Shown in pieces: positions 1 to 45,532 of a DNA stretch of 45,532 nt. A program made the translations under genes and the position numbers. The DNA lies in IMG/VR virus record IMGVR_UViG_3300005805_000144, positions 1-45,532 of that record; one strand, written 5' to 3'. Numbering within the stretch: the first letter of the stretch is position 1; the number at the start of each line of letters is the position of its first letter. The notes below the pieces were generated by a model. The model searched no databases, was not told where the DNA came from, and was given only the letters and a program-made list of their open reading frames with translations. This stretch comes from a virus (Duplodnaviria > Caudoviricetes).

Positions 1-253
1 ATTACACAGTGAATAGAAATTACGAACTTAACTTTCAAAATTTCCAGTCTGAAATTGCCTTTCAACCAAATACAAACCTAAGAATAGGGTTAATTGGACA
101 ATACAATATAAAAGAAAATCTTGAACTCTATGGTGCTGAATCGGGAAGAACTATTCAACTCAGCATCAATGGCAAGTATAATGAATCCAAAAAAGGAAGC
201 TTTCTCATGGATTATAAAACCGTTATTAATTCATTTCTTGGAAATCCTAATAG
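1..253 (+). other. Probable non-phage fragment: internal part of a bacterial (Bacteroidota-like) beta-barrel-type protein gene, joined to the phage sequence
   Basis: A plus-strand frame is open from the left edge (YTVNRNYELNFQNFQSEIAFQPNTNLRIGLIGQYNIKEN...GKYNESKKGSFLMDYKTVINSFLGNPN) with alternating beta-strand character. After ~253 the same frame reads like antisense of the phage gene. The resemblance to a Bacteroidota family is from memory and unverified. Confidence 0.5.
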
Positions 254-3200
254 AACACTATCTTCTGGCAAATCATCAAAATTATTAAATCTACTATTGG
301 TAAATTTAAAAATTAAACCTGGAGGAGCCTCGATGGTTTCACTAACTGTGGTTGTGGTTGATATTACTGAAAATGTATCTCTATCTACTACAGAATTAAC
401 TTTATAAATCCCGTTTACTTCAGAATCAAATTGCTCAACACTGATAATCTCTTCGGCAGAAAAGCCATGAGGTTTGTCAGTTGTAAAGTTTAGCACGTTA
501 GAATTTAGAGAATCTAACTCTACTTTAATTAATTTTACTGCTGCTAATCTTTTTCTAAGAACAGTCCAATCATTAATTTTTGTATTTGCTAACCAAATTG
601 TTTGACCAGCTTTAATAACATCCGTGCTGGTAAATGCTAACAAAGCATTTTCATTGAAGGCATTAAATTCAACGTCGTCAAATCTAGCATAACCTGCATT
701 CTGTACAGAAAATACATCGTTATAGTCTGCGTCAGTTACTACAAAGGTTTGTGTTGTAGAATAATTTAAAGGTTTAGCTAGTAAATCTGTAGATTTAACA
801 GATATTCTTAAATTGGTAATTGTAGAAACTGTGTTAGTAAATTCTATAATTTGAGGATTGTCATAGAAAGACCCCTCTTGGACAGTGAATTCTATTTCTC
901 TGCGAGATGAATAAGAACCGTAGTATCCCATACGGAACGCCCATTCTTCATTGTAATCCAACTTTGCATTTAGAGTTTGTACAGTTGCCCTCTGTAACTT
1001 TGTTATAGAGTTTTTAGTGCCTTTTTCTTTAATAAATCCTTGATAGAACTTATACTGAGCAATTGGATCTGCAAAAATATTGTTGAGGTAAACTCTAGGA
1101 GTATAGCCTACAAGGTGCTGAGCGGCCTTTTGCTGACCTTCATCAAAGTTACTAATGTCTAAGCTATAAAAATCTTCAAACTGACTTATCTTATAATCAA
1201 AATTTGGTATGAGAGCGGCCACAGGCTTCTTGCCTAACAATCTCCAGTCATCAAAATTGAAAGACAGCGTGCCAACTATATTTTTATTGGCAGCATAATA
1301 ATTTCCGTTAAACTTTACAACATCCTCAAATTTATAATCTTTATACTGCTTCCAATCGCTGATAACTGCCGTATCGTATACAAACCCTGGACTAAAGTAA
1401 TCTCCGTTCCAATTACTGGTTCTAAAACCAGATACTTTCATTCTTTGTTGACGATAACCTGTATCTAGGTTTAATATTGAATCATTGAATATCGTTGTGT
1501 TATTGAAAACGATAGCGTGTTCTTTTTGTACAGAATACAGTCTTGCAAAATAAATTCCTCTATCAGCAGATATACATTTAATAGTACACTTACCTTCATC
1601 TCTTATCACATTTAGAAATTTCTGCGGCATTGCTAATCCGCTAGCTTCTAAAATGTTATATTCATAAAAACTATTAAAAATATTATCTACAACAGAATCA
1701 GTAAATTTAACTGTTAGCTCGTTTGCAAATGGACTAAGGGCAATAACACTGTTAGTTTGCCAATTTTGTGTTGTCCAGTATAAGAATTCTTTCGCTGTAA
1801 AATTCCAGTCTAAGGTAGATTGCAAGTCATTGTTAAATTCGTTAAATTCAAATCCTTGATCAATTAACCATTGCCCGTATCCTACAATGAGATCATAAAC
1901 TTCTTGGGTAGTGTTAAAAACTGTGCCATAGGGGACGATCACAGCAGAGTTTTTATCAAATATTTCTGCTGCCTGTACTGTGGTACCTCCTCTTATAGGA
2001 AGTTCTGGAACTCTTTGAAAATATTGAGATTCAAAATTAGCACCACTTCTGTGGCTCACAGTTGTTATATAAAAACTATTGTTATACTGTACATACTGTC
2101 CTTTTTGATAGAACACGCCAACAGGTGCTGTTGATGCGCTGGTCGTATCAGTGGTTGCTGCCTCTGACCCGCCTGTTTCGTTTCCTGCAGTCCATCTTAC
2201 AAATTTTTCTGCAACACCGCCTACAGTGATTGTGAATGTATCTTGGTTGCGAATAGGCGTATAGACTGTAAAGTAAGGATTTTGATCGTCTAATCCTTTA
2301 ATTAAAAATTTACTATCTTCCTTCTGTACCACAATGCCTGATATAGAAGTTTTACGAATAGGATTGCTGGTATTTAAAATTAGTTTGTAATCTTCAGGTT
2401 GCAACACAGACCCTGCGGCTGTGCTTAAAGGATCAAAGGCATCTATACTAATTTGGAACTGACTTTTATCAATAAAGCCGCCAACTTTATAAAACAAATT
2501 AATATCTGCGTTGGCTAAATCTTTGGATAGCTCAGTATTATAACTAAATGATCTCTGCCTGCCTGCCTCGCTTACAAACACACTGTAACCAGATGTAGCA
2601 TAATCGTCTACACCCTGTACAGGCATCTGTCGTAGGTCAAGTAAAATATTATCGGTACCATAAATCCACTGACCGGAAAGATTTTGTGTAAGTCTTATTG
2701 GATCATAAAATAAAGCTGCATAGGTTGCTGGCTTACACAAGGCCATTATTTTTTGTACCGCAAATGGCCAATAACTGCTCTTTCTCCATGCTGTTTCAGC
2801 TGGACTCCAATCGTTAAATTCCCAATTGGCCTGAACATTAGCAACGGTGAGATTGATTACAAATGTATCAGGATCTTTTAAATCACCGCTAGTGTCAACA
2901 GGAATAAAACTTGCTAGCTGACTTCTAGCATACACAGAATCAATGCCTTCTCTAGATCCTTGCCTAATACGACCAAGTCTTAGATCTGTCCACAACTTTG
3001 TATTTGTGCTTAGGTAAGGAGCTGCGCCGTATTCTTCTTGCCACCAACTGGGTTTATCAGTAAATCCTAACATTCTCCAAGGATACAAATCTGGTCTATC
3101 AGTATCGTAAAGATAGGTATAGAGCCATCTCCAAGATCCGTGAGTGAGAACATCTAACGGTTGGATATAACCGCCTTTGTAATTCCAAGTGTAAGAATTA

Positions 3201-5782
3201 TCGCTGTCGTAAGAGCTGTTGGTTTTCCAATCTACACCGTTATTGCTTATCCAGCGGAGGAAATCTCCTTGAATAATATTGTTAATGTCAGAGACTGAAA
3301 AATCAGTGCTTCTAAATGCACCAGGAATTAAAGATTGATAATCTAAAATATCTTTTCTATATTGACCTTTAATATTATTATAGATTCTTTTTTCTAATTC
3401 TAATATTATATCATCTCTGTAATCGCCAAATGCAACCGTAATGCTACCATCGTGTCCTTGTATTACATCTGTAGGCGTTACATAAGAATCGTCTTCAAAT
3501 AACATTGGTTCATACTTTGGATATAAACCTAGTTTAGATGGTGTTGATGGAATATAGCAACCCTTAGTATCACTATAGTCTTTGATTACTATACGATCGT
3601 TAAGGTACAAGCTAACATTAATTTTTACATAAAAGTCATTGATTAAAAATTCGTAATCCTTTCCGTAAACAAGTTGTTCGCCGTTCACATATACCAATAC
3701 ACTTCTAAAACTAATATCATCAAGATTATATTCGCTAGATATTGGATAGGTGTCTACCGTTGTATCATCTACGACATATACAATTTCCTTAAAATTATCT
3801 CCGTAGGCAACCATGTCTGACAAAAAGTAAGGAAAGGATTGATTTTTGCTTAGATTAATTGTCTTTAATGCCTCGTCAACTGCTCTTACAGGATCAGTTT
3901 GAATATCTAAATCAGTGATTTGCTTGATGAAAGAAAGTTTGAATAGATTATATTGATCACCGGCTTTTGTAACTGCATCAATGACATTGTGATCTTTCTT
4001 ACCAATAAACATTAATGCAAAAGACAATGGATTATCGCTAGTAATTAATCTTGTTTCGTTACTAGTGGTGCTGATGTGATCTATTATATCGCTACGTGTA
4101 AGACTAGCGATTGGACCATTGAACGGATTATTTGTTAACCCTAAAGGAAGATTATAAAATTCAGATGATGTAATTGCACTATAAGTTTTAGTAATTGGAT
4201 TGTTAATTACTACAGATTTCCAAGCATTAACGTAACTGCCGTCTTTCTTAATATAAGCAACCGATGACGAAATTTCTTTAGATGCATTTGCAGCATCTGA
4301 CAGTGTGATAGTTTCTGCTGTAAGATAATTTTTAAAGAGATAACTACCGACTCCCACACTGTTTCTATAATTAAGAGGAAATCCTAAAACTGGGTCGTTT
4401 GGTCCTGTGCCTACGTCATAACCAAAAACTTTGTTTCCTTTAAAATCTGAATTATAAAAATCTTGATCTGAATAACTATTTCCGTCTTTGTCAAACAGAT
4501 CAAATAGTGGAGGTTGATTCAGCTTGCTGTGCTGCTGTGAAAATTTCCAAGCAGTTCCGGTATACCACCAACTAGTTCCACCATAATTGGTACCATAATT
4601 TACATAGGTATTGTCCCCAACAACGGGTGTCTCAATTTCTACTAGTGTCAGTCTCTGTTCACCGTTTATAGTTACAAAATTAACTTCATAAATTTTGCTT
4701 CTTACTGTAAGATCGGTTTCAGCAGTAAAGATTATTCTATAACCTTGCTGCAATGCTACCCCGTCGGCATAGTGACCAGCTGATCCCTCAACAACACTAA
4801 ATGCGTCTGCGGTAACTGTATCAACTACGTCAATTGGGGATAGACCAATACTACCAAAATTATATAACTTAATATTAGCGTCGAACTCAATAATAGGTCT
4901 TTGAGCTCTTAACTTGCTAGGATAATAGGGTTGAACATCATTAATACTAGAGCTAGTTTCAATAACTTCTTTGTGTACCCATCTGTTATATCTTGTCCAA
5001 GGATTTAAATCGTTGCTGGATCTATTGATGGTAATGTAATCTGGCACTAGAGGCAGTTGCTTATAGCTGTCAAAAGGATATTCATCAAACAGAGACTGGT
5101 CGAAGCTATCATCATAGATATCTGCTATGTTTTCTGAAACTTTTAATACTGCGTCATCAACTAGCTTAATACTAGTTCCTACTCCTTCAACCCAATATAC
5201 TTTATTTTGATAGGAGACTGGTGATGCATTTCCAGTAAATCTTATCTTCATTCCGTTTAACAACGGCTGATTTAAAGTAGGAATGGTATAATTAGTCTGT
5301 CCAACTATAGATGTAGTTACTGTAACAGTATTCGCAATGTCTATTGTTGGAGGACCATTGACCAACCAATAATATTCTTGATACTTTTCAAATTTGTGAG
5401 TATCAATATGCGGGTCATAAGAATGATAATTTGTTCTAAAAAGTTTATCAAAGTTTTCAGTATTTCCGCCACTCAAGCTAATGTCGTTTATTAAATCGTT
5501 GATTCCGACAACATCGTTTACATTTCCTTCTTCATCTTTTACAATTAAAGACGGAGTTAGCTGATAGTTAGCTCTCAGGTCACTGTTTTCAGTTACATAA
5601 TTGTCACTGCTTTGATAACTTTTGACCTGAGTAGCTGTGGATGCTCCAATATAGGCATCCAATCTTTCTAATTCAGGTTTTTGTATTAATTGATCAAGAG
5701 TGCTGGCAAGGAATTTTGTATTTTTACCTGTCTGTAAAAACTCAGGCAAAAACTTAACACTTTTTATAATTTTTTCTGCCAT
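212..5782 (-). CDS. Very large virion/baseplate structural protein, probably truncated at its 3' end by the junction near 240-253
   Basis: 1856-aa ORF starting 2 nt after the gp6-like stop. It is aromatic/Asp/Asn-rich and has two short CBM5/12-like motifs (FYQKGQYVQYNNSFY; WKQYKDYKFEDVVKFNGNYY). Position fits a large wedge subunit; the exact T4 orthologue is not assignable. Confidence 0.7.
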   Translation of the reverse strand: MAEKIIKSVKFLPEFLQTGKNTKFLASTLDQLIQKPELERLDAYIGASTATQVKSYQSSDNYVTENSDLRANYQLTPSLIVKDEEGNVNDVVGINDLINDISLSGGNTENFDKLFRTNYHSYDPHIDTHKFEKYQEYYWLVNGPPTIDIANTVTVTTSIVGQTNYTIPTLNQPLLNGMKIRFTGNASPVSYQNKVYWVEGVGTSIKLVDDAVLKVSENIADIYDDSFDQSLFDEYPFDSYKQLPLVPDYITINRSSNDLNPWTRYNRWVHKEVIETSSSINDVQPYYPSKLRAQRPIIEFDANIKLYNFGSIGLSPIDVVDTVTADAFSVVEGSAGHYADGVALQQGYRIIFTAETDLTVRSKIYEVNFVTINGEQRLTLVEIETPVVGDNTYVNYGTNYGGTSWWYTGTAWKFSQQHSKLNQPPLFDLFDKDGNSYSDQDFYNSDFKGNKVFGYDVGTGPNDPVLGFPLNYRNSVGVGSYLFKNYLTAETITLSDAANASKEISSSVAYIKKDGSYVNAWKSVVINNPITKTYSAITSSEFYNLPLGLTNNPFNGPIASLTRSDIIDHISTTSNETRLITSDNPLSFALMFIGKKDHNVIDAVTKAGDQYNLFKLSFIKQITDLDIQTDPVRAVDEALKTINLSKNQSFPYFLSDMVAYGDNFKEIVYVVDDTTVDTYPISSEYNLDDISFRSVLVYVNGEQLVYGKDYEFLINDFYVKINVSLYLNDRIVIKDYSDTKGCYIPSTPSKLGLYPKYEPMLFEDDSYVTPTDVIQGHDGSITVAFGDYRDDIILELEKRIYNNIKGQYRKDILDYQSLIPGAFRSTDFSVSDINNIIQGDFLRWISNNGVDWKTNSSYDSDNSYTWNYKGGYIQPLDVLTHGSWRWLYTYLYDTDRPDLYPWRMLGFTDKPSWWQEEYGAAPYLSTNTKLWTDLRLGRIRQGSREGIDSVYARSQLASFIPVDTSGDLKDPDTFVINLTVANVQANWEFNDWSPAETAWRKSSYWPFAVQKIMALCKPATYAALFYDPIRLTQNLSGQWIYGTDNILLDLRQMPVQGVDDYATSGYSVFVSEAGRQRSFSYNTELSKDLANADINLFYKVGGFIDKSQFQISIDAFDPLSTAAGSVLQPEDYKLILNTSNPIRKTSISGIVVQKEDSKFLIKGLDDQNPYFTVYTPIRNQDTFTITVGGVAEKFVRWTAGNETGGSEAATTDTTSASTAPVGVFYQKGQYVQYNNSFYITTVSHRSGANFESQYFQRVPELPIRGGTTVQAAEIFDKNSAVIVPYGTVFNTTQEVYDLIVGYGQWLIDQGFEFNEFNNDLQSTLDWNFTAKEFLYWTTQNWQTNSVIALSPFANELTVKFTDSVVDNIFNSFYEYNILEASGLAMPQKFLNVIRDEGKCTIKCISADRGIYFARLYSVQKEHAIVFNNTTIFNDSILNLDTGYRQQRMKVSGFRTSNWNGDYFSPGFVYDTAVISDWKQYKDYKFEDVVKFNGNYYAANKNIVGTLSFNFDDWRLLGKKPVAALIPNFDYKISQFEDFYSLDISNFDEGQQKAAQHLVGYTPRVYLNNIFADPIAQYKFYQGFIKEKGTKNSITKLQRATVQTLNAKLDYNEEWAFRMGYYGSYSSRREIEFTVQEGSFYDNPQIIEFTNTVSTITNLRISVKSTDLLAKPLNYSTTQTFVVTDADYNDVFSVQNAGYARFDDVEFNAFNENALLAFTSTDVIKAGQTIWLANTKINDWTVLRKRLAAVKLIKVELDSLNSNVLNFTTDKPHGFSAEEIISVEQFDSEVNGIYKVNSVVDRDTFSVISTTTTVSETIEAPPGLIFKFTNSRFNNFDDLPEDSVLLGFPRNELITVL

Positions 5783-5784
5783 CT

Positions 5785-8700
5785 TTAGTTTCCAGAGCTA
5801 GTTATAATATTTTCTGATTGTAACTGGCTGGCAGTGACTGCATCAATAATGTCTATTTGAGACACTGTGGCTCCATTAATGAAGACCTCATTGCTTAGAC
5901 AGGTTACTTCATAGAGACTACCAAAATTGTTTGGATAATTTGGTACAATAATAAAATTAGTGATATCTGGCGTGAGTAAATTCATCACATAGGTAGATAA
6001 TTCACTAAAATAAAATGATTGACCAAAATTCCAATTTTGTAGTGCAAAGAAATTATTAATTGCTGTAAGAATTTTGCTTCTTAACGCACTATCACTTAAT
6101 AGGCTACTACTGTTTCTCACTGCTTTAAATCTAGCCCTTAATGTAGTTGGGGCTTTGTCACCAAACAAAATTTTATATCTTGCTGGTTGGAAAACTATTT
6201 CATCGCTAATTGTCTTAATAGCGTTAAGTTTAGATAGATACTGTTTTTCTAATGCTGAGGTCGTTGGTGGCAACGGCTCACTACCTACCCCGGTTGACAG
6301 CCAATATCTATAAGCAGTGTCGTAGGTTGCTGTCATTAGATAAACATCTATAATATTTGATTTGCTTGGGTCAATTCTTCTTTCTTCACCGCTGTTATGT
6401 ACATATTGAAATTTTATAGCATCTCTTCCGGGGTAAGCGAGATATGAAGAAGCTGTAGTATTATAAACAAATTCGTCTGTGTCTTCGTTGTAGATGTTAA
6501 CAACGTCGTCATTGTAAAAATAATAAAAATAACCGTCAAATTTAGCATCGGCCGGTACGTCTTCTGAAGATCCATAGTCTTTTATGAAGTCATCACTGGA
6601 AACTGGCTCTGTGGTTTCTCCATCTTCTTGTATTTGGAAGAATACATAGCTGCTTGTTGAAACTAGATTAGTGTACGCATCTGGATCTGATATTTCGCCG
6701 CTGTTGTCGCTGTCGTAGAAACTTATTTTAATCTTTGAAGGATTAACATAACCGTCGACTTCAACCACATTACCGTCAATCTGCCATAGGTAGTCTTTGT
6801 CTAATCCTATACTTGTAGAAGTGCTAATAGAATTTACAGACAGTACCTTAATTTGATCTTTTACAATGGTGTTTGTATAGTAGTCATAGTTAATGTTTGT
6901 TGGATCAGTGTAGAAAGCAGTTTCTTTAGCACTTTCAAACGTAAATTGTGCATATCTATATCGTACTTTATAACTAGATCCTTGCCATTCAAATGCTATT
7001 AACCAACTTGCATCGTTGTTAAGTCCAGAACCATCACCTTGATTTACAAGACTAAAATCGCTGGTTAAATCAAGATTGGTTTCGCTTATAAATGACCACT
7101 CTCTAGAAAGTGTATCAAACTTTAACCCAAAATTCTTCTGTGTCAGACAGACATTCACTATTTCATTTTCAAAAACGTATTTGAATGAATTTAAAAATTG
7201 TGGCAGAATTTCCACAGGTATTGCATCGCTATCCACTACCGTAGATAATACTATTGGTCCTGTACCATCTTCTAACAATCCTAAACCGGTGTTAGATCCG
7301 TCCCCAATAACGTTCTTGACCGCTGCCCACAGATACTGACTGCCGTTTGAACCTTTAGTAGCACTCAACGTTCCGTTGGGTTTAAAATATTTTTTGCTGG
7401 CATCATATCTTGCATCAGTGTTTGGCAGCATACCCGGTGGAATAAATTTGATTAAAGATCCAGGTTTAGCGTATTTCAATGAATTGGAAACAAATATACC
7501 TGTACTAACTGGTCCTTCGCTAGTTTCAAAGTAACCTGTGCAGGAAATGGCATTTGTGTTTGCCTTTACCCAAGTTAGTTCTAATGAGTTTAAATCAGGA
7601 CGAGGATATTGATCAATATAAAAAGAACGCAGGGACTGTAATTTTACAATCGACGCTAAAGTTGTTTTAACAAAAACCCAAATTTGATTTTTGTTTGCAA
7701 AACTAAAATCTGTTTGTGCTTCATCGAGATCTTTATACAGTATTCCGTCAGCAGCAAAGATATTAGTAGAACTGTACTTTCCACTAACATCAGATAGTTC
7801 AAAATATCTGCTAACTCCGCTAGTGACTCTTGCTACACTCTTAACTTTTAAAATATCGCTGCCTAAATTTAAAGGTGCAATATTGTAATCTTCTGCAGTA
7901 ACCATTCTATTTTGTGTATAGAAAGACTGAGGAGCTTTTAATTGAATGTCTGCGTTAGATTCTGTAGGAGTACTATTAGATACAGAATATTGCAAATTCA
8001 TCGTTAAAGTTAGAACGTGCTCTCTTCCTGCCTTATTTCTGTATGGAACTTTAATGATTACGCCGCCCATTTGCTGCGGTGTAATAACGTAATTTAAACC
8101 GTTACTCTGTCTGTAAAATAGACCAAACGTGCCTTGAGGTAAATTACCAAAACTGCCATCAGCAAAATTTAAATCAATCTGATCATTATCTCTAGTTGAA
8201 ACACTATAGATATTTCTGTCATTGGCATCTATGCTGTTATAGATTACACTGCTACCGGTGATAGCTGAAACTTTGTTCCATAGTGTAGAATAGTTGCCGC
8301 TAGAATCTAATTGCCATAACCATACATCAGAGTCGTTAATGTTTGAAATATTAATGCCAATTAATTCATTAGCTACGGGATTTTGAACTGTGAAATTTGA
8401 GAAACCTAGTTGTCCTTGTTTAAAATAAACAAAGAAACCTGTGTTGGGACTAGAATTACCTTGGTTGTCTGACTGATAAAGTAGATTAAAACTCTTGCCC
8501 GGCTTTGGTGTATCTTCTTGCACTGCATTATCTACAAAAGTAGAGGCTACAATTTCAAAATTCATTGCTGTGCCGTTGATATTTTTTGTGAAAGCAAATA
8601 CTGGCACATCGGTATTGGCCGAGTCAATCAGATATTTCTCTGTCACTATGCCAGAGATTGTTGCTCTGTCGTTAGGTATTCCAAAACTGAAGTTTGAAAA

Positions 8701-9192
8701 CAAAGCAGAATTGACTATTGAAATAAATTGTTCGTACCAGTTGTTATTGGTAGGATCATTCCACAACACTGTGCTGTTTGCAAGATTGTTGCCTGCACTA
8801 TCAAACACAGAATCCGTAGTAGATACAGCCGATAGCTTTAACATTCCTGTAGCAGCAGTATTTCTCTTTGGTACATAGCTTATTAGCTGTGCCAAACGAA
8901 GAATACTGTCTCTGCGTTGTGCTGTTTCTAAAAAGTTTTCTCTAGCATTAAGATCAATTCTAAAACTGAGGTTTTGTCCTAGGTAGGCAATTAGGTCTAC
9001 CAGTGCAACATACTCACTTGAATCGATGTAATCGTTAAAATCCTCAGGATAATTTTCCTGCAAATAGCTAATCAGTATTCGTCTGAGTGTGTCAAAGTCG
9101 TAGCTTTGAAACTCTGCATTTGGAAAAGATGCGTAGATCTTTTTCCAATCTTCTGTAACTAATAGCCTAGAATTTGTTGTTGGAATGGTCAT
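5785..9192 (-). CDS. gp6: Baseplate wedge subunit, T4 gp6-like
   Basis: N-terminal YDFDTLRRILISYLQENYPEDFNDY...LIAYLGQNLSFRIDLNARENFLETAQRRDSILRLAQLISYVPKR, then FADGSFGNLP and QNRMVTAEDY, the typical gp6/baseplate-J motifs. Adjacent to gp25. Confidence 0.9.
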   Translation of the reverse strand: MTIPTTNSRLLVTEDWKKIYASFPNAEFQSYDFDTLRRILISYLQENYPEDFNDYIDSSEYVALVDLIAYLGQNLSFRIDLNARENFLETAQRRDSILRLAQLISYVPKRNTAATGMLKLSAVSTTDSVFDSAGNNLANSTVLWNDPTNNNWYEQFISIVNSALFSNFSFGIPNDRATISGIVTEKYLIDSANTDVPVFAFTKNINGTAMNFEIVASTFVDNAVQEDTPKPGKSFNLLYQSDNQGNSSPNTGFFVYFKQGQLGFSNFTVQNPVANELIGINISNINDSDVWLWQLDSSGNYSTLWNKVSAITGSSVIYNSIDANDRNIYSVSTRDNDQIDLNFADGSFGNLPQGTFGLFYRQSNGLNYVITPQQMGGVIIKVPYRNKAGREHVLTLTMNLQYSVSNSTPTESNADIQLKAPQSFYTQNRMVTAEDYNIAPLNLGSDILKVKSVARVTSGVSRYFELSDVSGKYSSTNIFAADGILYKDLDEAQTDFSFANKNQIWVFVKTTLASIVKLQSLRSFYIDQYPRPDLNSLELTWVKANTNAISCTGYFETSEGPVSTGIFVSNSLKYAKPGSLIKFIPPGMLPNTDARYDASKKYFKPNGTLSATKGSNGSQYLWAAVKNVIGDGSNTGLGLLEDGTGPIVLSTVVDSDAIPVEILPQFLNSFKYVFENEIVNVCLTQKNFGLKFDTLSREWSFISETNLDLTSDFSLVNQGDGSGLNNDASWLIAFEWQGSSYKVRYRYAQFTFESAKETAFYTDPTNINYDYYTNTIVKDQIKVLSVNSISTSTSIGLDKDYLWQIDGNVVEVDGYVNPSKIKISFYDSDNSGEISDPDAYTNLVSTSSYVFFQIQEDGETTEPVSSDDFIKDYGSSEDVPADAKFDGYFYYFYNDDVVNIYNEDTDEFVYNTTASSYLAYPGRDAIKFQYVHNSGEERRIDPSKSNIIDVYLMTATYDTAYRYWLSTGVGSEPLPPTTSALEKQYLSKLNAIKTISDEIVFQPARYKILFGDKAPTTLRARFKAVRNSSSLLSDSALRSKILTAINNFFALQNWNFGQSFYFSELSTYVMNLLTPDITNFIIVPNYPNNFGSLYEVTCLSNEVFINGATVSQIDIIDAVTASQLQSENIITSSGN

Positions 9193-9207
9193 ATGTTGCG
9201 ATACCAG

Positions 9208-9215
9208 TATTTATT
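9208..9215 (-). promoter_or_regulatory. T4-type late promoter (AATAAATA) for gp6
   Basis: TATTTATT on the plus strand, 15 nt upstream of the gp6 ATG. Matches the gp55-dependent TATAAATA consensus at 7 of 8 positions. Confidence 0.7.
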
Positions 9216-9235
9216 GAAAAAATTAACCAGGTATT

Positions 9236-9676
9236 TTATACCGTAGCAATACCAATTTCTTGATTAAATTTAATTTTCATGCTTGCAGATTCATTGGTTG
9301 CTTTTAATACCAATGTCAATTCTAAAATGTATCCGTTACTGTATTCAGTTAGATCCATCTGCGTTGGAACTACCCTAGAATCTGCTGTGCATATTGCCTT
9401 TATATCTGCAACTAGTACGTCCCTAGTTTCAGCAGTCAAGGGCTCCATAAGTAAATCCCAGATTCTGCTACCAAAGTTTGGATTCATTACCCTAGTGCCT
9501 TTTCTAGTGTTAAAATGATTGAGAATATCTTGTTTAATTAAATCTAGGTCAAATAATTTCGCTGTAGGATTGTCTTCGTTGAGGCTTGAAAATCCTTTAT
9601 ACAGGTGTGATTGTTGAAGAACCGGCTCTTGGTATATTGCATTGGCACTGGTTACTGTAAGTGACTTATAAGGCAT
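9236..9676 (-). CDS. gp25: Baseplate wedge / sheath initiator, gp25-like
   Basis: LIKQDILNHFNTRKGTRVMNPNFGSRIWDLLMEP is the GPW/gp25 family signature; 146 aa; lies between gp5 and gp6. Confidence 0.92.
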   Translation of the reverse strand: MPYKSLTVTSANAIYQEPVLQQSHLYKGFSSLNEDNPTAKLFDLDLIKQDILNHFNTRKGTRVMNPNFGSRIWDLLMEPLTAETRDVLVADIKAICTADSRVVPTQMDLTEYSNGYILELTLVLKATNESASMKIKFNQEIGIATV

Positions 9677-9681
9677 AATGT

Positions 9682-9689
9682 TATTTATT
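9682..9689 (-). promoter_or_regulatory. Late promoter (AATAAATA) for gp25
   Basis: TATTTATT on the plus strand, only 5 nt from the gp25 ATG. Confidence 0.7.
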
Positions 9690-9694
9690 GGTGG

Positions 9695-11851
9695 TTAAAC
9701 CACTGCCTTTCCTCCAGCTTTTTTAAATTCTGCAAGTAAGGTAGAAGCTTGCTTCATAGGCTGATTCTTATAATTTGCTCCGGGCAGGCTAGCCCAAGTT
9801 TTCTTGTTTCTATCTAATGCTTCGTAAAATCTGCCTTGCTTGATTAAGTCGATAGAATTGTTTCTAGCTAAAAGGAAAATACAAGCTTTGTCTTGATTTG
9901 CGGGGCTAAAATCTGTTAGACCAAGGGCTGTTTTGCATTCGTCCCAAGTATCCGTCAAAAACTGATATGCTCCGGCTGCACTAGAAGGAATACCGTTTGC
10001 TCTTCTTACTTCTCTTGGATGATCTTTGAAATTTAGGGCTATGTTATCAACTTCCTTACCATAGACATTTTTAATCTTTGCTGACGTGATATCAAATTGT
10101 CTATTGGGCCATTGTCTTTGATATCCTATTGGTCCTGTTGTACCTTCAGCAAATCGTATCATGTATAAGAAAGCTTGAAGATTGTCCTGTTCTTGATTGC
10201 CGGTTGATCTAGGAGGGGTACCTTGTGTATTTGGCGGCAATTTAAAAATTCCTGTAATCTTTTTAGCAGCTTCTACGCTTAATTTTTTATAAGAAGCACT
10301 GCCGGGATTATTGTTTAAATTGACAGAATTAAACTCGGTTGGATTTACACTTTCATGTTGATCATAAGGTTCGTGTGTGGGAACTCTTGTCATTATTGTA
10401 AGTAAATCTTCAACTTGATAAAAATTATTTTCCCACGATCCGTAAACGGATCGATTGGGTAAGCTAAATCTAGCTAGAGGCGATACCGCTGTAGTTGATG
10501 CATCATCCGCTGCAGATGTTGGAGTTGCGGGCACGGCATTTTGATGTACTTGACCTCCGGTGGTCATGAAAAGATCTACATTGGCTTTTAGATGAATGTT
10601 TTCTGCTGTTTCTAAAATATCTGCATCGGAATACAGACTAAGGTTTCCATTACTGCTTAATTTTAGGGTCGCATTATTGCTTTTTAAATTAAAACTATCA
10701 TCAGCTTCAAAATTTACAACAGAATTTGATTTTAAATTCATACCAGATTCTGCATAAACAGATACTGAATTATTGCTTTGTATATTGAAGTCTAAGCCGC
10801 TGAGTAAATTAAAATCACTTCCACTTTCTATTTGTGTAGTCATATTTGAAGAAATGTTTACATTTCCGCCAGCTTCTAAATTTATATTTCTATCTGATCT
10901 AAAATTTAAATCTTGCTCAGAATGAATAGACACGCTATCTGCTGCATAGATATCAATTTTTCCCTGGGATGTAAGTTCAATCCAGGCTGTGCCTTTAGCA
11001 TTACCAATGTAAATTAAATCTTTAGTGTTATGTAAAAGAATCTGATGGCCGGTTCTGGTTCTTATACGAACCAATTCATTTTCGCCATCAATATCTCCGT
11101 CATCCATAACAAATGTTGAACCTCCCAATCTGCTTACCGGTGAGGGCGTTGCTGCTTTTTTGTTTAATGGTTTCCTTGGTCCGTTTTTATCTAGCGGGCC
11201 TGGGGTGCTGATTCCAAAAACGTAACTTGGGATTTCTCGCCTTGCACTACTGGTGGTTGTACCTCTAGCATCATCTAACAATAGACCTTGTTCTAATAAT
11301 CTATCTGCAAAAGGATGCACAGGTTTAGCTAGTTTGTCCACCGATGGTCCTTTTTCACCCGTTCTAGTAGATTTTAAAGGCTCTGCTACGGGCAGGTTAC
11401 TAGTCTTATATTTTGCTAGTTGCGAAGCAGTCATTGCTGTGTTTTTTGTTGCAGCGATGCCGGGCACCATAAAATTTTGTTGTTCATCCCATAAAAAGCC
11501 AATTATATATCCTTGGTTAAAATCAGAATTGGCAAATGCAACCACTACCCTAGTTCCAATGTCTGGGGGTATCATCCACATGCCGTAGCTTTTTTGTACG
11601 TCGTCGTATTTGTTTTCGTTAGTGCCTTCGTATAATACGTTGGTATTTCCTGCAAAAGGACTGACATATCTCACTACATAGGTTTGTTCTTTAATATTTG
11701 GGTCGCCAGCAATTAGAAACTTTATAGAAACCTCGACCATACCTTGCTTGGTAGGGTCAAGATGATTGGTTATTATTCCTTCGTAAATATAAGAAGGTAA
11801 ATGTGACGGACTTAGACCTCGTTGAAGTTGTGGAGTTTGCGCTGCTGACAT
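9695..11851 (-). CDS. gp5: Baseplate central spike (gp5/VgrG-like) with C-terminal lambda-R-type muramidase
   Basis: OB-fold motif YGMWMIPPDIGTRVVVAF, then RIRTRTGHQILLH and beta-helix-like repeats (SIHSEQDLNFRSDRNINLEAGGNVNISS). C-terminal domain AFLYMIRFAEGT...DHPR...SAAGAYQFLTDTW...DFSPANQDKA...WASLPG matches the lambda lysozyme family. Confidence 0.88.
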   Translation of the reverse strand: MSAAQTPQLQRGLSPSHLPSYIYEGIITNHLDPTKQGMVEVSIKFLIAGDPNIKEQTYVVRYVSPFAGNTNVLYEGTNENKYDDVQKSYGMWMIPPDIGTRVVVAFANSDFNQGYIIGFLWDEQQNFMVPGIAATKNTAMTASQLAKYKTSNLPVAEPLKSTRTGEKGPSVDKLAKPVHPFADRLLEQGLLLDDARGTTTSSARREIPSYVFGISTPGPLDKNGPRKPLNKKAATPSPVSRLGGSTFVMDDGDIDGENELVRIRTRTGHQILLHNTKDLIYIGNAKGTAWIELTSQGKIDIYAADSVSIHSEQDLNFRSDRNINLEAGGNVNISSNMTTQIESGSDFNLLSGLDFNIQSNNSVSVYAESGMNLKSNSVVNFEADDSFNLKSNNATLKLSSNGNLSLYSDADILETAENIHLKANVDLFMTTGGQVHQNAVPATPTSAADDASTTAVSPLARFSLPNRSVYGSWENNFYQVEDLLTIMTRVPTHEPYDQHESVNPTEFNSVNLNNNPGSASYKKLSVEAAKKITGIFKLPPNTQGTPPRSTGNQEQDNLQAFLYMIRFAEGTTGPIGYQRQWPNRQFDITSAKIKNVYGKEVDNIALNFKDHPREVRRANGIPSSAAGAYQFLTDTWDECKTALGLTDFSPANQDKACIFLLARNNSIDLIKQGRFYEALDRNKKTWASLPGANYKNQPMKQASTLLAEFKKAGGKAVV

Positions 11852-11857
11852 TTATTA

Positions 11858-14479
11858 CTATCCTTGTAAATTAATCCTTAAAACTTCTGCTAATCTAGCT
11901 TCTTTTTCTTCAGGAGTTTCAACTTTGGTTTCATCTAATTTATCTTTGGTATTTGCGGGAGGAGTGGTTTTTATCTTATCCCTTGATACAATTATACCTC
12001 TATTTTCTATGTCGCCTATGCTAACATTATCCGGCAGCAATTTTGAAATAGCTAACATAGCTGCAATTTCTCCGGCAGACAGACTTCCTAATTGAGCAAC
12101 ACTTAATCCCAATCTGTCAGCAGCATCGGTAACCGCATCATCTATTCCCTGCAAAGCTCCAGTAATTTTATTCACCGATCGACCAATTATCTGCACAGGA
12201 GCTGCTACCGCTTCAGCTACTGAATTTACTGCACCTTCGACGGCATCTGTAATGTTGGCTTCTAAATTTTCAAGAGAATCAGCAAACTTGTTTACTCCAC
12301 TAAGTAATTCTTTTAACGACGATCGTTCATTTGCTGGTACATTTTCATTTGCCCCAGAATTTTCTACAACTTGCGCATCAGGATTTGGAACAGTTTTAAA
12401 TGCTTTTTTAGTATCAACTGCCGATCCTTTGAAATCGTTTTCATTTAAGTCAACAGGTATTCTGTTCAATTTTAACTTTTGACTAAACTCTCCGTCTTTA
12501 AAAGATGATATTGCCTGCGTTAACAAATAGTACCCAGACAAATTATATCTCTGATTAAATTTTAAAAGTCCGGTGCCGCCGTTTTCTAAACTCTGATCAT
12601 CTATATCCATGCCACTTCTAAAATATATTTTTATAAAAATATTTTTTCCAAGAAAATTTGCCTCGCCATCAGTAGTGAGAACAGAATTTACTGATTTATT
12701 ATCGTCGGATTCTCGTAGAAGGGAAGGAAGATAATTTCCCAATCCTCCTGTCATTAAAAATACAGGATCTCCTACAATATCTGCTTCCAGTTTTATCATA
12801 CTGTAGTTGCTTAATATAATTTGATTGAAAGAATCTCTAGCAAATGCATTTACGTTGCCTGTAGATGCTGCCTCTCCGCCTGCAGCGCCAGATGATGTAC
12901 CTGGTGCTTTTGGTGCTAGCTGGCGATCTATCTGTTTTGCAGCTTCTCCGGCATCGTACTGAGCATTATTACCATTATCTGGATTTTGATTAACAGCCTT
13001 AGCGGCTTGATCCGGATTGGCCAATTTCCAAGGGAATCTTTCATAAAACAACTTGTCAAAACTAATGTTTAATTTTTTAATATCTACATTTTGACCGGTA
13101 TAGATATAGTTGTATTCTCTAACAACATTGATATTTCCAGTATCTTTTTGTTCTATTGTTCTATATCCTGTAACCTGACTTATATGAATTTTGCTTTGAA
13201 TAACCTTGTAGGTAATTTTATAACGTGGTCTACCTCTTACAGGATTGTGCTCTCCTTGCTCAATTTCAGCAACAATTTTCCAAAAATTAACTTCTTCCCC
13301 TACAGTTTTAACTGCATTTCCGTTACCCGGGTCAATTTGTTCTCTCCAATATTCGCTGTCTCTGATTATACCATCTATTATTCCCTGTACATAGGTACCT
13401 GGACCAAAATTGATAGAAAACTTAGAAGGTTCATAGGTAGTCACAGAAACTGCCGATGTGGCTGTAGTTGCTGCATCTTGTAGTTGATAAGCATTTCTAA
13501 TTTGAGTTTCGTCTACCTCAGCAAAATTTATTAGTCCGCTGTCAGAATAGAGATTTTTAAGAGGTTTTTTAGCTATGTCGTTATCAGTGGCGGTGTCATA
13601 TGTACCATCTTCTTTCTGCGTTGGAAATTCAATCACATACTCATCAATTTCTGTTGACTTTGGTTCTTTGATGGTTTTTGCAGCCTCGTCTTTCAGGGCT
13701 GTATTCATTCCGGTAACGAGATTAGTTAAAATTTCTTTTACTGTTAAACCGGATAGAGATATAGGAGTTTTAATACTTCCGTATACATCAGTAAACGCTA
13801 GATCGCTGCTAGGAAAAGCTTCACATCTATACTTGGTTCCAGACTCATCAAAATCAACATCTACTTTGCTAAATTTAAAAGGAATAAATCTTGTGGTTAG
13901 GTCTATTGGCTCTGGAGCAACCTGCTCTCCGTCGATATCGTCTTTGTATCCAATAAATTCAATCTTTAGTAAAAACGTAGCGTCTAGGTAAGTTTTATAG
14001 CCTGCAGCTCTTGACGCAACTGTTAGTGCTTCAATAAATCCAACAATACTGTAAGGCTCAAAAACATCAAATCTTAATTTAGTTATTAGTGCAGTGCCTG
14101 TAATTCTTTGAGGTGTGGGGAAAGTTTCAATTTCTATGTTATTGATATATAAATTAAATCTGCCTGCACTTTCTTCATTAAAATAATCGATCTCTTTCTG
14201 AGTTTCACCGTCAACTGTTATCAACGGTAAAAACTTTGTGGTTTTATCTCCGGGGACTTTACCGCTAGATTTGAGTATTATATTTCCTAAATCGCCTTTG
14301 GTTCTATACACCTCTGGCTGTGAAGCAGACACTCTGTCTAAACAAGACATTGTGGTAATGTAAGAATATGATCTATATTTGTTTAGAACATTATAGAAAT
14401 TTTTCTTAGCCAGTTTCTCTTTAATTGGTAAGTCTGGCGGAGCAGTAACTCGACTTCTTACAATTTCACCGCTTGCCAT
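11858..14479 (-). CDS. Probable baseplate hub protein (gp27-like position)
   Basis: 873 aa, between the gp53-like and gp5-like genes. IKLEADIVGDP and SGYYLLTQAISSFKDGEFSQKLKL resemble the C-terminal part of hub proteins. Mostly a synteny-based call. Confidence 0.55.
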   Translation of the reverse strand: MASGEIVRSRVTAPPDLPIKEKLAKKNFYNVLNKYRSYSYITTMSCLDRVSASQPEVYRTKGDLGNIILKSSGKVPGDKTTKFLPLITVDGETQKEIDYFNEESAGRFNLYINNIEIETFPTPQRITGTALITKLRFDVFEPYSIVGFIEALTVASRAAGYKTYLDATFLLKIEFIGYKDDIDGEQVAPEPIDLTTRFIPFKFSKVDVDFDESGTKYRCEAFPSSDLAFTDVYGSIKTPISLSGLTVKEILTNLVTGMNTALKDEAAKTIKEPKSTEIDEYVIEFPTQKEDGTYDTATDNDIAKKPLKNLYSDSGLINFAEVDETQIRNAYQLQDAATTATSAVSVTTYEPSKFSINFGPGTYVQGIIDGIIRDSEYWREQIDPGNGNAVKTVGEEVNFWKIVAEIEQGEHNPVRGRPRYKITYKVIQSKIHISQVTGYRTIEQKDTGNINVVREYNYIYTGQNVDIKKLNISFDKLFYERFPWKLANPDQAAKAVNQNPDNGNNAQYDAGEAAKQIDRQLAPKAPGTSSGAAGGEAASTGNVNAFARDSFNQIILSNYSMIKLEADIVGDPVFLMTGGLGNYLPSLLRESDDNKSVNSVLTTDGEANFLGKNIFIKIYFRSGMDIDDQSLENGGTGLLKFNQRYNLSGYYLLTQAISSFKDGEFSQKLKLNRIPVDLNENDFKGSAVDTKKAFKTVPNPDAQVVENSGANENVPANERSSLKELLSGVNKFADSLENLEANITDAVEGAVNSVAEAVAAPVQIIGRSVNKITGALQGIDDAVTDAADRLGLSVAQLGSLSAGEIAAMLAISKLLPDNVSIGDIENRGIIVSRDKIKTTPPANTKDKLDETKVETPEEKEARLAEVLRINLQG

Positions 14480-14480
14480 A

Positions 14481-14780
14481 TTAAATTCCCAATGCCGATC
14501 TTAACACACTCAACTTTGGCAAATATATGCTGACCCCTGCCTGCATGTCAAAAACTGGATCTTTGAGAATTGAAGGATTACGTACAGAAAACACCCACCA
14601 TAGAGAAGAATCGTTGTAAAGTTTGTATGCCAATAGGTCTGGCCTATTTTCAAATTCCTTTTGTATTGTGTATTTTGTATCGTCTGCCTGTGCGGGAAAG
14701 TTTCTAAAGGTAGCAACATCAAGATAACCTTTGGCTAATGATGTTGTAAAGTAAGGACTGGTTTTTGTATATGCTGGCAT
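14481..14780 (-). CDS. gp53: Baseplate wedge subunit, gp53/LysM-like
   Basis: YTI...ENRPDLLAYKLYNDSSLWWVFSVRNP...IYLP signature; 99 aa. Confidence 0.85.
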   Translation of the reverse strand: MPAYTKTSPYFTTSLAKGYLDVATFRNFPAQADDTKYTIQKEFENRPDLLAYKLYNDSSLWWVFSVRNPSILKDPVFDMQAGVSIYLPKLSVLRSALGI

Positions 14781-14783
14781 GTG

Positions 14784-15563
14784 TTACAGATATTTTGTAT
14801 TGTTTGGATAGTCTTCAATGAATTTGGTCACACTGAAATTTAACATTTCTCTACGACTGTAAATTGGGTTGCAATTGATTACAAAAGTTGACATTACAGG
14901 AATAAAGTTTGGGTTGGTTCCTTGTGTATTCAACTCTGCTACAACAGAACCGTTTTCGTCGGTAAGGGCTTCAGTTTCAGGCGCAGCTCCATTTGCAGTA
15001 CCTATACTGTAGTAATCAACGTCGGCTGATAACTCAAGCCTAAAACTTGTTATTACAATAGGAACATTCTTTAACATATAATCGCCGTAGGCAAATAATC
15101 TACATACTGGCGGCGGTGCGCCTGCCATTGCGTCATCACCGTATCTCATTTTTGTTAAAGAAGCTAACAAATGTTTTGTATTCAACCAAACAACTGCATC
15201 TTTATCGTTTTGTACAGTAAACTTACCCTGAATTGAGATTTGACTAATTGAACTATTTTGATAAAAATATTGTGTATAGTTACTGTGAGCGGCAGTCATA
15301 TCCTTATATGATGCTTTGTAATCATAGGTGATGCTAGGAGTATAGGGAAATATTATTCCGTCTTTCAGTTCATTGGCACTTCTATTGCCGCTAGTAGAAG
15401 GTCTGATATAATTACCAGGCACTTTAATTCTTACTCTTAAATCTTCATCGACAGGTCTACCGTCAATATTTTTAACAATCACTTTGGCAGGAGGATCTGG
15501 CTTTCTTTCGACAATTTTATCATCGAAAGTTTTTACGTTCTCTGGATCTACTGGTAAAACCAT
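14784..15563 (-). CDS. Baseplate-tail tube junction / tube initiator (gp48/gp54-like)
   Basis: IIFPYTPSI and GAPPPVCRLFAYGDYMLKNVPIVITSFRLEL are typical tube-initiator motifs. Start moved to the ATG at 15563 because an AGGAG SD (15574-15578) and a late promoter (15586-15591) lie inside the longer track ORF. Confidence 0.7.
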   Translation of the reverse strand: MVLPVDPENVKTFDDKIVERKPDPPAKVIVKNIDGRPVDEDLRVRIKVPGNYIRPSTSGNRSANELKDGIIFPYTPSITYDYKASYKDMTAAHSNYTQYFYQNSSISQISIQGKFTVQNDKDAVVWLNTKHLLASLTKMRYGDDAMAGAPPPVCRLFAYGDYMLKNVPIVITSFRLELSADVDYYSIGTANGAAPETEALTDENGSVVAELNTQGTNPNFIPVMSTFVINCNPIYSRREMLNFSVTKFIEDYPNNTKYL

Positions 15564-15585
15564 TTCGCAAATTCTCCTAGTATTG

Positions 15586-15602
15586 TATTTAACCATTAAA
15601 TA
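15586..15602. promoter_or_regulatory. Back-to-back TAAATA late promoter motifs (TATTTAA-CCA-TTAAATA)
   Basis: Perfect 7-3-7 inverted repeat giving TAAATA on the minus strand (15586-15591, towards the baseplate operon) and on the plus strand (15597-15602, towards gp55). Confidence 0.6.
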
Positions 15603-15633
15603 ATCTGCTGTTTTAATAGCCCCGTTTTTGTAG

Positions 15634-15662
15634 TTGACTTACAACATCTTTGTTGTTATAAT
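15634..15662 (+). promoter_or_regulatory. Sigma70-type promoter for the gp55-gp47-gp46 operon
   Basis: TTGACT (15634-15639), 17-bp spacer, TATAAT (15657-15662), with an extended -10 TG at 15654-15655. Confidence 0.85.
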
Positions 15663-15687
15663 ACTGCAGAGGATAATAATAACAACT

Positions 15688-16608
15688 ATGATCAACAACG
15701 GTAACCCAAAAAAAGTAAAATATCTAAACAACAGAGATTTATTAACAGAAATCCATCGCAGTAAATGCTCGTACTCCAGCTTTACCAAAGACGAATACAA
15801 TCAATATGACATTATTCTAAGTCATCTAGATAAGGTCAATATTCGAACCATTGCAAAAGCAAAACGAGCTAGAGCCAAACGATTAGGCATGTTAGCCTAT
15901 GTAGAAGCTAGAAATAACCAAGGCGGTAAAAAACTTAAACTCAGCGATTTTGCTATAGATTATAAAACTATTGCCAAAACAGATGTTATTATAAGGATTA
16001 TGACCTTTGATCATATTCCCCTAGCACCTGGTCGTAAAAAGACAACCAAAACCCGTGCAGATAGTCACGAACGTGTAAATTTCCCTCCGTTTCAACATTG
16101 GAAATTCAACGACGATGGCGAGCTAGTATGCGTGGGCAAAAGCCATTGGAAGGGCGGTGTTAAAACTGGTAAATTCAGCAAGGACCACGGTAGAATTACA
16201 GAAGGTCTAGGGCGCATGTTTATTAAATTGAGTGAGCGTTATGCCCAGCGTTCAAACTGGCGTGGTTATACCTACGTGGACGAAATGCGCGGTCAAGCCA
16301 TTTTACAATTAAGTCAAATTGGCTTACAGTTTGACGAAAGCAAGAGCGAAAATCCTTTTGCATACTATACCGCTGCTGTTACAAACTCGTTTACTAGAAT
16401 TCTAAATCTAGAAAAGAAAAACCAAAATATTCGAGATGACTTGCTTGAAGAAGCTGGATATACTCCCAGCAACACCCGGCAGAGCGCGAACGAATTCGCT
16501 GAAGAAAATGCTAGACAGGCACAAATCTACAAAAATGTTAGAATGCCTAAAAGCTCTGATACAGATTATCAGTCAGAAGAACCTTCAGAAGATCAAGATA
16601 ATCAATAA
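15688..16608 (+). CDS. gp55: Late-transcription sigma factor, T4 gp55-like
   Basis: KYLNNRDLLTEI at the N-terminus; NWRGYTYVDEMRGQAILQL...FDESKSENPFAYYTAAVTNSFTRILNLEKK matches the gp55 core. T4 gene order 55-47-46 is kept. Start taken at ATG 15688, since the track's TTG is the -35 box. Confidence 0.88.
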   Translation: MINNGNPKKVKYLNNRDLLTEIHRSKCSYSSFTKDEYNQYDIILSHLDKVNIRTIAKAKRARAKRLGMLAYVEARNNQGGKKLKLSDFAIDYKTIAKTDVIIRIMTFDHIPLAPGRKKTTKTRADSHERVNFPPFQHWKFNDDGELVCVGKSHWKGGVKTGKFSKDHGRITEGLGRMFIKLSERYAQRSNWRGYTYVDEMRGQAILQLSQIGLQFDESKSENPFAYYTAAVTNSFTRILNLEKKNQNIRDDLLEEAGYTPSNTRQSANEFAEENARQAQIYKNVRMPKSSDTDYQSEEPSEDQDNQ

Positions 16609-16626
16609 AATAAAAAGAGTTAATTA

Positions 16627-17643
16627 ATGCCTCTATTCAAAAAGGTTGCCTGTTTTACAGACATACATTTTGGCTTAAAGTCCAACAGCCCCACACATCT
16701 AAAAGATTGTGAGGAGTTTGTGGATTGGTTTATTACCACAGCCAAAGAAAACGGGTGCGAAACTGCGATCTTTTTGGGTGATTGGAGCCATAACAGAAAC
16801 AATCTAAATCTTTTTACACTGGATAGCAGTTTGAGAAGTTTAGAAAAATTAGGTCAGGCTTTTGAGCAGTTCTTTTGGTTCCCGGGCAACCACGACCTAT
16901 TCTATAAAGACAAGCGAGATGTGCATAGTAGTGCCTTTGGTCGCCACATACCTGGTGTTACTGTTGTAGAAGATATCACCACAATGGGAGAGGTTACTCT
17001 TGTGCCGTGGATGGTTGGAGAAGAATGGAAGACTATGAAGTCTGTAAAAAGTCGATATGTGTTTGGACATTTGGAACTACCTTTGTTTTATATGAATGCT
17101 ATGATTCAAATGCCCGATCACGGCGAACTACGAGCTGAAGATTTTACCGGCGGTCCGGAATATGTATTCTCAGGACACTTTCATAAACGTCAACAAAGAG
17201 GCAATGTTATCTATATTGGCAATGCGTTTCCTCATAACTTTGCGGATGTTGGCGATGACGACAGAGGTATGATGATATTAGAATGGGGCGGCAAGCCTCA
17301 GTACATCGCATGGGAAGATGCACCCAAATATAGATCAATCAAGCTCAGCGAGTTGATCGATAATAAAGATAAGATTATGGCGTCTAAGATGCACCTAAAG
17401 GTGAATTTAGATATTGATATAAGTTTTGAAGAAGCAAACTTCATTAAAGAAACTTTTATGAAAGAATATGATGTTAGGGAAATCAGTCTTATCCAAGACA
17501 AAACCACATTAGATGGAACATTTGAAGACAACCCCGACACCAACTTTGAAAGCGTGGATAAAATCGTAGCAGAACAGTTAGTTAATATTGAATCTGAACA
17601 GTTTGATCCAAAAACTCTACTAGAAATATACCATAACCTATAA
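16627..17643 (+). CDS. gp47: Recombination endonuclease subunit, Mre11/SbcD-like
   Basis: Metallophosphoesterase motifs DIHFG, LGDWSH, PGNHD, FGH and FSGHFH. Confidence 0.95.
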   Translation: MPLFKKVACFTDIHFGLKSNSPTHLKDCEEFVDWFITTAKENGCETAIFLGDWSHNRNNLNLFTLDSSLRSLEKLGQAFEQFFWFPGNHDLFYKDKRDVHSSAFGRHIPGVTVVEDITTMGEVTLVPWMVGEEWKTMKSVKSRYVFGHLELPLFYMNAMIQMPDHGELRAEDFTGGPEYVFSGHFHKRQQRGNVIYIGNAFPHNFADVGDDDRGMMILEWGGKPQYIAWEDAPKYRSIKLSELIDNKDKIMASKMHLKVNLDIDISFEEANFIKETFMKEYDVREISLIQDKTTLDGTFEDNPDTNFESVDKIVAEQLVNIESEQFDPKTLLEIYHNL

Positions 17644-17644
17644 T

Positions 17645-19426
17645 ATGTTTAAATTAAAGAGCCTCACCGTGAAGAACTTTATGAGCGTGGGCAATCAAAC
17701 CCAAGCCGTAGACTTCGATAAGCAGCAGCTTACGCTGGTATTAGGGAGTAACCTGGATTTAGGTGGCGACGACACAGGTAGCAGGAATGGAACCGGTAAG
17801 ACTACCATAATCAACGCCCTTAGTTACGCCCTGTATGGTCAGGCTCTCACCAATATTCGCAAGGAAAACTTGATTAATAAAACCAACGGCAAAGCCATGT
17901 TGGTCACTGTTGAGTTTGAAAAAAGCGGCAACAGTTATCGTATCGAGCGCGGGCGTAAACCTAACTTGCTAAAACTGTTTGTCAACGATCAAGAACTAAC
18001 TGCGGGCGATCAGCACGACGACGACAGTCAGGGCGACAGCAGAGAAACGCAGAAAAGCATTGAACAAATGTTGGAAATGTCGCACACAATGTTCAAGCAT
18101 CTTGTTGCTCTAAACACCTATACAGAGCCGTTTTTGGCCATGGGTAGCGGAGATCAGCGAGAGATCATCGAGCAGTTACTAGGCATTACTATTCTCAGTG
18201 AGAAGGCGGAAGCTCTTAAAGAAGAAATTAAGATCAGTAAGGATAAAATACAGGCAGAAAACGCCAAGATCGAAGCAATTAAGGGTGCCAACGACAACGT
18301 ACAAAAGAGCATCGATAGCCTTAAAATAAAAAGTTCTGCTTGGGAGACTAAGAAGGAAAAGGACATTGCTGCCCTAGAATCTGCCATTGCTGAACTTAAA
18401 AATGTAGATATTGAAAAAGAATTAGCGCAACACGCAGCACTAAAAAAGTGGGAAGAAAACGATACTGCTCTACGAAATCTAACTAAGCAGAAAGCCACAT
18501 TGGAAAGTGCTGTGGTACAGGCTGAGAAAAGTCTCAATCGCTGTGCCAAGGAAGTTGAAAAACTTGAAAGCAGAACTTGCCCTGCCTGTGAGCAAAGCCT
18601 ACAGGATCACAAACACGCAGAAATGACTGCGTCAGCGACCAAGGCGTTGGAAGATGCTGCTGTTTACTACAACAAGGTCAATGGCGATTTAGAAGTAGTG
18701 AACAAGGCTGTTGCTGAAATTGGCAAACTGCCTCGCAAGCCTGCTACGTTCTACGACACTGAGGCAGAAGCACTGGGTCATAAAAACAATGTTGAAAATC
18801 TAGAACGCAATCTAGAGAACAAGAGAACAGAAAACAATCCCTATGATGAGCAGATTGAAGATTTGAAAAACACTGCCATACAGGAGATTAGTTGGGACGC
18901 TATTAATGCTGCTACCAAACTCAAAGACCATCAAGAGTTTTTGTACAAGCTCTTGACCAACAAGGACAGTTTCATCCGCAAGAAAATTATTGATCAAAAC
19001 CTAACCTACCTCAACAAGCGATTGAGTTATTATATCGATCGTTTGGGGTTACCTCATCGCGTGGTATTCCAAAATGATCTCACTGTGGAGATCACGCAGC
19101 TAGGCCAGGAACTAGATTTTGATAATCTCAGTCGCGGCGAACGCAACCGATTAATTTTAAGTTTAAGCTTTGCGTTCCGCGATGTTTGGGAAGGACTTTA
19201 CCAAAGTATTAATCTATTGTTTATTGACGAACTTATTGATGCTGGCATGGACAGTGCAGGTGTGGAAAGTGCTATTGCAGTTTTGAAAAAAATGGCCAGA
19301 GAGCGCAGCAAGAATATATATCTAATATCGCATAAGGACGAATTAGTTGGTAGAGTTAACAATGTACTAAGAGTGGTAAAAGAAAACGGATTTACCAGTT
19401 ATAGCAATTCTGTAGATTATGTCTAA
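17645..19426 (+). CDS. gp46: Recombination ATPase subunit, Rad50/SbcC-like
   Basis: VKNFMS, Walker A GSRNGTGKTT, coiled coil with zinc hook CPAC, signature LSRGE, Walker B LLFIDE, and ISH. Confidence 0.95.
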   Translation: MFKLKSLTVKNFMSVGNQTQAVDFDKQQLTLVLGSNLDLGGDDTGSRNGTGKTTIINALSYALYGQALTNIRKENLINKTNGKAMLVTVEFEKSGNSYRIERGRKPNLLKLFVNDQELTAGDQHDDDSQGDSRETQKSIEQMLEMSHTMFKHLVALNTYTEPFLAMGSGDQREIIEQLLGITILSEKAEALKEEIKISKDKIQAENAKIEAIKGANDNVQKSIDSLKIKSSAWETKKEKDIAALESAIAELKNVDIEKELAQHAALKKWEENDTALRNLTKQKATLESAVVQAEKSLNRCAKEVEKLESRTCPACEQSLQDHKHAEMTASATKALEDAAVYYNKVNGDLEVVNKAVAEIGKLPRKPATFYDTEAEALGHKNNVENLERNLENKRTENNPYDEQIEDLKNTAIQEISWDAINAATKLKDHQEFLYKLLTNKDSFIRKKIIDQNLTYLNKRLSYYIDRLGLPHRVVFQNDLTVEITQLGQELDFDNLSRGERNRLILSLSFAFRDVWEGLYQSINLLFIDELIDAGMDSAGVESAIAVLKKMARERSKNIYLISHKDELVGRVNNVLRVVKENGFTSYSNSVDYV

Positions 19427-19757
19427 AGCTCTAGATGAATACAAATTGGCATATTCAGAATATATAGATCATGCTGTACTTGTACATAACTATCATCTAG
19501 CGTTTATTAAGCATGGGGGCGGGGACACAGGAGCTGGACTACGCCGATCATTGCGTAAAATGCGAGAACTTGAAACCAAATTGGCTAGACTCAGTAAAGT
19601 AGCTTATAAGGAATTTCAAGCAGATAGAAAAGAATTACGGCAAAAACGCCGTGAAACCTATGAGCGTTGGAAACGAGAGAATCCAAAGCCTAAGGGAAGA
19701 CCAAAAGGAAGTAAAACAAATGTCAAACACAACAGAACAGATGAAAGCAGCTCTTGA
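19419..19757 (+). CDS. Small basic protein, possibly a diverged Hc1-like protein with an AT-hook-like motif
   Basis: Overlaps the gp46 stop. FIKHGGGDTGAGLRRSLRKMRELETKL loosely parallels the next ORF. C-terminal PKPKGRPKGSK. Confidence 0.55.
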   Translation: MSKALDEYKLAYSEYIDHAVLVHNYHLAFIKHGGGDTGAGLRRSLRKMRELETKLARLSKVAYKEFQADRKELRQKRRETYERWKRENPKPKGRPKGSKTNVKHNRTDESSS

Positions 19758-19917
19758 AGCTTATCTAGTAGAAGACGCCAAATTTACTGGTGGTAACAAC
19801 GCGGCAGGAACTCGTGCTCGCAAGGCATTAGGCGAACTAGGCAAACTAGTCAAAGCTCGTCGCAATGAAATCACAGCAGAGAAGAATGCTCGCAAGGAAG
19901 CAAAGGCTGCTCAATAA
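19720..19917 (+). CDS. Histone H1-like nucleoid protein, Hc1 family
   Basis: 65 aa from ATG 19720 (AAGGA SD upstream). GNNAAGTRARKALGELGKLVKARR matches the Hc1 core GNKAAGTRARK. Confidence 0.78.
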   Translation: MSNTTEQMKAALEAYLVEDAKFTGGNNAAGTRARKALGELGKLVKARRNEITAEKNARKEAKAAQ

Positions 19918-19920
19918 CGA

Positions 19921-20364
19921 ATGTCTTGGATTTACCAAGGCACAGTTATAGATGAATTACCCGATGACTGTGTTGGTTTTGTTTATCTCATTACCAACAC
20001 AGTTTCGGGTCGAATGTATGTTGGCAAAAAATTAGCGAAATTTAGCAAAGTAAAATACAAAACTATAAAGCAAAAAAACGGCAAAAAGAAACGCAAAAAA
20101 ATCAAATACAAAATCAACAGCGATTGGCAAGATTATTACGGCAGCAGCGATGAACTATTAAGAGATGTCGCTAAACTAGGCAAAGACAAATTTACAAGAG
20201 AAATACTGCATTATTGTGCAAGTAAGGCTCTTACCTCGTACTTGGAAGCCAAAGAACAATTTGACAGAAAAGTATTAGAAAGCAACGAATATTACAACGG
20301 GCATATTCGAGTACGAGTACACGGCTCACATATTTTTAAAGGCAAGACACACACTAAAAGCTAG
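19921..20364 (+). CDS. Short stand-alone GIY-YIG (Seg-like) nuclease-fold protein
   Basis: GFVYLITN...YVGKK, SDWQDYYGSS, FTREIL, YLEAKEQF and YYNG, with a Lys-rich insert. Only 147 aa, with no C-terminal DNA-binding repeats. Confidence 0.85.
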   Translation: MSWIYQGTVIDELPDDCVGFVYLITNTVSGRMYVGKKLAKFSKVKYKTIKQKNGKKKRKKIKYKINSDWQDYYGSSDELLRDVAKLGKDKFTREILHYCASKALTSYLEAKEQFDRKVLESNEYYNGHIRVRVHGSHIFKGKTHTKS

Positions 20365-20712
20365 CATCGGCTAATGTCGGATGCCCTATAACCGTGGGAA
20401 TGCACGGGGACGGAATCTCTGCGGTGTACAGAGCACTCGACCACTACCCTACTGCAGGATGAGGATAGCAAACTGCCGCTATTTGGTTGTTTTAAAAGGA
20501 TTTAAAGGCTAAAAAGACAGGGTTTATATACCCTACGTTATGCTTAAAAGATAGTGTTTTTAGGTATAACCGCCGTCATATGAAGACGCTGCTCGTGGTA
20601 CCGGATGACCGCCACTGTAACGCAGTAACACTATACGACTGTTCAAACTCGGATAATGTTGTATTTTCGCCCGGCAACGGGCGAAGTACGGCCATTAAAT
20701 CTGGATAATATT
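20364..20712 (+). ncRNA. Candidate large structured non-coding RNA (unassigned)
   Basis: At least ten contiguous or nested helices with G-U pairs on the plus strand, a three-way junction, an 8-bp loop pseudoknot (20551-20558 with 20627-20634) and a GCAA tetraloop stem. No credible ORF. Ends are approximate. Confidence 0.7.
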
Positions 20713-20789
20713 AAAAACATCTTCGATGTTAAAAACGCGATGAGCGTAGCGAAGAGCAAACGAACGCAGTTCGTTTTTAAATTCAGTTG

Positions 20790-20797
20790 TATAAATA
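20790..20797 (+). promoter_or_regulatory. Late promoter TATAAATA
   Basis: Exact T4 late consensus, followed by AGGA (20811-20814) and ATG at 20824. Confidence 0.85.
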
Positions 20798-20823
20798 AAA
20801 TTGTTATTTTAGGAAATAAAATT

Positions 20824-21387
20824 ATGAACATCAGAGAGCTTATTTTAGCAGTTGATAGGTATCAAGATTTATCAGAAGCAAAACCTAAAGTTAAGCCTGA
20901 TGGAAAGGGCGGTTTCGTAAACGCAGAAACCGGAGAACCTGCAGCAGATAATACAGTTCCATTTCCAAGTCAAGGTCAATCTCCTGCACAAGAACCAGCT
21001 GCTGCTGCCGCAGGCCCTACGGGTGATGCTACATTAGATCAACCTTTACCACCTAAAGATCCAAATGCTCCCAGCTTTGGTAAAAAGGCTGCAGGAGTAT
21101 TAGGTAAAATTGGTAAAGGTATTGGTGCTGTTGCATCTGTTCCACAGGGTATTGGCAGAGCTATTAAGAAAGGTTACCAATCGGGATTACAAAACGTTGG
21201 TGGACCCGGAGCTGCGCCTGCCGGCGGTGCAAGACAGAGTAGAGCAGGTGCTGCTGCAAGTGGCGGATCACAACAGGGCGGTGGTGCCGGGGATGCAGAG
21301 GTAAATGATCTGCGTCAAATGATCAATAGATTGGATGCAAGATTAACCGCTGCTGGCATTAAAGAAACAAAGAAGTCTGTAAAATAA
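20824..21387 (+). CDS. Late Ala/Gly/Pro-rich protein, possible internal head protein
   Basis: 187 aa from ATG 20824; the track's 20656 start would run through the structured RNA and the promoter. N-terminus MNIREL...LSE-A contains a potential prohead-protease site. Confidence 0.65.
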   Translation: MNIRELILAVDRYQDLSEAKPKVKPDGKGGFVNAETGEPAADNTVPFPSQGQSPAQEPAAAAAGPTGDATLDQPLPPKDPNAPSFGKKAAGVLGKIGKGIGAVASVPQGIGRAIKKGYQSGLQNVGGPGAAPAGGARQSRAGAAASGGSQQGGGAGDAEVNDLRQMINRLDARLTAAGIKETKKSVK

Positions 21388-21388
21388 T

Positions 21389-21619
21389 TTAAAAGAACGG
21401 CAGTCCCGATTCTTTAGTTGTTTCTAAGTTTTCCTTAATTATTTCGCCAAGTACTAATCTATCGGAAAAGTCAAGCATATAGGCTTGCTCCAACGTTACA
21501 GAACCTCTCATATACCAAGCGATTTTATATAATTCTTTCTTTAAGGCTTTTGACTCATTTTCCATCTTTTGTACCTCTGCCTCTATTTCGGGCAGAGTCA
21601 TAGTCAAAAGCCTTGCGCG
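21389..21619 (-). CDS. -1 frame extension of the upstream chaperone (gpT-like; small gp51-like ORF)
   Basis: The -1 frame is open from the slippery site to the TAA at 21389 (RARLLTMTLPEIEAEVQKM...IAWYMRGSVTLEQAYML...). Its possible TTG/ATG starts are buried in a stem-loop. Confidence 0.75.
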   Translation of the reverse strand, partial: RARLLTMTLPEIEAEVQKMENESKALKKELYKIAWYMRGSVTLEQAYMLDFSDRLVLGEIIKENLETTKESGLPFF

Positions 21620-21625
21620 AAAAAA
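21543..21625 (-). promoter_or_regulatory. Programmed -1 ribosomal frameshift signal
   Basis: In-frame T-TTT-TTC heptamer (21625-21619), 4-nt spacer, then a perfect 13-bp stem (21602-21614 with 21543-21555) enclosing a 7-bp hairpin (21591-21597 with 21575-21581). Confidence 0.78.
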
Positions 21626-22482
21626 TCAGTTTCGTTAAACGCAATAGGAATATTATAACTTGCAGGCGCTCCCTGCTTTTGTTGCTCTTCTGTGGTTGTA
21701 AATTCAATCGGTTCAAGATTGTTTTCTTTCTTTAAATTTTCTATGTGGGTTTGAATTTTTTGAATTATATCTTTATCGGCATTGAAAACAAATTCTCTAA
21801 TATGTTCCTTATCATCTACTTCTACTTCGCCAGTCCAAATTTTATAAATTGACTCCACAATCAAATCAATAGTAATCGTTGTTAATTTAGAAAAGCTGTC
21901 ATTGAACAATTCAATTTTTTTATCTTCAGGAATGCTATCGTCATTGACCATTTTTAAAATTTTTGTAGTTTCAAAAGTTTTCATACTGGTTTTTGACATA
22001 TGACTGTATGTTAATGGTTTCACATACACAATAAAATTTTCGTCAATTGCAATTTGTTCTATCCATTTAGCCTGTTGTTGTTTGTCAATTAAAACTCTAA
22101 GATCTAAATCATATTCTACTTCTTCATTAATTACAGGAATTTTATGATTCATACTCATTTTTTCGCCGTAGGTAGCAAGTCGAATTGCAATTAAAATTAA
22201 ATCAAAATCAATACTAGGACATGCCCAAGCATTTTTAATATTAGGCATGCAGCTTTGCAACACATCTACTAAGGCCTGTCCATTTAAAAGTGCGTCGGGA
22301 GTTTTAAAAACCAGTTCATCCCTAGCTGTCATTGAATAAACAGGATATTCATCGTTTTCAGTTATTTCTAAGCTACCAGGTGGCCACCATTTACCGCCAC
22401 TAGGCAATGTAATGTAAATTTTAGGTTGCCTCATGTAGCTTGCTAGAGGATTAATTTTTTTTGGCTGTGGAATTGGCTGCAT
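21604..22482 (-). CDS. Baseplate hub / tail assembly chaperone (gp26-like)
   Basis: RQPKIYITLPSGG...VYSMTARDELVFKTPDALLNG...DFDLILIAIRLATYGE resembles the T4 gp26/baseplate chaperone family. GGAG SD at 22489-22492. Divergent from the tape measure gene. Confidence 0.72.
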   Translation of the reverse strand: MQPIPQPKKINPLASYMRQPKIYITLPSGGKWWPPGSLEITENDEYPVYSMTARDELVFKTPDALLNGQALVDVLQSCMPNIKNAWACPSIDFDLILIAIRLATYGEKMSMNHKIPVINEEVEYDLDLRVLIDKQQQAKWIEQIAIDENFIVYVKPLTYSHMSKTSMKTFETTKILKMVNDDSIPEDKKIELFNDSFSKLTTITIDLIVESIYKIWTGEVEVDDKEHIREFVFNADKDIIQKIQTHIENLKKENNLEPIEFTTTEEQQKQGAPASYNIPIAFNETDFFAQGF

Positions 22483-22494
22483 TTTAATCTCCGA

Positions 22495-22529
22495 TAAATA
22501 AAATGGTACTAATGCAAATTTTATTTATA
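22495..22529. promoter_or_regulatory. Crossed late promoters: TAAATA (plus, 22495-22500) and TATAAATA (minus, 22522-22529)
   Basis: Both motifs lie in the 74-nt gap between the divergent chaperone and tape measure genes. Confidence 0.75.
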
Positions 22530-22556
22530 ACCCGCTTTTATGGACAAAATTAAACT

Positions 22557-24851
22557 ATGAATGGTGTAGCTGAAGCACTTCTGCAGGACCTTTTAGCGCA
22601 GTCAATGACGCAAACTCAGTTGCTACAGAGATTAGCAAGAGGCTTTTCTGCTGCTGGGGGCGGCGGTGGTTCTGGCGGGGGTTCTGGCGGAGGTGGCAGT
22701 GGTTCTGGCGGGAGCATGTTGAGTGTTTTAAATCCTTTAAATCTATTAAGCGGCGCAGCTTCTCTACTTACTTCTGGATTTAAACTACTTTCTGGTATAG
22801 TATCCACAGCTTGGGGAATATTTAAAAACCTTTTGGGAACAGTAGGTAATGTTGCCAATGCCTTTGCAAGTTTAGGCAAACAAGCAGTTGAGAACGGCAT
22901 AAAAATGAGCGATTATTATGCTATGTTTCAAAACGTTCCGTTAGTTGGCGCATTCTTTACTTTACGTTCTACTATAATGCAGGTCACTGAAGCTATGTTA
23001 GAACTGTACAGAAATACCAGTTCAGTTGGTGCAACTTTTGGAGGAAGTTTAGGAGCGGCGAGGGGTGCAGCAGCCCAAGCAGAATTAAGTCTTAACGAAT
23101 TTGGAAAAGTTGTAAGATCATCTGCACCAAACTTAGCAGCATTCGGTGGCACGGTAGAAGCTGGAGCAACAGCGTTAGCAAGAATGAACAGTCAGTTTAT
23201 GAGAGGCACTGACGAATCAGGAAGAAGTGTATTGGGGTTAGGGTATAAATTTGATGAAGCTGCTACAACACTAGCATCGTTTATGGCTCGACAGGCGGCT
23301 ATCGGTGATGCTAGAAACATGAGCGACCAGCAAGTAATTAAAGGCGCTAGAGAATATGCCGTTAACTTAGATATGCTAGCTAGATTAACCGGTCAGGAAC
23401 GAATGGAATTAGACAAAAAACTTCAACTTCAACAAGAAGAAGAAGGATTTTTGGCCTACGTAAATTCTATTGCAGATAAAAGCGAAAGAGAAAGAATTTT
23501 AGTAGCTAGAGATTTCGTTGCTGCCAGCAATCCCGCTGCGATGAGACAGTTTATGGCAGGCGTACAGGGATTATCTGTACCTATGGATGAATACGGTCAG
23601 CAATTAATTTTAACTGGTCAGGCTCACGAACTAGAAGCACAAACATATATTGACGTTATCAAACGATCAAGAACTGTAGAAGAAGCACAGAGATTAATGC
23701 TTGAAAAGACCGTTAGAGAAGGTAGACAGGTAGGTAAAGTCTTTGGCGATATGGCTCAAACTTTCACATTAAGCGGCCAAAAGGTCGTAGGTACAAGTGT
23801 CGCTTTAGCTAGACGAATTGACGAAGCTGGAGGTTCAACTAAAGCTTTTGATCAAGCATTAAAAGAATTGCAAAAAACTGCAGGCGGAAATGCAAAAAGT
23901 CAAGCAGAATCAGAACTTGCTGCAAGAAAAGCAGGCGAAGCTTTACTAGGAGTCGCTACTAGAATTTTAAGTTACTTCTTGCCAGCTTTAGATAAAATAG
24001 AAGGATGGTTAATGGGTCCGGGTATTGATGCTCTTGAAACGGTAGGAGCAGCATTAGGAAAAATTGTTGTATGGATTGTTAATACCATTGATGAATACAC
24101 GAAGATTTTCTCAAAGTCAGGAATTGGCGGATTGATGAATCAAGTTGGCAAAGATATTAAAGAAGGGTTAAAAACAGCTTGGGAATTTATTGAAGGACCA
24201 GTAATGAGATTTTTTACAGGTTATTTGAAACCCTGGTTTGATAGACTTATGATTGAATTCAAATATTGGATGTTGGATCTAGCAGAGGGAATATTACCCG
24301 ATTGGATGGTAGAAGGCGATAAAGAATCTAGGGCAAAAGATAAAGCTAAAGAACTTGAAGCGTTAGGTATAACAACTGCTTCAACAAGAGAAAAAAATGA
24401 TGTAAGAGCACAATTAGAAGCTTTAGAAAAATTAATGACTCGAGGTAGAGGTGGTCCAAGTCTTACTCCAGAACAACAAGCCGAATATATTAGATTAACT
24501 AGAGAAGTGCAACGAATAGAAGCAGAAGAAGCTGCTAGAGAAGCTGCTAGAGAAGCATGGGAAAACTCAAGAAACAATCCTAGGCACAGACATAGTGGAA
24601 CAATCGGCATGACTGGAAGTTGGTGGGAGAAAGAAAGCGGCCCATTAAATATCCAGGCAGGTGAATCTGTACTAACCCAAAGCCAACTAGCTCAAATTGT
24701 GGACACCGCGGGTTCTAATAAATTAGCAGAGCAGGTAGAACGCTTAAATAATATATCCGCTGAAATGCTTGTATATCTAAGAGAAACTGCCAAAAATACA
24801 GCAGACAATATGAGAGCTACAAGAGCACTTAACGGTAACGCTTTAGCATAA
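22557..24851 (+). CDS. Tail tape measure protein
   Basis: 764 aa, Ala/Gly-rich and alpha-helical, with amphipathic Trp-spaced segments and a C-terminal RHSGTIG...IQAGESVL motif. Adjacent to the chaperone pair. Confidence 0.75.
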   Translation: MNGVAEALLQDLLAQSMTQTQLLQRLARGFSAAGGGGGSGGGSGGGGSGSGGSMLSVLNPLNLLSGAASLLTSGFKLLSGIVSTAWGIFKNLLGTVGNVANAFASLGKQAVENGIKMSDYYAMFQNVPLVGAFFTLRSTIMQVTEAMLELYRNTSSVGATFGGSLGAARGAAAQAELSLNEFGKVVRSSAPNLAAFGGTVEAGATALARMNSQFMRGTDESGRSVLGLGYKFDEAATTLASFMARQAAIGDARNMSDQQVIKGAREYAVNLDMLARLTGQERMELDKKLQLQQEEEGFLAYVNSIADKSERERILVARDFVAASNPAAMRQFMAGVQGLSVPMDEYGQQLILTGQAHELEAQTYIDVIKRSRTVEEAQRLMLEKTVREGRQVGKVFGDMAQTFTLSGQKVVGTSVALARRIDEAGGSTKAFDQALKELQKTAGGNAKSQAESELAARKAGEALLGVATRILSYFLPALDKIEGWLMGPGIDALETVGAALGKIVVWIVNTIDEYTKIFSKSGIGGLMNQVGKDIKEGLKTAWEFIEGPVMRFFTGYLKPWFDRLMIEFKYWMLDLAEGILPDWMVEGDKESRAKDKAKELEALGITTASTREKNDVRAQLEALEKLMTRGRGGPSLTPEQQAEYIRLTREVQRIEAEEAAREAAREAWENSRNNPRHRHSGTIGMTGSWWEKESGPLNIQAGESVLTQSQLAQIVDTAGSNKLAEQVERLNNISAEMLVYLRETAKNTADNMRATRALNGNALA

Positions 24852-24865
24852 CTGAGAATACATAA

Positions 24866-26596
24866 ATGGCATGGAAGAAATATTTTACGCCCGTTAACAC
24901 ATCTGGAGCACTCAGTCCAGTAAGCGGTTCAACATCGGCGGGCATGAGCGGCAATAGTTTAGCCAAAACAAATTACAGCAGCTTCTTGCCAGATGTTTAC
25001 AGCGGACATCCTAATCGTTTAGAACGCTATGGTCAATATGACACGATGGATTGGGACAGTGAAGTAAATGCTGCTTTTGATATTCTAGCTGAATTTTGCA
25101 CACAGACAAACGAAGAAAACGGCACACCGTTTCAAATTTTCTTTAAGGACAAGGCCACAGGAACAGAAGTAAAACTATTAAAAAAGTTTTTACAGCAGTG
25201 GACTAAACTCAACAAGTTTGATAAAAGAATTTTTAAAATTGTTCGTAATGCTTTCAAATACGGTGATTCATTCTTTATTAGAGATCCTGAAACACAGTCT
25301 TGGTTATACATTGACCCAGCAAAAGTAGATAAAATTGTTGTGAATGAAAGTGAAGGCAAAAAGCCAGAACAATATATCATTCGTGATTTTAACCCCAACC
25401 TAGAAGCACTGTCATCCACAGCCATACAGCCCAGCAATATGCAGGGTGCAGGCAATCAATACGGCAGCGGATACAACATGGGATTAAATGGTGCTGGCGG
25501 CTCAAGGGGCATGACCGGCGCTTATCCTAACAGCGGTACAGGTAGTAGATTTAATCTAAATCAAAACCAATATGCTATTGATGCTAGACATGTTATTCAC
25601 GTTAGCATGAGCGAAGGCATCGATAATAACTTTCCTTTTGGCAACAGCCTAATGGAAACTATATTCAAAGTTTTCAAACAAAAAGAATTACTAGAAGATG
25701 CTATCATTATCTATCGTGTACAACGCGCACCAGAACGCAGAGTATTCTATATCGATGTAGGCAACATGCCCAGCCACTTGGCAATGAGTTTTGTGGAAAG
25801 AGTTAAGAATGAAGTCAACCAACGCAGAATACCTAGCCAAACCGGCGGTACTCAAAGTGTTATTGACGCTAGTTATAATCCTCTGTCAATTAATGAAGAC
25901 TATTTCTTCCCGCAGACTGCAGAAGGTCGTGGAAGTAAAGTAGACATTTTACCTGGCGGAACCAACCTAGGTGAAATTGACGATTTGCGTTATTTCACAA
26001 ATAAACTATTCCGCGCCCTAAGAATACCCAGTTCATATCTGCCTACAGGCCCAGATGACGGCGGCAGTAACTTTAACGACGGCAGAGTAGGCACTGCCTA
26101 TATTCAAGAACTAAGATTTAACAAGTATTGTGAAAGATTGCAAAGCTTGTTAAACGAACCATTTGATACAGAATTTAAAATGTATCTAAGAAACAAGGGA
26201 ATTAACATCGATCCTAATATTTTTGATGTTAAGTTCAATGCTCCGCAAAATTTTGCATCTTACAGACAGGCAGAAATGGATGTTGCTAGGGTACAGACCT
26301 TCCAAACCATGGTAGCTATACCCTTTGTAAGCCAGAGGTTTGCTCTCAAACGCTTCCTAGGACTAACTCAGGAAGAAATTACAGAAAACGAACGTTTGTG
26401 GGAGCAGGAGAATATAGACAGTGCTGCTGCGCTATCAGCAAATGCTGAACTTAGAGGTGCAGGAATTACTGCAGGCGGCATTAGTTCAGATCTAGGCGCA
26501 CTAGATTCAAACACAGCGGATCTAGGTGATGTTGCAGCAGAGCCAGGAGCAGCGCCCGCACCCGGCGGTGCAGCACCAGAACCTCCACCGGCCTAA
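24866..26596 (+). CDS. gp20: Portal vertex protein
   Basis: LLEDAIIIYRVQRAPERRVFYIDVGNMP, EDYFFP...GRGSKVDILPGGTNLGEIDDLRYFTNKLFRALRIPSS and ELRFNKY are T4 gp20 signatures. Confidence 0.97.
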   Translation: MAWKKYFTPVNTSGALSPVSGSTSAGMSGNSLAKTNYSSFLPDVYSGHPNRLERYGQYDTMDWDSEVNAAFDILAEFCTQTNEENGTPFQIFFKDKATGTEVKLLKKFLQQWTKLNKFDKRIFKIVRNAFKYGDSFFIRDPETQSWLYIDPAKVDKIVVNESEGKKPEQYIIRDFNPNLEALSSTAIQPSNMQGAGNQYGSGYNMGLNGAGGSRGMTGAYPNSGTGSRFNLNQNQYAIDARHVIHVSMSEGIDNNFPFGNSLMETIFKVFKQKELLEDAIIIYRVQRAPERRVFYIDVGNMPSHLAMSFVERVKNEVNQRRIPSQTGGTQSVIDASYNPLSINEDYFFPQTAEGRGSKVDILPGGTNLGEIDDLRYFTNKLFRALRIPSSYLPTGPDDGGSNFNDGRVGTAYIQELRFNKYCERLQSLLNEPFDTEFKMYLRNKGINIDPNIFDVKFNAPQNFASYRQAEMDVARVQTFQTMVAIPFVSQRFALKRFLGLTQEEITENERLWEQENIDSAAALSANAELRGAGITAGGISSDLGALDSNTADLGDVAAEPGAAPAPGGAAPEPPPA

Positions 26597-26600
26597 TAGA

Positions 26601-26606
26601 TAAATA
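26601..26606 (+). promoter_or_regulatory. Late promoter TAAATA
   Basis: GATAAATA just after the portal stop, 7 nt before ATG 26614. Confidence 0.65.
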
Positions 26607-26613
26607 TTAAGCC

Positions 26614-26856
26614 ATGTTGCTAATAGAGTTTATAAACACAGGATCTAAATTTAGTGAGTTTGCTGAAGATGATCGCTATATCAATCGCGATGATACCAGT
26701 GTTTTAAAGAATAAAGATCTCCGTAAAACTAGACTTACTCTAAGAGATATCAACACTATTAGAAAAGCAGCAGAAGCACACCAAAAAGAACAGAGAGAAG
26801 AATCTGTTCTAATTAGAAAAATGTATGCCATGCCTCCTCCGGAAGCAGCAGCATAA
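26614..26856 (+). CDS. Small head-module protein of unknown function
   Basis: 80 aa between the portal and core genes, with its own late promoter; RKTRLTLRDINTIRK. Confidence 0.7.
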   Translation: MLLIEFINTGSKFSEFAEDDRYINRDDTSVLKNKDLRKTRLTLRDINTIRKAAEAHQKEQREESVLIRKMYAMPPPEAAA

Positions 26857-26960
26857 CAAGATTTTAGTAAATTTGTTTAAAAACTAATTCTAAAATCTAA
26901 AATTATTGGTCAAAACGGCTCGTTTTTGGCCTATTTCACATAAGTAATAGACATTCGCTG

Positions 26961-26966
26961 TAAATA
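26961..26966 (+). promoter_or_regulatory. Late promoter TAAATA for the core-protease-scaffold-capsid operon
   Basis: TAAATA, then AAGGAG SD (26993-26998) and ATG 27005. Confidence 0.7.
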
Positions 26967-27004
26967 AACGTACAGCCTTGCCGCTATCATTTAAGGAGAA
27001 CACG

Positions 27005-28087
27005 ATGTCGCAGAAATTTGAACAGTTACTAGACTATCTAGTCAACGAAGAAATGGATAAGGCAAATGAACTTTTCCATGAAATCGTTGTTGAAAAATCA
27101 CGTACGATCTATGAAGATCTAATCAATGAAGAAATTGAAACAGAAGCTAAAAAAGAAGAAGCCGAAGAGTCAGTAGACGAAGCTCATGACGAAGAAGCTG
27201 ACGAATCAGTAGAAGAAGCCAAAGACGAAGACATGGAAGAAGCTGCTGATGAGGACATGGACGAAGCCAAAGACGAAGACATGGAAGAAGCTGCCGATGA
27301 AGATATGGACGAAGCAGCAGAAGAACTAGAAGATTCATATGTAATGGATGCTGGTTCAGACGACGAACATGACTTTGAAAAGGGCGACGCCACAGACGAA
27401 CTAGGCGCAGAAGTTATGGCCGGTGACGATGAGCACGGTGACGACCACGAAGCTTCAGAAGACGATGCAATTCTTGACATCAAGAATGCAATCCAAGAAT
27501 TAGAAGCTGCATTTGCAGAACTAGAAAAAGCCCAAGGTGGCGAAGCAGACGCATTTGGCGGCGACGACATGGACGCCGATGCAGATATGGGTATGGACAA
27601 TGACGAAGAGCCAAAGATGGGTCTACCAGAAGGCAAGCGCCTAACACGCGAATATGTTGAAAAGGTAGGTCATGACTGGGACAGTGCCAAAGGTAAGGCA
27701 CAGGGTAAGCCAGCTGGCGCAGGCACAGGCGAAAACATGGGTGCTGCTTCAGAAGGTAAGAGCCCAGTAAGCTCAGGAAAGGGTAAGCCAACAACAGGTG
27801 CTGATGCAAAGAATATTGCACAGTCTGCAAAGGGCGAAAACCAAGACGGAACAAAGCCACATGGTAAGGCCGGTGGTCTTGTAAAGAACGCACAGGATAT
27901 GAAGACCGGCAACGGTAACGTTCCTGGCGGAAAGATGGGCGTCAAGAACCTAAGTAAGGTTGCTGGCGGTCATGGCGCAGAGAAGAAAGGCGCAGGTCCA
28001 GGCCCAGTAGGTGCAGGTACAGGTGACAAAGCCGGTCAAACATCAGTCGGCAATGAAAAGTCTGTACTAGGCAGCAAAAAGCTTTAA
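27005..28087 (+). CDS. Acidic prohead core/scaffold-like protein with a basic Gly/Lys-rich C-terminal half
   Basis: 360 aa from ATG 27005 (strong SD). Extremely Asp/Glu-rich N-terminal two-thirds. Occupies the position of T4 gp67/gp68 between portal and protease. Confidence 0.72.
   Translation: MSQKFEQLLDYLVNEEMDKANELFHEIVVEKSRTIYEDLINEEIETEAKKEEAEESVDEAHDEEADESVEEAKDEDMEEAADEDMDEAKDEDMEEAADEDMDEAAEELEDSYVMDAGSDDEHDFEKGDATDELGAEVMAGDDEHGDDHEASEDDAILDIKNAIQELEAAFAELEKAQGGEADAFGGDDMDADADMGMDNDEEPKMGLPEGKRLTREYVEKVGHDWDSAKGKAQGKPAGAGTGENMGAASEGKSPVSSGKGKPTTGADAKNIAQSAKGENQDGTKPHGKAGGLVKNAQDMKTGNGNVPGGKMGVKNLSKVAGGHGAEKKGAGPGPVGAGTGDKAGQTSVGNEKSVLGSKKL
27215..27310 (+). repeat. Tandem 48-bp duplication (EAKDEDMEEAADEDMD x2)
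   Basis: 27215-27262 and 27263-27310 differ at three synonymous positions; each copy has an internal 24-bp periodicity. Confidence 0.9.
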
Positions 28088-28107
28088 TATAAAAATAGAG
28101 AAACGGG

Positions 28108-28737
28108 ATGAAATTAACCTATCTTCGTGAACATCTAAGTTTTGATCAAGCTCAAGCTGTGCTTGAGAGTGACGATAAGGATGGCAAGAGCTTATATCTT
28201 AAAGGCATTGCAATCCAAGGTGGTATACGAAACGCTAATCAACGAGTTTACCCAGTAGACGAAATTGAAAGAGCTGTTAAGACACTGAATGATCAAATTC
28301 AAAATGGTTATTCTGTGCTTGGAGAGGTTGATCATCCCGATGATCTTAAAGTGAATTTAGACCGTGTGTCCCATATGATTACTCAGATGTGGATGGACGG
28401 TCCTAATGGTTATGGGAAGATGAAAATTCTTCCAACGCCAATGGGCAACCTTGTTCGTACAATGTTAGAAAGCGGAGTAAAGTTAGGTGTCAGTTCTCGC
28501 GGTAGCGGCAATGTTAACGACATGAATGGACACGTTTCTGATTTCGAAATTATCACTGTTGACATAGTTGCTCAACCTAGCGCCCCAGGTGCCTATCCTA
28601 CTCCTGTTTATGAACATCTCATGAACAGCAGAGGAGGATTAAAAGCACTGCAGGTTGCCAAGGAAGTACAAGATGATCCAAAGGCCCAGAAATACTTGAA
28701 GGAATCACTTCTTCAAATTATTAAAGGTCTAAAATAA
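28108..28737 (+). CDS. gp21: Prohead core protease
   Basis: RNANQRVYP, LGEVDHP (catalytic His), LGVSSRGSG (catalytic Ser) and DIVAQPSAPGA. Confidence 0.96.
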   Translation: MKLTYLREHLSFDQAQAVLESDDKDGKSLYLKGIAIQGGIRNANQRVYPVDEIERAVKTLNDQIQNGYSVLGEVDHPDDLKVNLDRVSHMITQMWMDGPNGYGKMKILPTPMGNLVRTMLESGVKLGVSSRGSGNVNDMNGHVSDFEIITVDIVAQPSAPGAYPTPVYEHLMNSRGGLKALQVAKEVQDDPKAQKYLKESLLQIIKGLK

Positions 28738-28754
28738 GCCCGAGGAGAATATAA

Positions 28755-29843
28755 ATGTTGGACGCATTTAAAAAATTGACAGAAGCTGGAGTTATTAGCG
28801 AAGACGTAAAGACTGAGCTAGAAGCAGCTTTTGCACAACAAATTAAAGAAAATCGCGACCAAGTTACAGCAGAACTTCGTGAAGAGTTTGCACAAAAATA
28901 CAACCATGACAAAACATTAATGGTTGAAGCAATCGACAAGATGTTAAGCGAAAGATTGGCCGTGGAAATGGCCGAATTGGCAGCAGATAAAAAGGAACTA
29001 GCCGAAGCCAAAGCTTCATATAAGAAAAAGATGAAGGACGATGGTAAAAAGCTAGAATCATTTGTTATCAGCCAGTTAGGCAAAGAACTTGTAGAATTCC
29101 AGAACGATCGCAAGAGCGTAGCTGAGAATTTTGCAAAACTAGAGCAGTTCGTTGTGAACTCTCTAGCTAAAGAAATCGCAGAATTTTCAGAAGACAAGCG
29201 TGATCTAGCAAAGACCAAAGTCAAGCTAGTGCGCGAAGCTGCTGGTAAATTTGAAGAGATCAAGAGAGAATTTATCAAACGTTCAGCTAAGGTTGTAGAA
29301 CATGCCGTAACAAGCAAGTTAACATCTGAGTTGAAGCAGTTGAGAGAAGATATCGATTCTGCTCGTACAAATAACTTTGGACGCAGAATTTATGAAGCAT
29401 TTGCCCAAGAATATTCCGGTTCTTTCCTAAACGAAAAGTCAGAAACAGCCAAGCTGTTAAAGATTATCGCAAAGAAAGACAAGGAACTTTCCGAAGCACA
29501 ACAGGCCCTAACAGAAAAGGCTACTATCGTAGAATCCAAGGACCGCGAAATTCGCGTAACCAAAGATTTGATGGAACGCAAGAACGTTATGGCCGAATTA
29601 CTAGCACCACTTAGTGCTGACAAGAGAGAGCTAATGGGAACACTTCTTGAATCTGTACAGACCAAGAAGCTTTCAGAAGCTTTTGACAAGTACCTACCTA
29701 CAGTAATGGAGGGCGATCACAAGAAAGTTTCTCAAAAAACTACTCTTGTTGAAAGTGCCTTAGTGACTGGTAATCGTGAAGCAAAGCCTGAGGTAGGCTT
29801 AGATAACATTTTAGATATCCGCAAGTTAGCGGGTCTAAAGTAA
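28755..29843 (+). CDS. gp22: Major prohead scaffolding protein
   Basis: 362-aa Glu/Lys-rich coiled coil between the protease and capsid genes; GAGGAG SD. Confidence 0.8.
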   Translation: MLDAFKKLTEAGVISEDVKTELEAAFAQQIKENRDQVTAELREEFAQKYNHDKTLMVEAIDKMLSERLAVEMAELAADKKELAEAKASYKKKMKDDGKKLESFVISQLGKELVEFQNDRKSVAENFAKLEQFVVNSLAKEIAEFSEDKRDLAKTKVKLVREAAGKFEEIKREFIKRSAKVVEHAVTSKLTSELKQLREDIDSARTNNFGRRIYEAFAQEYSGSFLNEKSETAKLLKIIAKKDKELSEAQQALTEKATIVESKDREIRVTKDLMERKNVMAELLAPLSADKRELMGTLLESVQTKKLSEAFDKYLPTVMEGDHKKVSQKTTLVESALVTGNREAKPEVGLDNILDIRKLAGLK

Positions 29844-29870
29844 TATAACTATTCAAGGAGAAGACAGAAA

Positions 29871-31046
29871 ATGTCACAGTTATTAAATGAAAGATGGTCA
29901 GAGACCAAAGAAGCTCTGCTTGAAGGCCTATCTGGTAACCGTCGTGCATCAATGAACGTATGTTTAGAAAATACACGTCGTTACTTGGCAGAAGCCGCAA
30001 CAGCAGGCGCAACAAGCGCAGGAAACGTAGCAACACTAAACCGTGTTATCCTACCAGTTATCCGTCGCGTAATGCCAACAGTCATTGCTAACGAAATCGT
30101 TGGCGTACAGCCAATGACAGGACCTGTTGCACAGATCCACACACTACGTGTTCGTTATGCTGACACAACAAGTGAAGTCACAGCAGGTGAAGAAGCCCTA
30201 AGCCCATTCAACATTGCTCGTGCATATTCAGGTGACGGTACAAACGTTGCCGGTGCACAGACTTCAACACTAGAAGGTCAACCAGGTAAGAAGCTAAACA
30301 TTCAGATCCTCAAGACTCCAGTAGAAGCTAAGAGCCGCAAGCTATCAGCTCGTTGGACATTTGAGGCCGCTCAGGATGCACAGGCTCAGCAGGGTATCGA
30401 CATTGAAGCTGAAATTATGGCAGCACTAGCTCAGGAAATTACTGCAGAAATTGACCAGGAAATCCTAAGCAGCCTACGTTCACTAGCTTCAGTTGAAGAA
30501 ACATATGACCAAAGTCTAGTTTCTGGTACAGCAACATTCGTCGGTGACGAACACGCTGCACTAGCAATTCAGATCAACCGCGTAGCAAACCTAATTGCTC
30601 AGCGCACACGTCGTGGCGCAGGCAACTGGGCAGTTGTTTCAAACCAGGCTTTAACAATCCTACAGTCTGCAACAACTTCAGCATTTGCTCGCACAACAGA
30701 AGGCACATTTGAAGCTCCAACAAACACCAAGTTCGTTGGTACATTAAACGGTGCAATGAGAGTTTATGTTGATGCATATCTAGCAGACACAACAGCACAA
30801 AATGCTAACCAGGTTCTAATTGGTTATAAGGGTGCGAGCGAAGCAGACGCTGCTGCGTTCTATTGCCCATATATCCCACTAATGAGCTCTGGCGTTGTGC
30901 TAGATCCAGCAACCTTTGAACCAGTCGTTGGTTTCCTAACACGCTACGGTTACGTAGAGTTGACCAACACTGCTTCATCACTAGGCAATGCTGCTGACTA
31001 TCTCGGTAAGGTATCAATCGTTACCGCAAACGTCAGCTTCAAGTAA
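29871..31046 (+). CDS. gp23: Major capsid protein
   Basis: IRRVMPTVIANEIVGVQPMTGP, AKSRKLSARWTFEAAQD, EITAEIDQEI, AAFYCPYIPL and FEPVVGFLTRYG. Probable maturation site YLAE41/A42, by analogy with T4 IAE65/A66. Confidence 0.97.
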   Translation: MSQLLNERWSETKEALLEGLSGNRRASMNVCLENTRRYLAEAATAGATSAGNVATLNRVILPVIRRVMPTVIANEIVGVQPMTGPVAQIHTLRVRYADTTSEVTAGEEALSPFNIARAYSGDGTNVAGAQTSTLEGQPGKKLNIQILKTPVEAKSRKLSARWTFEAAQDAQAQQGIDIEAEIMAALAQEITAEIDQEILSSLRSLASVEETYDQSLVSGTATFVGDEHAALAIQINRVANLIAQRTRRGAGNWAVVSNQALTILQSATTSAFARTTEGTFEAPTNTKFVGTLNGAMRVYVDAYLADTTAQNANQVLIGYKGASEADAAAFYCPYIPLMSSGVVLDPATFEPVVGFLTRYGYVELTNTASSLGNAADYLGKVSIVTANVSFK

Positions 31047-31068
31047 TAAAACACTTGATAGTGAAATG

Positions 31069-31097
31069 GAAACCCGCCGCAAGGCGGGTTTTCTTTT
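31069..31097 (+). terminator. Rho-independent terminator after gp23
   Basis: AAACCCGCC-GCAA-GGCGGGTTT followed by TCTTTT. Confidence 0.92.
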
Positions 31098-31105
31098 GTC
31101 CATAG

Positions 31106-31111
31106 TAAATA
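31106..31111 (+). promoter_or_regulatory. Late promoter TAAATA
   Basis: Directly after the terminator, 4 nt before ATG 31116. Confidence 0.7.
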
Positions 31112-31115
31112 CATC

Positions 31116-31703
31116 ATGCTGTTAAAAGATTTTTTAAATGAAAACGCAGTCTTAAGCAGAATGATAATGCTTTTGGCTTCAGCCGTTTTAAAAACATATT
31201 TGAAAAATCCTAGAAGAGCGATTTCAGTTGCAGATATTGCAATGTCTTTTGCAGAACCGGCACTGCAAGAATTAGCAAAAACCCTAGTGATAAAATTTGA
31301 CAGCAAGTACGATAGATCAATGTATAATCCAAAAACAAAAGAAGTGTTGATAAGATTAACTGATAATCTTTTACAATTAAAGTCTGAGTTAATTCACGAA
31401 TTGCAACATGCTGTAGATGATTTTAAAAGCAAGGGCAAGTTTAGAAATGAAAAGGGCACCTATCAAACAAGACAATCGGAAGTAAATGCAAGATTGGCGC
31501 AGGCATTGCATGATATTGAAGAAGCATTAAAAAAAGTAAAACTTAAAAATATAGATTGGAACAGGCCTAGCATAAGAAAAAACGTTTTGAATTTAATTAA
31601 TGCCTATCTTAAGAAACATAATCTTACCAAAGACATAGGATTAGATAATAAGAGATATCAAAAAATAGTAAAAAGAATCTATAACTATATAACAACTCGT
31701 TAA
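31116..31703 (+). CDS. Zincin-like metallopeptidase (HExxH)
   Basis: LIHELQHAVD (His94 at 31395), with downstream YQTRQSEVNAR supplying a likely third ligand Glu. N-terminus MLLKDFLNE. Confidence 0.7.
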   Translation: MLLKDFLNENAVLSRMIMLLASAVLKTYLKNPRRAISVADIAMSFAEPALQELAKTLVIKFDSKYDRSMYNPKTKEVLIRLTDNLLQLKSELIHELQHAVDDFKSKGKFRNEKGTYQTRQSEVNARLAQALHDIEEALKKVKLKNIDWNRPSIRKNVLNLINAYLKKHNLTKDIGLDNKRYQKIVKRIYNYITTR

Positions 31704-31718
31704 AATAGTATTTTAAAC

Positions 31719-31724
31719 TAAATA
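31719..31724 (+). promoter_or_regulatory. Late promoter TAAATA
   Basis: CTAAATA 74 nt upstream of ATG 31799; AGGAG SD at 31787-31791. Confidence 0.7.
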
Positions 31725-31798
31725 CACTGTCGCTCATAAGTATTTTATGCAGTTCCCGCTGCGTAGATCATAGAACGATCATTTATAGGAGAAAACAA

Positions 31799-32659
31799 AT
31801 GGGACGTCCAATTCAAAAGAAATTTTTTGGTAATTTAAATACCCCTCCCGTAGGCGGAGAAGGAGTATCAGCAACTATTACAGTGACTAGTACAGGAACA
31901 GGATATTCACAAGGCTCAGTTGCAGTATTCAGCTCACCACAACTACCAGGCGGCGGAACTGCTGCAGGAACAGCAACAAAAACTGCTAACGGTGCTGGAA
32001 CATTTGGAGTAAGTGCTATTGTTCTAACTTCAGCAGGTTCTGGTTATACCAGTACTGCAACAGTTAACATAACAACTGCCACTGCTGTTTCAGTGACAGG
32101 TGCAGGTACCGGCACAGAAACACTAATTCATTGCACGACAACCGGCATTTTTGCTGGTATGGATGTAAGTGGAACAGGTGTAGGTGTAGGCGCCAAGGTA
32201 TCATCAGTAGCTACTGGTGTGGTTACAGTTAGCGTAGCTAATGCAAGCACAGTAACAGGAACATTGCTATTTGCCGACTATGGTACTGGTTTCTCAGCTA
32301 TCACATCGCTAACAGCAGTAACACAAAATGCAATCGCTGTATCTGCTTATCTTTCAACCGGTACTACTGCTTTATTGTCAGACATAGTAAAACAGGAAGC
32401 AAGCCGTAGATATCTAGTAAAGAATGCCGAAGGCGTAGGCCAATGCAAACTAGTTACAGCAGCTCCTAGCGCAGGTGAAATGACCATTGAAGCAACTGAT
32501 AGCAATGGCAGCACTTATTATGTTAAGAAATTAACAGCATTTAGAGCTGTATTAATTCAGAAGACTATGGTTGGTAGTTACGAATATGTAAACAATGCAG
32601 CAGCAGGTTGGACACTAGGTTCAGCATCTACTGGTATTGTAAGTATTGCATCAAACTAA
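31799..32659 (+). CDS. Thr/Gly/Ala-rich virion structural protein (possible head decoration or appendage)
   Basis: 286 aa, beta-rich, with GxGY motifs (STGTGYS, SAGSGYT). Has its own late promoter, strong SD and terminator. Confidence 0.65.
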   Translation: MGRPIQKKFFGNLNTPPVGGEGVSATITVTSTGTGYSQGSVAVFSSPQLPGGGTAAGTATKTANGAGTFGVSAIVLTSAGSGYTSTATVNITTATAVSVTGAGTGTETLIHCTTTGIFAGMDVSGTGVGVGAKVSSVATGVVTVSVANASTVTGTLLFADYGTGFSAITSLTAVTQNAIAVSAYLSTGTTALLSDIVKQEASRRYLVKNAEGVGQCKLVTAAPSAGEMTIEATDSNGSTYYVKKLTAFRAVLIQKTMVGSYEYVNNAAAGWTLGSASTGIVSIASN

Positions 32660-32681
32660 TCTATAATTTACAAATTATAGA
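32660..32681. repeat. Perfect 10-2-10 inverted repeat
   Basis: TCTATAATTT-AC-AAATTATAGA immediately after the stop codon. Confidence 0.85.
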
Positions 32682-32688
32682 CCGAGAG

Positions 32689-32718
32689 AAAAGGACCCTA
32701 ACCGGTCCTTTTTTCTTT
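32689..32718 (+). terminator. Rho-independent terminator, possibly bidirectional
   Basis: AAAAGGACC-CTAACC-GGTCCTTTT followed by TTCTTT. Confidence 0.8.
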
Positions 32719-32721
32719 AAT

Positions 32722-32729
32722 AATAAATA
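32722..32729 (+). promoter_or_regulatory. Late promoter AATAAATA
   Basis: 5 nt before ATG 32735. Confidence 0.7.
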
Positions 32730-32734
32730 TAGAT

Positions 32735-33259
32735 ATGCCTACTGCTTGGACATATCCTTCTACCGTTGTACAATTTTGTGAAAGTGGTGCGGAACAGGTT
32801 GATATTGCTTGGGATGATTCTAAATCTTTTGTTGAATTAAAAGATTTTGACGGCAGATTACTGCCTAGTATAGGAACCCTTTATCACATATCTAGATCTC
32901 CTAAACCAGACATAAAAAACAAGACATGGTTTTTAAGATTGACTAATTTTAATTTTCAAAATTTGCCTGCTAATCTTAGCGGCATAGAAGTAAAAATAGA
33001 TGCAAGACGATATGGAAGAGCACAGGACGAGACTGTACAGCTTTGTCTTAACGGTAATTACATAGGTGATAATTTTGCAAGCCCTGATATTGCTCCGCAA
33101 AAGATTTACGGAAATCAGGCTGATCTGTGGAACAGCGGGATTGATGTAACAGCAGTAAACAACTCAACATTTGGAGTTACTATACGTTTCCAGGCACACA
33201 AAAGTTGGCCTCACAGAGACCCTATATTATTGGACAGCGTTCAGATACGAATTTGGTAA
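32735..33259 (+). CDS. Late protein of unknown function (beta-sandwich-like)
   Basis: 174-aa ORF with a late promoter; LTNFNF...GIEVKI...YGNQADLW...LDSVQIRI. No function recognised. Confidence 0.65.
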   Translation: MPTAWTYPSTVVQFCESGAEQVDIAWDDSKSFVELKDFDGRLLPSIGTLYHISRSPKPDIKNKTWFLRLTNFNFQNLPANLSGIEVKIDARRYGRAQDETVQLCLNGNYIGDNFASPDIAPQKIYGNQADLWNSGIDVTAVNNSTFGVTIRFQAHKSWPHRDPILLDSVQIRIW

Positions 33260-33264
33260 TACGA

Positions 33265-33270
33265 TAAATA
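33265..33270 (+). promoter_or_regulatory. Late promoter TAAATA for the fibre gene cluster
   Basis: GATAAATA 18 nt before ATG 33289. Confidence 0.7.
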
Positions 33271-33288
33271 CTCTATACGAGAACTTAA

Positions 33289-36200
33289 ATGGCAAGAAAA
33301 ACCGGTACAAGAAACGTAACATCTAACGATTTTCAGCGTATAAGTGCGGATACCGCAGTTAAAGTTACCTCTCCGGCTAGCGTAGAATTAGATGCCGGTA
33401 ATCAGGTAATTATAAACGAAGGTGGCGCCGACACACAGATCAATCCAAACGGCGGCAATGTTCAAATAAGTCAAACCGGAGGCGGCAACACTGAGATCAA
33501 TGATGGCGGCGGTGATGTTTTCATCAATGCATCCGGCGGTGGCAACTTAGAAGTTGGAGCACTAACACAGTTTACTGACGGCAGTAATCCTACAAATCTT
33601 CTTGGAATACCGCTTACTATCGACCAAACTCAATTTAGTAACACTGCAGGTAGACAGGCAGCTTCTGTATATTTCGCCGGCGGCGTAGGTATAGAAAAAG
33701 ATCTCGCGGTTGGCGGAACTATTTTTGGCAAGATTGCTCAGGCCTTAACTTCTACTAATATTCAAGTAACGGCAACAAATACAAATATAGAATTTTATCC
33801 AATCTTTGCGCAAACTCTGACCGCTACAAACGGAACCACTCTATTTGGTGATCCTGATGATACAGATATAGATACAACTTCTACAATTTTTAGATACAAT
33901 CCAAGTATAGGTCGTTTGCGAGTAAGCAAGATTGAAGTTAAAAATACTGAGACATCGACCTCTACAGACACAGGCGCATTGAAAATTGCAGGCGGGGCAT
34001 CAGTAGAAAAAGACTTAACCATCGGTGGAGTAGTCTACGGCGATAATAATTTTACAACACAATATCTTGAAAATGTTTATGACAAATATTTAGGATTACA
34101 AGCATCACAAAGTAAAATGGTACTAGCCGCAGGAGCTACCGATATCTTTGGCGAGATTCAAGTCAGAGGTAGAAACCCAATCGGTACTGCTCCAGTTGTT
34201 ACCAATGTATTATATGTAACAGTTGATGGAAATGATACTAACGACGGTCGAGCCCAAGATCCAAGTCGTGCTTGCCGTACCATTGGCGGTGCATTAAGAA
34301 GCCCTTATTATCAATCAGGTACTCAGATTAAAGTGAGTGCGGGTCTTTATTTAGAAAACAATCCACTACGTTTGAAACCATATACCAGTATCATGGGATC
34401 AGACATTCGTACTACATTTATTGAACCAATCAACAAAACACAGGATCTCTTTCATGTTGAAAGTGGATGTTACATTGCCTTCTGCACTTTCTTAAACGGA
34501 AGAAGCGGTAAATTAATAGGCGATTATGCACCAGGCACAAATAGGGGAGCATATGCAACAGCTTTTCCTCCTCAAACAGGTAATGATAGAATAGATTTAT
34601 TCCATTCTCCTTATATTCAAAACTGCACCAATCAGTCTGGTCCTTGGTTGAGAGACGGATCAATGTTCATTCCATCGCAGACAGTACAAATTCCATCTGC
34701 AGTGGGAACCGGTACGTGGGCATCAAATACAACATCGATTGTTGTTACATTGTCAACCGGTACAGTTGAAGTAGGTCAATATATCAATGCTGGACAACAA
34801 AATCCAGGATTCTTCAATGCTAGAACTTTATTACTTGCAAATAAACCTTTCTTGCAAGGACAGGTAGTTGCATTTGTTGATACAACTTTTAACAGCGGAT
34901 CATTTACGTATAATCAGGCCAAGTGTGAAAGAGATACAGCATTGATTCTAAATGCTATTGGCATAGATATGTTGTATGATAGTAATAGCGACAGCACCTT
35001 TGCCGGTCTTCAATATTGGAATCAGGGATCATATACCGGTGATATTCCAAACGAAATTACTGCAACAATTGCTGCAACGGTGTTCTTAAATGGTCTTGCA
35101 CAAACGTATGTAGATTCTTCATTGACCGCAACAGTTAATACTCTATTCAGTACCTTAACCAATATTTTAACAAATGGAACTGTTGGAGTCACTGATTGGG
35201 TAACCTACGGAGGCTTACCATCAACTGCGACTGTGACAGTATCTTCATACAATGCTTTACAAACTAATAAAGCATCAATGCAACAGGATGTTGTAGATTA
35301 TGTAATTTCATCATATCCAACATTGGTATTTAATAGTGCAACATGCTATAGAGATGTTGGGTACATTATCGACGGTGTAAGTTTTGACTTACTGCATGGA
35401 GGGAATGTTCAGTCAATTAAGAGCGGTGTATATTATTATACTTACAGCACAACTTCAACTGCAATACCAAACGAAGTTCCACAGACAACCGCTGCTTACA
35501 ATTATATTAAGAGTATTTTACCTTATATTGTTACAAAGACAGCATTGCCAACTACCTATCAAACAGCAACATCGCAGGTGCTTGTTGGAAATGCTGGCAA
35601 TGAATACGATGCAGAAGTATTAGAATCAAAATTAGATATTATTACAGAAATTATTAGAAACGGACCTACTGTAGTTACAAACAAAACGCCGATTTCTTTG
35701 ACTCTTAACACAGCAACATCTGCATTGAATGCATATGCCTTGTTGATGACAAACACAAACTTTATCAAGGCAGAAGTCATTGCTTACATTGATGCCACAA
35801 TGAACAATTTCAGTTATAACAGACAGAAATGTTATAGAGACGTTGCGATACTTGTTGAAAATATGGCTTACGATATGACCTTTGGTGGCAATCAAAAGAG
35901 CATTGAAAGCGGGTTAGCATATTATGATGGCGTAGTCAGCGTAATTGCAGGACAAGAAACCCAAACAATTAGTGCTATCGACTACCTAGCAGAACTATGT
36001 AAGAAAATTGTTGTTAATACAACCTGCACAGTATTACCACTAAACACCACGTCAACTGGTTTGGTATCCTATCCGCAGGTGTTTAACACAGTGTTAACCG
36101 GCGGAGAGGTTACACTTGAATCAATCGAAAATCTATTCAATATCACTGTGGGAATTATTGAAGACGGCCCAAGTGCTGCCCCAGAAGTATATGCAAGTCC

Positions 36201-39200
36201 GGGCCCAGATGCAGCATTTGTAAGTGCAGAAATTCTGTTGCAAGCTAACAGAACATTTGTGCAGGAACAAACTTTAAATTATATCAATCATGTTCTTTGC
36301 ATACCACCAAAGACTCTAGCATACAATCAAATTAAATGCCGCAGAGATGCTGGAGTAGTCCTTGATAGTATTGCATCTGACATGTATTTTAACGGCTTTA
36401 GCCAATCAACTTTTGCTGGTAGACAATATTACGCCATAGATGGATATACTGGTAGTATAGTAACAGAGATACAACCAACAATTCGTGCAGTTAGATATCT
36501 CAGAGACATGTCTCTAAAAGTTGTACAAAGTATAACAACTACTACAGACTTACAGGCAGGTATTACAAGATACAGCACAGGCACACAGTTTACATCTACA
36601 AATATTGCTAGCAGTGATGCTATTGAAGACATTGAATTAAATTTTGCTACCATACTCAGTATCTTAGGGGGAAATACTACTGGTTGGACCGACAACATTA
36701 TTGCTAACAGTGGTAACGGCACATTGTTACCAGGTTATAATAATGCAATTGACTTACTACAGGCAAACAAAACATATCTCAAACAAGAAATTCTAGCATA
36801 CATTACCGCTACCAATGAAGGCTTTGTATTTGATACAATAACCTGTGAAAGAGATATTGGTTACATGATAGACGCAGTTACGTACGACATTAAATTTGGC
36901 GGAAATAGAATGTCAGTTCAGTCCGGTTTAGGATATTATGATAACGTTGGTACAACAAATGTAGTAGAAGGAGAAGTAACAGCAACTATTGCCGCCTTTA
37001 ACTATATGGTAAGTGTGGCTGCTGCACTGATTACCGGTACTAACTATGTTGCTTTACAGACAGTGTACAAGCCTATTACAAATTTAAGCACCGGAACGTC
37101 TGCAGATGTAGCAGTATTACAGCAAGCACTTGCTACAGTAACAAACATTTTGTTGAACGGCCCATCAGTAGCAGGCGCACAATATCCATCTGCTATTACT
37201 CCTGTAGCAACTACATCAACAAAGAACGCATTTGACATTATTAAAGCAAACAGATCATTCTTAACAGCAGAAACCATTGCTTACATTGATGCCACATACA
37301 ATCCAAATTCGTTTAATTACGACCAAGATTCATGTTATAGAGACACAGGCTTAATTTTAGACGCTGTCAGCCAAGACATATTGTTAGGTGGAAATCAAAA
37401 ATCTCTTGAAGCAGGCAAATCATATTGGACCAAAGGATACAATTATGTATCTGGTCAGATTTCGACAACTACAGCAGCAATTAATTACGCAAGAGATATT
37501 AGTTTACAAATTATTGCTAATAACACTGTAACGGTAGTTACAGGCACTGTTGCTACACAGGTAATTAATAATTTCTTTGAATATGGCAGTAATTACATGC
37601 CTCAAGAGGCCGTAACTAGAAATTATAATATTGTTACAAATATTATTGAAAATGGTCCTGAGTCAGCACCTCCTCTATACGCAGGCGGCGGTTTATTTGC
37701 ATTAACTGGCTTAAATGGTTCGGATGTTCTACCCCCAGCACAAATTACAAGAGTAGACCTTGTAACAGCAACTACATACCGAATTGGATTAAGCACATCC
37801 ACAATAGGGTTTGGTGTAAACTCTAGTTTATACATTGGTGACATTTTAGTCTTTCCTTTACAGGATGAACAAGTTGAAGAATTATCATTAGAATATACAG
37901 GTAGTACATCAACATGGAATCAAAGAAAGGTTGATCCAATCGGTGCAATGGGAGGCAGTCTTGTAGACGGAGGTGTGATAAGCGATCGTTCCCCAATTCA
38001 ATCATTTGTTTATGACGCATTTACACAGGTAAATCAAGGTGGAATAGGAATTCATATCACAAATAACGGATATGCTCAGCTCGTGTCAGTGTTTACTATT
38101 TTCTGTAGCATAGGAGTACTTGCTGATAATGGCGGTATTGCATCTATTACTAACTCTAACTGTAACTTTGGCGACATTTCTCTCATGTCAAAAGGCTACG
38201 GCCCAAGAAAATTCAGCGGTACAGTATTCAATCCTGCCTATAGATCATATCCATTTAGTCCTCAAGGAATAGATCCCGGTAGCGGAGATCCATTACCTTA
38301 TCTAGATCAATTCTATCCAACAGGTTTTTGGCCAAATTTGGGTAGAGTTAATATATTTGTTCCCGATGAAGATGATCGACCACATATTGGTCTAGTAATG
38401 GAGGTAATACCACCAGACGGACATCTCAATGAGCAAAGCTTTCCAGGATTTTTAAATTCGCAGCCAAGTACCAGTACGCTACACACCGGAACTATTGTCC
38501 TAAACAATATTTCTACCGATGACGTTGCAATTGGAAACACGGTGTTTATTAGAGATCAGTTTGGTAAAGAGTATGACGACTTCTATTACTTGCATGACCC
38601 AGACGGCAATCCGGTTGATGCTTTAGGTAATATAGTAGCCAATCCTAGCCTTGCACCAGCAAATCCAAATTATCTAAAATGGTATGCGGCTACCGGTACT
38701 GTGGTTACGGATGTTAACTATAACGCAATTACATTGAACCAGGCGTTAACTAACGGCGGTGGCGATATTATCAACCCAAATTACTTTACAATATACTTCT
38801 GCGGAAACAGTTATTATACTGTACAAACAAGTGCAGATGCAGACTCACCGTATGTACCAAATACAAATAAGTTAGCGGCAAATACAAACACCAACTATCA
38901 AGGTTCAACCAGTAGTCAGATTGCAGCCCACATTGCATCTATTAATCATTTAAAATCTTGTGTAGGCGATATTATATCAAACGTTGCAGTGACTCCTACA
39001 ACAGGAAATACTGCTACACAAATTATCAATACCACTGTGATTGGTGGCGGCGACTCTGAACCATTCATTGATTTAAGATTTGACTATATTACTTCAATAG
39101 TGGGCGCAGCAAATCTCACTGCAGCCAACGCTGTGGTTCCTGCAAATCTAAGATCAAGGCAAGGAATTATACCACCGGGGTCGGGTGCAGCAGTAACACT

Positions 39201-39771
39201 GATAGAATTGAATATAGACTTCTTAGCTGCAGAAGTAGCAGCCTGGGCAATAGATAACTACGGAGCAGAATTAGGTGCTTCAACCGCCGCTCAACAAGCA
39301 AAATGTGAAAGAGACGTTAAGATAATTCTACAATCAATGATATATGATTTAGAAACTGGCGGCAATTATAATAGCGTATTTGCTGGTTTAAGTTATTGGA
39401 TGATTCCAGGTACCTATCACATAGTAACGCTAGGTGAACCAGTAAGAAGACCGGACTTGTTCCCAGACGGCTCGACTGTAAACTTCTATCAAAGAAGTTA
39501 TGTCAGTGCTTCTGGTTATTTGTTTGAATATGTAGGAGCAGGTACAAATTACGGCGCATTGCCTCAAAGAGGTGTTGCCGATCCAGATCAATCAAAGGAA
39601 GTAGTTCAGTTAAATAATGGTAAAGTATTCTTTACCAGCACTGATCAAAACGGTGACTTCCGTATAGGCCCAGGGCTAGTAATTGCACAAGCAACGGGCG
39701 TTCTTACTGGTAGAACATTCGTTCAAAGTTTATACGCAAATATGACACCGTTTATATTGGCAATTGAATAA
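33289..39771 (+). CDS. Giant tail-fibre/spike-like structural protein: interrupted beta-helix with seven C-x-R-D helical repeats
   Basis: 2160 aa. NVLYVTVDGNDTNDG...RTIGGAL beta-helix cap and SPYIQNCT, then the repeats, then DAFTQVNQGGIGIHITNNGYAQLVSVFTIFC...SITNSNCNFG. C-terminal VFFTSTDQNGDFRIG. Confidence 0.75.
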   Translation: MARKTGTRNVTSNDFQRISADTAVKVTSPASVELDAGNQVIINEGGADTQINPNGGNVQISQTGGGNTEINDGGGDVFINASGGGNLEVGALTQFTDGSNPTNLLGIPLTIDQTQFSNTAGRQAASVYFAGGVGIEKDLAVGGTIFGKIAQALTSTNIQVTATNTNIEFYPIFAQTLTATNGTTLFGDPDDTDIDTTSTIFRYNPSIGRLRVSKIEVKNTETSTSTDTGALKIAGGASVEKDLTIGGVVYGDNNFTTQYLENVYDKYLGLQASQSKMVLAAGATDIFGEIQVRGRNPIGTAPVVTNVLYVTVDGNDTNDGRAQDPSRACRTIGGALRSPYYQSGTQIKVSAGLYLENNPLRLKPYTSIMGSDIRTTFIEPINKTQDLFHVESGCYIAFCTFLNGRSGKLIGDYAPGTNRGAYATAFPPQTGNDRIDLFHSPYIQNCTNQSGPWLRDGSMFIPSQTVQIPSAVGTGTWASNTTSIVVTLSTGTVEVGQYINAGQQNPGFFNARTLLLANKPFLQGQVVAFVDTTFNSGSFTYNQAKCERDTALILNAIGIDMLYDSNSDSTFAGLQYWNQGSYTGDIPNEITATIAATVFLNGLAQTYVDSSLTATVNTLFSTLTNILTNGTVGVTDWVTYGGLPSTATVTVSSYNALQTNKASMQQDVVDYVISSYPTLVFNSATCYRDVGYIIDGVSFDLLHGGNVQSIKSGVYYYTYSTTSTAIPNEVPQTTAAYNYIKSILPYIVTKTALPTTYQTATSQVLVGNAGNEYDAEVLESKLDIITEIIRNGPTVVTNKTPISLTLNTATSALNAYALLMTNTNFIKAEVIAYIDATMNNFSYNRQKCYRDVAILVENMAYDMTFGGNQKSIESGLAYYDGVVSVIAGQETQTISAIDYLAELCKKIVVNTTCTVLPLNTTSTGLVSYPQVFNTVLTGGEVTLESIENLFNITVGIIEDGPSAAPEVYASPGPDAAFVSAEILLQANRTFVQEQTLNYINHVLCIPPKTLAYNQIKCRRDAGVVLDSIASDMYFNGFSQSTFAGRQYYAIDGYTGSIVTEIQPTIRAVRYLRDMSLKVVQSITTTTDLQAGITRYSTGTQFTSTNIASSDAIEDIELNFATILSILGGNTTGWTDNIIANSGNGTLLPGYNNAIDLLQANKTYLKQEILAYITATNEGFVFDTITCERDIGYMIDAVTYDIKFGGNRMSVQSGLGYYDNVGTTNVVEGEVTATIAAFNYMVSVAAALITGTNYVALQTVYKPITNLSTGTSADVAVLQQALATVTNILLNGPSVAGAQYPSAITPVATTSTKNAFDIIKANRSFLTAETIAYIDATYNPNSFNYDQDSCYRDTGLILDAVSQDILLGGNQKSLEAGKSYWTKGYNYVSGQISTTTAAINYARDISLQIIANNTVTVVTGTVATQVINNFFEYGSNYMPQEAVTRNYNIVTNIIENGPESAPPLYAGGGLFALTGLNGSDVLPPAQITRVDLVTATTYRIGLSTSTIGFGVNSSLYIGDILVFPLQDEQVEELSLEYTGSTSTWNQRKVDPIGAMGGSLVDGGVISDRSPIQSFVYDAFTQVNQGGIGIHITNNGYAQLVSVFTIFCSIGVLADNGGIASITNSNCNFGDISLMSKGYGPRKFSGTVFNPAYRSYPFSPQGIDPGSGDPLPYLDQFYPTGFWPNLGRVNIFVPDEDDRPHIGLVMEVIPPDGHLNEQSFPGFLNSQPSTSTLHTGTIVLNNISTDDVAIGNTVFIRDQFGKEYDDFYYLHDPDGNPVDALGNIVANPSLAPANPNYLKWYAATGTVVTDVNYNAITLNQALTNGGGDIINPNYFTIYFCGNSYYTVQTSADADSPYVPNTNKLAANTNTNYQGSTSSQIAAHIASINHLKSCVGDIISNVAVTPTTGNTATQIINTTVIGGGDSEPFIDLRFDYITSIVGAANLTAANAVVPANLRSRQGIIPPGSGAAVTLIELNIDFLAAEVAAWAIDNYGAELGASTAAQQAKCERDVKIILQSMIYDLETGGNYNSVFAGLSYWMIPGTYHIVTLGEPVRRPDLFPDGSTVNFYQRSYVSASGYLFEYVGAGTNYGALPQRGVADPDQSKEVVQLNNGKVFFTSTDQNGDFRIGPGLVIAQATGVLTGRTFVQSLYANMTPFILAIE

Positions 39772-39788
39772 GATAGGAAATAGATAAA

Positions 39789-40172
39789 ATGGCAACATTA
39801 CCGTTAAACACATTCTTAACTAAAACGGCATTACTGACCACTAATACCACAGCGTCAGTTTACACCTCGCCCATTGGAGTTACTTCTATTGTTCTACTTG
39901 CGCAAGTTGCAAATTTAACAACTGTGACACAAACGGTGTCGTTAGCGCATTATAGATTTAGAACAGTGTTACCTGATGCACAAGGATTTGGTGGACAACC
40001 AGGACAGACACAAAGCTTAATGATTAAAAACTTTGATGTGCCTGCAGGTGACGCAGCGATTGTATTAGGAGGAAAAATGATTGTTGAGGAGCTAGATAGT
40101 ATTCATGCATCTGCACTTACTTCTGGCACATGTCAATTAGTGCTGAGTGTGTTGCAGACTGCTAACCAATAG
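39789..40172 (+). CDS. Small structural/adaptor protein
   Basis: 127 aa, beta-rich (VYTSPIGVTSIVLLAQVAN), co-transcribed with the giant fibre gene; AGGA SD. Confidence 0.65.
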   Translation: MATLPLNTFLTKTALLTTNTTASVYTSPIGVTSIVLLAQVANLTTVTQTVSLAHYRFRTVLPDAQGFGGQPGQTQSLMIKNFDVPAGDAAIVLGGKMIVEELDSIHASALTSGTCQLVLSVLQTANQ

Positions 40173-40183
40173 GGACAAATTAA

Positions 40184-42271
40184 ATGCCATCATTAATTAG
40201 CGGCTCAACACTTAGATCAGGAGGCAGCGGCGAGTTTATTAAACTAGCTGATGCTCAGCCTCAGCTGCCGCCAACACCAACTACCTCAACCGGCTATACC
40301 GTTGTTACTAATGAAAAATTACAAACTTCTTATAGATCAAGTTTAGGTAACATACAAATGCATCTTGGGGAGATGTACAGTAATCTTCCTAATCAAAATA
40401 TACGTCTGATCGGTACAGGAACTTCAACGGTTGTGGTTACTGGCGGGGTCGCAAATACCAGTACTTCAACCGGTGCTTTATTAATAGATGGTGGTATTGG
40501 TATTAGAGATGGCCTACACAGCGGCGAAGACATTTATGTTAACGGCGTGCGTATTGGCACAGGTTGGGAAGGAAAAAATAATATTATAGTTAGAGGAGAG
40601 GCCGTACCTCAACCCGACGATAATACTACCGGCCAGGGAAGTATAGCGATTGGATATGATGCACTATTGGGGCTACAAACATCATATGCCAACATTGCAA
40701 TTGGTCGTTTAGCAATTAGTTCAGGCACAGAATTAGTTAATACAATTGCTATTGGCGATCAAGCCTTAAAAGTCATTGGCGTATATCAATACGAATATAG
40801 ATCAACAATTACAAATATTACACTTACTAATCCGGTTGTTATTACTTCTCCCTTCCACGGGCTTTCAACAGGTACATTAATTACGCTCAAAGACATTGGC
40901 GGTACAGTAGAACTAAACAATAATGAATATTATGCTAAATGGCTATCAACTAGTACATTTAGTTTGTACACAGACGTAAACGTAAACAATAGTTTAAACG
41001 GCACAGCATTTACTGCCTATACGTCTAGCGGAACAGTAAACGTTAATACAGTAGATGATAACAATATTGCTATTGGTGCTGACGCAGCATTAAAATTAAT
41101 TAATGGTAGAGAAAATCTTTTCATTGGTCATAAACTAGCAAAGAATCTTACAACAGGTTCTTACAACATACTTTTTGGTCACGATGTTGCTAATAATTTA
41201 ACTAATGGCAGCGGAAATATTTCTATAGGCGGCGACAATCTTGTTGATGGCCTAAATGACCAAGTTAATATTGGTAGCTTGTTGTATTATAATGGTGGCG
41301 GCTATACACAAATGAACAGCGACCTAGGTTTAGGTCTCGGTACTTGGGCAACTGCAACTTATTTTATAACCAATATAACCAACATTGAACAAACCAATCC
41401 TGTAAGAGTTCATTTTACTGATACATTCGCTGTAGCGACCGGAACATATGTGTTGTTACAAGGTGTTAGCGGCATGACCGAAATCACCACAGAAACATAT
41501 TATGCCAGTTATGAAACTGCTACGTCAATTCTATTGTATTATGATTATGACTTTACCATGCCTTTGGACGGTACAGCATTCAACACCTATACCGGCGGCG
41601 GTCAAATTCTAGCACTAGAACCTTACGGTGCATTGTCGGTACTAGGCGGCGTTGGTATTTCTGGAAATTTGATAGTTGCTAACGATCTCGATGTGTACGG
41701 GGATGTTATATTCCATAAAACCGTTCAGCAAACTGTCAGTTCCTCTACGATTGCACTCAATCTAGTAGGCGGTAATCAGGGAAGTATCCCGTATCAAACA
41801 GCTACAGATCAAACTGTAATGCTTGACATTGGTCCTATAAACCATATCCTCTACAGCGACGGCTCTGTTCCGTCTTGGGTTCCTGTTAGTACTATTCAGT
41901 CTGGCGGCACTGCCACCAACGTATTGATCAACACCACAGTGTCCGATATGGTTTATTATTTGGCACTAGGTGAAATAATTGGAGATGCGGGTCCTGTTAG
42001 CAGTGATTTAAATCTAACCTATGTTACTACGGCTACTACAACTTCGTCTTATTTTGTTGACGGAACTAATTTATTAAACGTACCTGGTAGTGTTTATTCA
42101 ACTGACGGGCAACCTGGCGAAGGTAATTTGCTGTACACCCCAAGAACATTCACGACAAGTACAGCCCCAGCGGCAGCAAAACTAGGAGATGTTTGGTTTG
42201 ACAGCGATACTGGTGTGGTTCTGCAATATCTTGACAATAACGGGTCAAGAATTTGGGTACAATTAATATGA
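40184..42271 (+). CDS. Tail fibre/adhesin-like protein with YadA-head-like repeats and two E1-FCCH-like beta domains
   Basis: Repeats SIAIG, NIAIG, TIAIG, NIAIG, NLFIG, NISIG. Two copies of ITNI..TNPV.[IV]...G.....L..[IV].G..E[LI]....YY...L[DN]GTAF..YT. C-terminal TAPAAAKLGDVWFDSDTG. Confidence 0.7.
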   Translation: MPSLISGSTLRSGGSGEFIKLADAQPQLPPTPTTSTGYTVVTNEKLQTSYRSSLGNIQMHLGEMYSNLPNQNIRLIGTGTSTVVVTGGVANTSTSTGALLIDGGIGIRDGLHSGEDIYVNGVRIGTGWEGKNNIIVRGEAVPQPDDNTTGQGSIAIGYDALLGLQTSYANIAIGRLAISSGTELVNTIAIGDQALKVIGVYQYEYRSTITNITLTNPVVITSPFHGLSTGTLITLKDIGGTVELNNNEYYAKWLSTSTFSLYTDVNVNNSLNGTAFTAYTSSGTVNVNTVDDNNIAIGADAALKLINGRENLFIGHKLAKNLTTGSYNILFGHDVANNLTNGSGNISIGGDNLVDGLNDQVNIGSLLYYNGGGYTQMNSDLGLGLGTWATATYFITNITNIEQTNPVRVHFTDTFAVATGTYVLLQGVSGMTEITTETYYASYETATSILLYYDYDFTMPLDGTAFNTYTGGGQILALEPYGALSVLGGVGISGNLIVANDLDVYGDVIFHKTVQQTVSSSTIALNLVGGNQGSIPYQTATDQTVMLDIGPINHILYSDGSVPSWVPVSTIQSGGTATNVLINTTVSDMVYYLALGEIIGDAGPVSSDLNLTYVTTATTTSSYFVDGTNLLNVPGSVYSTDGQPGEGNLLYTPRTFTTSTAPAAAKLGDVWFDSDTGVVLQYLDNNGSRIWVQLI

Positions 42272-42287
42272 TAAGGGCAGATAAATT

Positions 42288-43121
42288 ATGGCTATAAATT
42301 TTCCAAGTAGTCCTACAGTAGGAGATTATTATCAGGTAGGAAATAAAATTTGGGAGTGGAGCGGCGCTGCTTGGGTTAAGTATGACCCAATTACCTTATC
42401 TACCTCAACTGTTTCAACAAGCACAGCCACAGGTTCTGTGGTTATAAGCGGCGGATTGGGTGTAGCTGGATCAATTAACGTACAAAATAGTTCTACGATT
42501 GCAGGATCATCAATACTTACAACAGCGACCATTATTACCTCTGGTGATATATCTCTGTCTGAGTCAGGGGGCACATTAACCTTTTCGTCCACAAATACTT
42601 TACAATCAGTTACAAATAACGGTAACAGCACAACTAATGTTGTAAGACTTTTAAATTTAACAAATTCAACTAGCACAGTCACTGGATCACTGGTCGTATC
42701 GGGAGGCATTGGTGTAGGTGAAGATGTTACTGTAGCAGGAACAGTCACAGCAGAACATTTAAGAATTCAAGATGCTGTAATAGACTCTCGTTATACAACC
42801 ACAGCTACCACTGCAACTGTAATCATTGATCAATATCCTACAAACATTTATCGTAGTGCAAAATATCTTGTACAAGTTGAAGAAGATGTAGGTCTAAGCA
42901 GCGAATTCCAACTTATTGAAATTTTACTGCTGGTTACAAATAACAACGATGTACTAACTACAGACTACGGTTTAATAACTTCCAACGGCGAACTAGGAGC
43001 ATTTTCTTCAGAGGTTGATACTGTAACTAATCCTAGTGACCCGCAATTAAAACTTTATTTTAGTGCTTACACCGCAACCAATAAGGTGATAACTGTATGT
43101 AGAACGGCTGTGACCAAGTAA
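42288..43121 (+). CDS. Short fibre-associated structural protein
   Basis: N-terminal MAINFPSSPTVGD...WEWSGAAW, two STSTxTGS..[IV]SGG.G[IV] motifs, and a C-terminal YRSAKYLVQ domain. Confidence 0.65.
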   Translation: MAINFPSSPTVGDYYQVGNKIWEWSGAAWVKYDPITLSTSTVSTSTATGSVVISGGLGVAGSINVQNSSTIAGSSILTTATIITSGDISLSESGGTLTFSSTNTLQSVTNNGNSTTNVVRLLNLTNSTSTVTGSLVVSGGIGVGEDVTVAGTVTAEHLRIQDAVIDSRYTTTATTATVIIDQYPTNIYRSAKYLVQVEEDVGLSSEFQLIEILLLVTNNNDVLTTDYGLITSNGELGAFSSEVDTVTNPSDPQLKLYFSAYTATNKVITVCRTAVTK

Positions 43122-43135
43122 CCTGGAGCAACTAG

Positions 43136-45532
43136 ATGTCGAATATTTCAAAAGACTTTGTAACAAAAAATGGTATAGTTTTAAAAGGTACCAGTCTTGT
43201 TACCGGTCTTACATCACAAACCAATGCTCTACAGGTTGACAGCGGCGCAGCGATTGCAAAAAATTTAATTGTAGGTAGCACCACTACCATCTACGGGGTT
43301 GCTACAGTAGAAAACACTGCGGCTTCTACAAGCACAACAACAGGCGCATTGATAATTAAAGGCGGCGTTGGTATTGGCGGCGATCTTAATGTTGCTGGCA
43401 CAGTATTTGGTGTCATTACCGGTGTAATCAGTACGGCATCAAATGTTGCAGGTGGCACTGCTGGGCAGGGTTTATATCAAACTGGAGAAGGAGCAACTGG
43501 TTTCTTTGGTCCAGGTACTGCTGGTCAAATCCTTGTTAGCGCAGGCACCAGTGCTCCAACCTATACAAATACTTCAAGTATCTATGTAAACAGATCGGTA
43601 CTAGCAGACAATGACAGCGGTGGTGCAACAGGAGGATTGAGATATCAGACTGACGTTAACTCGAGTACATTCTTGTCAATTGGAACCGCCGGTCAGGTAC
43701 TAACAGTTAACAACGGTGCAACGGCACCCCAATGGAGCAATACCTCTACATTCTATGCTGGTTTTGCCAATCAATCAAATAACGTTCTCGGCGGTACAGC
43801 TGGTCAATTGGTATATCAGAGCACTACGGGCACAACAGCATTTGCAGGTCCGGGTACTGCTGGAGAGGTACTTACCTCAAATGGCACCAACGCACCAAGT
43901 TATGTAACAACAACATCGCTATATGTTGGTCGTGCATTGGTTGCAGATAGCGCAACTGGTGGAGCTGGTACTGCAAATAATATCAGCGGCGGCGCATTAG
44001 GTCAAATACCATACCAGTTAGGTCCAAGTAGTACAGCCTTTATTGGAACCGGTACTGAAGGAAGCCTATTACAAATGGGTGCGAACACAGCATCCTTTAT
44101 ATCAACCACAAGCGTACAGGTAGGGTTTGCTGAAAATCTTCTAGGAGGCGCAGCCGGTAGTTTACCATATCAATCAGCAGCCAATGACACAGCAATGTTG
44201 GCACTGTCTGGAACATTGGGTGCATTGCTCACCGCAGGTGCAAGTGCTCCTGCGTACATTACACAAGTCACTGCAAGAAACGGCACAGGAAATTTAACAA
44301 CCGCAAGCGGTCAAAGTTTAGTTGTGGGTAATGGCGGCTTTGGTGTAATTGGTGATAGTTATTTTGCAGACAACGTTTATATCAAAAAAGCACTTACAGT
44401 TGAAGGTGCAACAACATTTGAAGATACCGTAACATTTAACGGAACGGCAACCTTTGTTTTTAGCACCAATACTTTTTATACAGACAACATCATTAACATA
44501 CACACACCCCCCGGTGGCGTAGCAAATACTTGGACTAGCAATGACGGAAAAGACATTGGTTTGGTATTACATAATTTTCAAGACGGTTATGACAACAATT
44601 CATTTATTGGTTGGAAAAACAGTTCAGGTTATTTAGAATGGTGGGATAAAGGAACCCATAGCTCTGGTGGTGTGTTTACAGGCACAGAATATGGCATCTT
44701 TAAAACTGGCGGCATTCTTTTAGAAAATACTACCGGTGTACACGATGCTACCTCCGGAGCACTACAGGTCAAAGGTGGCGTTGGCATTGCAGGCGGATTA
44801 TTTGTTGGTGGAACATTAACAGCTACTTCATTTGCAGGAACATTAAGTGGAACTGCTGCTCTCGCCACTGATATTGCAGGAGGCACCGCTGGACAACTGT
44901 TATATCAAAATGCAGTAAATGACACAGCATTTGCTGGCCCAGGCACAGCTGGACAGATTTTACTTTCAAATGGCACTAGCGGTCCAGTTTACACAAATAC
45001 CTCCAGTGTCTATGTTAACAGCTCAGTAAACGCACAGACCTTATTTGGTGGAACTGCTGGTCAATTAGTTTATCAAAGCACCACAGGCACAACAGCATTT
45101 GCTGGACCTGGTACTGCTGGTGAGGTACTAACCTCAGGCGGAACTGGTGCACCAACGTATGTTTCTACCACCACACTATATGTAAATAGAGCAGTCATTG
45201 CAGATAGTGCAGCTGGTGGTAGCGGATCAGTAGCTACAGAAAGAAATGCAACCAATGCCACTTTCTTTGTAACCTTTGTTGACAGTAACAACGCAGCGGC
45301 AACACCAGAAACAGTTTATACTACAAGTACAGTGGCAGTAAATCCTGCTACGGGGGTCGTTCAAGCTCACACTTTCTTAGGTACCGCAACTACAGCAACC
45401 AATCTTGCTGCAGGTACAGCAGGCCAATTACCGTATCAGTCGGCACCAGGAGTAACAGCATTTGCAGGTCCGGGTACTGCTGGAGAGGTACTTACCTCAA
45501 ATGGCACCAACGCACCAAGTTATGTAACAACA
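43136..45532 (+). CDS. Long repetitive tail fibre protein, open at the right edge (not in the ORF track)
   Basis: GGAG SD at 43125-43128, ATG 43136 (MSNISKDFVTKNGIVLKG...), 799 codons with no stop. Repeated GGTAGQLxYQ...TAFAGPGTAG[QE][IV]L.S units. Confidence 0.88.
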   Translation, partial: MSNISKDFVTKNGIVLKGTSLVTGLTSQTNALQVDSGAAIAKNLIVGSTTTIYGVATVENTAASTSTTTGALIIKGGVGIGGDLNVAGTVFGVITGVISTASNVAGGTAGQGLYQTGEGATGFFGPGTAGQILVSAGTSAPTYTNTSSIYVNRSVLADNDSGGATGGLRYQTDVNSSTFLSIGTAGQVLTVNNGATAPQWSNTSTFYAGFANQSNNVLGGTAGQLVYQSTTGTTAFAGPGTAGEVLTSNGTNAPSYVTTTSLYVGRALVADSATGGAGTANNISGGALGQIPYQLGPSSTAFIGTGTEGSLLQMGANTASFISTTSVQVGFAENLLGGAAGSLPYQSAANDTAMLALSGTLGALLTAGASAPAYITQVTARNGTGNLTTASGQSLVVGNGGFGVIGDSYFADNVYIKKALTVEGATTFEDTVTFNGTATFVFSTNTFYTDNIINIHTPPGGVANTWTSNDGKDIGLVLHNFQDGYDNNSFIGWKNSSGYLEWWDKGTHSSGGVFTGTEYGIFKTGGILLENTTGVHDATSGALQVKGGVGIAGGLFVGGTLTATSFAGTLSGTAALATDIAGGTAGQLLYQNAVNDTAFAGPGTAGQILLSNGTSGPVYTNTSSVYVNSSVNAQTLFGGTAGQLVYQSTTGTTAFAGPGTAGEVLTSGGTGAPTYVSTTTLYVNRAVIADSAAGGSGSVATERNATNATFFVTFVDSNNAAATPETVYTTSTVAVNPATGVVQAHTFLGTATTATNLAAGTAGQLPYQSAPGVTAFAGPGTAGEVLTSNGTNAPSYVTT
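43834..45532 (+). repeat. Exact 79-bp direct repeat (43834-43912 and 45454-45532)
   Basis: AACAGCATTTGCAGGTCCGGGTACTGC...TTATGTAACAACA occurs twice, 1620 bp (540 codons) apart; the second copy ends the window. Confidence 0.95.

Follow-up and report, generated by a model that had tools for sequence, protein, structure and literature searches.

What does the widest gap in this phage DNA, directly behind the gene for a small nuclease, encode, and what might its product do? The window analyzed here, that is, the whole stretch of 45,532 nt (IMG/VR record IMGVR_UViG_3300005805_000144), is a section of a T4-like myophage that includes the genes for a late sigma factor, gp47, gp46, the baseplate hub, the portal, and the major capsid protein; complete records of close relatives of this phage measure 345 to 355 kb. 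At 459 nt (20365 to 20823), the gap exceeds any other between the open reading frames (ORFs) listed for the window, the second largest having 121 nt, in agreement with a first-pass annotation that had singled it out as the largest gap of a tightly packed genome. The same annotation had proposed that it holds a large pseudoknotted RNA, either a partner of the nuclease or a factor in replication priming. We found the RNA element in a fixed interval between gp46 and gp26, as a single copy per genome, in each of three complete T4-like phage genomes (345 to 355 kb). The genes leading up to it are as follows.

17645-19426, plus strand: gene for the gp46/SbcC recombination nuclease (phrog_77, E value of 2.7e-106; gene order in relatives), the left edge of the conserved interval.
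19720-19917, plus strand: gene for an Hc1 histone-like protein (PF07432, E value of 1.8e-12), often found upstream in relatives.
19921-20364, plus strand: gene for a 147-amino-acid SegE-type GIY-YIG nuclease (PF19835 SegE_GIY-YIG, residues 3 to 129).

Elsewhere in the window, a TTTTTTC run on the minus strand (21607 to 21625) marks the end of the gp26-like gene and overlaps a TTG-start ORF (21389 to 21607), an arrangement compatible with a -1 frameshift. A freshwater-2 RNA (Rfam RF02980, 54.8 bits) lies on the plus strand at 31736 to 31801, ahead of the ORF at 31799.

Relatives of the element were collected by a protein search, which returned 80 viral loci, and with a pattern for the 3' part of the RNA, which returned 120 more; two RNA subfamily patterns match an estimated 1,400 and 280 IMG/VR stretches, respectively. 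The alignment of 74 window-type RNAs had a mean identity of 67% and an effective number of 68. Its top covarying pairs were mostly Watson-Crick pairs of the proposed stems, those of the junction stem CGACCA/TGGTTG scoring highest, and compensatory changes among the 74 relatives were found in GCATC/GATGC, CTCTG/CAGAG, CGACCA/TGGTTG, ATAGC/GCTAT, the long stem, GCTGC/GCAGT, and GTGG/CCAC. For the named structure, covariation over 57 RNAs was 0.414 versus 0.166 after shuffling (0 of 500 shuffles were as high), and controls in which the structure was slid along the alignment gave 0.05 to 0.17. Each of the pairing sequences first listed is indeed present in the window at its position, and the proposal of a structured RNA with covariation among relatives was borne out. 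Single-strand folding gave z scores of -2.3 on the plus strand and -3.1 on the minus strand and by itself leaves the strand open; the excess of G-U over A-C cells (133 versus 8) fixes the plus strand, as had been proposed. The parts of the RNA are listed below.

20359-20492, plus strand: 5' module with three hairpins and a three-way junction, corresponding to Rfam Polynucleobacter-1 (RF01718).
20508-20570, plus strand: GGC-A-rich linker, variable hairpin (20519-20534), and 13-bp stem (20537-20549 with 20558-20570), the loop of which forms pseudoknot 1.
20551-20634, plus strand: pseudoknot 1 (20551-20557 with 20628-20634), with compensatory changes in 7 of 7 pairs and 98.7% of cells paired in 57 sequences.
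20573-20626, plus strand: conserved core, with pseudoknot 2 (20575-20579 with 20605-20609) and the stems 20588-20592 with 20622-20626 and 20595-20598 with 20612-20615 (98.6%, 95.4%, and 100% paired, respectively).
20665-20686, plus strand: GCAA-capped hairpin between copies 1 and 2 of the repeat described below; its stem, first placed at 20666-20685, was 87% paired in relatives.

The pseudoknot anticipated at 20551/20627 was therefore recovered, now with the boundaries given above. The long stem, first drawn with 14 bp (20537-20550 with 20557-20570), was supported as such, but it is better read with 13 bp, since 20557 covaries with 20628; the low score of its outer part (63.6%) stems from alignment shifts. 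Pseudoknot 2 (GTCAT/ATGAC) had not been described and competes with the CGG/CCG helix. Position 20577 covaries with 20607 (C-G in 41 and U-A in 33 of the 74 sequences), and the long-range helix GACGG/CCGTC (20409 with 20573), in which that position had been placed, showed no compensatory change. Some of the lesser elements fared only partly well: TTTAAA/TTTAAA exists in the window but is poorly kept (paired in only 43 to 82% of relatives, depending on the position), CCGTG/CACGG and AGGGT/ACCCT are present as stems of variable length, and CCT/AGG is confirmed in the window's own sequence only. A covariance model for the 3' part of the RNA (212 positions), trained on a set that included the window and two of the three complete genomes, detected a single copy both in the window and in each of these three genomes. 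It also hit 15 loci of other subfamilies (E values from 1e-12 to 0.6) and missed several that carry the repeat pair. By comparison of sequences, the element is identified as a conserved, single-copy, noncoding RNA gene of ca. 350 nt belonging to large T4-like phages, with a predicted double-pseudoknot core.

The first-pass annotation had recognized no known family and had called for a scan of Rfam. That judgment holds for part of the RNA only: the first 134 nt (20359 to 20492) matched RF01718, Polynucleobacter-1, over the full model (1 to 141) with 80.5 bits against a cutoff of 37, while the remainder had no significant Rfam match at either gathering or E-value thresholds. RF01718 also matched 12 of 20 relatives tested. 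The other RNA subfamilies have different 5' modules, and 14 of their loci gave no Rfam match at all; given that such loci are nevertheless matched by the core model, Polynucleobacter-1 appears to be one exchangeable 5' module on a common core. The original description lists the motif, with 16 representatives from Burkholderiales and fresh water or estuaries, as a possible cis-regulator (Weinberg et al. 2010, PMC2864571). The RF01718 model spans the 5' module only, whereas the double-pseudoknot core, the guide/target repeat, and the phage context lie outside it. Searches of the window with Rfam and ARAGORN returned no HEARO or omega RNA, known ribozyme, group I or II intron, or tmRNA.

Downstream of the core, two short matched copies flank the GCAA-capped hairpin.

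20647-20659, plus strand: copy 1, an ACTC flank followed by the guide-like GGATAATGT (20651-20659), delimited by repeat comparison across loci.
20699-20711, plus strand: copy 2, an ATCT flank followed by the target-like GGATAATAT (20703-20711), the minus strand of which would be the pairing partner.

The two GGATAAT copies bracketing the hairpin (20651 and 20703) had already been noticed in the window, and they proved to be matched in relatives as well. Their spacing varied continuously from 47 to 60 nt, with the hairpin in between and no helical steps, and no conserved third copy was found nearby. We first compared 100 distinct loci, left after near-duplicates and short loci had been dropped from the 120 fetched with the 3' pattern, in which three core positions were free. 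These three were identical between the copies in 100 of 100 loci, position 1 being A in 54 and G in 46 (chance identity at this position, 0.50). Since that pattern fixed the other core positions, a second one that does not touch the repeat was used. It yielded 79 distinct loci; in 58 of them, ACTC and ATCT allowed anchoring without any identity requirement. Positions 1 to 6 matched in 55 of these 58, and the other three had a TCTA flank and were mis-anchored. Across the sets there were 15 distinct matched 6-mers (for example, AGATAA, ACCACA, and GTCGGA), with further cores behind other flanks, so that the search for a variable guide-like segment, earlier recommended as a check, had a positive outcome in the core of copy 1. 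On a tree of 74 taxa built from the RNA scaffold with the repeats left out, position 1 changed at least 23 times (24.7 with shuffled labels), always in both copies, and independent pairs agreed on the switch of the copies in 10 of 10 cases (P = 0.002). A site composed of the genome's own ATCT and core occurred once in two of the complete genomes and twice in the third. The combination of a matched guide with two fixed, different flanks resembles the variable guide and target-adjacent motif of OMEGA systems. Guide position 6 was A in both copies in 58 of 58 anchored loci and in 146 of 146 loci of the larger set described next, 100 of which had it fixed by the pattern.

Mismatches between the copies ran in one direction. 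Over 146 loci, 46 of them protein-retrieved pairs called only when at least 5 of 7 positions matched, position 8 was G in copy 1 and A in copy 2 in 105 cases versus 1 of the reverse, and position 9 was T/C in 34 versus C/T in 7. At positions 7 to 10 of the 58-locus set, G/A and T/C together numbered 29, versus 2 for A/G and C/T. These are the mismatches that G-T and U-G wobble would allow if copy 1, as RNA, were paired to the minus strand of copy 2; part of the asymmetry at position 8 may stem from RNA folding, a cis pairing being predicted for G8 and Y9 of the guide. The matched copies are probably explained by base pairing or templated copying. The contrary reading is that nothing pairs: both copies would be bound by one and the same protein or act as symmetric tertiary motifs, and that partner or local gene conversion would keep them alike, with the RNA structural or regulatory and the nuclease a mere neighbor. 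The invariant position 6 would suit it, as would the occurrence of nuclease and RNA apart from each other, but the partner would have had to switch specificity at least 23 times and accept 15 cores, conversion would not have spared the adjoining invariant CTC/TCT difference, the one-way wobble would be left without a reason, and antiparallel pairing between the copies is weak. We consider it distinctly unlikely.

The same data could be read as the traces of a guided ribozyme, in which the pseudoknotted core would cut or ligate the guide-held strand at the invariant A6 or at the position-8 wobble. The invariant core has the size of a ribozyme, and both the constancy of A6 in the 58 anchored loci and the recurrence of the G wobble in distant subfamilies recall a docking helix. 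Against this, Rfam returned no ribozyme match, many loci have G-C or A-T in place of the wobble, and spliced or circular joints were not seen; of all the readings weighed here, this one seems to us the least likely.

Beyond copy 2, the noncoding region ends in a tail of small hairpins.

20717-20776, no strand assigned: DNA-type mini-hairpin tail with C(TTC)G at 20717-20729 (GAA on the minus strand), GCGTAGC at 20744-20750, and C(GCA)G at 20759-20776.
20790-20797, plus strand: TATAAATA, recognized by its sequence ahead of the next gene, of which we take it to be the T4-type late promoter.

Across loci, the loops that follow copy 2 were C(TTC)G, C(GTA)G, or C(GCA)G, and mini-hairpins were present in 84 of 99 tails versus 8 of 1,980 shuffles. 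Hairpins of the GNA/GNNA type reached 15.2 per kb in the tail versus 2.1 in the upstream genes, the loose motif being equally or more dense elsewhere in the genomes. The late promoter-like TATAAATA, or its form CATAAATA, was found in 19 of 99 tails. A review (PMC13037366) describes such mini-hairpins in N4 promoters, in ssiA, and in the primase sites of G4, St-1, and alpha3. A promoter of the RNA itself was looked for in loci with an inverted gene, since the RNA there cannot be read from its operon, and a sigma70-like sequence (TTGAC-N16-18-TA[TA]A) faced the RNA in 30 of 41 of them. As for expression, 5 RNA runs among the 24 listed contained part of the stretch, and all 5 were examined. In two studies, with near-identical strains, contigs crossed the stop codon into the RNA (20233 to 20507) and covered 20440 to 20598, fading by ca. 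20600 to 20677 (depth of 2 to 6 over the RNA and 7 to 27 upstream; the contigs are unstranded and may include DNA). The contigs of the remaining three runs stopped short of the RNA region. No spliced, circular, or copy-skipping joint was seen in the RNA contigs, coverage there being nil or low. GC skew in the three complete genomes followed the coding strand and showed no inflection at the element.

These transcription data bear on another possibility, namely, that the 3' end of the nascent RNA at copy 1 reanneals at copy 2, the polymerase thereby hopping the hairpin, terminating, or reinitiating; the element would then be a device for transcription control or RNA maturation and not an origin. 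Its pairing geometry is the same as that of a primer, the hybrid held during elongation has the length of the 7- to 9-nt match, the contigs fade near copy 1, and the tail hairpins with their T-runs could be terminators. Yet the large double-pseudoknot scaffold and the DNA-type triloops would be unexplained, and the expected joint was not seen in contigs whose coverage at that place was nil or low. We hold this mechanism to be very unlikely.

The protein encoded upstream belongs to phrog_447, a family labeled "NAD synthetase," and had matches in 458 phage records. Its fold match was I-TevI, Arg being absent at what we presume to be the position of I-TevI R27; Y22, Y33, G35, E109, and N126, the putative catalytic residues, were invariant, and 43 columns of the family were conserved at 95% or more. 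The score for TIGR01453 was far below its cutoff. As had been observed at first sight, there is no appended DNA-binding module (NUMOD, zinc finger, or HTH) of the kind found in homing endonucleases, PF19835 being the sole Pfam domain in the 147 residues, and the Lys-rich insert corresponds to a predicted two-strand hairpin (residues 40 to 66). The gene occurs in two main fixed contexts, after gp46 and after nrdB (154 distinct loci). A free-standing homing endonuclease was rejected on the grounds of the missing C-terminal module and this nonsporadic distribution. In 15 of 28 loci, the same RNA types are preceded by an unrelated PD-(D/E)XK nuclease, the RusA-like resolvase phrog_244, which alternates with the GIY-YIG gene. 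This alternation argues for a junction nuclease and against a homing enzyme, and the GIY-YIG protein is likely, judging from its family and setting, to act on branched DNA or Holliday junctions.

Several loci depart from the usual arrangement. In L121, a marine-type protein with a shorter PPL insert precedes a window-type RNA, so that gene and RNA appear to reassort. Unrelated cargo ORFs of 275 to 356 amino acids separate an intact nuclease gene from an intact RNA in L097, L098, L119, L123, L134, and L135 (no Pfam match in the three scanned), and in L316, L074, and L340 to L381 short repeats (CAGACACCAAGTC, at most 3 copies; AGGCA) lie just downstream of the gene, ahead of the RNA 5' end, possibly as processing or recombination marks. 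The clade of L545 to L555 (e.g., L545, 2500 to 4229) has a resolvase-like gene, an RNase H gene, and then a noncoding gap of ca. 670 nt with a strongly diverged, structured-looking RNA and degenerate repeats, matched by neither Rfam nor the covariance model; its RNase H was not found in the three complete genomes. The phage GIY-YIG gene was also found on two contigs (335 and 153 kb; L416 and L417) of a Marinimicrobia metagenome-assembled genome (record PBPT01), which are probably binned jumbo-phage DNA.

How closely, then, are nuclease and RNA tied? The nuclease gene preceded the RNA in 71 of 72 RNA-retrieved loci and lay within 1.5 kb of it in 46 of 52 loci of a second set (3 of 5 checked exceptions were 2 to 3 kb off), and the adjacency was kept across four layouts, including a joint inversion. 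Such constancy would be expected if the RNA bound the adjacent nuclease and directed a nick, through ATCT as a TAM-like motif, to copy 2 or to matching foreign DNA, with ACTC protecting the guide gene; a nick at copy 2 would serve to start replication, recombination, or packaging. The invariance of the putative catalytic residues, the refilling of the slot by another nuclease where the GIY-YIG gene is missing, and the fixed, unlike flanks around a matching core, which resemble TAM-based self-discrimination, speak for it. On the other hand, the same RNA subtypes go with nucleases of two unrelated folds, which a coevolved scaffold should forbid, and the adjacency may merely reflect gp46-gp26 synteny. 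Moreover, no RNA was detected near 19 GIY-YIG homologs beside nrdB, which fall at 5 places in the tree and show no diagnostic residue, and the complete genome of Melnitz encodes the protein with neither the ACTC/ATCT pair nor a model match (the model also misses several true members). No GIY-YIG residue predicted or tracked the guide core, proteins ca. 90% identical going with different guides. A guided nuclease particle is thus unlikely in our estimation, and the IscB/HEARO-like dedicated partnership first suggested is doubtful: the nuclease is exchangeable, occurs without detectable RNA, and has no guide-tracking residue. The neighboring nuclease is likely not a dedicated partner of the RNA.

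The reading that we prefer, tentatively and with slightly less than an even chance of its being right, is that of an R-loop or primer RNA, whose guide would pair with its own downstream DNA and so mark and prime a replication origin. It fits best because of the order of promoter, scaffold, guide, hairpin, target, and mini-hairpins and because a single copy sits beside recombination genes; replication priming, initially named as an alternative, now ranks first among the readings. The RNA would be transcribed as part of the gp46 operon or from an early-type promoter of its own, as the contigs and promoter matches indicate in part, and would fold into the structure that covaries among relatives. 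Its 7- to 9-nt guide, preceded by ACUC, would then pair with the complement of copy 2, preceded by ATCT, frequently with a G-T wobble at position 8, as identity covariation and one-way wobble suggest. By analogy with known origins, cleavage or termination near the guide might leave a 3' end from which the phage polymerase continues, and mini-hairpins on the strands thus opened might act as loading signals for primase or helicase. The adjacent enzyme, GIY-YIG or PD-(D/E)XK, would belong to the gp47-gp46 recombination operon and act as a structure-specific junction nuclease; it may recognize the R-loop by shape, not via a coevolved RNA interface, and trim or nick it. The RNase H gene between the resolvase-like gene and the diverged RNA in one closely related clade supports this primer model. 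Among the points that count against it, a hybrid of 7 to 9 bp is weak without help from a protein, and the RNase H case comes from a single clade, the RNA of which is unmatched by the model and has degenerate repeats. A more far-reaching proposal, which we regard as doubtful, is a new class of programmable system, an RNA-guided replication initiator of jumbo T4-like phages, in which a reprogrammable guide of 7 to 10 nt would open DNA behind ATCT, spare its own ACTC-flanked gene, and pass the R-loop to the adjacent junction nuclease (GIY-YIG or PD-(D/E)XK), a 147-amino-acid effector, thereby firing the phage origin.

The 5' third of the RNA is already known as an orphan Rfam motif; the architecture as a whole appears to be new, since it fails the defining tests of OMEGA systems, homing endonucleases, retrons, and known ribozymes. 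In the portions of the open-access literature accessible to us, neither the RNA in its full length nor its second pseudoknot, its matched repeat, or the exchange of the nuclease is described. A large RNA superfamily, common among jumbo phages that have not been cultured, thus has an orphan motif of 2010 as its 5' module. Should the guide/target rule hold, it would point to a replication origin of 350-kb T4-like phages and hint at what a widespread T4-like gene, often labeled "NAD synthetase," does; it would also represent a natural mode of RNA-guided DNA recognition that needs no Cas, OMEGA, or bridge protein.

In order to place the element among known systems, we compared it with four groups. 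Retron and DRT2 noncoding RNAs and the IS110 bridge RNA resemble it as structured RNAs with short repeats or guide loops beside an enzyme gene and with DNA-type hairpins on the 3' side. A retron or DRT assignment was rejected for want of a cognate reverse transcriptase (RVT_1 in 0 of 3 complete genomes; positive control in 3 of 14 genomes), and unlike the IS110 bridge RNA, the element has no recombinase adjacent in the window and a single guide segment was found. With OMEGA systems (IscB/HEARO and TnpB/omega RNA) it shares the order of a small nuclease gene and, directly behind it, a pseudoknotted RNA; the variable segment at the 3' side, a putative guide, and the fixed flank 5' of its putative target also fit their pattern. 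It differs from them in the nuclease fold (GIY-YIG or PD-(D/E)XK, not RuvC/HNH) and the absence of a HEARO match, in having one fixed copy per genome and not mobile multiple copies of the IS200/605 type, in the exchangeable nuclease, in a guide of only 7 to 10 nt, and in a target 50 bp from its own gene. Membership in OMEGA was rejected accordingly: there is no RuvC domain, no HEARO or omega RNA, and no mobility, and the RNA is not tied to one nuclease family. Next to Seg-type GIY-YIG enzymes, I-TevI, T4 endonuclease II, and Slx1, the protein is set apart by a catalytic domain alone with a basic beta-hairpin insert and by its strong conservation. ColE1 RNA II and the T4 origin transcripts form R-loops that prime replication, and the element resembles these origins in its long structured RNA upstream of the presumed start, in its putative RNA:DNA hybrid, in the hairpins on what would be the opened strands, and in the RNase H gene nearby in one clade. 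The RNA of ColE1 and T4 origins, however, stays on the template from which it was copied, whereas the short variable guide of the present element appears to jump to a second copy 47 to 60 nt downstream, behind a different flank, and to pair there.
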